DNA from: an uncultured Chitinophagales bacterium
Lineage (GTDB): Bacteria; Bacteroidota; Bacteroidia; Chitinophagales; JADIYW01
Reading direction: 5' to 3'
Length of the DNA: 64,000 nucleotides
Assembly: GCA_964490845.1 (NCBI GenBank)
Contig: CAZBED010000004.1
Coordinates: 587-64,586 of the forward strand
Under the pieces are notes generated by a model. The model did no database searches. It saw nothing but the letters and a program-made list of their open reading frames with translations, and was not told the DNA's origin. Position numbers and translations under genes: made by a program. Below, piece after piece: positions 1 through 64,000 of the stretch; position 1 is the stretch's first letter, and the number at the start of each line of letters is the position of its first letter.

Positions 1-1
1 C

Positions 2-313
2 CGAAAGCTGAAATACAGGGAAATTGTATATTTTGATCAAAAAAGTTCTTATGTGAAGAGAGAAATAGTATGGCTGCAGGTATACTACTCCATTCAGGAA
101 GGAGATGAGTGGAAACATTATAACGGGCCATTGTTTTGGATGAATGAAATTAAAAAGTCAACTCATCCCGTTTTGGTACTGAACAAAGATGTCAGTAATC
201 AGCAAAGAACATTAGATCACACATTTATGTTTCCTGCTTTTATTGTCAACGAAAATAAACAGAAAGGAGATACTAAAAAGATTATAATAAACAATCAGAC
301 GGAAGAGCATTAA
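2..313 (+). CDS. hypothetical protein, C-terminal fragment (frame open to left window edge; GTG at 53 is probably internal)
   Basis: The frame of ORF 53..313 has no stop codon back to nt 2. No motif recognised. Confidence 0.3.
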   Translation, partial: RKLKYREIVYFDQKSSYVKREIVWLQVYYSIQEGDEWKHYNGPLFWMNEIKKSTHPVLVLNKDVSNQQRTLDHTFMFPAFIVNENKQKGDTKKIIINNQTEEH

Positions 314-900
314 TTGTAAATGCTTTTTAACTTCATCTTCATACCCAGATTCATTTCTACTATCAACGGAAAATTTTCATCATTGACATAGGTGATTTGA
401 AAATCGCCGCCGTCGGTTACCGTCCTGCATTCAAATTCATTCGAAAAGTTATTCTGATATCCGAATGTTTGAGTATGATTGTACGGGTTCCCAAAAATGG
501 TCATTACACCGTCTTTCTTATCTGTATAAATCTCAATCGAGCCATTTCCCTTTAATGCATTGAACATTTTTTTACTTATCAGGAAGCAGCATTCATCTTT
601 CAGCTGTATAGTGCCACCGGTAAAGTTGCTGAATAAGCTATTAGCATTCTCTAATGCTGTTTTTGCGATATTAATAGACCCGCTTGTGTTCTCAGGGCTG
701 CTTATCTTCCAGTCAAAATTATAGGCATCAGATTCCTCATTCATCGTCACCGTACATTCGTACTGGGTCCCGGAATAGTTTACATCGTAAACGAGTTTAG
801 TACCCTTTCTAAGGATTTGTTTAGGACTAATGTAAGCGGAAGTGGTGGAAGATAAAACCACCAGCACCGCAATCAGTGCAGTTTGTAAAATCTTTACCAT
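310..900 (-). CDS. secreted hypothetical protein
   Basis: Hydrophobic N-terminal leader MVKILQTALIAVLVVLSSTTSA. No catalytic motif recognised. Confidence 0.55.
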   Translation of the reverse strand: MVKILQTALIAVLVVLSSTTSAYISPKQILRKGTKLVYDVNYSGTQYECTVTMNEESDAYNFDWKISSPENTSGSINIAKTALENANSLFSNFTGGTIQLKDECCFLISKKMFNALKGNGSIEIYTDKKDGVMTIFGNPYNHTQTFGYQNNFSNEFECRTVTDGGDFQITYVNDENFPLIVEMNLGMKMKLKSIYN

Positions 901-1019
901 AGTTTTTAAGTAAAACGATTAACAAGACAAGTAAAGTTACATCAATAACTGACTTAAGTCAATAGTAAAAATTTAAATATGTACGTGTAATTTGTTAAAT
1001 TTCAACGATTTCCGTCAAA

Positions 1020-1970
1020 TCATGGCAAAAAATGAAGTATTTCTTTCAAAACGGCCTGTGCTGCATATTCACGGTTGGCAGCCTGCTGAATTACAATCGA
1101 ACGGTTGGAGTCCAGTATATCGTCTGAAATTTCAACGTTTCTTCTGGTGGGCAGACAATGCATGAAGAATGCATTATTCGTATTTTTCAGTTTTTCCTGT
1201 GTTATCATCCAATCGTCATGTTGCCCGATTATCTTCCCATAATCTGAATAAGAACTCCAGTTTTTGGCATAAATAAAATCGGCGTCATTGAATGCTTCTT
1301 CCTGGTCGTAAATGACAGGTGCCTTGCCGGAAAATGTTTCATTTAGTTCATATCCTTTTGGGTGGGTGATAACAAATTCGACATTTGCTTTATTCATCCA
1401 TTCTGAAAATGAATTGGCGACACACTGAGGCAGGGCTTTTATGTGTGGCGCCCAACTTAAAACCACTTTAGGTTTGGGTTTGCTGCTAAATTCACGGATT
1501 GTGATTAAGTCCGTCAGTGACTGCAACGGATGAACCGTAGCCGATTCCATATTCACTATAGGAACAGTCACGTTTTCCAGAAATTTATGAAGGATATATT
1601 CTGAATAATCTTTTTCTCTGTCTGTCAGTGAAGGAAAAGCTCTGATACCGATAATATCGGCGTATTGGGAAATAACAGCTGCGCCTTCTTTGATATGTTC
1701 TGCTTTGTCACCGTTCATAACAACGCCATCTTCATATTCCATATTCCAGCTGTCTTGGCCAAGATTGAGCACAATGGTGTTCATTCCCAAATTTTGTGCT
1801 GCTTTTTGAGTGCTTAATCTTGTTCGCAGCGATGAGTTCAGGAAAATCAATACCATTGTTTTATTTTCACCCATCTTTTTAAAATCATAAGGATTAGGCT
1901 TTAGAGCAATGGCTTTTTTCGCCAGTGCTTCCACATCATCCACATCGTTGACGGATAGAAAATTTTTCAT
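1020..1970 (-). CDS. argF': N-succinyl-L-ornithine (N-acyl-ornithine) carbamoyltransferase, Bacteroides ArgF' type
   Basis: Carbamoyl-phosphate motif SLRTRLS and HCLP motif; end-to-end resemblance, from memory, to B. fragilis ArgF' (FNSSLRTRLSTQKAA, DIIG.R.F, HPLQS, FMHCLP). I prefer the ATG at 1968-1970 (MKNFLSV), which gives an ATGA overlap with the argD stop, over the track start at 1982. Confidence 0.85.
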   Translation of the reverse strand: MKNFLSVNDVDDVEALAKKAIALKPNPYDFKKMGENKTMVLIFLNSSLRTRLSTQKAAQNLGMNTIVLNLGQDSWNMEYEDGVVMNGDKAEHIKEGAAVISQYADIIGIRAFPSLTDREKDYSEYILHKFLENVTVPIVNMESATVHPLQSLTDLITIREFSSKPKPKVVLSWAPHIKALPQCVANSFSEWMNKANVEFVITHPKGYELNETFSGKAPVIYDQEEAFNDADFIYAKNWSSYSDYGKIIGQHDDWMITQEKLKNTNNAFFMHCLPTRRNVEISDDILDSNRSIVIQQAANREYAAQAVLKEILHFLP

Positions 1971-3097
1971 GAGTTCAGGCATTTTTTTAGTGCGTTCAGT
2001 AATTCATCTGCTTCCTGCTTTCCGATGGTGAGACTCGGCAATAAACGAATCGTATTCGGATTATTGGAACTGCCAACAAAAATATGATGTTCATAGACTA
2101 ATTTATCCCGCAATTGTTTGACGGGGAATTCAAATTCAACACCTAACATCAGTCCTTTGCCACGCACTTCTTTTACTCCTGGTAGCATACGGCATTGCTC
2201 GAGAAGGTATGAACCCATATAATGGGCATTATCCATCAACCGCTCATTGTCTATCACTTCCAGTACGGCTATCCCTGCAGCACAGGCCAACGGCGCACCT
2301 CCGAAAGTTGTCCCAAGCATGCCATATTTTGCCTGAATTTTCGGGTGAATTAAAATGCCGGCAATAGGGAAGCCGTTACCCATTCCTTTTGCCATTGTGA
2401 TAATATCCGGCTGTACAGCTGCGTGCTGATGGGTGAAAAACTTGCCGCTTCTGCCATAACCGCATTGTATTTCATCCGCGATGAAAAGTGAATTGTTTTC
2501 CCTGCACAATTGCTGAATTTGTTGTAAAAAGTAAATGGAAGGTTCATATATACCATTCACTCCTTGTATCGGTTCGATGATAACCGCACAGATTTCATGG
2601 TCCTGAAAGGCATTTTGCAATCCAACGGTGTCCTCAAAATCAAGAAAAATTACATGAGAGTCATCGTTTACCGGTGGTTTTATTTTGGCGTTGTCTGTAA
2701 CAGCCAACGCCCCCGAGGTGCGTCCATGAAATGCACCCTTAAAAGCGATAATTTTTTTTCGGTTATTTTCAAAAGAAGCAACTTTCAATGCATTTTCTAC
2801 TGCTTCTGCGCCGCTGTTGCAGAGGAATAATTGATAATCGTCATAGCCTGATAAGACGCTTAATTTATCAGCCAGTTCCTGCTGCACAGGCAGATGAACG
2901 GAATTGGAATAAAAGGAGAGTTGGTGGAGTTGTGTTTCAATGCGTTGAATATAATGATTATGTGCATGACCAATGGAAATAACTGCATGGCCACCGTAAA
3001 AGTCTAAATATTTAATGCCGTTTGAGTCGTACACATAGTTTCCTTTTCCTTTTACGATTTCAATATCAAAGAGCGGATATACGTTAAATAAGTTCAT
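1967..3097 (-). CDS. argD: acetyl/succinyl-ornithine aminotransferase (class III PLP aminotransferase)
   Basis: Class III aminotransferase layout (GGHAVISIGH, NSGAEAVE, DEIQCGYGRSGKFF, PLP-Lys context TMAKGMGNGFP). Sits between argC and argF'. Confidence 0.85.
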   Translation of the reverse strand: MNLFNVYPLFDIEIVKGKGNYVYDSNGIKYLDFYGGHAVISIGHAHNHYIQRIETQLHQLSFYSNSVHLPVQQELADKLSVLSGYDDYQLFLCNSGAEAVENALKVASFENNRKKIIAFKGAFHGRTSGALAVTDNAKIKPPVNDDSHVIFLDFEDTVGLQNAFQDHEICAVIIEPIQGVNGIYEPSIYFLQQIQQLCRENNSLFIADEIQCGYGRSGKFFTHQHAAVQPDIITMAKGMGNGFPIAGILIHPKIQAKYGMLGTTFGGAPLACAAGIAVLEVIDNERLMDNAHYMGSYLLEQCRMLPGVKEVRGKGLMLGVEFEFPVKQLRDKLVYEHHIFVGSSNNPNTIRLLPSLTIGKQEADELLNALKKCLNS

Positions 3098-3119
3098 ATT
3101 TGCTTTACGAAAAAATAAG

Positions 3120-4085
3120 CTAATAAGCAGCAGGTTTTAATTTTAAGCCTTCTGTTTCCTCTATCCCAAATAACAGATTCATATTCTGAACGGCTTGCCC
3201 GGAAGCGCCTTTAATCAGGTTGTCTATAATGGAAACAATCATCAGTTTGTCTTCATGTTTTTCCAGATACAACAGGCATTTATTCGTATTGACAACTTGT
3301 TTTAAGTCAATGCTTTTTGCAGAAAGTATTGTAAATGGTTCATCTTTATAAAACGTTTGGTACAGATTAGTGGCATTTTCCAAAGTTCCATCAAAATCAG
3401 TGTAAATGGTGGTAAAAATACCTCGTGTAAAATCTCCTCTGTATGGAATAAAATGAATCGGATGATGAAACGAATCCTGTAGCTGACACAGACTTTGTTT
3501 TATTTCGCTAAGATGTTGATGCGTGAATGCTTTGTAAACCGAGATATTATCATTTCGCCAGGTAAAATGGGTGGTCTCACTCAGGGATACTCCGGCGCCG
3601 GTACTTCCCGTTATTCCGGAAATATGGATTGCAGAATTCAACAGGCACTTATTCGCCAATGGCAATAAAGCCAGTTGAATTGCAGTAGCAAAACAACCTG
3701 GATTGGCAATTTTTGTTGCCTTTTTTATGGCAGTTTTATTTAATTCAGGTAATCCGTAAACGAAATCAGAAGGATGGTCCTTTAAGCGGAAATCATTACT
3801 CAGGTCTATGATTTTTGTACCCGTAGAAATGTTATGTTTTTCCAAAAACAGGCGTGCTTCACCATGCGGTAAGCATAAAAACAGTACATCAGCACCCGGC
3901 TTAATTTCATTGGTAAAAAACAAATCGGTGTCGCCTGATAAATCTGTATGGACATCAAAAACAGGTTTTCCGTTTTGACTTCTGCTGTAACAAAAATCAA
4001 TATCAACTCCGGGATGTCGCAATAGGATGCGTATCAGTTCACCACCCGTATACCCGGCTGCACCGATAATTCCTGCTTTTACCAT
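3120..4085 (-). CDS. argC: N-acetyl-gamma-glutamyl-phosphate reductase
   Basis: N-terminal GAAGYTGGELIRIL Rossmann motif and catalytic Cys context NPGCFATA. Lies in the arg cluster. Confidence 0.9.
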   Translation of the reverse strand: MVKAGIIGAAGYTGGELIRILLRHPGVDIDFCYSRSQNGKPVFDVHTDLSGDTDLFFTNEIKPGADVLFLCLPHGEARLFLEKHNISTGTKIIDLSNDFRLKDHPSDFVYGLPELNKTAIKKATKIANPGCFATAIQLALLPLANKCLLNSAIHISGITGSTGAGVSLSETTHFTWRNDNISVYKAFTHQHLSEIKQSLCQLQDSFHHPIHFIPYRGDFTRGIFTTIYTDFDGTLENATNLYQTFYKDEPFTILSAKSIDLKQVVNTNKCLLYLEKHEDKLMIVSIIDNLIKGASGQAVQNMNLLFGIEETEGLKLKPAAY

Positions 4086-4232
4086 ATCCTAAAATAGAAT
4101 AAATCAATAAGATTTTTTATTCTATATCAATGATGTTTGTGTTAATTATGAATATTGAATAAAAGAAAGAAGAATAACCGGTGCAGATTAATGTTCGTAT
4201 TCGTAGAAAAAGTTGTTGGAAATGTAATTATC

Positions 4233-5540
4233 TTAACGCTTGCTCATTCCCATACCTTGCATACGTTTCATCATCACTTTCATCTGGTCGAATTGTTTGA
4301 TGAACTGATTCACATCCTGAATGGTATTTCCTGAGCCTTTTGCCAAACGTTCCCTGCGCTTACCGTTAATGATGTCCGGGTTTCTGCGTTCTTCGGGTGT
4401 CATGGAAAATATGATGGCTTCAATTTTTTTGAAGGCATTGTCATCAATATCAATATCTTTTACCGCTTTGCCGACGCCCGGTATCATCCCCAGTAAATCC
4501 TTGATATTTCCCATCTTTCGGATCTGGTTAATTTGCTGAAGAAAGTCTTCAAAGTCAAACTGGTTCTTGGCAATCTTCTTGCTTAAACGTTGCGCTTCTT
4601 TTTCGTCAAATTGTTCCTGCGCCTTTTCAACGAAGGAAACGATATCACCCATACCCAAAATACGCTGAGACATACGCTCCGGATAGAAAATGTCCAGCGT
4701 ATCCGCCAGTTTTTCACCACGTGATACAAACTTGATGGGTTTGTTAACAGTATATTTGATAGAAAGAGCAGCACCGCCGCGTGTGTCGCCGTCTAATTTG
4801 GTTAAGACCACCCCGTCAAAGTTGATTCTGTCGTTGAATGCTTTAGCTGTATTCACCGCATCCTGACCCGTCATCGAATCCACTACAAATAAGGTTTCCT
4901 GTGGCTGAATAGCCTGTTTAACTTGTGCGATTTCGTTCATCATTTCTTCGTCAACAGCCAGCCGGCCGGCGGTATCCACGATTACTACATTCTGTCCTTT
5001 CTGTCTGGCATATGCTATCGCATTTTGCGCGATAGACACCGGATTTTTATTCTCAGTTTCAGAAAATACTTCAACACCAATTTGTTCACCCAATACTATT
5101 AACTGGTCAATAGCGGCAGGACGGTACACGTCACAGGCAACTAAAAGCGGTGTTTTATTGAGTTTTGTTTTAACATAATTGGCTAACTTTCCGGAAAAGG
5201 TAGTTTTACCTGAACCTTGTAATCCGGAAATTAAAATTACAGCCGGATTGCCTTTGATGTTGATTTCAGTAGCTGTGCCACCCATCAACTGAGTCAGTTC
5301 ATCGCTGACAATTTTTACCATTAACTGACCGGGAGAAACGGAGGTCAGCACGTTCTGCCCCATGGCTTTATCCTTAACGGTGTCGGTAAATTCTTTTGCG
5401 ATTTTATAATTTACGTCGGCGTCAACTAAAGCCCGACGTATATCTTTTACAGTTGCGGCAATATTCAGTTCCGTCAGTTTACCCTGACCTTTCAGGTTTT
5501 TGAATGCGCCTTCTAGTTTATCCTGTAAGTTTTCAAACAT
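4233..5540 (-). CDS. ffh: signal recognition particle protein Ffh
   Basis: SRP54 G-domain motifs GLQGSGKTT, DTAGR and TKLDGD; Met-rich C-terminal M domain (MKVMMKRMQGMGM). Confidence 0.95.
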   Translation of the reverse strand: MFENLQDKLEGAFKNLKGQGKLTELNIAATVKDIRRALVDADVNYKIAKEFTDTVKDKAMGQNVLTSVSPGQLMVKIVSDELTQLMGGTATEINIKGNPAVILISGLQGSGKTTFSGKLANYVKTKLNKTPLLVACDVYRPAAIDQLIVLGEQIGVEVFSETENKNPVSIAQNAIAYARQKGQNVVIVDTAGRLAVDEEMMNEIAQVKQAIQPQETLFVVDSMTGQDAVNTAKAFNDRINFDGVVLTKLDGDTRGGAALSIKYTVNKPIKFVSRGEKLADTLDIFYPERMSQRILGMGDIVSFVEKAQEQFDEKEAQRLSKKIAKNQFDFEDFLQQINQIRKMGNIKDLLGMIPGVGKAVKDIDIDDNAFKKIEAIIFSMTPEERRNPDIINGKRRERLAKGSGNTIQDVNQFIKQFDQMKVMMKRMQGMGMSKR

Positions 5541-5616
5541 TGATTAGAAGTTATTGGTTGAGAAGTTGTCTGTTACAAGAAGGATAATCTCCATACTTAT
5601 AACGGTAAAAAACGTA

Positions 5617-7044
5617 TTAATAATAGGTAAGACGCTGTACTTTGCCAATATATTTTGCCAGTCGTATTACCTGACGTGTGTAGCCATATTCATTATCATA
5701 CCATACATACAACACGATTGATTTGCTGTTGGGTGATAACAAAGTGGCATGAGAGTCAACAATAGATGCATGCGGATTGCCGATACAATCAGAAGAAACC
5801 AGTTCCTGAGAGGTAGAAAAGTCAATCTGTTCAACCAGTGAACCGAAAGAGCCGGCTTGTTTCAGAATCGCATTGATTTCATCAACAGATGTTACCGTTT
5901 TAGATAAGTTCAGGTTTAAGATTGCCAATGAAACATCGGGTGTCGGTACACGAACGGCATTTCCGGTGAACTTGCCGGACATTTCAGGCATTACTTTGGT
6001 AATGGCACTGGCCGCACCGGTTTCCGTAATCACCATATTCATTGGTGCAGAACGTCCGCGCCTGTATTTTTTATGGTAGTTATCCAGTAAGTTTTGATCG
6101 TTGGTATAAGAGTGAACCGTTTCCACATGTCCTGACTCAATTCCGTATACATCACTGATAACCTTAATGATAGGAGAGATGGCATTAGTAGTACAAGAAG
6201 CTGCCGTCCAAACTTTAAAATCATCCGGATGATAGTTGAGATGGTTAACTCCGTACACGATATTCGGTAAGGTTCCTTTTCCGGGAGCAGTCAGTAAAAC
6301 TTTGGAAATGCCTTTTGATTTTAAGTGATTGGCTAATTTTTCAGCATCTCTCCAGATACCGGAATTATCAATCAACAGGGCATCGTTGATGCCATATTGT
6401 GTATAGTCAATTTCGGCAGGATTATCCGCTGAAATCATGTGTATGACATTACCGTTTGCTACCAGTGTTTTGTTTTCAAAATCTTCTGTTATAACGCCGC
6501 GGAATTTTCCATGAACAGAATCCTTTCTCAGCAGTGAAGAACGTTTTTTGATTTCTTCATCGGAATTACCTCTCGTTACAATCGCTTTTAACCGCAATTG
6601 TTCGCCGTTGCCATGCTGCTGGATGAGTTCTCTAGCCGCTAAACGGCCAATACGTCCAAATCCGAACAATACCACATCTTTCGGCTCAATAATGCGTTTA
6701 TCTTTTCCAATATAATCGGCTAATTTAGCAGCAGTAAATTCATTTACCGAAGCGAAATTGCCTTTTTCTTCAATCCACTCTTTATTCAGAGTGGCAATAT
6801 CAATTCTTGAGTTGGAAATTTCGAGTTGTTCTATAGCTGTTGCGAGGGCTAAAAAATCTTCAATAGATAATGGCAGGTTGAGGTATTTTTTAGCGTATTC
6901 TTTGTTATTTAAAACTTCTGTGTAACGGGCATCTACAATATTTCTGCGGAAAATAACCAGTTCCACGTTTCTGTCCAGCCAAAGTTTGCCGGCGATGTTA
7001 ATCAGTTCGAGGGCTTTTTTTTCTTTTTCGATCCACTTGCTCAT
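5617..7044 (-). CDS. gap: glyceraldehyde-3-phosphate dehydrogenase, long form with ~125-aa N-terminal extension
   Basis: Rossmann GFGRIGR, catalytic ASCTTN and C-terminal WYDNEYGY motifs. About 125 residues precede the Rossmann fold. Confidence 0.85.
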   Translation of the reverse strand: MSKWIEKEKKALELINIAGKLWLDRNVELVIFRRNIVDARYTEVLNNKEYAKKYLNLPLSIEDFLALATAIEQLEISNSRIDIATLNKEWIEEKGNFASVNEFTAAKLADYIGKDKRIIEPKDVVLFGFGRIGRLAARELIQQHGNGEQLRLKAIVTRGNSDEEIKKRSSLLRKDSVHGKFRGVITEDFENKTLVANGNVIHMISADNPAEIDYTQYGINDALLIDNSGIWRDAEKLANHLKSKGISKVLLTAPGKGTLPNIVYGVNHLNYHPDDFKVWTAASCTTNAISPIIKVISDVYGIESGHVETVHSYTNDQNLLDNYHKKYRRGRSAPMNMVITETGAASAITKVMPEMSGKFTGNAVRVPTPDVSLAILNLNLSKTVTSVDEINAILKQAGSFGSLVEQIDFSTSQELVSSDCIGNPHASIVDSHATLLSPNSKSIVLYVWYDNEYGYTRQVIRLAKYIGKVQRLTYY

Positions 7045-7111
7045 GACGTAATTTTTGAATTATAGAATGTAGTTGGAATTAATTCTTTTCAGTATTCGGA
7101 AATCGTAACGC

Positions 7112-7981
7112 TTAATTACCAAGGTAATTTTTCAATAGTTTGCTTCTGGATGTGGCGCGAAGCTTATTGATGGCTTTGTCTTTGATTTGACGAACGCGCT
7201 CACGGGTCAATCCGAACTTTTCGCCTATATCTTCCAGCGACATCGGATGTTCTACACCGATACCGAAATAATATTTGATGACATCTTTTTGACGGTCTGT
7301 GAGTGTAGATAAGGAACGCTCGATTTCTCTTCTCAGGGATTCTAAATATTCCAGTTGCAAATCGGTACGTGGCGCTGATGTATTTTCCAAAACATCTAAC
7401 AGGGAATTTTCTTCTCCTTCCTGAAACGGAGCATCCACGGATACGTGACGGGCAGCCACACCTAAAGTAGTTTCTACCTCTTCTCGGGTGATTTCGAGTA
7501 TTTCTGCCAATTCATCTGCAGAAGGTTCGCGCTCAAATTCCTGTTCTAAGTTGGAAAAAGCCTTGTTGATTTTATTTAATGAACCCACTTTATTCAGTGG
7601 TAAACGAACGATACGGGATTGTTCTGCCAATGCCTGTAAAATAGACTGACGTATCCACCAAACTGCATAAGAGATAAATTTAAACCCTCTAGTCTCATCA
7701 AATCGCTGGGCAGCTTTTATCAAACCTAAGTTTCCTTCATTAATAAGGTCACTTAATGTCAATCCCTGATTCTGGTATTGTTTGGCCACGGAAACCACAA
7801 AACGAAGATTCGCTTTTGTGAGGCGCTCCAGTGCAATTTGGTCGCCGGCTTTGATACGCTGCGCTAAATCAACTTCTTCTTCCGGCGTTAATAAATCAAC
7901 TTTTCCGATTTCTTGTAAATATTTTTCTAAGGACTGGCTTTCGCGGTTGGTAATGGATTTGGTAATCTTAAGCTGACGCAT
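7112..7981 (-). CDS. rpoD: primary RNA polymerase sigma factor (sigma-70 family, short Bacteroidota type)
   Basis: Region 2 ([10 protein letters not shown]), region 3 and region 4 ([14 protein letters not shown]) are all present; 289 aa. Confidence 0.9.
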
Positions 7982-8015
7982 ACTTTAATTAGATTGGATA
8001 AATTTTAAAAGTGTG

Positions 8016-8023
8016 CAAAGATA
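8016..8023 (-). promoter_or_regulatory. candidate -7 box TATCTTTG for rpoD
   Basis: Exact consensus match on the minus strand, 34 nt before ATG 7981. Confidence 0.4.
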
Positions 8024-8157
8024 AGCATTTTTAGAGTGAATGTCAATATTAGACAAGTCATTCAAAGTGAATGTATTGTTAAAATTAATCCTGAAAAGAG
8101 GATGTTAAAAATCACGGTTCACCCACGGATTTTTAGCAAAAAAATGTGCAACCGACA

Positions 8158-8769
8158 TCAGGCGTTTCTCAATGCCACTTCAATCTGCGCCACATGATGT
8201 TTGCCATGCCAGGCATATAAAGCCAGTGTTTGTTCTAAGGTAGAGGTCCTGTTGTATTCAGGATGGTAAAAAGTTCGTTTCCAGTCGTTTTTGTCCATAT
8301 TTTCCAGCAGGGCCACCCATTTTGCATGTATGGATTTCAGCAGGCGAACGGCCACCTTTATGGGTAATTGCGCATCTGCTGTTTCTACCCACAAATCCTG
8401 ATCATAAGGCTTGATGGTCGGGTTATTTTCGGTCAGCGCTAATTTAAAACGTATCAGCGCGTTCATATGGCTGTCTGCCAAATGGTGGATAATCTGTTCA
8501 ATCGTCCATCCGCCTTCCCGGTAGGAGTATTGCAACTTTTTCTTTTTATTGATTTTTTTAGCAACGGATTTCAGGTGTTCAGGCAGCACCCGAATATCCT
8601 GAATTAATTTGTTGATTACAGTCTCTGAATACTCTTCAGGATATTTTAGCTTTCCGATCGGGAAAATAGTAGTATCAACAGTAACCGCTTTTGAAGTTTT
8701 TGGTTTTGTTGTTTTTGGTGGAGAAGTCGCTTTCTTTTTTACTTTTTGCGTAACAGTATTCTTAGCCAT
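8158..8769 (-). CDS. DinB/YfiT-family putative metal-dependent protein with Lys/Pro-rich N-terminal tail
   Basis: His-containing helices (HHLADSHMNA, WHGKHHVAQI) typical of the DinB_2/YfiT fold. N-terminus reads KKKATSPPKTTKPKTSK. Starts 2 nt after the phoD stop. Confidence 0.65.
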   Translation of the reverse strand: MAKNTVTQKVKKKATSPPKTTKPKTSKAVTVDTTIFPIGKLKYPEEYSETVINKLIQDIRVLPEHLKSVAKKINKKKKLQYSYREGGWTIEQIIHHLADSHMNALIRFKLALTENNPTIKPYDQDLWVETADAQLPIKVAVRLLKSIHAKWVALLENMDKNDWKRTFYHPEYNRTSTLEQTLALYAWHGKHHVAQIEVALRNA

Positions 8770-8771
8770 TA

Positions 8772-10637
8772 TCAGAATTTTTCTATCGTTCGTTCAATAA
8801 TATTATTGTTGTTATCCAATACCAGTTTGTAAGCGCCGCGGGCTAAATCATTCAAGTCAATTGTTTTATTGTACAAACCTTTTGTTAAGAAACCAAAGTC
8901 CACTCTTTTTACGAGTTTTCCGCTCAGGTCATAGATTTTTGCTTCCAGATTGGAATTGGCAGCTAAATTGAACTGCATGTAAATTTTGTCAATAAAAGGA
9001 TTTGGATATGTACTCATCATAATCAGCTCATTCGCTTTGGTATGAATACCGCTGACAACGTCGGTTCTCGGTGTTTCCGGCGCCGGAAATTGTTTCGGAT
9101 CTAATTTTACAGATTGGGCAGTAGCTTTTTTCAGCCACCGGGTAGATGGCAGCGTAAACCAGGCGCCTTCATAAGTCTGGTTGGTATCCCTGGAAAGGAC
9201 TGTTTTAACAGCATAAAAATTACCTTGTGCCTGGCTTTCCGTTAAATCTAAAACACCATACCCTTTTTTATATAAATCGACATATTTTATATGTGGCAAT
9301 AAGGTAGACACTAAACCATATATCGGGTCCAACGGAACAGGCGAGGAGCCGGAAGTGACACTGGTGCATACAAATTCCACACCGACAGAACCTTGTCCGG
9401 TATTCGGATTGTAAGTGGATTGTTTATAGGGCAAATCCATTGCCCAGGCGGTATGGATATCTCCTGTCAGTACAATAACGTTTTGAATATTGTTGTTCAG
9501 GATAATGTCATACAATTTTTTACGTTCAGTTTGGTAGCCGTCCCACTGGTCATTATTCAGGATGATGCCAGTACCATCCAGTTGCCATAACGGATTAAGG
9601 TTACCAACCATTACCTGTTGCCCTAATACTTTCCATTTAGCGGTTGAGTTTTTCAGTTCTGTTTCCAGCCAGGCCATTTGTTCGGTGCCTAACAGTTTTC
9701 TGAGGCTGTCCGCCAATACACCTTGTTCGGTTCTGGCATACAAGCGGGTGTCGAGCATAAACAAATCCACCAGATTACCGTAACTGATTTTTCTCCATAT
9801 CTTATTTGGATTTCCGGGTTCCGGCAAACGGATAGGCATCCATTCGTCATACGCTTCCTGACCTGCTGCTTTTCGCAGGCTCCAGGGGCCTTCGCTGGCA
9901 GTAGTGTGGTTTTCAGCACCGTTCATGTAGGAATTATTTGCCGTTTCATGGTCATCCCAAACGGTAATGAACGGATACTGCTGATGTACCTTGCGGGTAG
10001 AAGGATCTAAGCGGTGGGTTGAATAACGCTGGCGATAATCAATTAAACGGATAATTTCGGATGAAGGCATCTGGTCAGTTCTTGGTGCGCCAATGTTAGT
10101 AGCATACTCATAAATGTAATCTCCTAAATGTAAAACGGCATCTACGTCATTTCTGTCTTTTATTCTGTCATAAGCATTAAAATAACCTCCGGGATAATTG
10201 GAGCAGGAAACAAAAGCGAATCGCAATTGATTAACACCTCCAACCGGTGCTGTTTTGGTTCTTCCTGTTAATGAATTTTTACCTAGTGCGGTAAATTCAT
10301 AGTAGTACCAAGTATTTGGGGACAAACCTGTTACATCTATTTTTACGGTATAATCTCTGGAACTGTCAGTGCTGAATGTTCCTGACTGGACGATGGAAGT
10401 AAAGTTGGTGTCCAGTGCCATTCTCCAGGTTCCTGTAATAGTGCCTGCTATTTCAGGAGTGACACGTGTCCAGATAATTACTGCACCGGGTGTCGGGTCT
10501 CCTGATGCCACGCCATGATAGAACGGCGCCAGAGTCGTATCGGCCATAGACCGCATCTGTTCGTCAGAAGGTAGGATAGCATAGGATAAGGACAGTGATA
10601 AAATAAAAGAGAAAACAAAAAGTACAGATTTTTTCAT
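8772..10637 (-). CDS. phoD: alkaline phosphatase D family phosphodiesterase with T9SS C-terminal sorting domain
   Basis: Signal peptide, PhoD N-domain (GVASGDPTP..VIIWTR), metallophosphoesterase motifs (LHLGDYIYE, WDDHE, GDIH) and a C-terminal YPNPF...YDLSGKLV...GAYKLVL sorting domain. Confidence 0.85.
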   Translation of the reverse strand: MKKSVLFVFSFILSLSLSYAILPSDEQMRSMADTTLAPFYHGVASGDPTPGAVIIWTRVTPEIAGTITGTWRMALDTNFTSIVQSGTFSTDSSRDYTVKIDVTGLSPNTWYYYEFTALGKNSLTGRTKTAPVGGVNQLRFAFVSCSNYPGGYFNAYDRIKDRNDVDAVLHLGDYIYEYATNIGAPRTDQMPSSEIIRLIDYRQRYSTHRLDPSTRKVHQQYPFITVWDDHETANNSYMNGAENHTTASEGPWSLRKAAGQEAYDEWMPIRLPEPGNPNKIWRKISYGNLVDLFMLDTRLYARTEQGVLADSLRKLLGTEQMAWLETELKNSTAKWKVLGQQVMVGNLNPLWQLDGTGIILNNDQWDGYQTERKKLYDIILNNNIQNVIVLTGDIHTAWAMDLPYKQSTYNPNTGQGSVGVEFVCTSVTSGSSPVPLDPIYGLVSTLLPHIKYVDLYKKGYGVLDLTESQAQGNFYAVKTVLSRDTNQTYEGAWFTLPSTRWLKKATAQSVKLDPKQFPAPETPRTDVVSGIHTKANELIMMSTYPNPFIDKIYMQFNLAANSNLEAKIYDLSGKLVKRVDFGFLTKGLYNKTIDLNDLARGAYKLVLDNNNNIIERTIEKF

Positions 10638-10743
10638 GTCATAGATTTTATATCGAAAATTACATCATTTTTTACATAAAACAAGGCAGTACAGCAATAA
10701 TTCACAGAAGTTTATCAAATTGTGACAAAAGTCAACCCGAAAA

Positions 10744-11463
10744 TTATAAATAAAGATAGAATGAATTTAAAAGCGCAATGGATGTTTCGCTGTATTGGTT
10801 TGCTTCATTTTTAATGCTGAACGATAAATCCTGGGACAGCATGGTATCATCAAATGAGAATATAACGGCATACCGGAAGAAATCATGCCTGGGTGTTTGT
10901 CGGATATGTATGGATTGTTCCGGATATAATTTCAACAATTGCGCGTACTTCAGGCATTCCTCTTTCCTGTAGTAGGGCAGAAGTATTGCCAGTTTTCCAT
11001 TTTCTGATAACAGACCGGCAGCATGTGTAAGCAGATTTTCCAAAGTCAGGTCTATTGCATGTTTTGCGGTACGTTCTCTTTCGTCTGCTGAGTGCACCTG
11101 ATGCTCGTAGAATGGAGGGTTGGTAATAATTAAATCGTATTTTTTGGATGGATTGAAATATTTGAAATCTTCATTTAATACAGTTATTCTGTCCTTGTAA
11201 GTGGAGTTGGCAATATTTTCTTTCGCCTGAAAAAATGCAGCTTCGTCAATTTCTACAGCATCGATAGCAGCGTTTGTTTTTTGTGCCATTATCAGGCTTA
11301 ATAGCCCTGTTCCGGCACCTATATCCAGCATATTTTTGACATCATCATTTGCGGGAATCCAGGCTCCGAACAAACAGGCATCCGTACAGACTTTCATGGC
11401 GCATCTGTCCTGTTCTATCCTGAAATTTTTGAATTGAAAGTAATGATTGGGCATGAAATACAA
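10744..11463 (-). CDS. trmN6: tRNA1(Val) adenine37-N6 methyltransferase-like SAM methyltransferase
   Basis: SAM motif DIGAGTGLLSL, catalytic NPPF motif and an FKNFRIEQDRCAMKV N-terminus typical of the YfiC/TrmN6 family. Confidence 0.7.
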   Translation of the reverse strand: MYFMPNHYFQFKNFRIEQDRCAMKVCTDACLFGAWIPANDDVKNMLDIGAGTGLLSLIMAQKTNAAIDAVEIDEAAFFQAKENIANSTYKDRITVLNEDFKYFNPSKKYDLIITNPPFYEHQVHSADERERTAKHAIDLTLENLLTHAAGLLSENGKLAILLPYYRKEECLKYAQLLKLYPEQSIHIRQTPRHDFFRYAVIFSFDDTMLSQDLSFSIKNEANQYSETSIALLNSFYLYL

Positions 11464-11477
11464 AGGTAGTAAAAGTT

Positions 11478-11512
11478 ACAGGTTCGATAGCATCAAATAC
11501 TATCGAACCTGT
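11478..11512 (-). terminator. stem-loop downstream of htrA (13-bp perfect stem)
   Basis: ACAGGTTCGATAG (11478-11490), 9-nt loop, CTATCGAACCTGT (11500-11512). There is no long U-tract. Confidence 0.55.
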
Positions 11513-11535
11513 ACTAATAACTTATAACATTACCC

Positions 11536-13020
11536 TTAATACCCGAAAGCATAATATTTTATACCATTCTGATTGGGATATTTTCCTTCCATCAGAATGC
11601 CGTTGCCTCTTGAATCTGAGAGTATATCTTCCAGATCTTCTTTCTTAGAAACTGCTCTGTTGTTGATGGCTGTTATGATAAATCCTTCCTGGATATTCGT
11701 ATTTTGTTTGATGATGCCATCCGTTATTTTGGTGACGCGGATGCCGGAACCGATTCCTAATTTCTTTGCTTCTAATCCTGAAACGGATTCAACGCTGATG
11801 CCCAGATTTTCCAGTGTGTTGGTTGAATTTTTGGTATCTTTTGTCAACAGAGCAGTAGTGTTGTCTTTTGATTTTAATGTAACAGTTTTAGTGAGCATAT
11901 TACCGTCTCTGTATATCTCTACATTTACCTTGTCGCCCGGACGGTAGTTGGCAATATGCTCCTGCAAATCCGCTGAATTTTTTATATCATTTTCACCTAC
12001 TTTTATAATTACATCTCCTCGTTTAATGCCTCCGTCTTCCGCAGCGCTGTTTTTGTTCACTTCGGCAATATAGGCTCCCTGTATTTTTTTAAGTTTCAGG
12101 TCTTTTGCCAGTTCGTCATCAATTTCACGTATATTAACTCCTAAAAAACCACGCTGCACGATGCCGAAATCAATAATATCTTTGACTACTTTCTTTGCCA
12201 GATTAGACGGAATCGCGAAAGAATAACCGGCATAAGAACCTGTTGGCGTGGCAATGGCCGAATTAATACCTATAAGGTTTCCGTTCAGGTCGACCAGTGC
12301 ACCGCCGCTATTGCCGGGATTAACCGCAGCGTCAGTTTGTATGAAAGATTCTATCGCCAGATTTCCGGCTTTTTCTCTTAAAATGTTGATGTTGCGTGCC
12401 TTGGCGGAGATAATGCCGGCAGTAACGGTAGATGCCAGATTAAAAGGGTTTCCGACCGCCAGTACCCATTGCCCCACTTCCGCAGCGTCGGAATTGGCGA
12501 AGGTCAGGTATTGCAAATCGGAGGTTTCAATTTTTATAACCGCCAAATCCGTGTTCGGGTCATTACCAATTAATTTGGCTTTAAATTCCCTGTTGTCAAA
12601 CAAGTTTACTTTTATTTCATCGGCTCCTTCCACCACATGGTTATTCGTTACAATATAGCCGTCATTACTGATAATCACACCTGAGCCGGATGCTTCCTGA
12701 TCCTGATCCGGCATTTCAAACGGGGAATTGCCAAACGGGTCTCCGAAAAACTGAAAAAACGGATTCATGTTCCGTTGGTATTTAGGTTGCTTTTTCGCTT
12801 TGATAGTTGTGTTGATATGCACCACAGCCGGTGTACTCACTTTTGCTGCCTGCACAAATGCATCGCCGGATAAAGCGCCGTTATAACCGGCGAATTTTAC
12901 CGGAATGGTGTTACTTTCTCTGATAATAGTAGCTGAATGGCCGTTAAACTTGTTTGAAACGGCAACGGCAGTCATTGCGCTGATGACGCCAATTACAAAA
13001 TATCCCAATAGCTTTTTCAT
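11536..13020 (-). CDS. htrA: periplasmic serine endoprotease HtrA/DegP/DegQ family with two PDZ domains
   Basis: Signal anchor; trypsin-like triad contexts (TNNHVV, DLAVIK, GNSGGALV); two C-terminal PDZ-like segments. Confidence 0.9.
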   Translation of the reverse strand: MKKLLGYFVIGVISAMTAVAVSNKFNGHSATIIRESNTIPVKFAGYNGALSGDAFVQAAKVSTPAVVHINTTIKAKKQPKYQRNMNPFFQFFGDPFGNSPFEMPDQDQEASGSGVIISNDGYIVTNNHVVEGADEIKVNLFDNREFKAKLIGNDPNTDLAVIKIETSDLQYLTFANSDAAEVGQWVLAVGNPFNLASTVTAGIISAKARNINILREKAGNLAIESFIQTDAAVNPGNSGGALVDLNGNLIGINSAIATPTGSYAGYSFAIPSNLAKKVVKDIIDFGIVQRGFLGVNIREIDDELAKDLKLKKIQGAYIAEVNKNSAAEDGGIKRGDVIIKVGENDIKNSADLQEHIANYRPGDKVNVEIYRDGNMLTKTVTLKSKDNTTALLTKDTKNSTNTLENLGISVESVSGLEAKKLGIGSGIRVTKITDGIIKQNTNIQEGFIITAINNRAVSKKEDLEDILSDSRGNGILMEGKYPNQNGIKYYAFGY

Positions 13021-13112
13021 AAACGTATTTATTTTAATGATTGCAAATTACACACCTTACAACAAAAGAATCTTTTAAAAAATTATAATGTCGGGTTAAA
13101 AAAAGTTAACTA

Positions 13113-13120
13113 TATGTTTG
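13113..13120 (+). promoter_or_regulatory. candidate -7 box TATGTTTG (TAnnTTTG) for dapF operon
   Basis: Exact match to the Bacteroidota -7 consensus, 13 nt before ATG 13134. Confidence 0.45.
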
Positions 13121-13133
13121 ATTGTAATACAGT

Positions 13134-13943
13134 ATGAATACCTTATTTTTGTACATGCCTATTCGATTTTTTAAATATCAGGGGACAGGAAATGATTTTG
13201 TATTGATTGACAACAGGAAGTCGGAATTTCCGGTTGGCGATACGGCGTTAATTCATAAGATTTGCGATCGTCGGTTTGGTGTCGGCGCTGACGGCCTGAT
13301 GTTGCTGGAACAACACACGTCTGCCGATTTTAAGATGGTTTATTTCAATGCAGACGGGAACGAAAGCACTATGTGCGGTAACGGCGGCAGATGTATCAGC
13401 GCTTTTGCACGCCATTTGGGCGTAGCCGGAGAACAGGGTAAATTTATGGCTATTGACGGAGAGCATGAATATATTCTGAAAGATCATCTGGTACATTTAA
13501 AAATGATAGATGTTGCAACAATTTCAAATGACGGAGATGATTCCGTTTTGTTTACCGGCTCACCGCATTACGTGTCCTTCAGAAAGGATATTTCTTCCTT
13601 GAAAATTACCGAAGAGGCACATAAAGTAAGGTATAACGCCACTTATCGAAGTGAAGGCATTAATGTAAATTTTGCAGAGGATTCAAAAGGACGGATTTCC
13701 ATGCGTACCTACGAAAGAGGTGTAGAAGATGAAACGCTGTCGTGCGGCACCGGCACGGTAGCCGTAGCGTTGTGTGTTGCTAAAAAAGATAATATACCAA
13801 CCGGCCGTCTTGAAATACATACACCGGGAGGCTTGCTAAGTGTTTCATTTGAAGAAGAAGGTGGCAAGTATAAAAATATCTGGCTGATCGGGCCTGCGGA
13901 ATTTGTATTTGAAGGTGTTTTGAACGAGTCGGTACTAGTATGA
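13134..13943 (+). CDS. dapF: diaminopimelate epimerase
   Basis: GTGNDFV N-terminal motif and two catalytic Cys contexts (MCGNGGRC, SCGTG). The true start may be the ATG at 13155 (MPIRFFKYQG). Confidence 0.9.
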   Translation: MNTLFLYMPIRFFKYQGTGNDFVLIDNRKSEFPVGDTALIHKICDRRFGVGADGLMLLEQHTSADFKMVYFNADGNESTMCGNGGRCISAFARHLGVAGEQGKFMAIDGEHEYILKDHLVHLKMIDVATISNDGDDSVLFTGSPHYVSFRKDISSLKITEEAHKVRYNATYRSEGINVNFAEDSKGRISMRTYERGVEDETLSCGTGTVAVALCVAKKDNIPTGRLEIHTPGGLLSVSFEEEGGKYKNIWLIGPAEFVFEGVLNESVLV

Positions 13944-14890
13944 TAAAAATATACTCCATATACGAAGGACATTTGACCGAACTGGCGCAGCCGGAGAGGG
14001 ATTGCTGGATTAATATAGCACCGCCGTTTCATCTGGAGCAACTGGAGGCTTTGGCCAAAAAGCTGGAAATGCCGTATTCTTTTATATTGGATTGTATTGA
14101 CCAGTATGAGCGTTCCCGGTATGAAAAACAGGATGATGCCAAGCTGATTGTTATCAATACACCTATATTAAATGAGGGGTTTGATATGGAAGATGAGGCA
14201 ACCTACATTACCATTCCTGTTGGTATTATTCTTATACCTGATATGATATTAACGGTGAGTTCACTAAGTAACCCGATGATAGAGTGGGTGGAAAAGAATA
14301 TTGTCAAACTGGGAACATTGAATGAACGTAATTTCTTCGTGTTGAAGATTTTTGAACGAAACGTGTATTATTTCTTGCATTATCTGCGGGAAATTAATAA
14401 AAGGATTTCACAAATTGAGAAAGAACTCAACTATTCCAGCAGGAATCAGGAATTGAATAAACTACTCCATTTGCAAAAAGCGCTGATTTATTTTGTCAAT
14501 GATATCCGTGCCAATGAAATGGTGTTGCTGAAAATACAACGAACGGACTTTTTAAATTTCAAAGATGATGATACATCGAATGAATTATTTCAGGATATTC
14601 TGATTGATAACTCTCAGGCATTGGAAATGGCGAATGTGTATTCTAACATTCTTGGAAATATGATGGGCGCCTTTGCATCTATTATATCTAATAATCTGGG
14701 CCATGTGGTAAACCGACTGACTGCCGTGACTATTGCCTTGATGTTGCCAACGCTGGTGGCCGGTATCTATGGTATGAACGTAGATTTGCCGTTTCAGCAT
14801 CAGCGCCATGCGTTTACGATTGTCGTACTGATTAGTGTATTGGTCACCATATTATTTGTTGTGTATTTCAGAAAAAAACGCTGGTTATAA
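13940..14890 (+). CDS. corA: CorA-family magnesium/cobalt transporter
   Basis: YGMN signature (GIYGMNVDLPF) between two C-terminal TM helices. ATGA overlap with the dapF stop. Confidence 0.8.
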   Translation: MIKIYSIYEGHLTELAQPERDCWINIAPPFHLEQLEALAKKLEMPYSFILDCIDQYERSRYEKQDDAKLIVINTPILNEGFDMEDEATYITIPVGIILIPDMILTVSSLSNPMIEWVEKNIVKLGTLNERNFFVLKIFERNVYYFLHYLREINKRISQIEKELNYSSRNQELNKLLHLQKALIYFVNDIRANEMVLLKIQRTDFLNFKDDDTSNELFQDILIDNSQALEMANVYSNILGNMMGAFASIISNNLGHVVNRLTAVTIALMLPTLVAGIYGMNVDLPFQHQRHAFTIVVLISVLVTILFVVYFRKKRWL

Positions 14891-15948
14891 TGATGCAGTC
14901 AGAATTAACAACCATACGGAATGTCCTGGTTTTTTTTACATCGGTAATAGTTCTGGGGCTATTGTACCTATTACAGGATTTGCTCATTCCGCTTATGTTG
15001 GCCATGTTTCTGGCATTGTTATTCCAGCCCAGCCTCGTCTGGTTTGAAAAACGTAAAATTCCACTTTGGCTAAGTATCACTATTATTTTAATTTTGTTCC
15101 TGACCACGATCTTTTTCATAGGCACGGTTATATATAAGACAGGAGCGGAGATTTATGGAGAAAAAGAGTACATTCTCTCTCAGGTTAACGACAAGTTATC
15201 CGGATTACTCGAGATGTACAATCGGTTTACAGGTAAAAAACTGGATTTAGAGCATTTGTTCAATGATATAACGTCGGGAATTTCATCAGAAATGATTATG
15301 TCAAATTCGGGGTCTATTTTTGGTACCTTAGGTTCGCTTTTTGAAGAATTCCTGCTAACAGCTATTTATCTTGTTATTCTGCTTTCCGGAATCATGCGCT
15401 ATGAAAATTATCTGCATTATCTGGGTGGAGAAGGGAAGAGCAGAAAATACATTGCGGCATTCGAACAGATTAAGAATTCCATCGTTTCTTATATGAAAGT
15501 AAAACTGATTATCAGTATTTTCTATGGGGTAGGTGTGACTGTGATTGGGTTGTTGTTCGGATTGCAGTTTGCTTTCTTTTGGGGTTTTATCGGTTTTGTT
15601 TTGAATTTCCTGCCGGTTTTCGGCGCTATTATAGGGTTGGTTCCGGTGTTTATCATGGGGCTAATTCAGTTTGATTCCGTTTATACCGCTGTTGCCCTCA
15701 ACCTGACGGCCTATGGATATCATTTTATTTTGGCCTCTGTGTTAGAGCCGATCTTTATGGGTAACCGAACTTCTTTAAATACGATAGTTGTGATTATGGG
15801 GTTACTGTTTTGGGGATATTTGTGGGGGATTTATGGTATGTTTCTGTCGGTTCCGCTTATGGTACTGACAAAAGTGGTACTCAGTCAGATTGAAGGTACT
15901 GATATGATCGTGCGGTTGTTAGGGTCTCAGAATGATACCGGTAAGTAA
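14890..15948 (+). CDS. AI-2E family (PerM/YdiK-like) transporter
   Basis: Polytopic membrane protein of about 350 aa with the family's typical helix layout. TAATG overlap with the corA stop. Confidence 0.7.
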   Translation: MMQSELTTIRNVLVFFTSVIVLGLLYLLQDLLIPLMLAMFLALLFQPSLVWFEKRKIPLWLSITIILILFLTTIFFIGTVIYKTGAEIYGEKEYILSQVNDKLSGLLEMYNRFTGKKLDLEHLFNDITSGISSEMIMSNSGSIFGTLGSLFEEFLLTAIYLVILLSGIMRYENYLHYLGGEGKSRKYIAAFEQIKNSIVSYMKVKLIISIFYGVGVTVIGLLFGLQFAFFWGFIGFVLNFLPVFGAIIGLVPVFIMGLIQFDSVYTAVALNLTAYGYHFILASVLEPIFMGNRTSLNTIVVIMGLLFWGYLWGIYGMFLSVPLMVLTKVVLSQIEGTDMIVRLLGSQNDTGK

Positions 15949-16216
15949 ATTATTACATCCAATAAATTCGTTAACTTCTGAAAATCAGGATATGATTTTA
16001 GTGCATACTCTTTATCATGGTATGTATAAATTAATCGTGATTATTTTGACGGGATAAACAGGAAAAATAAAGACTTTTTGAAAATTATACACATAAAAAT
16101 AATTATCATTTATTAATCGTTACCAAATGCCTATCTAAAGGTAAAATTTTGTTGATTTTACTTGTTAATTATGAAATTGAACAGCCTGATTGTGAGCATT
16201 ATCCACAATAATTAAT

Positions 16217-16224
16217 TACATTTG
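16217..16224 (+). promoter_or_regulatory. candidate -7 box TACATTTG upstream of giant adhesin gene
   Basis: Exact consensus match in the 469-bp AT-rich intergenic region. It would give a leader of about 190-270 nt. Confidence 0.3.
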
Positions 16225-16417
16225 ATTATCATTTAAACGGTTTAGTATGCATTTATAGCTCTCATTTTGTGAGGAGAACTACAATGTGTGTAATTAAATT
16301 TAGTTAATTTAAAACAGGTGGCAATGATGTACTTAGTCTTATTCATCCCTGCCAATAGGGCAAAATCACCTGGCTTTAGAGTGACTAAAATTAAACTAAA
16401 CAACAAAACAATAGTAT

Positions 16418-19400
16418 ATGAATAGACTCTACACCGTAAACAATATTTTCAGTCTTGCCAACCCAATTTTGATGATGAAAAACCTGACTTTCATGCGAGA
16501 AAGAATTTTTAGCAGCTTTCTCCCCAAACACCTGAGTGCTGTTTTGTTTTTGATGGTATTGATAATTCATTTCAACACATTATCACAGAGTACAGCAAAT
16601 TATACATTTGCCAGCAATAACAATGGAACATTAGCTGCAGACTTAAATGGCAATACAGTAGATATGACTTCTGGGACAACAGCTCTCATCGCTGCGGGTG
16701 TAGATGATGGGAACAACAGTAATACTCTTACCAATTTTAACTTAGGTGCCGGCAGTACATTTGAATTTTGGTTTATGGGCAATAGATACACCCAATTTAA
16801 TGCCGGTTCTAATGGTATGTTACAACTTGGGACTGCAATATCTACTACTGCTTATAACATACCGCAATCAACCAATCCCGTCATAGCTCCTTTTTCATCA
16901 GATTTAAAGACAGGGTCTGATGGAGCGGTAAGAGCAAAAGTGGTAGGTACAGCACCCAACAGATGTTTGGTTATAGAGTACTTAAACATGATGCTCCATT
17001 ACGGAACAACTACGGCTGCAGGCACAGGAACATATCAAGTTCGGTTGTATGAGTCTACTGGGCTAATAGAATATGTTTATGGAGCAATGGCAAGAAATGG
17101 TAATACCCCAACAACCAGTACCGTTACCATTGGTTTTTCTGTAAATACAACTGCAAATAATATAATATCTATAAACACCAGCTCACATACAGCAAGTACA
17201 TCTGCTACCGTAACAACAAATACATATACAGCAAGTACTACGATTTCTAATTTAAACTCAGCATCAAATGGTAGCAGGAGATTTTATATGTTCACACCAA
17301 AGACTGTGGCAGCACCCACAAATCTTACTTTCAGCTCCATTTCTGGTACTGGTATGACTTTGAACTGGACTGCGTCTTCACCAACCACCAATGTATTAAA
17401 GTATGCTGTGTATTACTCTACAGATGGTGGAGCAACCTACACCTATGTGAATACAACTAATCTAGGAACAAACACTTTAGCAGTAACGGGATTAACAATT
17501 GGAACCACTTACGATTGGAAAGTAGTTGCAGTGAGTGAAGGCGCTGTAAGTACGGCTCTAACCGGAACTCAGGCTACTAGCCCGCCTGCTACCTATTATT
17601 GGGTGGGTACAGCCACTGCTGAATTTAATACTGCGGCAACCTGGAATACTGCCGCAAATGGGTCAGGTTCTTCCAGAACATCTGCTTTAAGCTCAGATAT
17701 ATTAATTGTGGATGGGGCGGGCACAACGGCTGGTGCAGCTATTACCGGTGGTACTATTAATTTAGCTGCAAGTGTCGGACAATTAAAAATTACAAGCAAT
17801 ACTTCTTTTACTTTATCTTCATCGTCAACTACTACTAGGGTAATAACAATTAACGGTGCCAGTGGTGATGATTTTGTAATTGAAAATGGTAGCTCTTTAA
17901 TTTTGACAAACGCGGCAAACGCGGTCGGTATTGCTTTTTCTGGAACAGGAAACACAGGAGATATCTCCGGCACAATGACTTTAGGAGGCAGTGCTTCTAA
18001 TACAGTTACTACAACAGGGGGGACGGGGACATTGGTTACAGTGAAGAGTACTGGTATAGTAAACCTGACTTCAACAGCGATTTTACTTGTCGGATCAACG
18101 GCTACATTAAGTTTTGCCAACAGTTCTAATTGTAATGTTAGCGGTGCAACAACAGGTGCTCCTCCAGTACCGTTAGCTACGTGGGGAACTACATCAAACC
18201 TCACTATTTCGGGTTTAACATCATCCACCTCACCCGCTACTAATAATGTTCAGTCCTTTGGTAATTTTATTTATGATTGCTCAGGTGCAACAGGCACAAT
18301 GAGCTGGTTTACAACCAGTACAACAGGTGTCATTAAGGGTGATTTAACCGTAAAAGCGTTAAGCACAGGTATTTTCAGACTACTTACTTCAGGTACTTTA
18401 GCTGTCAATGGAAATATTATAGTAGATGGTACGGGAACAACAGGAGCTGTAGACTTTATGAGCGGTGCTGGTATATTAACTGTAGGAGGAAGTATCAATG
18501 TAAATAATTCATCTATAGTTAATTTTGCTAAAGGTACTGGAGGAAGTATTAGTGTTACCGGCAATGTAACTGTTTCCAATTCAGGAGTTGTAAATTTTGG
18601 CAATGCCTCAGGTGCATCTCCCGTTACAATTTCAGGTAATTTGAATCTTAATTCAAATGGTACATCATCGGTTGCCTTATCTTCCGGTGTACAGACAGTA
18701 AATATAACAGGTAATTTTAATCAGGCTGCAGGTTCTTTTCAGATAGGTTCAGGTAGCGGTACCGGTACATTAAAAGTAGCAGGATCATTTACCGGAGTTT
18801 CGATAGTTAACCCAAGTTCTTCAACAACAGGTGTTATTGAATTTAATGGAAGTGCAAGTCAATCTGTTACACCCGGGTCTACCTTTACCGGAACAACAAA
18901 TATTACTGTATCTAATCCCGCAGGTATTGCCATAACAGGAACTCTGCCTTTAAACGCGGGGACTACCTTCACGGCAGCTGCAAATGGTACAGCCGTAACC
19001 TCTGGTACGGTAACATATAGCACAACTACAACATTGGCTTATGTAACTTCGCTTGGTACGCAAACAACAGGAAACGAATTTCCGTCTTCTAGCGGACCAG
19101 TAAACTTAACAATTAACAATACTTCAGCTACTCCTAATATTACATTAACAGGTTCCAGAACAGTAACCGGTACACTTACTATTACGGCAGGCAGGCTTTT
19201 GCTGGGTAATAATGATTTGACACTTGCCAGTGGTGGTACACAAACAATTTCTACACCGGGTATATCCAAGATGATAGTAACAAACGGAACAGGTTTATAC
19301 AAGAGAGCAATTTCTACTACAGCCTCTACATCCTATTTATATCCGATTGGTGATATAACTGGGACAATCCAATATTCACCTGTTACATTGACTTTTAACT

Positions 19401-22400
19401 CAAACTCCGCCGCCCGAATTGTTGGTGCAAAAGTAGTGGATGACATCAGTTCAAATATGAATACCCCTTCTGCTCCAACTAATTATCTTAGCCGTTACTG
19501 GACCTTCTCTGAGAACGGAGCTGGAGGTAATTATAACTACTATATTAACCCAGCCGTAGCCATTACAGGTGCAGAAGATGAAGTTGGAACTGCAACGTCA
19601 ATTTTAGCAGCTTTTTGGAATGGATCAGATTGGACACAATCTACCGGTACATATTCCTCCGGCAATTTGACATCAACCAATACTGGTGTATCCGAAACGG
19701 CTGCGCCGTTAAATACAGTAGAATGGACAGGAAGAGATGGTTTAGCCCTTTGTTCCACTCCAACAGCCCAACCAACAAGTTTAGTATTATCCGGGGAGAC
19801 CACTACTTCTGTCAATGGTTCTTTTACAGTGGCATCGCCTGCACCGAGCGGATATCTGGTATTTAGGAGCACCAGTTCTACTGCACCGACACCTGTAGAC
19901 GGCACAAGCTATACGGCAGGTTCTGCATATACACTGGGTGGTATTTCCTACACTGCGGTGGCTACCAGCGGCAGCGGACCGATTACTTTTAGTGCAACCG
20001 GATTGACAGCGAATACTACCTATTATTTCTATGTATTTTCACTGAATAATGCTTCTTGTTCGGGCGGGCCCAAATACCTGGCTACATCGCCGCTAACGGG
20101 CAATACCAATACCTGTCCAGCTGCCCCGACGGCACTGGCGGTCACCGGCGGAACCATCACCTCCGGTGGAGCAACGATAACATGGACAGCCCCTGCCGGA
20201 GGCGCTGTATCGATGACGTATACAGTTCAATACCGTATCAATGGAGCGGGAGGCTGGACAACGGCGAGTACGAGTGCCACATCGCCGTATGCCATCACAG
20301 GCTTATCGGCCAGCACCACTTATGACGTACAGGTATTTGCCTCGAATGTGACGTGTTCGGGCAGTGCTGTGAGTACGAATAGCTTGTTTACAACAGCGTG
20401 TGCTCCTATTTCGTCTTTGCCCTGGAATGATGGTTTTGAAAGTTTATCATCATCAGGAACGAACAATTATCCGTCATGCTGGAAAGAAGAAAACGGAGAT
20501 TGGACTTCCGGTATTGCGAGTAGTCAGAGTTATAATGACCCCAGAACAGGGACTTACTATATTTATGATGTTTATACTGCTACGAATGAATTTATGTGGA
20601 CACCGGGATTTTCTTTAACCGCCGGAACCTCTTATGACTTTTCATTCTGGTTTGCAGGAGATGGTTACACCGGATGGACAGGAGATGTTTTTTATAACAC
20701 CAACCAGGTTTCAACGGGAGCAACTCAATTAGGTTCATCATTTATCACATCAGGAACTACCTCTACATCAACCTATGCGAATGTAAGCAGAACATTTGTA
20801 CCATCAGCAACAGGAACATATTATTTTGGAATAAGGATTAATGCAAATTCTACACCTTGGTACATCGGGTTTGATGATTTTAAACTGGAACTATCCCCCA
20901 ATCCATGCAGTAGCCCAACAGCTCAACCAACAAGTTTAACGTTATCGAATCAAACTGCCACATCAATAGATGGTTCTTTTACAGTGGCATCGCCTGCACC
21001 GAGCGGATATCTGGTATTTAGGAGCACCAGTTCTACTGCACCGACACCTGTAGACGGCACAAGCTATACGGCAGGTTCTGCATATACACTGGGTGGTATT
21101 TCCTACACTGCGGTGGCTACCAGCGGCAGCGGACCGATTACTTTTAGTGCAACCGGATTGACAGCGAATACTACCTATTATTTCTATGTATTTTCACTGA
21201 ATAATGCTTCTTGTTCGGGCGGGCCCAAATACCTGGCTACATCGCCGCTAACGGGCAATACCAATACCTGTCCAGCTGCCCCGACGGCACTGGCGGTCAC
21301 CGGCGGAACCATCACCTCCGGTGGAGCAACGATAACATGGACAGCCCCTGCCGGAGGCGCTGTATCGATGACGTATACAGTTCAATACCGTATCAATGGA
21401 GCGGGAGGCTGGACAACGGCGAGTACGAGTGCCACATCGCCGTATGCCATCACAGGCTTATCGGCCAGCACCACTTATGACGTACAGGTATTTGCCTCGA
21501 ATGTGACGTGTTCGGGCAGTGCTGTGAGTACGAATAGCTTGTTTACAACAGCGTGTGCAGCCGTATCTTCCCTGCCATGGACAGAAAATTTTGATGCCAT
21601 GGGTTCCATTGGTACCGGTGTATTTCCGGCTTGTTGGTCTGCCACTTTTTCGGCAGGTACACAGCCTTGGGCAAGCTCAACAGGAAACGGATATACTACA
21701 CCGCCAAGCTCACCGAATTATGCAACGGTATATTGGTCATCTTCCGCCGCCACCAAATATTTAATGACTCCTGGTTTTGCACTGACCGGCGGAACATCAT
21801 ATGATTTTAGTTTTGACTGGGCGGGAGATGGTTATGCCGGCTGGACTGGTGATGTCTTAACCAACACCAGCCAAAGTGGAACGGGTGCAAGCGTTTTAGG
21901 TACTTTTGTCTCATCAGGCACCACGACTACAACTACTTTTGTCAATAAACTTTTATCATTTACACCGGCATCCAGCGGAACTTATTATTTTCTTGTGAGG
22001 GTATTAAACAGTTCAGTTCCGTATTATTTAAGTTTTGATAATTTTAAAGTCGAGTTGTCCCCGACTTGTCAACCGCCGACAGCTTTATCAGCGAACCCGA
22101 TTAGTGAAACAGGTGCAACAATAAACTGGTCTGCTCCGGCTACAGGTTCAACTCCAGCCAGTTATGAAATTTATTACAGTACATCCAGTACAGCACCAAC
22201 AAGTGGCACGACTCCAACTATTAGTGGAATTACATTGTTGTCTCAGGCGCTAACAGGACTTTCTTCTTCACAACTTTACTATGTTTGGGTGAGAAGTAAT
22301 TGTGGGGCAACAACAAGCGCATGGGCGGCACTGCCTACGTTTACGACACGACCGGTCAATGATAATTGCAGCGGAGCTGTATCACTTACAATAAACTCGA

Positions 22401-25400
22401 ATACCACCTGTACGGCAACTACAAACGGTACAACTATAGCCGCATCTCAATCACAAAGTGGCTGCTCTGGGACAGCGGATGATGATGTATGGTATACTTT
22501 TACTGCTACCGCAACATCACATACAGTAACAGTTACACCAGGAACATTATCCAATGCCGTATTAGAAGTATTTAGCGGAACGTGCGGCGGTACCTTAACC
22601 AGTTTAGGATGCCAGAACAGTACAACGGGTACATCTGCGGAGGTTTTAACAGTAAGTGGGCTATCGGCAGGTACTACTTATTTTGTAAGAGTTTACAGCA
22701 ATGCTAACGGCTCCGGACAGGGAACCTTTACCGTATGTGTTACTACACCTTATGATCCTTGTGCATCTATAACGAACATTAGCAGTTGCGGAACTACTAT
22801 TTCTGCCTCGATACCTGCCGGAACCGGCGCCTATTCCAACTCTTCTTGCGGCTTCACGACCAGCGGTATTGAAAAGATATATACATTTACACCTGCATAT
22901 ACGGGAGCATATAATATACTGAACGTATCTTCCTACACATACATCGATTATCAGTATAAACCTGTTTCAGGCGGCTGTGGTAGTTCGGGATGGAATTGTA
23001 TTGATGATATCTCTGCTGCCAACACAACCTCACCTGCATTTAATCTGACAGGTGGCACACAGTACTATTTTTTACTTGACCCGGAAAGCATAGTAGCAGG
23101 TTCCGTTGATTTTAAAATTGTATGTGCACCAACCTGTATGCCTCCAAGCGGACTGACAACTGGAACAGTCTATACTAACAGTACCAGTATCAGATGGAAT
23201 ACACCTTCAGCAGGCAATGTTCCCGCCAGTTATGATTTATATTACAGTACATCTTCAACAGCACCGAATGGCAGCACTACTCCAACGATAGCTGCTATCA
23301 ATGATACCTTTCAATATGTTAATGGATTGGCTTCCAATACAACATATTACGTATGGGTGCGTAGCTTTTGTGGTGGAACAGATTACAGTTCCTGGGTGGC
23401 ATTACCCACCTTTACGACCAGCAACGTACCTGATGTCGAAGGAATTCCAATAGTATATTACGATTTTGAAGATAACAGCACCAGAACTACATATGAGAAT
23501 GTGGTGGAACAATCTGTAAATTCCGTTTCGTCATCAGCCTTAACGGTAGCATCCGGTACCGGTGCGATAAACAGAAATGGTGCCGGCCTTTCACAATATG
23601 CAAGCGGCGGTTATGTCGGTGTTTTGGATGGTAAATCATTTGCTATGTACGAAAGTTCATTTGGGGATACTTATGACCCCGGTGTGAATGCAACGAGGTA
23701 TGCGCAGTTTTCAGTAAATACAACCGGTTTCAGCGGATTGACTTTAACTTTTGATGTCCTGGCCAATGATACCTGGTATTCTCCTTATTATGGTATATTA
23801 TATAGTACAGACGGCACCAACTGGAATTTTGTTGCATCGTATGATACACCCGGATCGGGTAATAATTTACCATTTGACGATTATGACTGGCAGAAAGCAT
23901 TTATCAAATTGCCTGCTGATTGTGATGATCAGTCAAATCTGCGTATTAGAATTTATACCTATGACGCATGGGATAATACCACTTATGATCATTTGAGGTT
24001 TGATAACTTGACGGTTTTTGCAAAAACGACCAAACCCGGTATTTCTTTTACTTCATTGAACGAGACTGCCATTTATACTTCTGAAGTATCCAGCCCTACG
24101 GACTTATCCACTGTTTGGATAAGATATAATTATACGCTTACCGGCACAAATACCACTATGTACCTTGGTTCATTTACCTCCATTGATGGGAATGTTACAA
24201 TATCCAATGGTGCGACCTTGAATTTTTATAATCCTTCCACCAGTACAGCAACTTACCTTACCGGCGGTGATAACTTCACAATGGGAAGTGGTTGTACTCT
24301 TGGGATTACAAATTCTAATGGAATAACATTAGCAACAGCAACCGGTAATGTAAGAAAGGCCGGTACCAGAAGTTATAGCTCTGATGGAAATTACAATTAC
24401 ATCTATCCCGGAAATATGGTTACAGGAAATGGCCTCCCGGCATCCGTTACTAATCTGACGATTAATAAAACCAATACATCGGATAAAGTAACCCTGACAA
24501 ATTCGGTACAGGCAAAGAATACGTTGTATATGCTGAAGGGAAATGTCTATACCGGTGCTAATTTGTTAGAAGTAGGACAAAGTACAACAGCTTTAGGAAC
24601 ACTGAACTACACAAGAGGAACATCCGGTTATGTAGTAGGGAATATGCGTCGCTGGTTTAATGGAACCAATAGTGGTGATGCATCGGGATTATATCCTTTG
24701 GCACAAGAGGTATTGGGTTCTATAAAAAACCGTTTCTTTTTATTGGAATACACTGCTGCACCGTCAACGGGTGGTTCTCTGGACGTCTATTTTAATAACA
24801 ACAGGATGTGGTATTATGGTTTGCCGATAACGAATATCGTCACACCATCTTCTGCGGGTTGCCCGTCCGGTTCCACATTCGATGTGACCACAACAGCGGA
24901 TCAGGGATACTGGGTGGCTACGCCGGCAAATATCAACGGAGGTACATATACGCTGGCTATTACAGGTCAGGATATTGTTACTATTACAGAATTATGCCAG
25001 TTGTCTTTATTAAAACGGGTAGGAAATGGGCCGTGGACAGCCCCGGGTAATCAAATAGCACCGACAGGAACCATATCCATGCCTACATTATCCAGGTCAG
25101 GGTTAAGCGGATTCTCCAACTTTGGTTTTGGCGGCGGCAGCCCGAATCCGTTGCCAATAGAGTTATCTGCTTTTCATGTGAAATGCAGGAATGGCAGCGC
25201 CCTGATTAGCTGGACTACATTGAGTGAGGAAAACAGTAAAGAGTTTGTTGTGGAACGCTCCATTAATGGAATCACATTTGAGGCGATAGGGGTCATCCCG
25301 GCAGCAGGTTCATCCAATTCATTAAAAGAATACTCTATTACCGACAATTCAATCAGTACGTTGGTCAATTATTACCGATTGAAAATGGTGGATAATGATG

Positions 25401-25705
25401 GTGTGGTAAAATATTCTGCAATTGTTGAGTTAGATTGTGAGAATGGTATCAATGGATTTAATGTCTATTATACTCCGGATCAGGGTATTATTATTAAATC
25501 ACAATTATCAGAACAGGCGGAATATAATTTTGAACTGATAGATGTAGCCGGTAAAAAGATTCAATCTCTAAGCAAGCAGTTAGATGCGGGTATTTCAGTA
25601 TTCAATATGGATTTGAAGAAAGTACTGGCGGATGGTATCTATATGCTGCGTATCAATAAAAGTTCGGGCAGTGTCATAACCACAAAAAAATTATTGATTC
25701 ACTAA
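16418..25705 (+). CDS. giant (3095 aa) multidomain cell-surface adhesin-like protein with T9SS C-terminal sorting domain
   Basis: One uninterrupted ORF. In order: signal anchor (the likely true start is Met at 16475 or 16493); NIDO-like N-domain; several FN3 domains (..LNWTA.., ..INWSAP.., TYYVWVRS); about 700 aa of Thr/Ser/Gly-rich beta-helix-like repeats; 2 x 385-aa tandem unit; Cys-containing beta-sandwich domains; LPIEL-FN3-like module; C-terminal ELIDVAGKKI...DGIYMLRI sorting domain. Confidence 0.85.
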   Translation: MNRLYTVNNIFSLANPILMMKNLTFMRERIFSSFLPKHLSAVLFLMVLIIHFNTLSQSTANYTFASNNNGTLAADLNGNTVDMTSGTTALIAAGVDDGNNSNTLTNFNLGAGSTFEFWFMGNRYTQFNAGSNGMLQLGTAISTTAYNIPQSTNPVIAPFSSDLKTGSDGAVRAKVVGTAPNRCLVIEYLNMMLHYGTTTAAGTGTYQVRLYESTGLIEYVYGAMARNGNTPTTSTVTIGFSVNTTANNIISINTSSHTASTSATVTTNTYTASTTISNLNSASNGSRRFYMFTPKTVAAPTNLTFSSISGTGMTLNWTASSPTTNVLKYAVYYSTDGGATYTYVNTTNLGTNTLAVTGLTIGTTYDWKVVAVSEGAVSTALTGTQATSPPATYYWVGTATAEFNTAATWNTAANGSGSSRTSALSSDILIVDGAGTTAGAAITGGTINLAASVGQLKITSNTSFTLSSSSTTTRVITINGASGDDFVIENGSSLILTNAANAVGIAFSGTGNTGDISGTMTLGGSASNTVTTTGGTGTLVTVKSTGIVNLTSTAILLVGSTATLSFANSSNCNVSGATTGAPPVPLATWGTTSNLTISGLTSSTSPATNNVQSFGNFIYDCSGATGTMSWFTTSTTGVIKGDLTVKALSTGIFRLLTSGTLAVNGNIIVDGTGTTGAVDFMSGAGILTVGGSINVNNSSIVNFAKGTGGSISVTGNVTVSNSGVVNFGNASGASPVTISGNLNLNSNGTSSVALSSGVQTVNITGNFNQAAGSFQIGSGSGTGTLKVAGSFTGVSIVNPSSSTTGVIEFNGSASQSVTPGSTFTGTTNITVSNPAGIAITGTLPLNAGTTFTAAANGTAVTSGTVTYSTTTTLAYVTSLGTQTTGNEFPSSSGPVNLTINNTSATPNITLTGSRTVTGTLTITAGRLLLGNNDLTLASGGTQTISTPGISKMIVTNGTGLYKRAISTTASTSYLYPIGDITGTIQYSPVTLTFNSNSAARIVGAKVVDDISSNMNTPSAPTNYLSRYWTFSENGAGGNYNYYINPAVAITGAEDEVGTATSILAAFWNGSDWTQSTGTYSSGNLTSTNTGVSETAAPLNTVEWTGRDGLALCSTPTAQPTSLVLSGETTTSVNGSFTVASPAPSGYLVFRSTSSTAPTPVDGTSYTAGSAYTLGGISYTAVATSGSGPITFSATGLTANTTYYFYVFSLNNASCSGGPKYLATSPLTGNTNTCPAAPTALAVTGGTITSGGATITWTAPAGGAVSMTYTVQYRINGAGGWTTASTSATSPYAITGLSASTTYDVQVFASNVTCSGSAVSTNSLFTTACAPISSLPWNDGFESLSSSGTNNYPSCWKEENGDWTSGIASSQSYNDPRTGTYYIYDVYTATNEFMWTPGFSLTAGTSYDFSFWFAGDGYTGWTGDVFYNTNQVSTGATQLGSSFITSGTTSTSTYANVSRTFVPSATGTYYFGIRINANSTPWYIGFDDFKLELSPNPCSSPTAQPTSLTLSNQTATSIDGSFTVASPAPSGYLVFRSTSSTAPTPVDGTSYTAGSAYTLGGISYTAVATSGSGPITFSATGLTANTTYYFYVFSLNNASCSGGPKYLATSPLTGNTNTCPAAPTALAVTGGTITSGGATITWTAPAGGAVSMTYTVQYRINGAGGWTTASTSATSPYAITGLSASTTYDVQVFASNVTCSGSAVSTNSLFTTACAAVSSLPWTENFDAMGSIGTGVFPACWSATFSAGTQPWASSTGNGYTTPPSSPNYATVYWSSSAATKYLMTPGFALTGGTSYDFSFDWAGDGYAGWTGDVLTNTSQSGTGASVLGTFVSSGTTTTTTFVNKLLSFTPASSGTYYFLVRVLNSSVPYYLSFDNFKVELSPTCQPPTALSANPISETGATINWSAPATGSTPASYEIYYSTSSTAPTSGTTPTISGITLLSQALTGLSSSQLYYVWVRSNCGATTSAWAALPTFTTRPVNDNCSGAVSLTINSNTTCTATTNGTTIAASQSQSGCSGTADDDVWYTFTATATSHTVTVTPGTLSNAVLEVFSGTCGGTLTSLGCQNSTTGTSAEVLTVSGLSAGTTYFVRVYSNANGSGQGTFTVCVTTPYDPCASITNISSCGTTISASIPAGTGAYSNSSCGFTTSGIEKIYTFTPAYTGAYNILNVSSYTYIDYQYKPVSGGCGSSGWNCIDDISAANTTSPAFNLTGGTQYYFLLDPESIVAGSVDFKIVCAPTCMPPSGLTTGTVYTNSTSIRWNTPSAGNVPASYDLYYSTSSTAPNGSTTPTIAAINDTFQYVNGLASNTTYYVWVRSFCGGTDYSSWVALPTFTTSNVPDVEGIPIVYYDFEDNSTRTTYENVVEQSVNSVSSSALTVASGTGAINRNGAGLSQYASGGYVGVLDGKSFAMYESSFGDTYDPGVNATRYAQFSVNTTGFSGLTLTFDVLANDTWYSPYYGILYSTDGTNWNFVASYDTPGSGNNLPFDDYDWQKAFIKLPADCDDQSNLRIRIYTYDAWDNTTYDHLRFDNLTVFAKTTKPGISFTSLNETAIYTSEVSSPTDLSTVWIRYNYTLTGTNTTMYLGSFTSIDGNVTISNGATLNFYNPSTSTATYLTGGDNFTMGSGCTLGITNSNGITLATATGNVRKAGTRSYSSDGNYNYIYPGNMVTGNGLPASVTNLTINKTNTSDKVTLTNSVQAKNTLYMLKGNVYTGANLLEVGQSTTALGTLNYTRGTSGYVVGNMRRWFNGTNSGDASGLYPLAQEVLGSIKNRFFLLEYTAAPSTGGSLDVYFNNNRMWYYGLPITNIVTPSSAGCPSGSTFDVTTTADQGYWVATPANINGGTYTLAITGQDIVTITELCQLSLLKRVGNGPWTAPGNQIAPTGTISMPTLSRSGLSGFSNFGFGGGSPNPLPIELSAFHVKCRNGSALISWTTLSEENSKEFVVERSINGITFEAIGVIPAAGSSNSLKEYSITDNSISTLVNYYRLKMVDNDGVVKYSAIVELDCENGINGFNVYYTPDQGIIIKSQLSEQAEYNFELIDVAGKKIQSLSKQLDAGISVFNMDLKKVLADGIYMLRINKSSGSVITTKKLLIH
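19815..20403 (+). repeat. 589-bp core of tandem unit 1, 100% identical to 20970..21558
   Basis: Manual base-by-base comparison of the two stretches. Off-frame ORFs 20056..20325 and 21211..21480 in the track have identical translations. Confidence 0.95.
20970..21558 (+). repeat. 589-bp core of tandem unit 2, 100% identical to 19815..20403
   Basis: As for 19815..20403. Confidence 0.95.
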
Positions 25706-25729
25706 TTGATTATAAGTCAACAACCTGAT

Positions 25730-25763
25730 AAAAAATCCCTGAAATTATTCAGGGATTTTTTTT
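25730..25763. terminator. bidirectional rho-independent terminator between convergent genes
   Basis: A-run, then stem ATCCCTGAA (25735-25743), a 4-nt loop, stem TTCAGGGAT (25748-25756), then a T-run. Confidence 0.8.
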
Positions 25764-25764
25764 A

Positions 25765-26631
25765 TTACGCATATATTTTGTCCTTAAAAAAATCTTCCGC
25801 CAGATGGTAATCGTTTAATTTGGCAGGATGAAAATCTTTCTTAAAGAAATTAAAATAATCTTTGTACAAATCACTGTGTAAATCGTTCAGTAATCCGGTG
25901 GCAAATTCATAAAATTGTTTTGGCAATTCATTAGGCTTTAAATATTTTCTATCCTGATACATCAGGATTCCGGTTCCGGCAGACAGATAAAAATATAATA
26001 ATGCCGTTACAATTGGCATCATCACTACACGTTTGGCATATTCCTGTTCATCTACCTGTTGCATAACATCAAAAGCAACGTGTTTATGTTCGATTTCTTC
26101 CGCAGCATGCCACTGAAAGAGTTCTGCAATATCCTGAGGAACAGTTCCTTTATTGGTGTCAACGTGCATAAAAATAGCATGTCCGAATAAAGCAGTAAAA
26201 TGTTCGAGGCAAGATGTTGCAATTAAATCTACACTTTTATCTTTTAAGAAAGGTATTTTGATTTTTGCCACTAATTTATGTAAAACAGTATCAATATGGT
26301 TTTCATATCCTATAATATTATATCCGTTCTCATTCAGGATGTTCCAGAATCGTTCGTGCATGGAACTGTGTATGCCTTCCTGTCCGCAGAAATTTCTGAC
26401 TTGTTTTTGCAGTTTTTCATCTTTAATCTGATTTTTATATTTCAAAACAGAATTAACGAAAAATCGTTCCCCTGTTGGGAATACAATATGCAGCGCGTTG
26501 ATAAAGTGAGTGCTGAATGGATTGTTCTTGTAATAAAATCTGGGATTGTCTTTTTTGAATGCAAAATTTACTCTTCTTACTTTTATTTCTTCAGGATTAT
26601 AGGCAGTTTTACTTTTAATAGTGGTAGTCAT
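25765..26631 (-). CDS. predicted metal-dependent hydrolase family protein (PF10118-like) with two ExxH motifs; paralog A
   Basis: Motifs GQEGIHSSMH and WHAAEEIEHKH, a hydrophobic helix near the C-terminus, and FHP..L.DYHLAE at the C-terminus. Clear paralog of 30661..31518. The family name is from memory. Confidence 0.55.
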   Translation of the reverse strand: MTTTIKSKTAYNPEEIKVRRVNFAFKKDNPRFYYKNNPFSTHFINALHIVFPTGERFFVNSVLKYKNQIKDEKLQKQVRNFCGQEGIHSSMHERFWNILNENGYNIIGYENHIDTVLHKLVAKIKIPFLKDKSVDLIATSCLEHFTALFGHAIFMHVDTNKGTVPQDIAELFQWHAAEEIEHKHVAFDVMQQVDEQEYAKRVVMMPIVTALLYFYLSAGTGILMYQDRKYLKPNELPKQFYEFATGLLNDLHSDLYKDYFNFFKKDFHPAKLNDYHLAEDFFKDKIYA

Positions 26632-26647
26632 ATATTAATCGTTTTCC

Positions 26648-26655
26648 CAAACTTA
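26648..26655 (-). promoter_or_regulatory. candidate -7 box TAAGTTTG for hydrolase paralog A
   Basis: Exact consensus match on the minus strand, 16 nt before ATG 26631. Confidence 0.4.
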
Positions 26656-26765
26656 TATTATTCTGATTACACATGCACTTTTCATAAGATAATAACTGTT
26701 GAGAATAATTGATAAATGATAAATAATACTTTGTTTTTTCAATTGATTTAATTCTCAAAAGAAGC

Positions 26766-26773
26766 TAATTTTG
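26766..26773 (+). promoter_or_regulatory. candidate -7 box TAATTTTG, 8 nt before ATG 26782
   Basis: Exact consensus match. Confidence 0.4.
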
Positions 26774-26781
26774 TTTTAACT

Positions 26782-28566
26782 ATGAATAAACTCTACATCT
26801 CTTTTATACTATACTTATCTGTTGTCAGCATTTCCTTCGCTCAAAATGAATTCTACAACAACGGTTCAATTGTTTATATCAATGGGAGAGTAAATACCAG
26901 TATTCCCACTTTAAAAGTGAATGGTACGATTAACAATAATAACGGTACGATTACCAATAATGCCGGATTGATTGAATTAGCCGGTGACTGGGTAAACACT
27001 TCATCTTCCTATTATTATGTTTCAACCGGTATTGAACGCTTTACAGATACCTTTAACCAAACCATTTCAGGTAACTGGTCCGGGATAAGTGGAAATCAGA
27101 ATCAGTTTTATGATTTGAAAATAAATAAAACACAAGCAAGGGGCCAGACGGTATCCTTAACCTCTAATGTGCATATCAATGCAGCCGGAAGCCTGGCGTT
27201 TGAATCTTCTAATGGCATTATACGCACCGATAATGCCGGCCATTCAGACGATGGATCCGCCTATCCGTATTATTTGTATGTACAAAATCCAGACCCGACA
27301 AAAATGAGTGGTTATAACTGGACAGCCGTATCTGTCTTTAACAATGATGGAGGGGCAACCACAAAATACATTGAAGGCAAACTAAAACTGGCCGTCAGCA
27401 GTAACAATACCTATAAATTTCCTGTTGGTGTTGCACCCGCATCTTTAGACGGTATGGAGGGTGTATCAGTGAAATTCAATGATGTATTTACCACCACGGG
27501 ATTATTGGCCTATCTTCAGCCGGTTCCGGCAGGCAGGGCTTCATTTACCAGCGATTTAATTACGAATGGTCAGATTCTATTTTATGATATAGGCAGTTTG
27601 CCAGCGGTGTCTCCAAATAATCAGTTTAACAATTGTGTAGGTACACCGGACGGACATGACGATGTGGTGGTAATAGACAATGCAATACCCTACGAATGGA
27701 TACTGACACCCGACGCAGCTCCCTCTGCAGCATTTGATTTATCACTCCATCCAGGCCCTAATCTGGATAATATATCGTGGGTGCAGATGGGTGCGGCCTG
27801 TAACAGCATTTATAAAAAGACCAAATACACGGCAAATGCCGGAATAATTGGCGGCGATGAGGCTGTAGGTCCAACCTATAATTTTGATGTACCGGGAGTA
27901 TTGGGGCTCTATCAAAGGCCCAATGGCAATCAACTTTTCAGTCAAAACACTTTTTCCAGATTCAGGATTTTCGGAACTTCTTATGAGTATAATACTTCCT
28001 TGCCGATTGAATTAAAAGAACTAAAAGCGGAAGCAATCAATAATGAGTTTATAAAAGTGAACTGGTCAACGGCCAGTGAATTTAATAATAAGGGGTTTGT
28101 ATTGCTTCGAAGCACCAATGGAATTGATTTTGATTCTATAGCCTGGATAGGCGGTAATGGAACGACTAACAATCCGCATTCCTATCTTTTTGACGATTAT
28201 AATGTGCAAAAAGGAATAGTCTATTATTACCGTTTAAAAGAAATAGATTATTTCGGAGCGTTTGCATATAGTCCGGTTGTTTCTGCAAAATTAATATTAA
28301 CTAATCTTGAATCCATACAGCTTTATCCAAATCCATCTTCCGGAAATGCAACATTACAAATTATTTCTCCTGTTGATGATACCTATACTTTAGAAATTTT
28401 TAATAGTATCGGACAAAGTATGTTACGCAAACAAATAATGACAAAAGCAGGTATCATTAATACTACAAATTTGGCATCTACTGGCTGGTCAAAGGGCATG
28501 TATATCGTAAAAGCCCAGTCTCAATTAAAGAAAGAAATAAAAGGAATAAGATTCATTAAAGAATAA
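26782..28566 (+). CDS. secreted T9SS cargo protein, resembles the C-terminal module of the giant adhesin
   Basis: Signal peptide; LPIELKELKAE..VNWSTASEFNNKGFVLLRS FN3-like module; C-terminal LYPNPSSGNATL...IFNSIGQ...GMYIVKA sorting domain. Confidence 0.7.
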   Translation: MNKLYISFILYLSVVSISFAQNEFYNNGSIVYINGRVNTSIPTLKVNGTINNNNGTITNNAGLIELAGDWVNTSSSYYYVSTGIERFTDTFNQTISGNWSGISGNQNQFYDLKINKTQARGQTVSLTSNVHINAAGSLAFESSNGIIRTDNAGHSDDGSAYPYYLYVQNPDPTKMSGYNWTAVSVFNNDGGATTKYIEGKLKLAVSSNNTYKFPVGVAPASLDGMEGVSVKFNDVFTTTGLLAYLQPVPAGRASFTSDLITNGQILFYDIGSLPAVSPNNQFNNCVGTPDGHDDVVVIDNAIPYEWILTPDAAPSAAFDLSLHPGPNLDNISWVQMGAACNSIYKKTKYTANAGIIGGDEAVGPTYNFDVPGVLGLYQRPNGNQLFSQNTFSRFRIFGTSYEYNTSLPIELKELKAEAINNEFIKVNWSTASEFNNKGFVLLRSTNGIDFDSIAWIGGNGTTNNPHSYLFDDYNVQKGIVYYYRLKEIDYFGAFAYSPVVSAKLILTNLESIQLYPNPSSGNATLQIISPVDDTYTLEIFNSIGQSMLRKQIMTKAGIINTTNLASTGWSKGMYIVKAQSQLKKEIKGIRFIKE

Positions 28567-28576
28567 AATACAATAT

Positions 28577-30658
28577 ATGAATAAATTAATTACACTTTTG
28601 TCCTTCATCCTGTTTTCTGTATTTGTTTCATACTCACAAACAGGCAATGTTGGTATTGGTACAGCAACACCGGATGGAACTTCTAAGTTGGATATATCGG
28701 CAAGTGATAAAGGTATACTAATACCCAGAGTTGCATTAACAGCGGCAAATGCTGCATCGCCGATAACAAAAGCAGACGGGAGTGCAGCTTCTACTGGCGA
28801 CCTCGCAACTCCATTACTCGTGTACAATACTGCAACGGCAGGTTCTGGAGCGAATAAGGTAACACCCGGTTTTTATTACTGGAATGGCAGTAAGTGGGTA
28901 AGGGTAGTCAGTAATGATAAAGAAGCGTGGATGACGAACGGAAATGCAGGCAATACAGCACCTTCTGCTGCTCTTGGTTCTGCGGTTGATAATAATTTTA
29001 TTGGAAATACAGACAGTGTGGACGTAGTACTGGCATCTGGGAATCTGGAACGAATCAGAATTAAAGGAATTTCATCGGGAACTACAAGACAGGGGTATGT
29101 TGGAATAGGAACACAGACACCTACAAAACAGTTTCAGATAGTCGGCGGCACATCTGGTTCTGTTAATTTTCCGATGTCGCTTTGGTCCAACTGTGCTTCC
29201 TGCGGAAACCAGTTTAGCGGAACCGGTATCAAGTTTTCAAACTCAGGTGGTGGCACAAATGAGGATAATGGAAGTGTGGAATTATATGCCGTTCGGAACA
29301 GGACTGGCGGCGGTGGAGATTTTGGCATAAAAACAGCCACCAATACTCCTACCATGTATGAGCATATGCGAATAGAAGGCATAACGGGATATACGAGCTT
29401 GTATGCAACAACCGGCAGCGGTACATATACATCAGGATTTCGTCCAAGTTCAGCTCTGCATATATTATCTAAATCAACTGACCCACCTAAATTAACCATG
29501 GGTATCAGTTCCAATCCGGCTGCTGATGATTTGATAGGTTCTATAGTAGCAAAGATTGATACATCATCCTCTAACAGTGATATTGCAGGAATACGGTTTA
29601 ATGCAGACGCCGGATGGCCGGGAACCTATAGCAATACAGACCTGCCGTCTCGTATTACGTTTTGGACAATACCTGATGGGTCAGGTACACAGGCAGAAAG
29701 GGTTCGTATTTCCAACAATGGAAATATAGGTATAAATACCACTAATCCATTATCAAAATTACATGTTTTACATACCTCCAATACGGATGGATTATTACTT
29801 CAAAATACAACCGGTGGTTCGGGCTCAACGACTAACATCAATTTTGCAACCTATGCGGATGTTGTAGCAGGAACCAGCAGGCCTGGCGCACAAATAAAAG
29901 CTGTTGATTTAGGAAACTATTCAGCTTACTTGGCTTTCAGTACTAAAATCACTGGTGCGGATGCTAATGCTCTAGACGAGAGATTAAGGATAGATCCGAA
30001 TGTAGTAGGTGTCTTTGGCTCTAAGCCCGTAGAGTTCGGTTTTAATGTGAGCGGCAAGCAGACCGATGCAGGTAAAATCGGTTATCAGACCTGGACATCG
30101 GGGGCGCTGGATATTGTGGGTGCTGGAACAACTGCAGGAAGCAGGAAAGTGAAACTATGGGATAATGTTGAGGTTGCCGGAACTATATTTGCCAAAGAAC
30201 GACATATTACCTATCATAATTTCAACCAAGGTACATACAGGACTAATAGTAATTATATAGCTTACATTCCGGGTATGGGAGAAGGTGTGGATGACGAGTG
30301 GATAGGGTTGACCGGAGAGGATAATGACAGAACCGTTGAATGGGTGGCACCGTACGATGGGAAATTAGTAAAAGTTATTTTACGAGTCGGAAACGATAGC
30401 GGTTCTAACCCTGACTTTGCTGGAAAACCTGTAATTTCTATCAATGGAACACTTTATCGTTTGGATGCCAATACCACTACACCAAGTTTAAGTGTAGAAA
30501 GTAATGCATCGGGAACGTATAGTCCGACACAAAATAATACATTCAGCAGAGGAGACAGAATAGCTGTTGGATTTGCAATCGACGGATGTTCAAACTGCCG
30601 TATGGAAGACACGAACTACTTCGTAGCGTTGATTTGGGAATATAATATTCAAGACTAA
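28577..30658 (+). CDS. secreted hypothetical protein with three GxVGIGTxxP...KL motifs (tail-fibre-like), no T9SS sorting domain
   Basis: Signal peptide; motifs GNVGIGTATPDGTSKLDI, GYVGIGTQTPTKQFQIVG and GNIGINTTNPLSKLHVLH. Starts 10 nt after the upstream gene. Confidence 0.55.
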   Translation: MNKLITLLSFILFSVFVSYSQTGNVGIGTATPDGTSKLDISASDKGILIPRVALTAANAASPITKADGSAASTGDLATPLLVYNTATAGSGANKVTPGFYYWNGSKWVRVVSNDKEAWMTNGNAGNTAPSAALGSAVDNNFIGNTDSVDVVLASGNLERIRIKGISSGTTRQGYVGIGTQTPTKQFQIVGGTSGSVNFPMSLWSNCASCGNQFSGTGIKFSNSGGGTNEDNGSVELYAVRNRTGGGGDFGIKTATNTPTMYEHMRIEGITGYTSLYATTGSGTYTSGFRPSSALHILSKSTDPPKLTMGISSNPAADDLIGSIVAKIDTSSSNSDIAGIRFNADAGWPGTYSNTDLPSRITFWTIPDGSGTQAERVRISNNGNIGINTTNPLSKLHVLHTSNTDGLLLQNTTGGSGSTTNINFATYADVVAGTSRPGAQIKAVDLGNYSAYLAFSTKITGADANALDERLRIDPNVVGVFGSKPVEFGFNVSGKQTDAGKIGYQTWTSGALDIVGAGTTAGSRKVKLWDNVEVAGTIFAKERHITYHNFNQGTYRTNSNYIAYIPGMGEGVDDEWIGLTGEDNDRTVEWVAPYDGKLVKVILRVGNDSGSNPDFAGKPVISINGTLYRLDANTTTPSLSVESNASGTYSPTQNNTFSRGDRIAVGFAIDGCSNCRMEDTNYFVALIWEYNIQD

Positions 30659-30660
30659 AA

Positions 30661-31518
30661 TCAGGCGTAATTTTTGCCTTTCAGCAATTCTTCCGCCAAA
30701 TGATAATTATCGATTTGATCAGGATGGAAATCTCTTCGGAAATATTCACCGAACTGTTTGGCAAGTGTTCCGCCAAAACTTTCCCTGAATTTTGATAAAA
30801 ATGCAATTAAATCCTGAGGGATATCTTTTGCCTTTACATCCTTATCGTTATAGGTAAGAACGGCAGTTCCAACCGCCAGATAAAACCACAATCCCCAGGT
30901 GGCAATGGCCATGCCACCTACACGAAGCGCATAACTGTCGTCCACTCTTTTCAGCACATCGAACGGAATGGATTTATGCTCGATTTCTTCTGCGGCATGC
31001 CACATAAATAAATCTTTCATCTCCTGCGGCATTTTTTCTGTGATATCTTTATTGATGATTCCGCTTTCTGCCAGCATGGCCGTATAATGTTCCAGTGCTA
31101 CCGTTACGCTTAAAGCGATTTTATTACCCAAATTATTTTTCGTTAAACTGGTTCGAGCCCAATTTTCTATCCCATTCCAGGCTGTTTTTCTGAAGAAATC
31201 AACAAATTTCATCGGTTGTAAATCCTGTGATTCCATGATATCCCAGAACTTCTGGTGTTCAGCATAATGTGTACCTTCCTGACCGATGAAATTATCTACC
31301 CGTTTTTTTAATTCGGGGTCATTTTTATAGACTTCAGCAAAAGCTTTGACACTTCGGATAAAAAACTTTTCGCCATCCGGAAATGCCAGGTGTTGGGCAT
31401 TCATGAAATGAGTGGCTATTGGATTGTCGTTATACCAGTGTTTGGGAAATGGTTTTTCAAATTTGAAATTCACCTTTCTGATTTTTGCTTCCGGTTTTTT
31501 TGTAGCTACTGCCGCCAT
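30661..31518 (-). CDS. predicted metal-dependent hydrolase family protein (PF10118-like) with two ExxH motifs; paralog B
   Basis: Motifs GQEGTHYAEH and WHAAEEIEHKS, with FHPDQIDNYHLAE at the C-terminus. Collinear with paralog A. Confidence 0.55.
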   Translation of the reverse strand: MAAVATKKPEAKIRKVNFKFEKPFPKHWYNDNPIATHFMNAQHLAFPDGEKFFIRSVKAFAEVYKNDPELKKRVDNFIGQEGTHYAEHQKFWDIMESQDLQPMKFVDFFRKTAWNGIENWARTSLTKNNLGNKIALSVTVALEHYTAMLAESGIINKDITEKMPQEMKDLFMWHAAEEIEHKSIPFDVLKRVDDSYALRVGGMAIATWGLWFYLAVGTAVLTYNDKDVKAKDIPQDLIAFLSKFRESFGGTLAKQFGEYFRRDFHPDQIDNYHLAEELLKGKNYA

Positions 31519-31538
31519 AAGTATTTAATTAGTTGAAC

Positions 31539-31546
31539 CAAAATTA
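31539..31546 (-). promoter_or_regulatory. candidate -7 box TAATTTTG for hydrolase paralog B
   Basis: Exact consensus match on the minus strand, 20 nt before ATG 31518. Confidence 0.4.
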
Positions 31547-31610
31547 GGCAACGATAGTACGTGTTGCTATAAACTTTAGATAATTTAGTAAAACAGGTTA
31601 TACCCCGTTG

Positions 31611-32585
31611 TTAATTAAATTTGTAACCTCTCAAAAACTCATCTATCCTCATTTTCTTTTTACCCTCCAGCTGCAACTCCTGAATATCCAGATATCCGTC
31701 TGCACATTTGATAGAAAGAAATGTTTTGTTGTCTGTGGAATAGTCAATAGATATTGGTCGATGGTCAATAGTAGATAATGATTTCCGAGGATTATGGACT
31801 ATGGATTGTGGACTAATTTGAGATGTATATATCTTTAATACCTTTCCATCCAGATAAGTAAAGGCTGTAGGATAAGGCGATAAACCTCTTATTAAATTGT
31901 GAACTTCACGTATTGTTTTACTCCAGTCTATCTGGCAGTTTTCTTTAAATATTTTGGGTGCATGATGTAAATGAACTTGAGATTTAAGATTTGAAATTTG
32001 AGATGTAGCTTTTGCTTTATTGAGTTCAATAGCCCGAACTGTTTTTAAAACTAATTCTGCTCCCAAATCCATCAATTTATCATGGATTGTGCCGGCATTA
32101 TCTTCATCCTCTATATTTATCTTTTCCTGATAAATAATATTGCCGGTGTCAATTTCATGCTGCAAAAAAAATGTAGTCACGCCCGTTTCGGTTTCACCAT
32201 TGATAACCGCCCAGTTGATGGGAGCTGCTCCACGATATTGCGGCAGGAGAGAAGCATGTAAATTAAACGTACCAAATTCGGGCATCTGCCAAACCATTTC
32301 AGGTAACATACGAAAAGCAACGACGATAAATAAATTTGCCTGTAAAGCATTTAATTCATTAATGAAGCTAGGGTTCTTTAATTTTTCCGGCTGAAGAATA
32401 TTCAGCCCATTTTCAACAGCATATTTTTTAACGGAAGACTGATTAATTTGCTGCCCTCGCCCGGAAGGTTTGTCCGGTGCCGTAACTACACCCACTACAT
32501 TATAGTGATGTCTGATTAAAATATCCAGCGAAGGGACCGCAAAATCCGGCGTTCCCATAAATATAATCCGAAGGTCTCTCCTCAT
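31611..32585 (-). CDS. fmt: methionyl-tRNA formyltransferase
   Basis: N-terminal IIFMGTPDFAVPSL, the HASLLPQYRGAAPINWA formyltransferase motif and a C-terminal LQLEGKKKM tRNA-binding domain. Confidence 0.9.
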   Translation of the reverse strand: MRRDLRIIFMGTPDFAVPSLDILIRHHYNVVGVVTAPDKPSGRGQQINQSSVKKYAVENGLNILQPEKLKNPSFINELNALQANLFIVVAFRMLPEMVWQMPEFGTFNLHASLLPQYRGAAPINWAVINGETETGVTTFFLQHEIDTGNIIYQEKINIEDEDNAGTIHDKLMDLGAELVLKTVRAIELNKAKATSQISNLKSQVHLHHAPKIFKENCQIDWSKTIREVHNLIRGLSPYPTAFTYLDGKVLKIYTSQISPQSIVHNPRKSLSTIDHRPISIDYSTDNKTFLSIKCADGYLDIQELQLEGKKKMRIDEFLRGYKFN

Positions 32586-32589
32586 GCTA

Positions 32590-32597
32590 CAAATATA
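32590..32597 (-). promoter_or_regulatory. candidate -7 box TATATTTG, 4 nt before fmt ATG (leaderless architecture)
   Basis: Exact consensus match on the minus strand. The gap to the ATG is GCTA. Confidence 0.45.
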
Positions 32598-32675
32598 AAA
32601 TAAAATCAGCGATGAACTTTTCTGTTTATGTGATTGCTATCGTTTGAGTTGATGCAAAGAGATGTGAAAAGCAAC

Positions 32676-33089
32676 TTATATCTTGATAAACCAGCCGCTG
32701 CCAGAAAAACGGGAAGTAGTTGTGTAATTACTGGAATACCCGTTAACATTTACAAACAGGTTACTATCTTCTATAATGCCTCTGTAATAAAAGTAATGCA
32801 GGCTTCCTATGTTATAGTAAGTAATACAACTGTCTCCATTAATTGTATACGTTCCCGGCATGGTGCTGGAAAGGAGTTTTGAATATATTGAAACTGTTCC
32901 ATCCTTATAATAGGTGAGTGTTTGCGTGTCACTGGCAATGGAAGGCGGAACATCAGAACTTACAGTTATCGTCCCTTTCCAGTTGCCAATTAGTTTAGTT
33001 TCTGTTTCAGATAATGGCGGTTCTGTGCTACAGGAAATAATTACAGAACATAAAACTGCTGAAAAAATTAGATTAGTGGCTTTTTTCAT
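32676..33089 (-). CDS. hypothetical lipoprotein
   Basis: Lipobox-like leader (LCSVIISC followed by STE); small beta-rich sequence. Confidence 0.5.
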   Translation of the reverse strand: MKKATNLIFSAVLCSVIISCSTEPPLSETETKLIGNWKGTITVSSDVPPSIASDTQTLTYYKDGTVSIYSKLLSSTMPGTYTINGDSCITYYNIGSLHYFYYRGIIEDSNLFVNVNGYSSNYTTTSRFSGSGWFIKI

Positions 33090-33236
33090 TCCCTACTTTT
33101 ATATACAATATACAATTTTTTGTTAATATGATGTTTGTTCTCACTCTAATTAACAGATATTTTTATCCTAAATCAATAAAATCAGTCCTGCACCACTGTT
33201 GATAAAATTTATGTTTTGAACTACTGAAACTTATCA

Positions 33237-33244
33237 TAACTTTG
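33237..33244 (+). promoter_or_regulatory. candidate -7 box TAACTTTG for GltD-like/korAB operon
   Basis: Exact consensus match, 26 nt before TTG 33271. Confidence 0.4.
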
Positions 33245-33270
33245 ATGAAATTTTAACTAAAACATAAATT

Positions 33271-35061
33271 TTGAAACCTACAGATATTAAAGACTACGAA
33301 TATTTTCATAAAGTTGTAGATTGCCAGTATGCCTGTCCTGCACATACACCCGTTCCCGAATATATTCGACTGATTGCTGAAGAAAAATACACAGAAGCCT
33401 ATATGGTTAATTGGGAATCTAACGTGTTTCCTGGAGTTTTAGGCAGAACCTGTGACCGGCCGTGTGAGCCTGCCTGCAGACGTGGCAGGGTAGAAGATGA
33501 GCCGGTAGCTATTTGCCGGCTGAAACGTGTAGCAGCGGATAATAAAGGAGATATAAAGGCATTACTTCCCAAAATACCTTCCCAAAAAAATGGTAAACGA
33601 ATTGCGCTTATCGGTGGCGGTCCGTCCTCATTAACGGTTGCAAGAGATTTGGCGCCTTTGGGATACGAAATACATTTATATGATAACCAGGAAGTTGGAG
33701 GTGGAATGATGCGCAGCCAGATTCCTTCTTTCCGATTGCCGGGTTCTGTTTTGGACCAGGAAGTGGGTTATATTCTGGATATGGGCATTCAAACACATTT
33801 TAATACCTATGTTTCCAGTTTAAAAGAAATAAAACAGAAAGGCTATGATGCCATATTTGTGGGCACAGGTGCCCCTCGTGGAAAGGATTTAAAAGACCTG
33901 ACCGGGCGTTGGGATGCCCCTTCTCACATACATATCGGAATAGAATGGCTGGCGAGTGTAGCCTTCGAACATATCCATACTATTGGCAAAAAAGTAATTG
34001 TACTGGGTGGTGGTAATACCGCTATGGATTGCTGCCGTACTTCTAAACGGTTAGGTGGCGAGCAGGTGACGGTTGTAGTCAGAAGCCCATTTAAAGAAAT
34101 GAAGGCATCTCCCTGGGAAATTGAAGATGCACAACACGAAGACATTCCAATTCTGGATTGTATGGTACCAAAATCCTTCGTATCCGAAAATGGTGTACTT
34201 AAAGGTATGACTTTCGAAAAAGTACATGCTGTTTATGATGAACAGGGGAAACGCTCGTTAGTGCCAACCGGCGATGCAGAGGTGTTTATTGAGGCGGATG
34301 ATGTATTGGTGGCCATAGGACAGGAAAACAGTTTTCCGTGGATAGAACGCGACTTAGGAGTAGAGTTTGATAAATGGGAAATACCTGTAATTAACAAAAA
34401 AACATTCCAGTCAACAGTGCCTTCTGTCTTCTTTGGCGGTGATGCTGCATTAGGCCCTAAAAATGTCATTACTGCCGTTGCGCAAGGCCATCAGGCTGCT
34501 ATTTCCATTGATTTATATTGCAATGGAAAAGACCTCCATAATGATAGACCTGCTCCGATGGTAAATCTGGTAAGCCAGAAAATGGGTATTCATGAGTGGA
34601 TGTATGAAAATGAGGTAGTAGAAGATGTGCGTTATGCCGTTCCACATGCTTCTAAACAAAAAACATTGAAAGACAGAAAACTGGAGGTGGAATTAGGGTT
34701 TGCCACAGATACTGCCTATAAGGAAGCTCAGCGCTGTCTTAACTGTGATGTACAAACGGTGTTTATGGAATCCCGCTGTATCGAATGCGATGCCTGTATG
34801 GATATTTGCCCTACAAGTTGCATCACCTTTACGCAAAACGGAGAAGAAGAAGAATTACGCACCCGTTTAAGCGCTCCATCCATACATCCCGAACAGGATT
34901 TATATGTTTCCAATAACCTGAAAACAGGCAGAGTCATGGTCAAAGATGAAGATGTCTGCCTGCACTGCGGATTATGTGCAGAACGTTGCCCGACATCCGC
35001 GTGGGATATGCAAAAATTTTTATATCAAGTTTCTAAAGCCGGTCATTCATGCAATCATTAA
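33271..35061 (+). CDS. GltD-like NAD(P)H-dependent flavin oxidoreductase fused to a C-terminal 2x[4Fe-4S] ferredoxin domain
   Basis: N-terminal Cys cluster region (CQYACPAHTP, CDRPCEPAC); FAD motif GGGPSSLTVARDL; NAD(P)H motif VLGGGNTAMDCCRT; C-terminal CIECDACMDICP and CLHCGLCAERCP. TTG start. 13-nt overlap with korA. Confidence 0.8.
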   Translation: MKPTDIKDYEYFHKVVDCQYACPAHTPVPEYIRLIAEEKYTEAYMVNWESNVFPGVLGRTCDRPCEPACRRGRVEDEPVAICRLKRVAADNKGDIKALLPKIPSQKNGKRIALIGGGPSSLTVARDLAPLGYEIHLYDNQEVGGGMMRSQIPSFRLPGSVLDQEVGYILDMGIQTHFNTYVSSLKEIKQKGYDAIFVGTGAPRGKDLKDLTGRWDAPSHIHIGIEWLASVAFEHIHTIGKKVIVLGGGNTAMDCCRTSKRLGGEQVTVVVRSPFKEMKASPWEIEDAQHEDIPILDCMVPKSFVSENGVLKGMTFEKVHAVYDEQGKRSLVPTGDAEVFIEADDVLVAIGQENSFPWIERDLGVEFDKWEIPVINKKTFQSTVPSVFFGGDAALGPKNVITAVAQGHQAAISIDLYCNGKDLHNDRPAPMVNLVSQKMGIHEWMYENEVVEDVRYAVPHASKQKTLKDRKLEVELGFATDTAYKEAQRCLNCDVQTVFMESRCIECDACMDICPTSCITFTQNGEEEELRTRLSAPSIHPEQDLYVSNNLKTGRVMVKDEDVCLHCGLCAERCPTSAWDMQKFLYQVSKAGHSCNH

Positions 35062-36875
35062 ATCCATCTGTAAACGATTTTGTTATACGTTTTGCTAATG
35101 TAAACGGTACCGGGTCTGCCAGTGCCAATAAAATGTTTGCCACGTCTGTTTTTAAGATGGGCATTCCCGTTACTGCAAAAAATATTTTCCCTTCCAACAT
35201 ACAAGGCTTACCAACATGGTACGAGGTGCGGATAAACGATAAAGGTTATCTGGGGCGCCGGGATGGATTGGATATGATGGTGTGCCTGAATCCGCAAAGT
35301 ATGAAAAGAGATGTGGAAGCACTCAGGCCGGGTGGTTACTTTATGTATGATAGTACAAAATTCTTAGCTAAAGAATTTATCCGGGAAGATGTGCACTATC
35401 TGGGTATTCCGATGACGGAAATATGCAATACGTCCTTTGAAGACCCGCGTTATAGGCAATTGCTGAAGAACATGGTCTATGTCGGTGCATTATCAGCCTT
35501 ACTGGATATTGAACAGCAGGTATTGAAAGATATTATTCAGAGCGAATTTAAAAATAAAGAGAAACTCATTGCTCCGAATGAGCAGGCTTTGCAGATGGGA
35601 ATCGATTATGCCCGGAAACATTTTGATTGTCCGCTGGATATAAGAGTGGAAAGACGCAATTTGAACGGTGATTCCATTGTGATGGATGGAAATACCGCCT
35701 GTGCGTTGGGCGCAATTTATGCCGGCGCTACTGTTGCGGCGTGGTATCCTATTACACCATCTACGTCGGTTGTCAGTTCGTTTGAAAAATATGCCAATAA
35801 ATTGCGTGTTGATAAAGAAAGCGGTCTGAAGAATTTTGCTGTGGTACAGGCGGAAGATGAACTATCAGCCATTGGTATTGCTATCGGCGCTAACTGGAAC
35901 GGTGCAAGAGGCTTCACAGCAACAAGCGGACCGGGGTTATCGCTGATGAATGAATTCTTAGGACTGGCATACTTTGCCGAAATTCCGGTTGTGCTGATTG
36001 ATGTGCAGCGTGGCGGGCCATCTACCGGTATGCCTACCAGAACCCAGCAGTCGGATTTGATAATGGCGGCATATGCTTCTCACGGTGATACCAAGCATGT
36101 TTTATTGTTTCCATCCAATCCGAAAGAATGTTTTGAATTTACAGCTTATGCATTTGATTTGACGGAAAGGCTGCAAACGCCGGTTATTGTAATGACTGAC
36201 CTGGATTTAGGGATGAATGAACATTTATCTCCACCACTGAAGTGGGATGACAAAAGAAAATACGACAGAGGAAAGGTGTTAAGTGCCGAACAGCTGGAAA
36301 AAACAGAAAAATGGGGAAGATATCTGGATATAGACGGTGACGGGGTACCCTATAGAACATTGCCGGGAACACACCCGACGAAAGGCGCCTATTTTACAAG
36401 GGGTTCCTCACATGATGAATTTGCCCGCTACACTGAAGACAGCCATACTTATGTACACCTTATGGACCGTTTATTATTGAAATGGAATACGGCTAAAAAA
36501 TTAGTGTACGCTCCGGAGATTTATAATCAACCATCACAAAGTTCTATTGGTATTATCTTTTTTGGAACGACTACTTATGCAGCTTTAGAAGCAATGGATT
36601 TATTGAAAGAAGAAGGTATAAAACTGGATGCATTGCGTATTACCGCTTTCCCTTTTAACGATTCCATTGAAAAATTTATTAATGAGCATAAAACGGTTTT
36701 TGTCATTGAACAAAACAGAGATGCACAGATGAAAAAGATACTTTCCAACGAACTGGATATTGATAAACGAAAATTGATTTCCATATTGAATTACGACGGT
36801 ACACCCATCACCGCCAATTTCATACAGGAGTCTATTTCAAGAATTACCACGCAATCACTCACCTTACAGCAATAA
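35049..36875 (+). CDS. korA: 2-oxoglutarate/2-oxoacid:ferredoxin oxidoreductase alpha subunit (fused gamma-alpha type)
   Basis: Length, N-terminal gamma-like domain (FANVNGTGSASANKMF), and pyrimidine-binding and transketolase-C-like segments. Followed by the TPP-binding beta subunit. Confidence 0.85.
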   Translation: MQSLNPSVNDFVIRFANVNGTGSASANKMFATSVFKMGIPVTAKNIFPSNIQGLPTWYEVRINDKGYLGRRDGLDMMVCLNPQSMKRDVEALRPGGYFMYDSTKFLAKEFIREDVHYLGIPMTEICNTSFEDPRYRQLLKNMVYVGALSALLDIEQQVLKDIIQSEFKNKEKLIAPNEQALQMGIDYARKHFDCPLDIRVERRNLNGDSIVMDGNTACALGAIYAGATVAAWYPITPSTSVVSSFEKYANKLRVDKESGLKNFAVVQAEDELSAIGIAIGANWNGARGFTATSGPGLSLMNEFLGLAYFAEIPVVLIDVQRGGPSTGMPTRTQQSDLIMAAYASHGDTKHVLLFPSNPKECFEFTAYAFDLTERLQTPVIVMTDLDLGMNEHLSPPLKWDDKRKYDRGKVLSAEQLEKTEKWGRYLDIDGDGVPYRTLPGTHPTKGAYFTRGSSHDEFARYTEDSHTYVHLMDRLLLKWNTAKKLVYAPEIYNQPSQSSIGIIFFGTTTYAALEAMDLLKEEGIKLDALRITAFPFNDSIEKFINEHKTVFVIEQNRDAQMKKILSNELDIDKRKLISILNYDGTPITANFIQESISRITTQSLTLQQ

Positions 36876-36878
36876 CAT

Positions 36879-37931
36879 ATGTCGTATATAAAACCAAAAT
36901 TTCATCACCCTGAATTGCCCGTTAATCGGTTAGGATTTACAAAAAAAGAGTATGAGGGTGTGATATCCACCTTATGCAGCGGGTGTGGTCATGATTCCAT
37001 CAGTGCTGCTATCGTACAGGCCTGTTTTGAGATGAATATTCAACCGCATCAGGTGGCAAAGTTGTCGGGTATCGGTTGTTCTTCCAAAACACCCGCCTAT
37101 TTTTTAAATAATTCTCATGGCTTCAATTCTGTTCACGGCCGTATGCCTTCGGTGGCTACCGGTGCTGTATTAGCCAACAGGGATTTAATGTATCTGGGTG
37201 TTTCCGGCGATGGCGACAGTGCATCTATCGGCATAGGTCAGTTTGTGCATTCTATCCGCAGAAACCTGAATATGACCTATATTGTGATGAATAATGGTTG
37301 TTACGGATTAACTAAAGGCCAGGATTCCGCAACTGCTGATGTAGGTTCAGTCAACAAATCAGGTCATGCCAATCAATATCAATCCATAGATTTGGCGGGA
37401 TTAGCGCTGGAATTAGGTGCTTCCTTTGTAGCCAGAAGTTTCTCGGGCGATAAAGCGCAGTTGATTCCGTTGATAAAAGCCGGTATGTCACACCATGGCT
37501 TTGCATTGATTGATGTAGTATCGCCGTGTGTGACGTTCAATAATAATACAGGTTCTACTAAATCGTATGATTATGTTCGGGAACATATGGAAGCGGTAGA
37601 TACATTCGATTATGTTCCGTATGAGAAAGAAATTACGATAGAGTATAAAGACGGTGAGGCGCTGGAAGTAGAGATGCATGATGGTTCCAAAGTATACCTC
37701 AGCAAACTGGCTAAGGACTGGGATCCGTTCGACCGTTTTTCTGCATTGGATAAATTAAACAGTTCTCGTTATAAAGGTGAAATACTGACGGGCCTTATCT
37801 TCATTGACGAGCATACCAAAGATTTTCATGAGATGATTCATACGGTTGAAAAACCTTTAAATCAGTTGGCTGAACAGGAACTTTGCCCGGGCAATGAGGT
37901 CTTACAGCTCATCAATGATAGTTTCAGGTAA
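36879..37931 (+). CDS. korB: 2-oxoglutarate/2-oxoacid:ferredoxin oxidoreductase beta subunit (TPP-binding)
   Basis: Cys motif CSGCGH; TPP motif GVSGDGDSASIG...NNGCYGLTKGQ. Confidence 0.85.
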   Translation: MSYIKPKFHHPELPVNRLGFTKKEYEGVISTLCSGCGHDSISAAIVQACFEMNIQPHQVAKLSGIGCSSKTPAYFLNNSHGFNSVHGRMPSVATGAVLANRDLMYLGVSGDGDSASIGIGQFVHSIRRNLNMTYIVMNNGCYGLTKGQDSATADVGSVNKSGHANQYQSIDLAGLALELGASFVARSFSGDKAQLIPLIKAGMSHHGFALIDVVSPCVTFNNNTGSTKSYDYVREHMEAVDTFDYVPYEKEITIEYKDGEALEVEMHDGSKVYLSKLAKDWDPFDRFSALDKLNSSRYKGEILTGLIFIDEHTKDFHEMIHTVEKPLNQLAEQELCPGNEVLQLINDSFR

Positions 37932-37953
37932 ATGTAATTATGGTTGAAACAAT

Positions 37954-37987
37954 AAAAAAAAGAGAACGATATCGTTCTCTTTTTTTT
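37954..37987. terminator. bidirectional rho-independent terminator between korB and the bacilliredoxin gene
   Basis: A-run, then the perfect 20-nt palindrome AGAGAACGATATCGTTCTCT (37961-37980), then T7. Confidence 0.85.
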
Positions 37988-38006
37988 ATGATTGTAAAAG
38001 AATGAA

Positions 38007-38420
38007 TTAGCAATATTCGTCATAAGCTGCCACTAAATTATCCGCTATCATTTTTGCAGGGCGGCCTTCAATCATGTGACGCTCGATGAAATGTACCAGT
38101 TTACCGTCTTTGAACAAGCCAATGCTCGGTGAGCTTGGTGGGTAAGGGAAGGTAAATTCCCTGGCTTTAGAAACCGCATCGCCATCAACACCGGCAAAAA
38201 CCGTCACTAAGTTTTTGGGATGTTTTGCATGCGTGATGGATGCCAATGCGGCAGGGCGTGCGTTTGCTGCTGCGCAACCGCAAACAGAGTTGATTACCAG
38301 TAAAGTGGTTCCTTCTTTTTCTGTCAGAATTTCCGATACTTCTTCCGGAGTTTTCAATGCTTTGAACCCTGCATTCGTTAATTGTTCTTCGCAAGGTTTG
38401 GTGATGTGTTCTGGATACAT
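38007..38420 (-). CDS. bacilliredoxin (BrxA/BrxB, YphP/YqiW, DUF1094 family)
   Basis: Thioredoxin-like protein of about 137 aa with a CGC active site in context VINSVCGCAAANARPA. Confidence 0.75.
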   Translation of the reverse strand: MYPEHITKPCEEQLTNAGFKALKTPEEVSEILTEKEGTTLLVINSVCGCAAANARPAALASITHAKHPKNLVTVFAGVDGDAVSKAREFTFPYPPSSPSIGLFKDGKLVHFIERHMIEGRPAKMIADNLVAAYDEYC

Positions 38421-38574
38421 ATTGTTTTAATTTGATAATTTGATGATGATATAATTTGATAATGTTTGTACAAAAATGGTGCAATTTATTATCTCTGACA
38501 ATTTGTCTATTTTTTAGGATTGTAAAACAACTAATTATTTCATTGTTACATTGTTATATTACTTCATAATTTCA

Positions 38575-38904
38575 TTACAAAAACCCCAGTTCCAGTTTTG
38601 CCGTTTCACTCATCATTTCCTGGTCCCAGGTAGGTTCAAACGTAATCTCCACTTTACAGCTTTTTACACCTTCAATTGCAGAAATTTTTTGTTCCACTTC
38701 AGCAGGCAAACTTTCTGCCGCCGGACAGTTCGGTGCAGTCAGTGTCATTAGTACATGTACATTATTATCTATATCTACATTCACCTCATAAATCAATCCC
38801 AATTCATAGATATTCACCGGAATTTCCGGGTCATAAATAGTCTGAATCTGCTGTATGGCTTCGTCTTTTATCTCCATGAATGATTTTTGTGTCACTGTTT
38901 CCAT
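38575..38904 (-). CDS. sufT: DUF59-type Fe-S cluster assembly protein (SufT-like)
   Basis: Motifs DPEIPVNIYELGLIY and MTLTAPNCPA typical of DUF59/SufT. Distal gene of the suf operon. Confidence 0.7.
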   Translation of the reverse strand: METVTQKSFMEIKDEAIQQIQTIYDPEIPVNIYELGLIYEVNVDIDNNVHVLMTLTAPNCPAAESLPAEVEQKISAIEGVKSCKVEITFEPTWDQEMMSETAKLELGFL

Positions 38905-38924
38905 TTTTTAGTTATATCACAGAG

Positions 38925-38950
38925 TTTCACTGAGAAATTTCACTGAGAAA
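38925..38950. repeat. perfect tandem 13-mer TTTCACTGAGAAA x2
   Basis: 38925-38937 equals 38938-38950. Lies between the sufT-like start and the GxxExxY stop. Confidence 0.9.
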
Positions 38951-38954
38951 CTCA

Positions 38955-39330
38955 TTAATTTATAATTCTTTTTATTCCATCTTTTAACAATGTCTCATTA
39001 AAATTGATTAGTAATCCAAGTTTATAATTACCCAATTTTAAATAAGTTAATAATTGTGCTTTATGAACATCCATTATAAAATCAACCGTTTTAAGCTCTA
39101 CAACTATTTTATTTTCTACTAATAAATCCATTCTATACCCATAATCTAATTTTATTTCTTTATAAACTATAGGCATGGCAATTTCTCTCTTTACATTAAA
39201 ACCATTATTTCTTTAATTCATAAAATAAACATTCTTTATAAGCAGATTCTAATAAGCCCGGACCTAATTGTTTATGTATTTCAATAGAGCACCCAATTAT
39301 CGCATCTGTTATTTGATTTAGTTCTTGCAT
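38955..39330 (-). pseudogene. GxxExxY family (PD-(D/E)xK-like) protein gene disrupted by a 1-nt frameshift
   Basis: My translation from ATG 39330 gives [41 protein letters not shown] then TAA. The next frame continues NGFNVKREIAMPIVYKEIKLDYGYRMDLLVENKIVVELK (track ORF 38955..39176). Deleting one T in AAGAAATAATGG restores ELKKNGF. Confidence 0.7.
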
Positions 39331-39372
39331 TTTTTTTCTGTGTCTTCTCCGTGTTTTTTGTGATATTTTTAA

Positions 39373-39792
39373 TTAGTTCGCTTGAAAGGCTATACCGTAT
39401 GTTTTCATTTTTTTTATCATGCTTACCAGTCCGTTGGCGCGAGTAGGAGAAAGGTGTTCTTTCAGTCCTATCTTCTCAATAAAATATAATTCACTCTCCG
39501 CTATTTCCTTCGGGGTGTGGCCGCTTAGTACTTTTACTAACAATCCAACAATTCCTTTAGTGATGATGGCATCTGAATCCGCGAAGAAAAACACCTTGCC
39601 ATCCTTCAATTCAGCATGCAGCCACACTTTGCTCTGGCATCCGTGAATCCGGTTATCTTCCGTTTTATACTGTTCTGCAATCAACGGCAGGGATTTTCCA
39701 AACTCAATTAGATATTCATATTTGTCGTTCCAGTCTTCGTATATGGAAAAGTCTTCAATGATTTCGTTTTGTATGTCGTTGATAGGTTGCAT
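39373..39792 (-). CDS. sufE: SufE-family cysteine desulfuration (sulfur acceptor) protein
   Basis: Conserved Cys context IHGCQSKVWL, about 139 aa. 1-nt overlap with sufS. Confidence 0.85.
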   Translation of the reverse strand: MQPINDIQNEIIEDFSIYEDWNDKYEYLIEFGKSLPLIAEQYKTEDNRIHGCQSKVWLHAELKDGKVFFFADSDAIITKGIVGLLVKVLSGHTPKEIAESELYFIEKIGLKEHLSPTRANGLVSMIKKMKTYGIAFQAN

Positions 39793-41012
39793 TAACTGAG
39801 CATTCGTTTAGCTTTTAAAATCCCTTCGACCAAAAAATCGACTTCTTCTTTGGTATTGTAAAATGCAAAGGACGCGCGGCAGGTACCCGGTATTCCGAAA
39901 TGATCCATGACCGGTTGCGCGCAGTGATGTCCGGTTCGTATGGCGATGCCCATATTATCCAATAATACGCCAACGTCATACGGATGTATGCCATCCAGCA
40001 AAAAAGAAATTACCGAAGACTTATGCGCTGCCGTACCATATATTTTCAACCCTTCTATTTGCGATAATTGCGCAGTAGCATAGTTCAGCAATTCCGTTTC
40101 ATACTGACGGATATTTTCCAGTCCTAATTGTTGTACATAGTCGACGGCGGTTCCCAAAGCAATGCAACCGGCAATGTTTGGGGTGCCTGCTTCAAACTTA
40201 AAAGGCAGGTCATTAAATACAGTGGCTTTGAACGAAACCGATTTGATCATATCGCCTCCGCCTTCAAACGGAGGCATAGTATTTAAGATATCTGCTTTTC
40301 CATACAAAATGCCGGTACCTGTTGGGCCGTATAATTTATGGCCGGAAAATACCAGAAAGTCGCAATCCAGGGCCTGTACATCAATCGTGAAATGCTGAAC
40401 AGCCTGTGCCGCATCGATCAGGATTTTAGCCCCGTTTTTATGTGCCAGCGCTACCAGTTCCTGGACAGGATTTATTGTGCCCAAAGCATTGGAAACGTAG
40501 GTCACGCTGACCAATTTCGTTTTAGGTGTAATCAGTTGTTCCGCATCCTCCATACGTATGGAGCCATCCGCTTGCAGCGGAATATATTTCAACACACACT
40601 TTTTCTCTTCACACAGCATTTGCCATGGAACGATATTGGAATGATGTTCCATCTCTGTCACCACGATTTCGTCGCCTTCGACAATGAATGTTCTGCCAAA
40701 CGTGTAAGCCACCAAATTAATGGCGTTGGTGGTACCCTTCGTATATATGATTTCGTGTTCGTGTTTCGCGTTGATAAAATGCTGAACCTGTCGGCGTACT
40801 TCCTCATAGCGTTCCGTACCTACCTGCGATAAATAATGAACGCCGCGGTGAATGTTGGCATATTGATGTTCGTAGTAAAATTTTTCCGCATCAATCACTG
40901 CTTTAGGCTTTTGTGTGGATGCGCCATTATCTAAATATACGAGTTGCTTTCCCCTGATCTTTTCCTGCAGGATGGGGAAGTCGGCTCGTATTTGTGCTAT
41001 GTTCAGTGACAT
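39792..41012 (-). CDS. sufS: cysteine desulfurase SufS (class V aminotransferase, group II)
   Basis: PLP-Lys context FSGHKLYGPTG and catalytic Cys loop RTGHHCAQP; 406 aa. Confidence 0.95.
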   Translation of the reverse strand: MSLNIAQIRADFPILQEKIRGKQLVYLDNGASTQKPKAVIDAEKFYYEHQYANIHRGVHYLSQVGTERYEEVRRQVQHFINAKHEHEIIYTKGTTNAINLVAYTFGRTFIVEGDEIVVTEMEHHSNIVPWQMLCEEKKCVLKYIPLQADGSIRMEDAEQLITPKTKLVSVTYVSNALGTINPVQELVALAHKNGAKILIDAAQAVQHFTIDVQALDCDFLVFSGHKLYGPTGTGILYGKADILNTMPPFEGGGDMIKSVSFKATVFNDLPFKFEAGTPNIAGCIALGTAVDYVQQLGLENIRQYETELLNYATAQLSQIEGLKIYGTAAHKSSVISFLLDGIHPYDVGVLLDNMGIAIRTGHHCAQPVMDHFGIPGTCRASFAFYNTKEEVDFLVEGILKAKRMLS

Positions 41013-41074
41013 GTTTATTTTTTACCACCAAGACACTAAGTTCACTAAATGATCTCTGTGTCTTAGTGGTTATA

Positions 41075-42304
41075 CTAAAATTCAATGTTCAATAATTCTG
41101 CAATTCGTTTTTCCAATTTCTCTTTCAGTGCTTCGTGCTTAATCTTCTCCACCACTTCTTCTCCAAATGCAAACACTAATATGCTTCGTCCCAGTTCTTT
41201 ACCAATTCCTCGTGCCTGCAAATAGAACAACTCGCTGTCTTCAATCTGCGCGGAAGTAGCCCCATGCGAGCATTTCACATCATCGGCAAAGATTTCCAGT
41301 TGCGGCTTCGTATATATATTTGCTTCGTTGCTCAAGAGAATATTGCGGTTGCTCTGAAAAGCATTGGTTTTCTGTGCGGCTTGTTTTACCATAATCCGGC
41401 CGTTAAAAATACCGGTGGAGCGTCCGCCCAAAATACCCTTATACAACTCGAAACTTTCACAGTTTGCCACATTATGGTTAATCAGGGTACGGTTGTCGAC
41501 ATGTTCATCCGATAGCAACAGATACAACCCGTTCATGTGCGATTCAGCACGCTCACCATTAACGTCGAATTGCAACACATTGCGGGTGATACCGCCGGTC
41601 AGGGTAAGCGTAGTGACATTGCAAACAGAAGTTGCTTCCTGAGTGATAAACGTATTGTCCGTAATGTTATATGCGGTTCCGCCGTCCTGAATTTTATACC
41701 ATTCCACAAGGGCGCTTTGCGCCACTTCTATATGTGTTACCACATTATGGTAAGCCGGCGTATTTTCATAGTTGATATAATATTCCGCCACTTTGACCTG
41801 ACTATTTTTTCCCACTTTGATGCGGTTCCTCAGGTTCACTATTTCCTTGCTGTCCCGGCTTATATAAAATATCTCTATCAGGTCTTCTTGTACTAAATTT
41901 TCTCCGATTTCCAGATAAATGCCATCCGAAGCCAACGCGTTATTGAACTCTAAAAGAAAATCTTTGGTATTGGTTTCAGCGACGTTGTTACTGTTCCAAA
42001 AGTTCATTTTAGGCTGAACTGTCAGGGTAGATAATTCGGGATGAAAAATTCCGTTTAGGAATACAATCCTGTTGGGTGATACGGAGTTGGCTTCGATGAA
42101 TTCTTTTTCAATTTCTATACTTGTTGAGTCATTGAGACTTGCCATGTGTGCTGCAGGCGTAAATCCCTGCTGTAAAATCTTATTGTAATAGGTGTATTTC
42201 CATTCTTCTTGTTTCATCGACGGAATGCCAATATTGATAGCATTCTGCAAGGAAGTTTGCTGATTCTTATCTGAACGCGTAATATTTTTTAATTCTTCAA
42301 TCAT
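41075..42304 (-). CDS. sufD: Fe-S cluster assembly protein SufD
   Basis: C-terminal SufB/D beta-helix motifs (KPQLEIFADDVKCSHGATSAQIE, LFYLQARGI). Position between sufC and sufS. Confidence 0.85.
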   Translation of the reverse strand: MIEELKNITRSDKNQQTSLQNAINIGIPSMKQEEWKYTYYNKILQQGFTPAAHMASLNDSTSIEIEKEFIEANSVSPNRIVFLNGIFHPELSTLTVQPKMNFWNSNNVAETNTKDFLLEFNNALASDGIYLEIGENLVQEDLIEIFYISRDSKEIVNLRNRIKVGKNSQVKVAEYYINYENTPAYHNVVTHIEVAQSALVEWYKIQDGGTAYNITDNTFITQEATSVCNVTTLTLTGGITRNVLQFDVNGERAESHMNGLYLLLSDEHVDNRTLINHNVANCESFELYKGILGGRSTGIFNGRIMVKQAAQKTNAFQSNRNILLSNEANIYTKPQLEIFADDVKCSHGATSAQIEDSELFYLQARGIGKELGRSILVFAFGEEVVEKIKHEALKEKLEKRIAELLNIEF

Positions 42305-42388
42305 TTTTTGTTTGTTTTATTGTCTTTCGGTCATAGCGAGAAATCTTACTAAATTTCAGAAGATTCCCATTTTTTTTCAGAATGACCG

Positions 42389-43141
42389 TTACGCGATTTC
42401 CAGTTCTTTCACCCAATCGTATCCTTTTTCTTCCAACTCCAGGGCTAAATGTTTATCTCCGGTCTTCACGATGCGTCCATCGTACATCACGTGTACAAAA
42501 TCCGGTACGATATAATCCAGCAAACGTTGATAGTGGGTGATGATGATAAACGCATTATCTTTGGTGCGCAGTTTGTTCACGCCATTCGCTACAATGCGCA
42601 GCGCGTCGATATCAAGACCGGAATCCGTTTCATCCAGTATGGCGAGTTTCGGATCCAGCATGGCCATCTGGAAGATTTCGTTGCGTTTTTTCTCGCCGCC
42701 GGAAAATCCCTGATTGACAGAACGGGAGATGAAGTCTTTTTTCATTTCCACCAGTTCCATTTTTTCACGCATGAGTTTCAGGAAATCATTGGGCGCCATC
42801 GGGTCTAAGCCTTTGGATTTTCGGATTTCATTGACGGCTGCTTTCAGGAAGTTGGCATTGCTTACACCCGGAATTTCCACCGGATACTGGAAGGCAAGGA
42901 ATACACCTGCCTGTGCCCGCTCTTCCGGTTCGAGTGCAAATAAATTTTCCCCTTCGAATTCGACAGCACCTTCCGTGACTTCGTACCCCTCTTTACCGGT
43001 CAGTACTGCTGCCAGCGTAGATTTTCCGGTACCATTCGGCCCCATGATAGCGTGCACTTCACCGGGATTCACTTCCAATGTAAACCCCTTCAGGATTTCT
43101 TTTCCGGCGATGGATGCGTGTAAATTGTTTATTTTAAGCAT
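42389..43141 (-). CDS. sufC: Fe-S cluster assembly ATPase SufC
   Basis: Walker [13 protein letters not shown] signature FSGGEKKR and Walker [11 protein letters not shown]. Confidence 0.95.
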
Positions 43142-43163
43142 GATGACAATGAGTTAATTTGAT

Positions 43164-43174
43164 AATTAGCGAAT
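43164..43174. repeat. left arm of 11-bp perfect inverted repeat (AATTAGCGAAT) bracketing the four-helix-bundle ORF
   Basis: Reverse complement of 43529-43539 (ATTCGCTAATT). Also part of the local hairpin AATTAGC-GAATTA-GCTAATT at 43164-43183. Confidence 0.85.
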
Positions 43175-43530
43175 TAGCTAATTGGTTTTTTAGATGTTGA
43201 AATGATTTTATTGATTATTTTTTTTAAGTTGATTAGTTTATCCAATAATGTCTGGTCAAAGTGATAGTTTTTTGAATCTCTGCATAATTCTAACCAATAT
43301 TCTGTTTCATCCGCTTCTTTTGCTGATATCTTTATTTTATGAATAAAATCTGATTTGCTTTCTGCATTTTGCGCTTCTCTGATATTAGCACCAACGGAAG
43401 TTCCAGATTTTAAAACTTGTCGGGCTATCACATATTTTTTGTGTTCATCCAGGATTTCAGTATATTCAATAATTGCCAATGCAAATTCATAACTAAGTTT
43501 TAGGATAATATTGTCTTCGTTATACTTCAT
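43174..43530 (-). CDS. four-helix-bundle protein (23S rRNA intervening-sequence protein family)
   Basis: 118 aa with a QVLKSGTSVGANIREAQNAESKSDFIHKIKISAKEADETEYWLEL core typical of the family. Inserted between sufB and sufC. Confidence 0.8.
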   Translation of the reverse strand: MKYNEDNIILKLSYEFALAIIEYTEILDEHKKYVIARQVLKSGTSVGANIREAQNAESKSDFIHKIKISAKEADETEYWLELCRDSKNYHFDQTLLDKLINLKKIINKIISTSKKPIS

Positions 43531-43539
43531 TCGCTAATT
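43529..43539. repeat. right arm of 11-bp perfect inverted repeat bracketing the four-helix-bundle ORF
   Basis: ATTCGCTAATT overlaps the ORF start codon (43528-43530). Confidence 0.85.
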
Positions 43540-43559
43540 GTTTAATCCTCACATTATTT

Positions 43560-45008
43560 TTACCCTACACTTCCTTCCAAACTGATTTCCAGTAATTTTC
43601 TCGCTTCTACGGCAAACTCCATGGGTAAATGATCCATGACTTCTTTACAGAAGCCGTTTACAATCATGGCTATCGCAGTCTCTTCGTCGATGCCGCGTTG
43701 CTGGAAATAGAACAACATGTCTTCACCGATTTTAGAGGTAGTGGCTTCATGTTCCACTTTGGCGCTGTTGTTGCTCACTTCCAGATACGGGAAGGTATGT
43801 GCGCCGCACTGGTCGCCCATCAGCAAGGAATCGCATTGAGAGAAATTGCGGGCATTCTCCGCTTTCTTATGTACTTTCACCAGGCCACGGTAGGAGTTCT
43901 GCGATTTACCGGCCGAAATACCTTTGGAAACAATACGGCTTTTCGTGTTTTTACCGATATGAATCATCTTGGTGCCTGTATCTGCCTGCTGGAAATTGTT
44001 GGTTACCGCCACAGAATAAAACTCACCAATGGAATTATCACCGGCTAGAATACAACTCGGATATTTCCATGTTATAGCGGAACCGGTTTCAACCTGCGTC
44101 CAGGATATTTTGGAATTGTTGCCTTTGCAGATACCACGTTTTGTTACAAAATTGTAGATACCGCCTTTGCCTTCTTTATCGCCGGGGTACCAGTTTTGCA
44201 CCGTTGAATATTTTATTTCCGCATTGTCCAGTGCAATCAGTTCCACGACTGCAGCGTGCAGCTGATTTTCATCACGCTGCGGAGCCGTGCAGCCTTCCAG
44301 ATAAGAGACATATGAGCCTTCATCGGCTACTAACAAGGTACGCTCGAACTGTCCGGAGCCGGCGGAGTTGATACGAAAATACGTACTCAGTTCCATCGGG
44401 CAGCGCACGCCTTTCGGAATATAGCAGAACGAGCCGTCAGAGAATACCGCGCTGTTCAGGGCTGCATAAAAATTATCTTTTTGAGGAACGACGGAACCAA
44501 TATATTTTTTCACGAGGTCGCCGTGCTCACGAATGGCTTCACTCATCGAACAGAAGATGATGCCTTTTTCTTTCAGTGTTTCCTGGAAGGTGGTTTTAAC
44601 GGAAACAGAGTCAAAGACCACATCTACAGCCACTCCGGACAGGCGTTTTTGTTCATCCAGCGAGATACCCAACTTTTCAAAGGTCTTGAGTAATTCCGGG
44701 TCCACTTCGTCCAATGAGGCCAACTCTTTTTTAGGCTTAGGAGCGGAGTAATAAATGATATCCTGAAAATTGACGGCAGGGTAGTGAACGTTGGCCCAGG
44801 TCGGCTCCGTCATTTTTTGCCATTCACGGAAAGCCTTTAAGCGCCATTCCAGCATCCATTCGGGCTCTTCCTTCTTGGCTGAAATGAAGCGCACTGTGTC
44901 TTCCGACAGTCCTTTTGGAGAAAATTCCTGTTCTATGTCTGTGACAAAGCCGTATTTGTACTCGGAATTAACAACATCTTCTAATATTTCATCTTGTGTT
45001 TCAGCCAT
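43560..45008 (-). CDS. sufB: Fe-S cluster assembly scaffold protein SufB
   Basis: Highly conserved SufB sequence ([50 protein letters not shown]). I prefer ATG 45008 (MAETQDEIL). The track start at 45044 is a TTG lying inside a TAAATTTG promoter box. Confidence 0.95.
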
Positions 45009-45041
45009 AAGTCGGAGGGTTGCACTACCAAATATTTGGTA

Positions 45042-45049
45042 CAAATTTA
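45042..45049 (-). promoter_or_regulatory. candidate -7 box TAAATTTG for suf operon
   Basis: Exact consensus match on the minus strand, 33 nt before ATG 45008. A second match (TAGATTTG) lies at 45053-45060. Confidence 0.4.
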
Positions 45050-45130
45050 GACCAAATCTAAATACAAAACAATTATTATTTAGATTGGTTCCAAATAAAC
45101 GTATTTTTTTTATGTTAATTGTCTAAAGAT

Positions 45131-45138
45131 TATTTTTG
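45131..45138 (+). promoter_or_regulatory. candidate -7 box TATTTTTG, 6 nt before ATG 45145
   Basis: Exact consensus match. Confidence 0.45.
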
Positions 45139-45144
45139 AGGATT

Positions 45145-45897
45145 ATGAAAAACCTGTTTTTGCTTTTTTCTCTGATAATTTGTACTCTACAGGTTAATGC
45201 ACAAATAGTAAATATTGAAGCGGAGCGCTACACAACGGATACAACAGGCTGGCGGGGAAATTATAATCTAGGATTTACTTTTGGAAAGCAGGCTGTTAAA
45301 TATTTCGCATTCAGCAATACGGCTCATATACAGTATAAAACGAAACGAAACCTGTATCTGATATTGGGGAGTATTGATTTGATTAAATCGGACAATCAAC
45401 AACTGATTAATTCCGGATTCTTTCACTTCAGGTACAATTATAAGATTAAAGAATGGTTGCGATGGGAAGCTTTTACTCAAATTCAGTACAACAAACTAAA
45501 TGGCATCCGTTTGAGATACCTGTTAGGCACCGGCCCCAGATTTAAAGCGGTACAGGTGGAGAAATTTAAAACCTATATAGGTACGCTGTATATGCTGGAG
45601 TATGAAATAAATAATGACAGAACGCAGAGATTACTTCAAGGCAGGTTCAGTGCATATTTAAGTTTTAGCCTGAGGCCTATCAAAACACTGGAAATTGTCA
45701 GTACTACGTATTATCAGCCCAGATTTGATGATACTAAGGACTACAGAATTTCTACGGATAATTCAATCAGTTTCCGGTTTCATAAGATATTGTCTTTTGG
45801 TGTAAACTTTCGGTTGAATTTTGACAGCCGGCCTCCTGTGGGCGCTGTTACCACGCTGACCTATCAGTTAGAAAACAAATTGAGAGTGGATTTTTGA
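45145..45897 (+). CDS. DUF481-like outer-membrane beta-barrel protein
   Basis: Signal peptide MKNLFLLFSLIICTLQVNAQ, alternating beta-strand pattern, C-terminal aromatic residue (VDF). Start moved to ATG 45145 because the track TTG at 45136 lies inside the TATTTTTG box. Confidence 0.55.
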   Translation: MKNLFLLFSLIICTLQVNAQIVNIEAERYTTDTTGWRGNYNLGFTFGKQAVKYFAFSNTAHIQYKTKRNLYLILGSIDLIKSDNQQLINSGFFHFRYNYKIKEWLRWEAFTQIQYNKLNGIRLRYLLGTGPRFKAVQVEKFKTYIGTLYMLEYEINNDRTQRLLQGRFSAYLSFSLRPIKTLEIVSTTYYQPRFDDTKDYRISTDNSISFRFHKILSFGVNFRLNFDSRPPVGAVTTLTYQLENKLRVDF

Positions 45898-45946
45898 CAC
45901 AGAAATTAAATAATAGTTAGGTTGAGTACCATTCGGGATTAAACCT

Positions 45947-45954
45947 TATTTTTG
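45947..45954 (+). promoter_or_regulatory. candidate -7 box TATTTTTG, 4 nt before ATG 45959 (leaderless architecture)
   Basis: Exact consensus match. Confidence 0.45.
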
Positions 45955-45958
45955 TTTT

Positions 45959-47509
45959 ATGACGCATGAACAAAAATTACAAGTTTTAGAGCAAAAGAAG
46001 ATGGAGGCGCTATTAGGCGGCGGACAGAAACGGATTGATGACCAGCATAAAAAAGGGAAACTCACAGCCCGCGAACGGCTGGAATTGCTGATGGATGCGG
46101 GTAGCTTTGAAGAATTGGGCATGATGGTGACCCACCGAGCCACGGATTTTGGAATTGATAAAGAAAAATACTTAGGTGATGGAGTGGTTACAGGCTATGG
46201 TACCATCAACGGCCGGCTGGTTTATGTATTTTCTCAGGATTTTACTGTCTTCGGAGGTTCCTTGTCAGAAACACATGCAGAAAAAATCTGCAAAATCATG
46301 GATCTCGCAGCCAAAACCGGTGCTCCAGTTATCGGACTGAATGATTCCGGTGGTGCCCGTATTCAGGAAGGCGTGGTATCTCTAGGCGGCTATGCCGATA
46401 TATTTCACCGCAATGTACAATTTTCCGGTGTGGTCCCACAAATTTCAGCCATTATGGGACCCTGTGCTGGCGGTGCGGTTTATTCGCCCGCTATGACAGA
46501 TTTTACGCTGATGGTGGAACATTCATCCTACATGTTTGTAACAGGCCCTAATGTGGTAAAAACCGTCACACACGAGGAGGTAACTTCTGAAGAGTTGGGT
46601 GGTGCACAAACACATGCATCCAAAAGCGGTGTTACACATTTTACCGCCAAAAATGAAGTGGAATGTATTCAGCAAGTAAAGCAATTAATGAGTTATCTGC
46701 CTCAAAACTGTGAGGAACCGGCTCCGAATTATCCTTATCAGACAACGGAATCAGAATTGAGAACATCCCTGAAATCAGTGCTTCCGGCAAACCCGAATCA
46801 GCCTTATGATATGCGTGATGTGATATCGAACACTGTTGACACAGATTCTTTTTTTGAAGTGCATAAAAATTTTGCTGAAAATATCGTTGTTGGTTTCGCC
46901 CGGATTGCCGGCAGGAGCATAGGCATTGTGGCCAACCAGCCGGCCTATCTGGCCGGCGTGCTGGATATCAATAGTTCCAGAAAAGGAGCTAGGTTTACCC
47001 GGTTTTGCGATGCTTTTAATATTCCCTTACTGGTGTTTGTGGATGTACCCGGATTTTTGCCGGGCACTGACCAGGAGTGGAACGGAATTATCGTCAACGG
47101 TGCTAAATTATTGTATGCTCTCAGTGAAGCCACTGTTCCGAAAGTGACGGTCATTACCCGCAAAGCATACGGCGGCGCCTATGATGTGATGAACTCCAAA
47201 CATATCGGAGCGGATATGAACTTCGCCTGGCCAACGGCGGAGATAGCTGTTATGGGTCCTAAAGGCGCTGCTGAAATCATTTTTAAAAATGAAATAAAAA
47301 ATGCGGCTAACCCGGAACAAAAGCTACAGGAAAAAATCGATGATTACACCGAAACATTTGCCAATCCATATCGTGCCGCAGAACGCGGATTTATTGATGA
47401 AGTCATAAAACCGGAAGAAACGAGAATTAAACTGATAAAGGCATTTCAGATGTTGGAAAATAAGGTGGTGAATTCTCCTAAAAAGAAACACGGAAATATT
47501 CCGCTTTAA
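45959..47509 (+). CDS. acyl-CoA carboxylase carboxyltransferase subunit (propionyl-CoA carboxylase beta / methylmalonyl-CoA carboxyltransferase family)
   Basis: 516 aa. Carboxyltransferase motifs: [44 protein letters not shown]. Confidence 0.9.
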
Positions 47510-47530
47510 TCGTTTTCTATCACTCACTGT

Positions 47531-48397
47531 TTACTGAAGATAAACCGTACTTACTATCGGGTGATGGTCAGAAAGATTGAAATAGGCTTTCTTACAAAAG
47601 CAGCAATCCTTAGTTGGTTTTAATATTTCCGTATTTGTAATTTTTGCCGATGTTTGCTGTCCTCTTCTCAGCAAAATGTAATCGAGTGTTTGCTGTATAT
47701 GTTCGAAAAATTTGTAAGCCAGATCATTGTTGATACCATCCCAGCTATATTTTTCGCCGGAATAATGAACCGGCGTCGCATCAAGAATAGATAACATGCT
47801 GTTATAAGCGGTTGTATCGTAAAAATCTGCATTCATATCGCCAACATAGAACTGAGGAATGCCCGGATTAAAATGCTTGTCCGCCATTTCTGATTTTAAC
47901 TGCTGAAACTGCAATTCCCTGACAGAGCGGTATTTTTCCTGGCTTTGCGTGTGTGTGCCAATTATCTGAACGGGTGTCCCATGTATATTGATTTCAGCAA
48001 ATGTGGCGCCTTTTTTTGAAAACCGGTCAGAGCCGGATATTTCTTTATATGTAATGAAATCCTGATTTATAATGGGATATTTTGATAATATCCAAACACC
48101 GCTGTTTGACTTAATGAACCCTTTTTGAGTTATATCCGATTGAAAAGGATAAGATTCCTGTAGCCTTGTGTTGAGGGTTGCTCTTGTTTTTTTCATAAAC
48201 GTTTCTTCCAGGATGACAATATCCGGTTGTTGAGACAAAATATAATCACCAATCATTTCAGCTCTTTCCTGCTGACAAGATTTGAAAATTACGGGCGGAA
48301 CCATAAATATATTCCAGGATAAAATCTTGAGAGCATCAGCCGCGGTGGCAAACATGCAATACAGTAAAAAATGGAAGAGGATTAAAAAACGTTTCAT
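47531..48397 (-). CDS. secreted endonuclease/exonuclease/phosphatase (EEP) family protein, sphingomyelinase-C-like
   Basis: Signal peptide; EEP motifs (LSWNIFM, DIVILEE, VGDMN, LSDHHPI). Confidence 0.7.
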   Translation of the reverse strand: MKRFLILFHFLLYCMFATAADALKILSWNIFMVPPVIFKSCQQERAEMIGDYILSQQPDIVILEETFMKKTRATLNTRLQESYPFQSDITQKGFIKSNSGVWILSKYPIINQDFITYKEISGSDRFSKKGATFAEINIHGTPVQIIGTHTQSQEKYRSVRELQFQQLKSEMADKHFNPGIPQFYVGDMNADFYDTTAYNSMLSILDATPVHYSGEKYSWDGINNDLAYKFFEHIQQTLDYILLRRGQQTSAKITNTEILKPTKDCCFCKKAYFNLSDHHPIVSTVYLQ

Positions 48398-48449
48398 GTG
48401 AGTTGCCTTAAATCAAAAAATAACAGAATCTATAAGTTTATTTTAAAAA

Positions 48450-48470
48450 ATACCCTGAAATACCCTGAAA
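48450..48470. promoter_or_regulatory. perfect tandem 10-mer ATACCCTGAA x2 in divergent promoter region of two phosphoesterase genes
   Basis: TACCCTGAAA at 48451-48460 is repeated at 48461-48470. Direct repeats with about one helical turn of spacing suggest a winged-helix response-regulator site. Confidence 0.35.
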
Positions 48471-48509
48471 ACCAAACAAAATACGTATTTTAGACACAAA
48501 ATTTACACA

Positions 48510-49559
48510 ATGAAAAAGTTATTCTATCTTTTATGTATTTCAGTTATTATAACTTCCTGTATTCCGACAGGCGGTACTGCACCAACTATTAAGGCAGTGG
48601 ATGAGAGCGTGAATCTCTCCCGTATTGCTATCGGTTCTTGCTGCAGACAGGATCAGAATCTATCCATCTTTTCAAAAATCAAAAATACAAACCCTGATTT
48701 GTATATAGCCATGGGGGATAATATGTATGCCGATTTAGGTGCAATTACCGGCGACCCTACGACATTTATCCAACAACAATATGATTTCCTGAACAATAAC
48801 TATGATTTCAAAACGCTGCGAGCAAATGTTCAGTGTATCGGAACCTGGGATGACCATGATTATGGTTTAAACAATGCCGGTGCTGAATATCCATATAAAA
48901 ATCAATCCAAAGATTTGTTCATGAACTTCTTTAATGAACCTTCTACCAGCCCACGCAGAACCAGAGATGGCGTTTACACATCGTATATGTATGGAGATGC
49001 CAATCACAAAGTACAAATTATCGTATTGGATTGCCGTTATAATCTGAATGTTATCAGCGCAGAGCCTATCACACCAACTACAGATACTACTAAAACTATC
49101 TTAGGAGCTACACAGTGGGCCTGGTTAAAACAAGAATTGCTGAAACCGGCTAAAGTAAGAATTGTGGTATCCAGTTCACAGATGTGTATTCAAAACAACG
49201 GATGGGAAGGATGGCCAAACTATCCTCATGAATTGGAGAAATTCTTTAAAACAGTTAAAGATGCCAATGCGGAAGGTGTTTTCGTTGTAAGCGGTGACGT
49301 TCACTATTCTGAGTTCAGCAAACGCAACCCTGCCGGCCAATATCCAATATATGACTTCACGTCCAGCGGGTTAACACATACTGAAAATGGGGCGGCAGCC
49401 AATATGTACAGAATCGGAACACCCTATGTGAATCTGAGCTTTGGCCTGATTGACATCAACTGGGCTGCTTCACCGGTACAGATTTCACTGGGAATCTGTG
49501 ATTTCAATGGAAATATTGTTAAATCTCAGGTGGTATCATTAGATGAGTTGAAATTCTAA
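48510..49559 (+). CDS. PhoD-like metallophosphoesterase lipoprotein
   Basis: Lipobox (IITSC); metallophosphoesterase motifs (MGDNMYAD, WDDHDYG, SGDVHYSE). Confidence 0.7.
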   Translation: MKKLFYLLCISVIITSCIPTGGTAPTIKAVDESVNLSRIAIGSCCRQDQNLSIFSKIKNTNPDLYIAMGDNMYADLGAITGDPTTFIQQQYDFLNNNYDFKTLRANVQCIGTWDDHDYGLNNAGAEYPYKNQSKDLFMNFFNEPSTSPRRTRDGVYTSYMYGDANHKVQIIVLDCRYNLNVISAEPITPTTDTTKTILGATQWAWLKQELLKPAKVRIVVSSSQMCIQNNGWEGWPNYPHELEKFFKTVKDANAEGVFVVSGDVHYSEFSKRNPAGQYPIYDFTSSGLTHTENGAAANMYRIGTPYVNLSFGLIDINWAASPVQISLGICDFNGNIVKSQVVSLDELKF

Positions 49560-49580
49560 CCGATAAATAAATCAAAAAAA

Positions 49581-49606
49581 GGCCGGACAGTTCCGGCCTT
49601 TTTTTT
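49581..49606 (+). terminator. rho-independent terminator
   Basis: Stem GGCCGGA, loop CAGT, stem TCCGGCC, followed by T8. Confidence 0.85.
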
Positions 49607-49721
49607 GTCATTTTCTGTTAAAGGGTGCAAATTAATTGAGATTAATTGTACTTTTGACAGCTCAAAATTAAAACCTTTCTAAGGTTCATTGCGTTTTTGT
49701 ATTATTTAAACAACACTTTTT

Positions 49722-50804
49722 ATGAAATATACTATCGACCAAAAAGCAGAAGAATTCTTGTTTCAATACCTTAACAATGCCTCACCGACAGGGTTTGAAG
49801 CGGAAGGGCAGAAAATATGGCTGAATTATGTTAAACCCTATATTGATGAATACCATGTCGACCATTACGGTACCGTTTATGGCGTAATAAATCCTGAAGC
49901 GGAATTTAAAGTGGTCATCGAAGCTCATGCCGATGAAATATCCTGGTTTGTCAGCTACATCGGAGAAGACGGGTTAATCAATGTTATTCGCAATGGCGGC
50001 AGCGACCATATTATCGCCCCTTCTAAAAGAGTGAATATACACACGAAGAAAGGGATTGTAAAAGGCATTTTCGGATGGCCGGCTATTCACCTGAGAGATT
50101 TATCCAAAGATACCACGCCGTCGATCAAAAATATTACCATAGATGTGGGCGCTAAGGATAAAAAGGAAGTGGAAGCCATGGGGATTCATGTAGGTTGTGT
50201 CATAACGTACGAGGATGAATTGATGGTGCTGAATAAAAAATACTATACCGGCAGAGCGCTGGACAACCGTATGGGTGGTTTTATGATAGCTGAAGTAGCT
50301 AGATTGTTAAAAGAAACAAAAACAAAACTGCCATTCGGTCTGTATATCTGTAACTCCGTTCAGGAAGAAGTCGGGCTAAGAGGAGCGGAAATGATAGTTC
50401 GGAAAATTAATCCGAATATCGCTATCATCACGGACGTTTGCCATGATACAACCACGCCGATGATTGACAAAAAAGAACACGGAGATTTCAAATGCGGCAG
50501 AGGTCCTGTTATTACCTATGCGCCTGCCGTACACAATACCATCCGGGAACTGATATTGGATACTGCTGAAAAAGAAAAGATAGCCTTCCAGCGCGACGCC
50601 GCCAGCCGGGTAACCGGAACGGATACCGATGCTTTCGCCTATAACGGAGGCGGTGTTCCAAGCGCTTTGATTTCATTACCATTGAAATATATGCATACTA
50701 CCGTTGAAACGGTTGCCAAATCGGATGTGGAAAGTGTGATTAAACTCATTTACCTCTCATTAAAGAAAATATCTCCAAGGATGAAGCTGAAGTATATTCA
50801 CTAA
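49722..50804 (+). CDS. M42 family metallopeptidase (glutamyl aminopeptidase/FrvX-like)
   Basis: About 360 aa; motifs PTGFE, EAHADE, GRALDNR and QEEVGLRGA are typical of M42. Confidence 0.85.
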   Translation: MKYTIDQKAEEFLFQYLNNASPTGFEAEGQKIWLNYVKPYIDEYHVDHYGTVYGVINPEAEFKVVIEAHADEISWFVSYIGEDGLINVIRNGGSDHIIAPSKRVNIHTKKGIVKGIFGWPAIHLRDLSKDTTPSIKNITIDVGAKDKKEVEAMGIHVGCVITYEDELMVLNKKYYTGRALDNRMGGFMIAEVARLLKETKTKLPFGLYICNSVQEEVGLRGAEMIVRKINPNIAIITDVCHDTTTPMIDKKEHGDFKCGRGPVITYAPAVHNTIRELILDTAEKEKIAFQRDAASRVTGTDTDAFAYNGGGVPSALISLPLKYMHTTVETVAKSDVESVIKLIYLSLKKISPRMKLKYIH

Positions 50805-50852
50805 GAATAGCACTATCCATTTCCACGGAAAATAGAAATATATTGTATATTC

Positions 50853-50882
50853 AACCTGTAAGTAATCCTTACAGGTTTTTTT
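50853..50882 (+). terminator. rho-independent terminator
   Basis: Stem AACCTGTAAG, 5-nt loop, stem CTTACAGGTT, then a T-run abutting the next ATG. Confidence 0.8.
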
Positions 50883-51773
50883 ATGGTGCGGATAATAAAA
50901 ATACTGATTGAAACCAATCTTTTTATTGCTTTTGCTGCAGTCGCTTTTTTATGGGCAAACATTCTATTTCTTCATTTAGATATGGCTTGTCTGTATTACC
51001 TGTCATTTCAGGTCTTTTTTTCCACCTGGTTTGTTTATCAAATAAGCCGTTGGGTATATTTTAAGAAAGGAGAATACGCAAATACTGAAGAATTGGTTGT
51101 TCAGTGGTTTGAGAAGCATCCCAAATTCAACAAAATGACCATCATTATCTCCGGAACCGGTGCATTTGTCTTTACACTTTTATTAAAATGGAAAACAATC
51201 GGCATACTGCTGTTTATCGGAGGTATATCCGTATTATATCCTTTTCCTGTTTTAAAGCCTTTTGGCATACCAACAAAGCTGAGAGATTTTCCGTATGTGA
51301 AAATATTTTTAATTGCGGTGGTGTGGAGTACGACTTCCGTCATATTACCTGCTTTAGAATCGGGAGTAAACTTACAGGCCAGAATAGATGTTTTTCTGTT
51401 GTGGCTAAGCCAGTTTGTATACATCTTCTTTATTACACTGCCTTTTGATATCAACGACGCGGAAGTAGATAAACAAACCAATATGAAAACCATTGCTTCC
51501 GTATTGGGTGCAAAAGCTTCTAAAATAATCTGTCTGGCCTGCGGAATTCTGTATGCATTTTTGATATTGTTCCTGTTTATGATAGAAAACTGGCGAAGCA
51601 TATCTAACATTTATTTAAAGGAATCCACTATCTATTTCATCTGGCTTCTCTTAATTTTATTACAGGTGTTTACCATTTATCAATCGGAAAAGGTAAAGAA
51701 GTGGGTGATTAAATTAGTTTATGACGGCAGTATGATTTTATATTTCTTCATACTGTTATTTACCGTAAAATAA
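50883..51773 (+). CDS. polytopic membrane protein, possibly UbiA-prenyltransferase-like
   Basis: About 8 predicted TM helices. One Asp-rich loop (FDINDAEVDK) resembles the second UbiA motif. I could not find the first NxxxDxxxD motif. Confidence 0.4.
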   Translation: MVRIIKILIETNLFIAFAAVAFLWANILFLHLDMACLYYLSFQVFFSTWFVYQISRWVYFKKGEYANTEELVVQWFEKHPKFNKMTIIISGTGAFVFTLLLKWKTIGILLFIGGISVLYPFPVLKPFGIPTKLRDFPYVKIFLIAVVWSTTSVILPALESGVNLQARIDVFLLWLSQFVYIFFITLPFDINDAEVDKQTNMKTIASVLGAKASKIICLACGILYAFLILFLFMIENWRSISNIYLKESTIYFIWLLLILLQVFTIYQSEKVKKWVIKLVYDGSMILYFFILLFTVK

Positions 51774-51783
51774 AAACCGGCCT

Positions 51784-52563
51784 GTGGCAGAATTTGGATT
51801 AATAGAAACCATTAAAGTGGTAAATGGCAGGATGGTATTCCGGAATCTGCATGTAAAACGATTGCACAGAAGCCTGAAGGTTATCAATATTGAAGAAAGT
51901 GAATATAAGCTTGAAGACAGAATCCTGCGGTTGTTGAAGTATGAATGCGTGGAAAAAGGATTAAAGAACTTCAGGCTCCGGCTGGAAGTGCAGAAAAACA
52001 GGGCGCATGATTATATGCCAGATATATCCCCCTTAAAGTGGAACTGCGTCCTAAGGCCACTGGAAAGCCCGGTTTATCAGTGGAATGAGATGGGCCTGAG
52101 CTTGACCTTTTTGCCCAAGCATAAAAAGCTCCTTGATGCATTTGCTAACCTAAAGCATACAGACAGAAGCATTTATGAGAAAGCCCTTAATTATGCCAGA
52201 GAAAATGACGTTGATGATGCATTGGTATTAAATGAAAACAATATGGTGGCTGATGCCTCTATCTATAATGTCTTCATTATAAAGGATGGAATCATTTATA
52301 CTCCTCCGCTTACAGACGGGCCAGTGGCAGGCGTTTTGCGGGAGTTGCTGCTGACCAGACTGCCTGCAGTTCAGATAGCAGAGAAATCTATCACCCTTCA
52401 GGATGTATATGCCGCCGACGAAGTATTTCTGACCAATGTTATTCGCGGTATCCGCTGGGTTAAGTACATGGATGATAAACAATATACTAATATACTGACA
52501 CAACAATTATTTCAGGAATTTAAATCCGTTGTATTTGAGCATTACGGCGAACACTTAGTTTAA
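51784..52563 (+). CDS. class IV aminotransferase-fold protein (aminodeoxychorismate lyase-like)
   Basis: GTG start; Lys context FANLKHTDR; NVFIIKDGIIYTPP and EVFLTNVIRGIRWV segments typical of fold type IV. Confidence 0.65.
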   Translation: MAEFGLIETIKVVNGRMVFRNLHVKRLHRSLKVINIEESEYKLEDRILRLLKYECVEKGLKNFRLRLEVQKNRAHDYMPDISPLKWNCVLRPLESPVYQWNEMGLSLTFLPKHKKLLDAFANLKHTDRSIYEKALNYARENDVDDALVLNENNMVADASIYNVFIIKDGIIYTPPLTDGPVAGVLRELLLTRLPAVQIAEKSITLQDVYAADEVFLTNVIRGIRWVKYMDDKQYTNILTQQLFQEFKSVVFEHYGEHLV

Positions 52564-52566
52564 ATT

Positions 52567-52989
52567 TTATGTTTTAAGCTTTTCCGAAAAGTAACGCAAC
52601 ACATCAGAAACGGATAATATTCCCACTAATTTTCCTTTGTCAACGACAGGTACCGCATGAAATTCATGAGAAATAAAGATTTCCATGACTACTTTAATAG
52701 TCGTGTCAGAAGAAACCGTGTAAGGATTTCTGACCATCAGGTCTTTCAGCTCAAAGATTTCCATAATGGCTTCGTTCGTTTGTTCCGCATCCTCGAAGAT
52801 GGTGCCAAAGGTCAGTCGTAAATAATCGGTCTTACTGATGATGCCAATTATTTTATTCTTTTCCATTACAGGAATGTGCCGGATATTCTGGTTCATGATG
52901 ATATGGTGAATAGCTTTTAATTCAGCAGTGCTGTCAACTGTTATCACCTCTTTTGTCATGATTTCTGAGATGTGAATATTATTTATCAT
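52567..52989 (-). CDS. CBS domain pair protein
   Basis: Two CBS repeats (IMTKEVITV...IRHIPV, LMVRNPYTV...HAVPVV); 140 aa. Confidence 0.8.
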   Translation of the reverse strand: MINNIHISEIMTKEVITVDSTAELKAIHHIIMNQNIRHIPVMEKNKIIGIISKTDYLRLTFGTIFEDAEQTNEAIMEIFELKDLMVRNPYTVSSDTTIKVVMEIFISHEFHAVPVVDKGKLVGILSVSDVLRYFSEKLKT

Positions 52990-53083
52990 AAAAACGGAAT
53001 TTTGATAAACTAATCTATCATCTATTTTGTTAATTTGACTTGATATAACTCATGTCCATTACTGATAATTATCATTTTACAAC

Positions 53084-54406
53084 ATGACAGCTGTTTACAT
53101 ATACTGGTTTCGCCGGGATTTGCGTTTGCATGATAATGCCGCATTATATTATGCCTTGAAATCCGGCACACAGGTATTGCCTGTCTTTATTTTTGATACC
53201 GACATTTTAGAAGAATTGAAGATGGACAAAAGCTGTCTGACAGAAGACAGACGGGTTTCCTTTATCTATGAGGAGATTGTCAGATTAAAAGATGAATTAC
53301 AGGATATTGGAAGCGATTTGCATGTTTTCTACGGCAATCCGGCTGATGTATGGAAACAAATCATTAGCAGATATCCGGTTAAAGGTGTCTTTTGCAACCA
53401 TGATTATGAGCCGTATGCCAACGAGCGGGATGCCGTTATAAAATCTTTATTGGAAAGCTATCAGATTACATTTCATTCCTGTAAAGACCAGGTAATTTTT
53501 GATAAGAGTGAAGTGGTGAAGGATGATGGAAAACCATATACCGTTTACACACCCTACAGCAAAAAATGGAAATCGAAACTGAACGATTTTTATTTACGTT
53601 CTTATCCTACTGAGCGTTATTTTCAACACTTTTATAAACCTGTAAAAAAACAGCCATTACTTCCGATAACGGAAATGGGCTTTTCAGACAAAAAGTATGA
53701 TTTTCCGGACAGAGCCGCAACGGACGGCTTGTTGCTACGCTATCCGGAGACGAGAGACATTCCCGGTATTCGCGGTACTTCCAGGCTAAGTGTGCATCTC
53801 CGGTTTGGCACCATTTCCATCCGTCAGTTAGTGCGGCATGTTATAGAAATAAAAGCGGAGAAGTACCTGAACGAACTAATCTGGCGGGAGTTTTATATGA
53901 TGATATTGTATCATTTTCCAAATGTAGTTTGCCACTCGTTCCGGCCGGAGTATGATAAAATAAACTGGCGAAATAATGAAGCGGAATTTCAGGCCTGGTG
54001 CAATGGAGAAACAGGATATCCCATTGTGGATGCCGGTATGCGTGAGCTTAATGAAACAGGATATATGCACAACAGGGTGAGAATGATTGTGGCCAGTTTT
54101 CTGACGAAACATTTACTAATCGACTGGAGGCGGGGAGAAGCCTATTTTGCTCAAAAACTCCTGGACTATGAACTTTCCTCCAATAATGGCGGCTGGCAGT
54201 GGGCAGCTGGTACCGGTGTGGATGCAGCGCCCTATTTCAGGGTATTTAATCCATATTTGCAGACGTTAAAATTTGACCCTGATTTAAAATATATACGAAA
54301 ATGGGTTCATGAATTGGACAGTTTCACTTATCCCAAGCCTATCGTTGAACATGAATATGCCAGAAAGAGATGCCTTGAAACATACCAAAAGGCACTAAGG
54401 CCTTAA
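53084..54406 (+). CDS. cryptochrome/photolyase family protein (deoxyribodipyrimidine photolyase or Cry-DASH)
   Basis: N-terminal WFRRDLRLHDN; FAD-binding domain motifs (TSRLS.HL.FG, WREFY, NNGGWQWAAGTG). Confidence 0.9.
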   Translation: MTAVYIYWFRRDLRLHDNAALYYALKSGTQVLPVFIFDTDILEELKMDKSCLTEDRRVSFIYEEIVRLKDELQDIGSDLHVFYGNPADVWKQIISRYPVKGVFCNHDYEPYANERDAVIKSLLESYQITFHSCKDQVIFDKSEVVKDDGKPYTVYTPYSKKWKSKLNDFYLRSYPTERYFQHFYKPVKKQPLLPITEMGFSDKKYDFPDRAATDGLLLRYPETRDIPGIRGTSRLSVHLRFGTISIRQLVRHVIEIKAEKYLNELIWREFYMMILYHFPNVVCHSFRPEYDKINWRNNEAEFQAWCNGETGYPIVDAGMRELNETGYMHNRVRMIVASFLTKHLLIDWRRGEAYFAQKLLDYELSSNNGGWQWAAGTGVDAAPYFRVFNPYLQTLKFDPDLKYIRKWVHELDSFTYPKPIVEHEYARKRCLETYQKALRP

Positions 54407-55182
54407 TCACAAACGTATTCGAAATAAGTAGTATCCGAGCGGGTAACGGTATTATCCGGCTGGCTTCTTATTGTCCATATCTGCCGTGTAATCAAGCCAT
54501 CACTATTTGTCAGGTATTCGTAATCATACGTTTGACGCAGCGCACCTGCTGCCAGCAGATTGTAATACAGTCGTCTTTTTATTAGATTTTTTTCCAACTT
54601 GCCGTATTTGCTTTCAAAAGGGTAAAGTTCTGTAACCTTCAGTTTATCAGTATAATATTCAGATACAATAGAATCTTTAGTTGTCAGTGATGGATTGGTG
54701 AAATTGGTGAAATCATATATCCAGTATGAATAGTTTCCGTTGATGTAAAAATATTTTATGTCACTCTCATAGGTATTGTAATTATTGATGGCACGAATTA
54801 AGTAATTATCCGTATCATAGTAATACTTGGATCTGCTGTTAAACGTTGAAGAAGACAAGATGGTAATCCTGGAGGTATCGATAAGTCCGGCAGCAGTCAG
54901 CGTTGAAAATCCGCTCATTCTTAAAATACCGTCATAATAATATTCCAAATCATACTGTCCAGAATTTTTTATATTTTTAGCCTGATAGGTACTGCTGCTA
55001 TTAGAATATGTTGTGAACTGAGTATAGTCTTCTCCCGAGTATGTAAATACAACGGTATCCGTATAGCCGGAAGAATAATGCGTCACTTTTTTTGAAACCT
55101 TGCAGTTTAATAACACAGTTTCATTCTTTTTACATCCGGCAATACATATAATCAGGAGTAACAAGAGGGAAGTATTTTTCAT
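54403..55182 (-). CDS. Tyr-rich hypothetical lipoprotein with YD-repeat-like motifs
   Basis: Likely start MKNTSLLLLLIICIAGC (lipobox) at 55182. Motifs EYYYDGIL, KYYYDTDNYLI and TYDYEYLTNSDGLITRQ. Confidence 0.5.
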   Translation of the reverse strand: MKNTSLLLLLIICIAGCKKNETVLLNCKVSKKVTHYSSGYTDTVVFTYSGEDYTQFTTYSNSSSTYQAKNIKNSGQYDLEYYYDGILRMSGFSTLTAAGLIDTSRITILSSSTFNSRSKYYYDTDNYLIRAINNYNTYESDIKYFYINGNYSYWIYDFTNFTNPSLTTKDSIVSEYYTDKLKVTELYPFESKYGKLEKNLIKRRLYYNLLAAGALRQTYDYEYLTNSDGLITRQIWTIRSQPDNTVTRSDTTYFEYVCD

Positions 55183-55288
55183 AATTTTTATAGTAAATTT
55201 AAGAACATTTTTTTCAATAGTCAACCATTGCTTATCCTGACCGGTTATGCAAATTAGGATACTTATTGCAGGTTTCTGTCATTAAAGT

Positions 55289-55296
55289 TACATTTG
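55289..55296 (+). promoter_or_regulatory. candidate -7 box TACATTTG for two-gene membrane cassette
   Basis: Exact consensus match, 12 nt before TTG 55309 and 33 nt before ATG 55330. Confidence 0.4.
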
Positions 55297-55308
55297 ATTA
55301 ATAATTGA

Positions 55309-55776
55309 TTGATTACAGAATGGGCCACCATGTATAAATTTACCCGACATCTATTCTTTATTTCACTGGTTTTTTCCTGTTTGAATTTTATCAGCACCTC
55401 TTATTACAATCAGGAATTATATCCATTTTTTCACTGGAAACTGTATACACAACCACTTGGCAATGATTATGTCTATGCCGACTACCGACTATACGGAATC
55501 AACAATACCAGGGACACGATCAGAATTTCAAATCGCAATATCCCTGTTTTCAGTAAGGACGATCAGTATTACTTTTTATCAAGGGAAGCCATGGCAATTA
55601 AAAACAATACTCTAACAAACCAAAGAATCAGTAAGCGCTTAGGGGATTTTGGCGATGTGATCACTCAAAACGCGTTTGACGACTACCTGTTAATAGAAGA
55701 ATCCTTCAATCCTTTGAACCTGATTTCAGATTCCGCTGTTTATACAAAGCAAATCATCTATGAAGTTCATCAATAG
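55309..55776 (+). CDS. hypothetical membrane-anchored protein
   Basis: One N-terminal TM helix (HLFFISLVFSCLNFI). Start is TTG 55309 or ATG 55330. 17-nt overlap with the next gene. Confidence 0.45.
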   Translation: MITEWATMYKFTRHLFFISLVFSCLNFISTSYYNQELYPFFHWKLYTQPLGNDYVYADYRLYGINNTRDTIRISNRNIPVFSKDDQYYFLSREAMAIKNNTLTNQRISKRLGDFGDVITQNAFDDYLLIEESFNPLNLISDSAVYTKQIIYEVHQ

Positions 55777-56677
55777 AATAATCACTCGTTTTTACAAGCT
55801 GGAAGAGGATGTACTATATCTGTATGATTTCCGGATTTTCGATAAGATAGTCGGAATCTTTTCCATTATATGGACATTTTATATTGTCTGGATGTACCAA
55901 ACTGTTTTGTTGGCGCGGCCGGAAAGCCTGTATATGCCTATTTATTGGTTTCAAAAGGTTTTTATGCCCACGCTGCCGCAGCCTGTTTATTTTTATACTG
56001 TTGTCACACTTACAATCCTTTTACTAATACTAAATTATTTTCGGCAGCGTGTATTCCATCGCATCCTGTTGTTTTTCCTGATACTCTGGCTGAATGCCTT
56101 AAAATGGAATTACAATTTCGCTTCGCATGTCGGGCATATTTTTGTGCTCACCTATTTCTTTTCAATTTTTCTGAATTTTGACAAAGTTGAGAATGATGTA
56201 AAAGGAAAAGCGGTTGCGGCTCACTGGTTTCATGCCGGTATTTTATTGACGTACACTCTGGCAGGAGTATGGAAATTCATAGGCCTGTTTTATAAGCTGT
56301 TTATAGAAACACAAAAGATGAGCTGGCTGAATGAGCATGCGATTGAACTGAACGCCATCGTCAGCAAACGCATACACGATGAATTTCCGTCGTCCTTGAT
56401 TCTTAAACTATATGCCATTCCTTATATTTGGGAAATACTGACAATTTGTATTTTTTTTATTCAACTCTTTTCCATCATGGGAGCATTGAATAAAAGGTTG
56501 TCTTACTTTTTTCTGGCCGGGTTGATTATTTTTCATTTATACAATTCCGTACTAAACAATACAGATTTTTATGTAGCTATTATCACGCTAATTATTCTCT
56601 TCTTTCCCTACCACAGATTCAGATATGTTTTTGATATCTTTCTAACGAAGAATACCAATGATAATAATGCTGTCTGA
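55760..56677 (+). CDS. polytopic membrane protein, possibly HTTM-like
   Basis: About 7 hydrophobic helices. The FRIFDKIVGIFSII N-terminal helix loosely resembles HTTM-domain proteins. No firm motif. Confidence 0.45.
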   Translation: MKFINRIITRFYKLEEDVLYLYDFRIFDKIVGIFSIIWTFYIVWMYQTVLLARPESLYMPIYWFQKVFMPTLPQPVYFYTVVTLTILLLILNYFRQRVFHRILLFFLILWLNALKWNYNFASHVGHIFVLTYFFSIFLNFDKVENDVKGKAVAAHWFHAGILLTYTLAGVWKFIGLFYKLFIETQKMSWLNEHAIELNAIVSKRIHDEFPSSLILKLYAIPYIWEILTICIFFIQLFSIMGALNKRLSYFFLAGLIIFHLYNSVLNNTDFYVAIITLIILFFPYHRFRYVFDIFLTKNTNDNNAV

Positions 56678-56678
56678 A

Positions 56679-58163
56679 TTAATTTTTCTTAATCAGTTTT
56701 TGTACCACAGAAAACTCATCAGTGTAACATTTTACGGCATATAATCCGTCTGACAAAGACTGAATATTAATAAAGTGTTCAGCGGTATTCTTTTTCACCT
56801 GAGTTGTCAAAACAACTTTTCCGGCAACATCAACTATATCAATAGTAACCACTTTATTGAATGATTTATCAAAGTGAACAGACAACGTACCCGAAGCAGG
56901 ATTAGGGAAAATGGAAATACCCAAGTCTTTCATTCTCGGATTATAAACAGAGGAGATAACAGGCTCCGCTTCTCTTTTTACAATAATGCCTGCACGTCTG
57001 GTCAATAAGTTGTAGCGCATCATATTTACCTGCTGTTTTGTAAATAAATTATAGCACAAGTCTGTAGAATAATCCATGTAGTTCTCATACATATCAGGAT
57101 AATCTCTGCCTAAATAAGGTTTATTACACGAATTGACGGTGGAATCACAGGGATTCAGAGTCCCTCTTGGAATATTGGCAGCAAATGCTTCAGCTTCTTC
57201 AGGAGTGTCATCCATAAAATCATCTACTGTACACCCGTCCGTTACCGGCAATCCGGGCAGGTTTACTACGTTACCCCATTGATGCTGCAATCCAAAGTAG
57301 TGGCCAACTTCATGTACCGTAGTTCTGCCGGCAGCATAAAAATCCCTGAACCGTTGAGAGGTAGAATCCAGAGCATACCAGTTGTTTTGGCCAAAAAATC
57401 TGAAGTCTATAACGATCCCGTCATTCTTACCATGATCCAGCGCCAAACCGCCCCAGTTGATGGCATTGGATGGGGGGTAGGCAAATCCGCCTAAAGCACC
57501 GCAGGTGTCACACAAGGTCAGACAGGTACGGCATTTTCTGTTTGCGTAGTTCAAATCACAAACGTAGATATTCAGGTATTTGGATGCCGGCCATGGAGAC
57601 TTTCCGGTTGAGCCGGTTAATAAGAAGAAGTCTTCTTTCAGTGGTTCAATGCCTAATGCCGTCCATATTAAGGTACTGAGCGGATCCCATCCTGACAGGT
57701 TTCCTAAGTTTCCCTGAGTTCTGGTAATACCAGTTGTATTTTGCCCGCCGGGCGTTTTTTTAGCCAGTTCAAACTTTATCTTCGCTTTCCCCCTGAATGG
57801 GATAAAATATGGACGAAGATTTATACTGTCGGCATTGAGTAAGTTATAATCCCGGTTCAACGCTTCAATTTGTGATTGCACTACATTGTCCGGAATATTC
57901 TCGTACTTATTATTTCCTAAATAAACAACATGCACCACCACCTGAACGGTGTAAACAGAATCTGTGGTAACCAAAGATGTATCATAGGCTGCAATATCAT
58001 TAACAGCGCCGGATATTTGTTCCAAATAGGTGGTTCTGAGCGCGGCATTATTCAGGATGTCATGTTGAATAACATCGTCTAAAGCGCATTTTCTGGTTTC
58101 CTGAGCATGGGAGAGTAATATAAAGGATAGAAAGAGCCCAAACAGAGCAATAAAATTTTTCAT
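56679..58163 (-). CDS. M43 (pappalysin/cytophagalysin-like) zinc metalloprotease with T9SS C-terminal sorting domain
   Basis: Signal peptide; extended zinc motif HEVGHYFGLQH; C-terminal IFPNPASGTLSV...IVDVAGKVV...DGLYAVKC. Confidence 0.8.
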   Translation of the reverse strand: MKNFIALFGLFLSFILLSHAQETRKCALDDVIQHDILNNAALRTTYLEQISGAVNDIAAYDTSLVTTDSVYTVQVVVHVVYLGNNKYENIPDNVVQSQIEALNRDYNLLNADSINLRPYFIPFRGKAKIKFELAKKTPGGQNTTGITRTQGNLGNLSGWDPLSTLIWTALGIEPLKEDFFLLTGSTGKSPWPASKYLNIYVCDLNYANRKCRTCLTLCDTCGALGGFAYPPSNAINWGGLALDHGKNDGIVIDFRFFGQNNWYALDSTSQRFRDFYAAGRTTVHEVGHYFGLQHQWGNVVNLPGLPVTDGCTVDDFMDDTPEEAEAFAANIPRGTLNPCDSTVNSCNKPYLGRDYPDMYENYMDYSTDLCYNLFTKQQVNMMRYNLLTRRAGIIVKREAEPVISSVYNPRMKDLGISIFPNPASGTLSVHFDKSFNKVVTIDIVDVAGKVVLTTQVKKNTAEHFINIQSLSDGLYAVKCYTDEFSVVQKLIKKN

Positions 58164-58179
58164 ATCTGTTGCGTTTGCG

Positions 58180-58187
58180 CAAAGATA
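58180..58187 (-). promoter_or_regulatory. candidate -7 box TATCTTTG for M43 protease gene
   Basis: Exact consensus match on the minus strand, 16 nt before ATG 58163. Confidence 0.4.
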
Positions 58188-58200
58188 AAACTTTTACCTG

Positions 58201-58779
58201 TTAATTTAAGATAGGATCTTCAGGAAATGTGGATAACAATTTGTTCTTACCGCCCATTTTTACTAAAACTTCCTGCCACATATACTCGCTCATTTTGAAG
58301 ATTTCCGGGTAGTTTTTGGAAACAATCCAGCTTTCATCCTGCATCTCCTCATTTAGCTGTCCGGCGTCCCAGCCGGCATACCCTGCGAAGAAACGGATAT
58401 TATGCGGCATAATCTTTTTCTTCCGGATAAGCAGTTTGAGTTGTTCAAAATTGCCATTCCAGTATATATTATCCTTGATAGGGAAGGAATTCTCTATCAG
58501 GTCGCCGTAAGCGTGAATAAAATTCAGGCGATCCATTCCTACAGGGCCTCCGTAATGTACCATACCCTGAAAAGCGGGAAAATCCTGAATCATTTCGTTT
58601 ATGCGGAAAATGGAGGGGCGGTTCAGCACCAGGCCTATCGTTCCTTCCGTATTGTGCTCGCATACCAGCGTAACCGTTCTTTTAAAACTCGGGTCTTTCA
58701 TAAACGGCTCTGCTATCAGTAAATCTCCTTTTTCTACATTATAATCTTTTGCCATATCATTCTCGTTTTCTGTTACCAT
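58201..58779 (-). CDS. YqgE/AlgH family protein (UPF0301)
   Basis: Motifs LLIAEPFMKDP.F.RTV and FAGYAGWDAGQLNEE. The start may be the Met at 58755. Confidence 0.8.
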   Translation of the reverse strand: MVTENENDMAKDYNVEKGDLLIAEPFMKDPSFKRTVTLVCEHNTEGTIGLVLNRPSIFRINEMIQDFPAFQGMVHYGGPVGMDRLNFIHAYGDLIENSFPIKDNIYWNGNFEQLKLLIRKKKIMPHNIRFFAGYAGWDAGQLNEEMQDESWIVSKNYPEIFKMSEYMWQEVLVKMGGKNKLLSTFPEDPILN

Positions 58780-60044
58780 CTGTTCAGTATCGAATTAATA
58801 TGTTTTACCGCTATCAGCCTGTCATACCGTTCGCCAAAGGAATTGTAGTACAGCAGAATTGTGTAGTCATTTTCGGTATCCATATAATATCCTTCCGTTA
58901 TAAACTGATCAGTTATACCTTGTTTTTCATCCTTAAACAAATAACTATAGTTGTAGGTTCCTTGTTTCAGTAAAATATTGGCGGAATAGCTTTTATCCAG
59001 ATTGTCATACGTCATTTTAGAAGATTCATCACACCGCCAGTCGTTGAATGCTCCCACTACATAAAAATCACCATTGGATACTGTTCCGCCGAAATCAAAC
59101 GTAAAATGAACATTGGCATAGTCGGCAGCGGTATTGTAAGATGGATTATCCAGATTGTCGATATAGTACTGTCCGTTCAAATCTTTAACTATCTGGTATT
59201 TATTTTGCGGCTGTGGTTTTTCAAACAACAGGTATACATCATTTTCATCATCTCTTAAATCAAATGCTCGAATATTCTGTCCGCGAAAACGCAGTGAGCG
59301 CATGTCGAAAAAGCGAAATTCCCTGCCGGCAGTAGGAAAGGTGAGTACGCCGTTCAGATCAAAATTTAATTCATTCATGCCGATAAATTGCGGGCGAATG
59401 TCCAGTTTGGCATTATCCCATCGATAGTTTTGCAGCACGGCAGCTTTTATTTCAATATTGGGGTTATCAATTTTGAAACCCTTATAATTCACCCTAAAAA
59501 CTACTTCCTGGTACTTATCCCTGTTAATCAGGCTTCTCGGATAAACCACTCCGGCATCTATCATCACTTTTGATTCGGCTACCATGAAACGACGGGTAAA
59601 AATGGGATTGTCCTTATTAGAATCATAAACAACAAGGACATAATTGCCGGATTCATTAACGTTCATGTCATAATTTGGAAATTCCAGTTTATAATGTACA
59701 TACGGAATTTTTGCCCCGTTTGAGTAATCATAATCTGAAATATTCGCTTCGGTGAATCCATCCACATATTCCATTATATTCATAGTGGTAGGAGTCCAGT
59801 TACTGTTGCACTGAATGACGGTATAATAGTAATTCTTAGGCTTTCCGGATAAATCATCAAAATGCAGTTCCAGTTTTTCATTTTGGTCTTTGTAGAGGAT
59901 GGGCATGGCCATGTCAGCTCCAGCCGGAAATAACTGAACGGTTTTTATATAGGGAACAAATACCTGATTTTCGTACACAATAGCCTGGATTTTCATACTC
60001 CATAGCAGACACAACAGCAAAACGGCTTTTCGACTTTTCATCAA
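58773..60044 (-). CDS. secreted DUF5103-like protein (candidate T9SS plug-family protein)
   Basis: Signal peptide. N-terminal IKTVQLFP...LELHFDDL...YYYTVIQCNSNWTPT matches my recollection of the DUF5103 / T9SS_plug_1st family. Not verified. Confidence 0.45.
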   Translation of the reverse strand: MMKSRKAVLLLCLLWSMKIQAIVYENQVFVPYIKTVQLFPAGADMAMPILYKDQNEKLELHFDDLSGKPKNYYYTVIQCNSNWTPTTMNIMEYVDGFTEANISDYDYSNGAKIPYVHYKLEFPNYDMNVNESGNYVLVVYDSNKDNPIFTRRFMVAESKVMIDAGVVYPRSLINRDKYQEVVFRVNYKGFKIDNPNIEIKAAVLQNYRWDNAKLDIRPQFIGMNELNFDLNGVLTFPTAGREFRFFDMRSLRFRGQNIRAFDLRDDENDVYLLFEKPQPQNKYQIVKDLNGQYYIDNLDNPSYNTAADYANVHFTFDFGGTVSNGDFYVVGAFNDWRCDESSKMTYDNLDKSYSANILLKQGTYNYSYLFKDEKQGITDQFITEGYYMDTENDYTILLYYNSFGERYDRLIAVKHINSILNRW

Positions 60045-60159
60045 TCAATTATAGCAAATATCTTTCCAAAATTCAACTTCTTCTGTTTGTATTGAAAAAA
60101 TAAGCTGAAAAGTAAGACGGAAGGTATTTGGTGAACTGAATTTAACAAAAAGTAAATTG

Positions 60160-60167
60160 TAATTTTG
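60160..60167 (+). promoter_or_regulatory. candidate -7 box TAATTTTG, 4 nt before ATG 60172 (leaderless architecture)
   Basis: Exact consensus match. Confidence 0.45.
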
Positions 60168-60171
60168 CTTC

Positions 60172-61128
60172 ATGGAATTCCGGAAAATTATTCAAATTTC
60201 TGCATCGCCGTTTCAAATCAATCATCAGGATGAATTAATGCTGATGGGTTCCTGCTTCACAGAAAATATAGGCGGAAAATTAACCTATTACGGATTCAAT
60301 AGCGTCAGTAATCCGTTTGGAATTATCTATAATCCAGTTTCTATTTTCCATAATCTGAGTTCTGCCATCCAAAGCAAGAAGTATATAGAAAGCGACTTGT
60401 TAATGCGGAATGACCTGTATATCTCATTGGATCATCATGGAAAATATGCTGATACCGATAAAGGACGCTTGCTGCATACCATCAATTCAGGAATGGAACA
60501 GGTTCATCAATGTTTCACAACTGCCAAGTATATTGTTTTTTCGCCGGGTACTTCGTTTGTTTATCAGCACAAAGCTTCCGGTAAGATTGCCGCCAATTGT
60601 CATAAACTTCCGAACTCCCATTTTGAAAAGAAACTGCTGACCATAGATGAAATTAAAGCTGCATTCAACACAATTAAACCACATTTGGCAGACAAGACAG
60701 TAATTTTCACTGTTTCACCGGTTCGACACTGGCGTGACGGCGCCGTGCAAAACCAAAGGAGCAAAAGCATACTAATAGAGAGTATACATCAGATAATAGC
60801 TGAAAATGACAATTGCTCTTATTTTCCATCATATGAAATCATGATGGATGAGTTGAGGGATTACAGGTTTTATGAAGAAGATATGCTCCACCCTAATAAA
60901 ACGGCGGTGAACTATATATGGGAACGTTTCTGTCAGACTTATTTTGATGAACTGACGATGGAAATACTGGACCAGATCCATAAACTCCAACTTATGATAC
61001 AGCACAGAATAAAACATTCTAATACAGCAGAACGGGAAGAGTTTGAAAATCAGAAACAGCTTCAGATAGCAGCTTTTAAAAAGAACTATCCGGCTATCAA
61101 TATTGATTTCACTCTTTCAGCAGAATAG
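60172..61128 (+). CDS. GSCFA family protein
   Basis: N-terminal MLMGSCFTENIG (GSCFA-type motif), about 318 aa, SGNH-like layout. Confidence 0.7.
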   Translation: MEFRKIIQISASPFQINHQDELMLMGSCFTENIGGKLTYYGFNSVSNPFGIIYNPVSIFHNLSSAIQSKKYIESDLLMRNDLYISLDHHGKYADTDKGRLLHTINSGMEQVHQCFTTAKYIVFSPGTSFVYQHKASGKIAANCHKLPNSHFEKKLLTIDEIKAAFNTIKPHLADKTVIFTVSPVRHWRDGAVQNQRSKSILIESIHQIIAENDNCSYFPSYEIMMDELRDYRFYEEDMLHPNKTAVNYIWERFCQTYFDELTMEILDQIHKLQLMIQHRIKHSNTAEREEFENQKQLQIAAFKKNYPAINIDFTLSAE

Positions 61129-62890
61129 GAAATTCCATATGCAACCTGAAATTCCAGGCATTGAGCAGGTTTATCTGAAATTTGCCGTTTAACAAGTCAA
61201 TAACTGATATGATGGATTTAATATTCTCATCCTGAGTGTTCATATTTCCTCCCGTATGTTGCACGCGAATCTGCGTTTCATTAATTGAAGGTATGACATA
61301 AATGCTGATTGTCAGTTGTTCCGGTTTATGTGCTGAAAAATACTGTATCAGGTATCTGATAATATCATAAATCAGATGTTGTGAAACAGGGGACAGGTTT
61401 TCAGGAATATTAAAATTATATTGCAGTGGAATATTATGCTGTATTTTATACTCTTCGAGCAGGTCTTTTAACGCCACCTGTACACCGAATTTTTTCAGGG
61501 TAGGGGGAAGAAGTGTATGCGAAAACAGCCTTATTTTATCACAAACCGCATCTATTTCCTTAGTGATTTTTCTGATCTCCAAGTCAGTATCATTCGTCTT
61601 TACGGCAGACATTTTCATTTTCACGGCAGACATCATAATGCCGATTCCGTCATGCAGTTCACGTCCTACACGGGCACGTTCATTTTGCTGGCCTTCTATT
61701 AAATAGAAATTATTGTGTGAATTGATTAAGCTCATTTCTTTTTTCAGGTGATCATTGCTTTTTATAATTTTCAACACACGATAGACGGAGGATATACAAA
61801 TTATAGTGGCTATAAAGAATGCGTTGCTGTAGGTATATATTTGCCCGATGTAGACACCCCGTACATCGCTGCCAAACTCCGGTTGTGGATAAAACAGGAA
61901 AAAATTAAACGACACGGAGTAAATCATACTGAATAGAACGATGGATTTGTCGTTGGTATTAAAATATACGATTATGAAAGTAACGATAACAGTAGTGATG
62001 CAGACAATTACAAAAATATTCTGAATAAAAATAAAGATTCTTTGCGCAGGTGTGCTGAATAATCCTGCAACGAGAGAAATCAGTACAAAAAACAAACCAA
62101 AATATATAAAATAACGCAACCTGTTATAAAATACTGGCAGATCCACCTTGTTTTTTATAAATCCTCTTAGAAATAAAATAGAGGTTATTAAATAAATAGA
62201 TAACATGATTTTCTTGAAAAAATAATCTACCGTCGGATAATCAGGCCATAAGAGTTCATATCCCAAATTGTTTTTAATAAATAGATAAAAGATTCCTGAA
62301 ATCAAATACAACAGATAATAATAGTATTTACGGACATTGAGCAGATAGGTCAGAATAAAACAAATAAAGGTAAACAAAATCAGAATACCGTAAAACACGC
62401 CACGGGTGAGTTCTAACGCCTGCATTCTATTGAGTTTGGCTTCCTTTTTCCATACCAGTATCATTGGCTTTATCAGATTGTGAATATCGTCTTTATGAAA
62501 ATTCAGAACGATAATGTTGAGTTGCTGCGGTTTTATTTCAAACTGGAAAACGATATTCCTGTCGTAATAAATACGTTGGCTTAGTTTTTTGGAAACAAAC
62601 ACATAGCGTTGCAATATACTGTCGTTTACTAACTGCATTAACGATATTTTCTCAATCTGCTGGATGGGAATTTCCAGCAATATTTCCTGTTTGGCCGGAT
62701 GGGTGTTCAGTAATTTCAGTTCATACTTTACCGAGTCCTGTGTTTCGGTGATGAATAAATACCTGGATGCCGGTTTGCAACGCATGGATTTATTGATGAT
62801 AAAGATACTGTCTTCTTCCGCAGATGAAGTCTGCGTGATAAACAGAAATATCAGCCCCCAAATAATTCTTATGTGAGTTAATCTGCTCAA
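61109..62890 (-). CDS. 7TMR-DISM-type membrane sensor kinase with intact HisKA_3 H-box but degenerate ATP-binding domain
   Basis: TTG start; signal peptide plus periplasmic domain; 7 TM helices; H-box NERARVGRELHDGIG. N, G1 and G2 boxes are absent from the aligned C-terminal domain. Confidence 0.8.
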   Translation of the reverse strand: MSRLTHIRIIWGLIFLFITQTSSAEEDSIFIINKSMRCKPASRYLFITETQDSVKYELKLLNTHPAKQEILLEIPIQQIEKISLMQLVNDSILQRYVFVSKKLSQRIYYDRNIVFQFEIKPQQLNIIVLNFHKDDIHNLIKPMILVWKKEAKLNRMQALELTRGVFYGILILFTFICFILTYLLNVRKYYYYLLYLISGIFYLFIKNNLGYELLWPDYPTVDYFFKKIMLSIYLITSILFLRGFIKNKVDLPVFYNRLRYFIYFGLFFVLISLVAGLFSTPAQRIFIFIQNIFVIVCITTVIVTFIIVYFNTNDKSIVLFSMIYSVSFNFFLFYPQPEFGSDVRGVYIGQIYTYSNAFFIATIICISSVYRVLKIIKSNDHLKKEMSLINSHNNFYLIEGQQNERARVGRELHDGIGIMMSAVKMKMSAVKTNDTDLEIRKITKEIDAVCDKIRLFSHTLLPPTLKKFGVQVALKDLLEEYKIQHNIPLQYNFNIPENLSPVSQHLIYDIIRYLIQYFSAHKPEQLTISIYVIPSINETQIRVQHTGGNMNTQDENIKSIISVIDLLNGKFQINLLNAWNFRLHMEFPILLKE

Positions 62891-63960
62891 CTAATATCTT
62901 TTAGTAATAAAATTAAATGTATGGTGGAACCAAACTTTTCATCGGACAAAATATAAAAATGGCCGTTTAAACTATTCATCCTGGATTCTATGTTCATCAT
63001 CCCGATTCCTGATTTTTTTGCTGCTAATCCGGAAAATCCTATTCCGTTATCACTTATTTTTATCTGCAATGATTTATTATCCCGTATAGCGGAAATATTA
63101 ACCAAATCAGCCTTTGAGTGTTTTATAATATTATTGGAAACTTCCTGAATAATGCGGTACAGGTTGATATTGGCAACGGCATTCAACTGCATATTGTCCG
63201 GTATCCTGCTAAAATCATAATTTACCTCAAGTGAGGAAAATAATTTATCGGTGGCGGTAAGAATCAATTCGGTTAATTTCATCTTCTGCATATCGGGCGC
63301 AACATAATTGCTGGTGATGTTTTTTATGTCCTCCAGTGTGGTATTAATTTCCTTCAATACCAAAGGAATAATTTTGGTATCCGGCTGCTGCTGGTTTAAT
63401 TGCAATAAATCTTTTTTTATCCTGTCGATATCTTTAGATATCCCGCTTTCGATAGATGACGTGATTTTCTCCCGTTCATCTTCCTGCCCAAGCACGAAAG
63501 TATTGATGTTTCTTTTTTGCAGAAAATCCAGCCTTTTTGCGGATATACTATTCTGCCGAATGAGGTTGTGGTAATTGACAGACATGAAAACGGTTACCAG
63601 AAACATCTCAAACATGGTGATATAGTAGCAGTTTTGCGGTATAAACAAATTACTCGAAAAAAGCTGAAACTTGTTGAAGCCATTGAGAAACGGAAGCATG
63701 GCATATTCATTATTTATAAATAACAACCAGTTAATAAAATGAAGGATACTTCCGGCGGTTACCCAGATAATTTCTCTTCTTCTTGCGATGATATATGTAT
63801 TGACACCAAGTATAATTACCATTATGCCGTAAAAGATAAAGACGGCGTATATGAATCGCTGATTCCAGTTGGATTGTATGTTGTCATAGCTTTGGTTGTA
63901 AAACTGAATGAGAAAGAAAATACCAAATAACACCAATCCGGCAATGATAAACTTCAGCAT
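62887..63960 (-). CDS. membrane sensor-kinase paralog with intact HATPase_c but no phospho-acceptor His
   Basis: Multi-TM N-terminus. DHp-like EDEREKITSSIESGISKD has Glu at the His position. N box IIQEVSNNIIKHS, G1 ISDNGIGF and G2 SGIGMMNIESR are present. The frame stays open upstream to the window edge, so the start is provisional. Confidence 0.75.
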   Translation of the reverse strand: MLKFIIAGLVLFGIFFLIQFYNQSYDNIQSNWNQRFIYAVFIFYGIMVIILGVNTYIIARRREIIWVTAGSILHFINWLLFINNEYAMLPFLNGFNKFQLFSSNLFIPQNCYYITMFEMFLVTVFMSVNYHNLIRQNSISAKRLDFLQKRNINTFVLGQEDEREKITSSIESGISKDIDRIKKDLLQLNQQQPDTKIIPLVLKEINTTLEDIKNITSNYVAPDMQKMKLTELILTATDKLFSSLEVNYDFSRIPDNMQLNAVANINLYRIIQEVSNNIIKHSKADLVNISAIRDNKSLQIKISDNGIGFSGLAAKKSGIGMMNIESRMNSLNGHFYILSDEKFGSTIHLILLLKDIS

Positions 63961-64000
63961 CCATCCGGAAAAATTATTTTTAAACTGTACAGCAAAAAAT

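Follow-up and report, generated by a model that had tools for sequence, protein, structure and literature searches.

Two adjacent 7TMR-DISM receptors with reciprocal loss of the histidine and ATP sites as probable halves of one sensor histidine kinase

Histidine kinases are usually regarded as homodimers made of two complete subunits. The 64-kb stretch of DNA analysed here (the window) contains two adjacent genes, A and B, on the minus strand. Judged by their motifs, neither product alone is a complete canonical member of the HisKA_3 class (DesK/NarX/LiaS type). The locus raises the question of whether A and B are defective kinases, independent regulators or two parts of a single enzyme.

Gene structure and domain content

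Gene A is truncated by the window edge; its features within the window are as follows.

62887-64000, minus strand: 3' part of gene A, covering aa 237-606 of the 606-aa 7TMR-DISM receptor
63268-63552, minus strand: pseudo-DHp helical hairpin of A, full-length residues about 386-480
63436-63489, minus strand: pseudo-H-box GQEDEREKITSSIESGIS, within the pseudo-DHp
63448-63450, minus strand: Glu420, which occupies the expected phospho-acceptor His site
62890-63267, minus strand: catalytic ATP-binding domain of A (Pfam HATPase_c, E 4e-8)
63109-63153, minus strand: N box of A, intact
63034-63057, minus strand: G1 box of A, intact
62980-63012, minus strand: G2 box of A, intact
62887-62890, minus strand: TTGA overlap, with the A stop TGA at 62887-62889 and the B start TTG at 62888-62890

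The shared TTGA had been noted in an earlier sequence-only reading, and its coordinates agree with the sequence. The same reading gave A a length of 357 aa, which is an artefact: the window edge cuts the gene. From 63960 onward the frame continues without a stop as far as base 64000, and the 5' part of the gene lies beyond. Contig L004, which is 100% identical to window positions 61109-63999, encodes an A protein of 606 aa, in which the ATG at 63960 is an internal Met. A short A without a periplasmic domain was rejected, as the full protein has its own (PF07696, 31.6 bits; cut-off 22). PF07695 scores 26.5 bits in full-length A, slightly below its cut-off of 29; the homologues carry both domains. 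All close homologues of A are 600-606 aa long and contain PF07696 (7TMR-DISMED2), PF07695 (7TMR-DISM_7TM) and PF02518 (HATPase_c); PF07730 is never present among them. In size and architecture A thus matches B (593 aa), and it consists in its cytoplasmic part of a pseudo-DHp domain followed by an intact catalytic (CA) domain.

Gene B lies entirely within the window.

61109-62890, minus strand: gene B, 593 aa, 7TMR-DISM receptor with intact HisKA_3 DHp and pseudo-catalytic domain; TTG start
62447-62890, minus strand: N-terminal helix or signal peptide (aa 1-24) and periplasmic beta-sandwich (aa 25-148) of B
61766-62446, minus strand: seven-helix membrane domain of B (aa 149-375; PF07695, E 3.8e-11)
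61436-61765, minus strand: DHp domain of B (HisKA_3, PF07730, E 4.8e-8)
61640-61693, minus strand: H-box GQQNERARVGRELHDGIG, within the DHp
61652-61654, minus strand: His413, predicted phospho-acceptor
61112-61435, minus strand: pseudo-catalytic domain of B (aa 486-593), with degenerate ATP boxes
61319-61363, minus strand: degenerate N box of B
61241-61264, minus strand: degenerate G1 of B
61196-61228, minus strand: deleted G2/lid region of B

A periplasmic domain and seven membrane helices of the 7TMR-DISM kind had been proposed for B; the PF07695 match (43.7 bits, above the curated cut-off of 29) and the AF2 model agree with this. The model places seven helices between residues 149 and 372, and an unbroken helix (348-429) runs from the last membrane helix into DHp helix 1. 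The periplasmic part is DISMED2-like: the PF07696 match is weak (E 0.012, 16 bits; cut-off 22), but AF2 shows a helix at residues 2-22 followed by a beta-sandwich of strands at 29-148. Without use of the overlapping TTG as the start, B would have no signal peptide. In both proteins, PF07695 follows a periplasmic domain of the PF07696 type, as is characteristic of 7TMR-DISM receptors.

Complementary loss of the histidine and ATP sites

Canonical HisKA_3 kinases have the acceptor His in the motif E-x-x-R-x-R-[IL]-x-x-[ED]-L-H-D, and an ATP site with an N-box Asn, a G1 DxGxG and a G2 GxG lid. B has the first (His413, 86/86) and lacks the second; A has the second (74/74) and lacks the first. Profile searches give the same division: B matches 7TMR-DISM_7TM and HisKA_3, with no HATPase_c match in Pfam at E<=1, while A matches HATPase_c, with no HisKA_3 match in Pfam even at E<=1.

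Motif counts were taken from a family alignment of non-redundant C-termini, 74 of A and 86 of B. In A, the N-box residues E/N/N/K/H, the G1 D-x-G and the G2 G-x-G..N..R are present in 74/74 sequences, and the second G1 Gly in 72/74. Glu420 aligns with His188 of DesK in the family profile. This column is variable (E28, G19, N9, D8 and others) and has no conserved His; His occurs in 1/74 sequences, and the deepest A lineage, L032, has a Tyr. In helix 1 of A, the heptad core positions are conserved and the former catalytic face varies freely, as expected if the pseudo-DHp is retained solely for bundle formation.

B shows the opposite pattern. E-L-H-D-G-I-G is found in 85-86 of the 86 sequences, and none of the 86 has functional N, G1 or G2 residues: the N-box Asn is replaced by Tyr (84/86), the G1 Asp by His, Tyr or Cys, and the G2 lid is deleted (86/86). 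The N, G1 and G2 differences read from the single pair thus hold across the family. The Gln of DxxxQ, the HisKA_3 phosphatase motif (PMC8199190), is also absent from B (0/86; I in 82 and V in 4).

The two C-terminal halves had been described as aligning with each other, and they do so at 22% identity (E 4e-8); QQNERARVGRELHDGIG in one protein is aligned with QEDEREKITSSIESGIS in its partner. A and B score about 54-101 bits with each other and about 85-102 bits with canonical 7TMR-DISM kinases, and are thus mutually no closer than either is to those kinases. An origin by duplication and subfunctionalisation is plausible.

Both AF2 models have a DHp hairpin and an alpha/beta CA fold, and both match DesKC (A, E 3e-10; B, E 2e-7). 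The pseudo-DHp of A is helical, and its CA domain has target-normalised Foldseek TM-scores of 0.80 to the DesK ATP-binding domain and 0.81 to VraS. For B (mean pLDDT 78), the pseudo-CA domain is modelled at pLDDT 83-91 with a CA-like alpha/beta fold; its TM-score is 0.74 to the VraS CA domain (rmsd 2.8 A) and 0.68 to the DesK ATP-binding domain. By motif, the His and ATP functions lie on separate polypeptides, and both domains are still present in each. A and B are also both pseudo-histidine kinases, in the sense that the fold is under purifying selection and catalytic residues have been lost.

Distribution and gene neighbourhood

All members of the pair come from uncultured metagenome-assembled genomes. 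A and B are adjacent in 27/27 species-level genomes found with B as the query and also at the loci found with A; adjacency also extends to six further divergent lineages. The matched pair is conserved in many Bacteroidota, with the stop/start-joined form seen in at least five deeper lineages, one of which has the reversed gene order. The complementary pattern is found in all 27 species genomes and in the deeper lineages; it persists down to about 17-35% identity and is present in both gene orders. The reciprocal loss first seen at this locus recurs in every orthologous pair examined, which is more than chance. None of the outcomes that the sequence-only reading had named as contradicting it was observed. 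Among outgroup samples, a single complete ORF has a DHp but no CA domain (L131), and both domains are found in 55 and 87 ORFs.

The stop/start overlap is similarly conserved. An NTGA (TTGA, ATGA or CTGA) is kept in 26/27 species, even with TTG or CTG starts; in the deeper lineages it is ATGA, GTGA or TTGA, and it is also present in the reversed gene order.

The sequence-only reading reported no response regulator in the window, and no NarL/CheY-like ORF is detected in the 64 kb. It suggested looking for a cognate regulator past the right edge; none lies just beyond that edge, where a YjbR gene and AceK are found instead. No response regulator is found within 10 kb of the pair in the core clade, to which the window belongs, while in two distant lineages, L091 and L093, Response_reg+GerE (NarL/LuxR-type) regulators adjoin the pair. 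In most lineages, the sole constant partners are the gene for YjbR, a 'double-wing' DNA-binding protein, which is translationally coupled to the pair, and the divergently transcribed gene for AceK, the isocitrate dehydrogenase kinase/phosphatase. A ferritin-like protein is sometimes present.

Proposed mechanism and alternatives

A and B are probably two halves of one sensor histidine kinase, with coupled translation and phosphorylation of His413 in trans. Both are complete 7TMR-DISM receptors whose cytoplasmic module resembles that of DesK; A has kept the CA domain with its ATP site and lost the acceptor His, and B has kept the H-box His413 and lost the ATP site. A single transcript would yield both proteins by stop/start-coupled translation, and these would assemble into a hetero-oligomer. 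Co-occurrence and coupled translation point indirectly to such a physical complex; its simplest form would be a heterodimer with a four-helix bundle made of the A pseudo-DHp and the B DHp, a 1:1 form which requires autophosphorylation in trans. Within the complex, the CA domain of A would phosphorylate His413 of B, and the phosphoryl group would pass to a NarL/LuxR-type response regulator that is unlinked here and adjacent in two distant lineages. Because A and B each carry their own fast-evolving periplasmic domain, output would depend on both sensors. Most likely, A and B work solely together as one kinase, which would make this an obligate heteromeric kinase.

A less likely geometry is that an A2 homodimer phosphorylates a B2 homodimer in a higher-order membrane complex, with no mixed four-helix bundle. 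CheA4 acts on CheA3 in this way, and the hydrophobic heptad core kept in both A and B is compatible with homodimers. However, a His on a separate bundle is hard to reach for a CA domain that is anchored to its own, and the strict 1:1 coupled translation suits a stoichiometric heterodimer at least equally well; the present evidence is compatible with both geometries.

It is rather unlikely that no phosphotransfer from A to B takes place and that both are regulators of the pseudokinase type. B would then be a His phosphotransfer or phosphatase scaffold for a regulator phosphorylated by another kinase, and A an ATP-binding modulator acting by binding, as DivL and RetS are known to do. The lack of a linked response regulator in the core clade fits this, as does the frequent Glu or Asp in the acceptor column of A; DesK H188E (PDB 3GIE) is in the same profile alignment. 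However, the invariant N/G1/G2 boxes of A argue for real ATP turnover and the invariant B H-box argues for real His phosphorylation. A phosphatase role sits poorly with the missing DxxxQ Gln, and a third kinase leaves the obligatory adjacency and coupled translation unexplained.

The conserved neighbours suggest a different output for the proposed kinase, although an improbable one. Ancestrally, an obligatorily asymmetric two-input kinase may have bypassed a receiver-domain regulator and acted via YjbR or aceK expression, so that phosphoryl signalling by A/B would control isocitrate dehydrogenase flux. If true, this would be a histidine kinase pathway without a response regulator that serves central carbon, iron or redox metabolism.

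Very improbable is a non-His substrate for the ATP domain of A, as for the GHKL-fold Ser kinases SpoIIAB/RsbW or PDK/BCKDK; candidates would be YjbR, a Ser/Thr of B or an AceK-linked metabolic target. A has a weak match to HATPase_c_2, the anti-sigma kinase type (E 0.005, under the curated cut-off), and YjbR and AceK are conserved neighbours. By sequence and fold, however, A is nearest to the HisKA_3 kinases DesK and VraS, and neither the invariant H-box of B nor the NarL-type regulators beside the pair in two lineages would be explained.

Each protein alone lacks an essential motif, but a functional kinase with a decaying duplicate, decay of both genes, or an artefact of assembly or frameshift can be dismissed with near certainty: none of the genomes examined has a broken copy of either ORF, the same sequence is recovered from independent assemblies, the pattern persists to deep divergence and in both gene orders, and all domains have a dN of 0.03-0.05 while dS is saturated. 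Simple decay is excluded since the degenerate domains have the same dN as the intact ones (A pseudo-DHp, 0.050; B pseudo-CA, 0.030); dN/dS is about 0.02-0.04, an approximate value because dS is saturated.

Significance

Cis and trans phosphorylation and subunit asymmetry have been studied mostly with engineered mutant heterodimers. The A/B pair would be a natural, fixed equivalent, with one His and one ATP site per complex and different periplasmic sensors. If confirmed, it would offer a clean system for trans-phosphorylation and asymmetric signalling, and a receptor design with two built-in inputs (coincidence). It would also be a warning for annotation: both genes carry the label 'histidine kinase' or 'hypothetical', and counting by domain hits would yield an orphan DHp protein and a His-less ATPase. 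The conserved YjbR/AceK link hints at a regulatory connection, so far unstudied, in uncultured members of the Chitinophagales and related Bacteroidota.

Comparison with known systems

The idea of a split kinase has already been described, and the A/B pair is a variant of the split-kinase and pseudokinase themes. In Rhodobacter sphaeroides, neither CheA3 nor CheA4 autophosphorylates alone while the mixture does; HisKA proteins lacking HATPase have also been counted (PMC3591291). As in A and B, the His-bearing and ATP-binding functions lie on two polypeptides. However, CheA3 and CheA4 are soluble CheA-class proteins rather than full-length transmembrane receptors; they lack whole domains (P1 versus P3/P4), whereas A and B keep both folds and differ solely by motif degeneracy; and their His is on an Hpt-type domain rather than a DHp.

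In the HK1/HK2-TcrA system of Mycobacterium tuberculosis, HK1 reportedly binds ATP and phosphorylates HK2, a finding attributed to Shrivastava et al. 2007. Unlike A and B, HK1 and HK2 are small and domain-only; they have no 7TMR-DISM sensor and no degenerate copy of the domain that the partner supplies. The adjacent genes are listed as a joint kinase for one regulator (PMC9321153).

RetS of Pseudomonas aeruginosa, whose kinase region is among the Foldseek matches to B, is a 7TMR-DISM kinase with a CA domain that does not bind ATP; it forms a heterodimeric four-helix bundle with GacS through DHp-DHp contact, and the autophosphorylation of GacS occurs in trans (PMC8498467). The partner that RetS inhibits is itself fully competent, whereas the deficiencies of A and B are reciprocal and the heteromer would be the sole active species. 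RetS and GacS are also HisKA-type hybrid kinases encoded by unlinked genes, and both keep the His.

DivL and RcsD resemble A in that a kinase fold without the acceptor His is conserved and acts with a real kinase; they differ in that their action relies on binding or on a separate Hpt domain, and their partners are catalytically complete. DivL has a Tyr at the His column, as does the A lineage L032.

For the cytoplasmic parts of A and of B alike, the best match by sequence profile and by fold is DesK, the structural prototype of HisKA_3. It likewise has no HAMP domain, and DHp helix 1 is an extension of its last membrane helix. In contrast to A and B, it is a complete homodimeric kinase/phosphatase with His188, DxxxQ and a full ATP site.

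In laboratory trans-complementation of EnvZ and NtrB, mixed dimers of His-minus and ATP-site-minus subunits regain phosphorylation in trans. The subunits in those experiments were mutated by design from a single protein and carried identical sensors, whereas the sensors of A and B differ; the A/B pair resembles such an experiment carried out and fixed in nature.

Gene pair in the window

Two adjacent minus-strand genes at the right edge of the window encode paralogous receptors. Here A denotes the upstream gene and B the downstream one. They have a tetranucleotide in common, TTGA, which holds both the stop of A and the start of B:

61109-62890, minus strand: gene B, 593 aa, TTG start at 62888-62890
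62887 to window end, minus strand: gene A, 3' part, TGA stop at 62887-62889

The coordinates and the overlap were reported correctly in the sequence-only reading, as found when the ORFs were re-read. Its motif readings also agree with Pfam and BLASTP: HisKA_3 is found only in B and HATPase_c only in A. B matches 7TMR-DISM_7TM (E 3.8e-11) and HisKA_3 (E 4.8e-8); a Pfam search extended to E<=1 found no HATPase_c in B. The part of A inside the window matches HATPase_c (E 4.2e-8), and HisKA_3 was not found there in the Pfam search. The cytoplasmic halves of A and B are 22% identical (BLASTP, E 4e-8), and QQNERARVGRELHDGIG of B is aligned onto QEDEREKITSSIESGIS of A.

The only observation that did not stand is the length of A, which had been given as 357 aa. 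The frame of A is open from the ATG at 63960 up to base 64000, with no stop. Its close homologues are all 600-606 aa long, with 7TMR-DISMED2, 7TMR-DISM_7TM and HATPase_c domains. L004, a public contig which is 100% identical to window 61109-63999, contains an A of 606 aa; the window part corresponds to residues 237-606. The open frame and these lengths show A to be a full receptor that matches B in architecture and size and has its own periplasmic and seven-helix membrane domains.

The 3' ends of B and of a convergent gene of the GSCFA family (plus strand, 60172-61128) overlap by 20 bases, window 61109-61128. The same 20-base overlap is present in L004 and in the homologous locus L005.

Motif conservation in the A and B families

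Homologues of both proteins were gathered, with an extra survey that used family B as the seed and took one genome for each species, and non-redundant C-termini were aligned (family A, n=74; family B, n=86). The acceptor-His column of family A reads E28, G19, N9, D8, Q3, S2, T1, Y1, A1, R1 and H1; when the family profile is aligned to DesK, the consensus Glu falls on DesK His188. The ATP-binding motifs of A are intact. None of the 74 sequences departs from the N-box residues (E, N, N, K, H, A) or from the G2 pattern G-x-G..N..R; in G1, the Asp and first Gly are present in 74/74 and the second Gly in 72/74.

Family B has the reciprocal pattern. E-L-H-D-G-I-G is conserved in 85-86 of the 86 sequences, the N-box Asn is replaced by Tyr in 84/86, the G1 Asp has become His, Tyr or Cys, and not one of the 86 retains the G2 segment. 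The sequence-only reading had claimed paired sensor kinases with complementary loss of His and ATP-binding motifs. There is no conserved acceptor His in A (one among 74 sequences) and no functional N, G1 or G2 box among the 86 B C-termini; orthologous pairs without the shared complementary pattern did not occur. The lone His belongs to a metagenome homologue, P0041 (KEIHADIL), in which the next residue is Ala and not Asp; the freely varying site could have reverted by chance, or the protein could be a rare self-sufficient variant. Four proteins among the weaker matches that have no precomputed HisKA_3 call (P0066, P0069, P0071 and P0074) were rejected as His-less kinases, as all have ELHD.

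A second His in A lies in the NYH motif (N-Y-H-N-L-I-R-Q-N, window 63550-63576), where the chain leaves the last membrane helix; this is 40 alignment columns before the H-box column. The position is His in 65/74 sequences, and the deepest lineages have Lys or Tyr there. As a candidate for an obligatory alternative acceptor it was rejected, being neither universal nor close enough to the DHp site; it is probably structural. A dedicated phosphatase role for B is argued against by the absence, in 86/86 sequences, of the Gln of DxxxQ, the HisKA_3 phosphatase motif (PMC8199190).

Selection and fold

Nonsynonymous divergence (dN) of the cytoplasmic domains from the closest orthologue
A pseudo-DHp: 0.050
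A catalytic domain: 0.044
B DHp: 0.050
B pseudo-catalytic domain: 0.030

With dN similar in all four domains, the degenerate domains are under no less constraint than the intact ones. dS is saturated even against the closest orthologues (1.2-2.6), and the dN/dS of ~0.02-0.04 is an order of magnitude only.

The AlphaFold model of B has a pLDDT of 78 (83-91 in the pseudo-catalytic domain); that of the A fragment has a pLDDT of 75. Both resemble the DesK cytoplasmic region (E 2e-7 for B, 3e-10 for A). Against the isolated catalytic domain of VraS, B has a target-normalised TM-score of 0.74 (rmsd 2.8 A) and A a TM-score of 0.81; A also matches the ATP-binding domain of DesK (TM-score 0.80). The fold relatives of B came from the fold search; PDB sequence searches with the B cytoplasmic region alone or with the family-B profile gave no useful match.

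In the first DHp helix of A, the heptad core is kept: His-1 is Ile in 69/74, His+3 is Ile, Leu or Val in 74/74 and His+7 is Ile in 74/74. The ex-catalytic face (0, +1, +2, +4, +5) varies freely. Since the core is hydrophobic and near-invariant while this face is variable, the pattern fits a helix retained for bundle packing, with catalysis and regulator docking abandoned.

Pairing and coupled translation

B orthologues are found in 27 species-level genomes (identity 29-92%), all from uncultured Chitinophagales, Sphingobacteriales or Saprospirales. An A orthologue is immediately upstream of B in 27/27 species, wherever the contig reaches, and the arrangement is the same in loci reached by starting from A. 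The A stop and B start overlap as NTGA (TTGA, ATGA or CTGA) in 26/27 species; this conserved overlap supports coupling of the two genes by termination-reinitiation, with A and B made in roughly equal amounts. At the CTGA junctions (L007, L008, L018, L025 and L088), the frame opened by CTG is that of B and is open with a complete signal peptide; the next in-frame TTG or ATG truncates the signal peptide. These species probably start B at CTG by reinitiation. A promoter and terminator scan of 60900-64000, using models which exclude Bacteroidota promoters, found background levels (17 sites versus 14.1 +/- 3.9 expected), a result that carries no weight for or against an internal promoter.

Deeper lineages and controls

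The A/B pair is older and more widespread than the clade of the window. Searching 1.84 billion representative proteins with a profile identified additional 7TMR-DISM proteins whose H-box is intact and whose ATP site is degenerate; they lie between the core family and canonical kinases. Each divergent B-like protein has an A-like partner, with an ATGA, GTGA or TTGA overlap; in five aligned pairs, the His column of the A-like partner is occupied by Asp or Glu and its N, G1 and G2 boxes are intact. Gene order is reversed in the L091/L092 lineage, where B precedes A (L091:239-3972, four-base GTGA overlap); this reflects either an inversion or a separate emergence of the same complementary arrangement. 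A Response_reg+GerE regulator (NarL/LuxR-type) is found directly downstream, on the opposite strand, in L091 and in another divergent locus, L093. NarL/LuxR-type regulators are the class expected for HisKA_3 kinases.

Ordinary HisKA_3 kinases were used as outgroup controls. In the first control, 55 ORFs contain both domains and none contains DHp alone. In the second, among the matches listed, at least 87 ORFs contain both domains and DHp stands alone in one complete ORF (L131). The matches listed from a metagenome scan with divergent B-like seeds are mostly ordinary HisKA_3 kinases, with at least two added core pairs, and they provided a negative control.

Conserved neighbours

Genes next to the pair lie past the right window edge and were located in L004, which is from the same organism, and in related loci:

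L004:7723-8082: YjbR/MmcQ gene, operon head
L004:5919-7640, minus strand: AceK (isocitrate dehydrogenase kinase/phosphatase), divergent, beyond YjbR
L089:3460-3999, L090:3296-3817, L094:3545-4063: ferritin-like gene (PF00210) between YjbR and A

The YjbR/MmcQ protein (PF04237; 119 aa) is encoded by a gene with a four-base overlap with the A start. Proteins of 115-162 aa occupy the operon head here and in L005-L023, L086-L090, L094 and L176. In most core-clade species the end of YjbR overlaps or abuts the start of A, so that the unit looks like YjbR-A-B; this order recurs in L089, L090, L094 and L176. L024, L029, L031 and L032 have no YjbR, nor do the regulator-linked L091 and L093.

AceK adjoins every core locus which reaches far enough, as well as L090, L094 and L176; it is divergently transcribed at a spacing of 23-86 bp from the operon. 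The proximity of YjbR and AceK is a conserved association. AceK is the only L004 neighbour remaining beside the pair in the deep branches L029, L031 and L032, and only AceK and YjbR remain in L010/L011. This persistence where other neighbours are gone suggests that the link between AceK and the pair is functional, beyond inherited gene order. The ferritin-like insertion seen in the three deeper lineages, which in L090 also matches Rubrerythrin, is a hint that iron or oxidative stress may be involved.

Alignment of the aceK-yjbR intergenic DNA (L004:7641-7722 and equivalents) identified two conserved blocks. The first, TTATTGT(A/G)(T/G)TATTTTTA, adjoins the aceK start. The second is ACAAATATAAA; its complement, TATATTTG, resembles the Bacteroidota -7 promoter element and is oriented toward aceK.

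Downstream of the pair, window 56679-60044 encodes a T9SS_plug_1st protein, a DUF179 protein and an M43 peptidase with a Por secretion tail; this set is syntenic in most core-clade genomes.

Proposed mechanism and comparison with known systems

The pair shows reciprocal motif loss, retained folds, purifying selection, obligatory adjacency and coupled translation, with NarL-type regulators beside it in two lineages. The complementarity claimed in the sequence-only reading is real, and it is both conserved and under selection. The heteromeric mechanism attached to it is the best explanation, and we consider it somewhat more probable than an even chance. A and B would assemble as a hetero-oligomer, the catalytic domain of A would phosphorylate His413 of B in trans, and phosphorylated B would hand the phosphoryl group to a NarL/LuxR-type regulator. 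A 1:1 heterodimer would require trans geometry; an A2-B2 assembly is a possible alternative stoichiometry.

CheA3/CheA4 are described split kinases, and 3.66% of SMART HisKA proteins are without a HATPase domain (PMC3591291). HK1/HK2-TcrA of M. tuberculosis is listed as a joint system (PMC9321153). RetS, a 7TMR-DISM kinase, has lost ATP binding and forms an inhibitory DHp-DHp heterodimer with GacS (PMC8498467); DivL and RcsD are pseudo-kinases. No description of a natural receptor kinase pair with reciprocal deficiencies was found in the open-access papers searched, which is not proof of absence. In contrast to CheA3/CheA4, HK1/HK2, RetS and DivL/RcsD, A and B are two full-length receptor paralogues, each with both folds, in an arrangement that has become fixed in many lineages. 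Since each lacks what the other has, only a mixed complex could be active.
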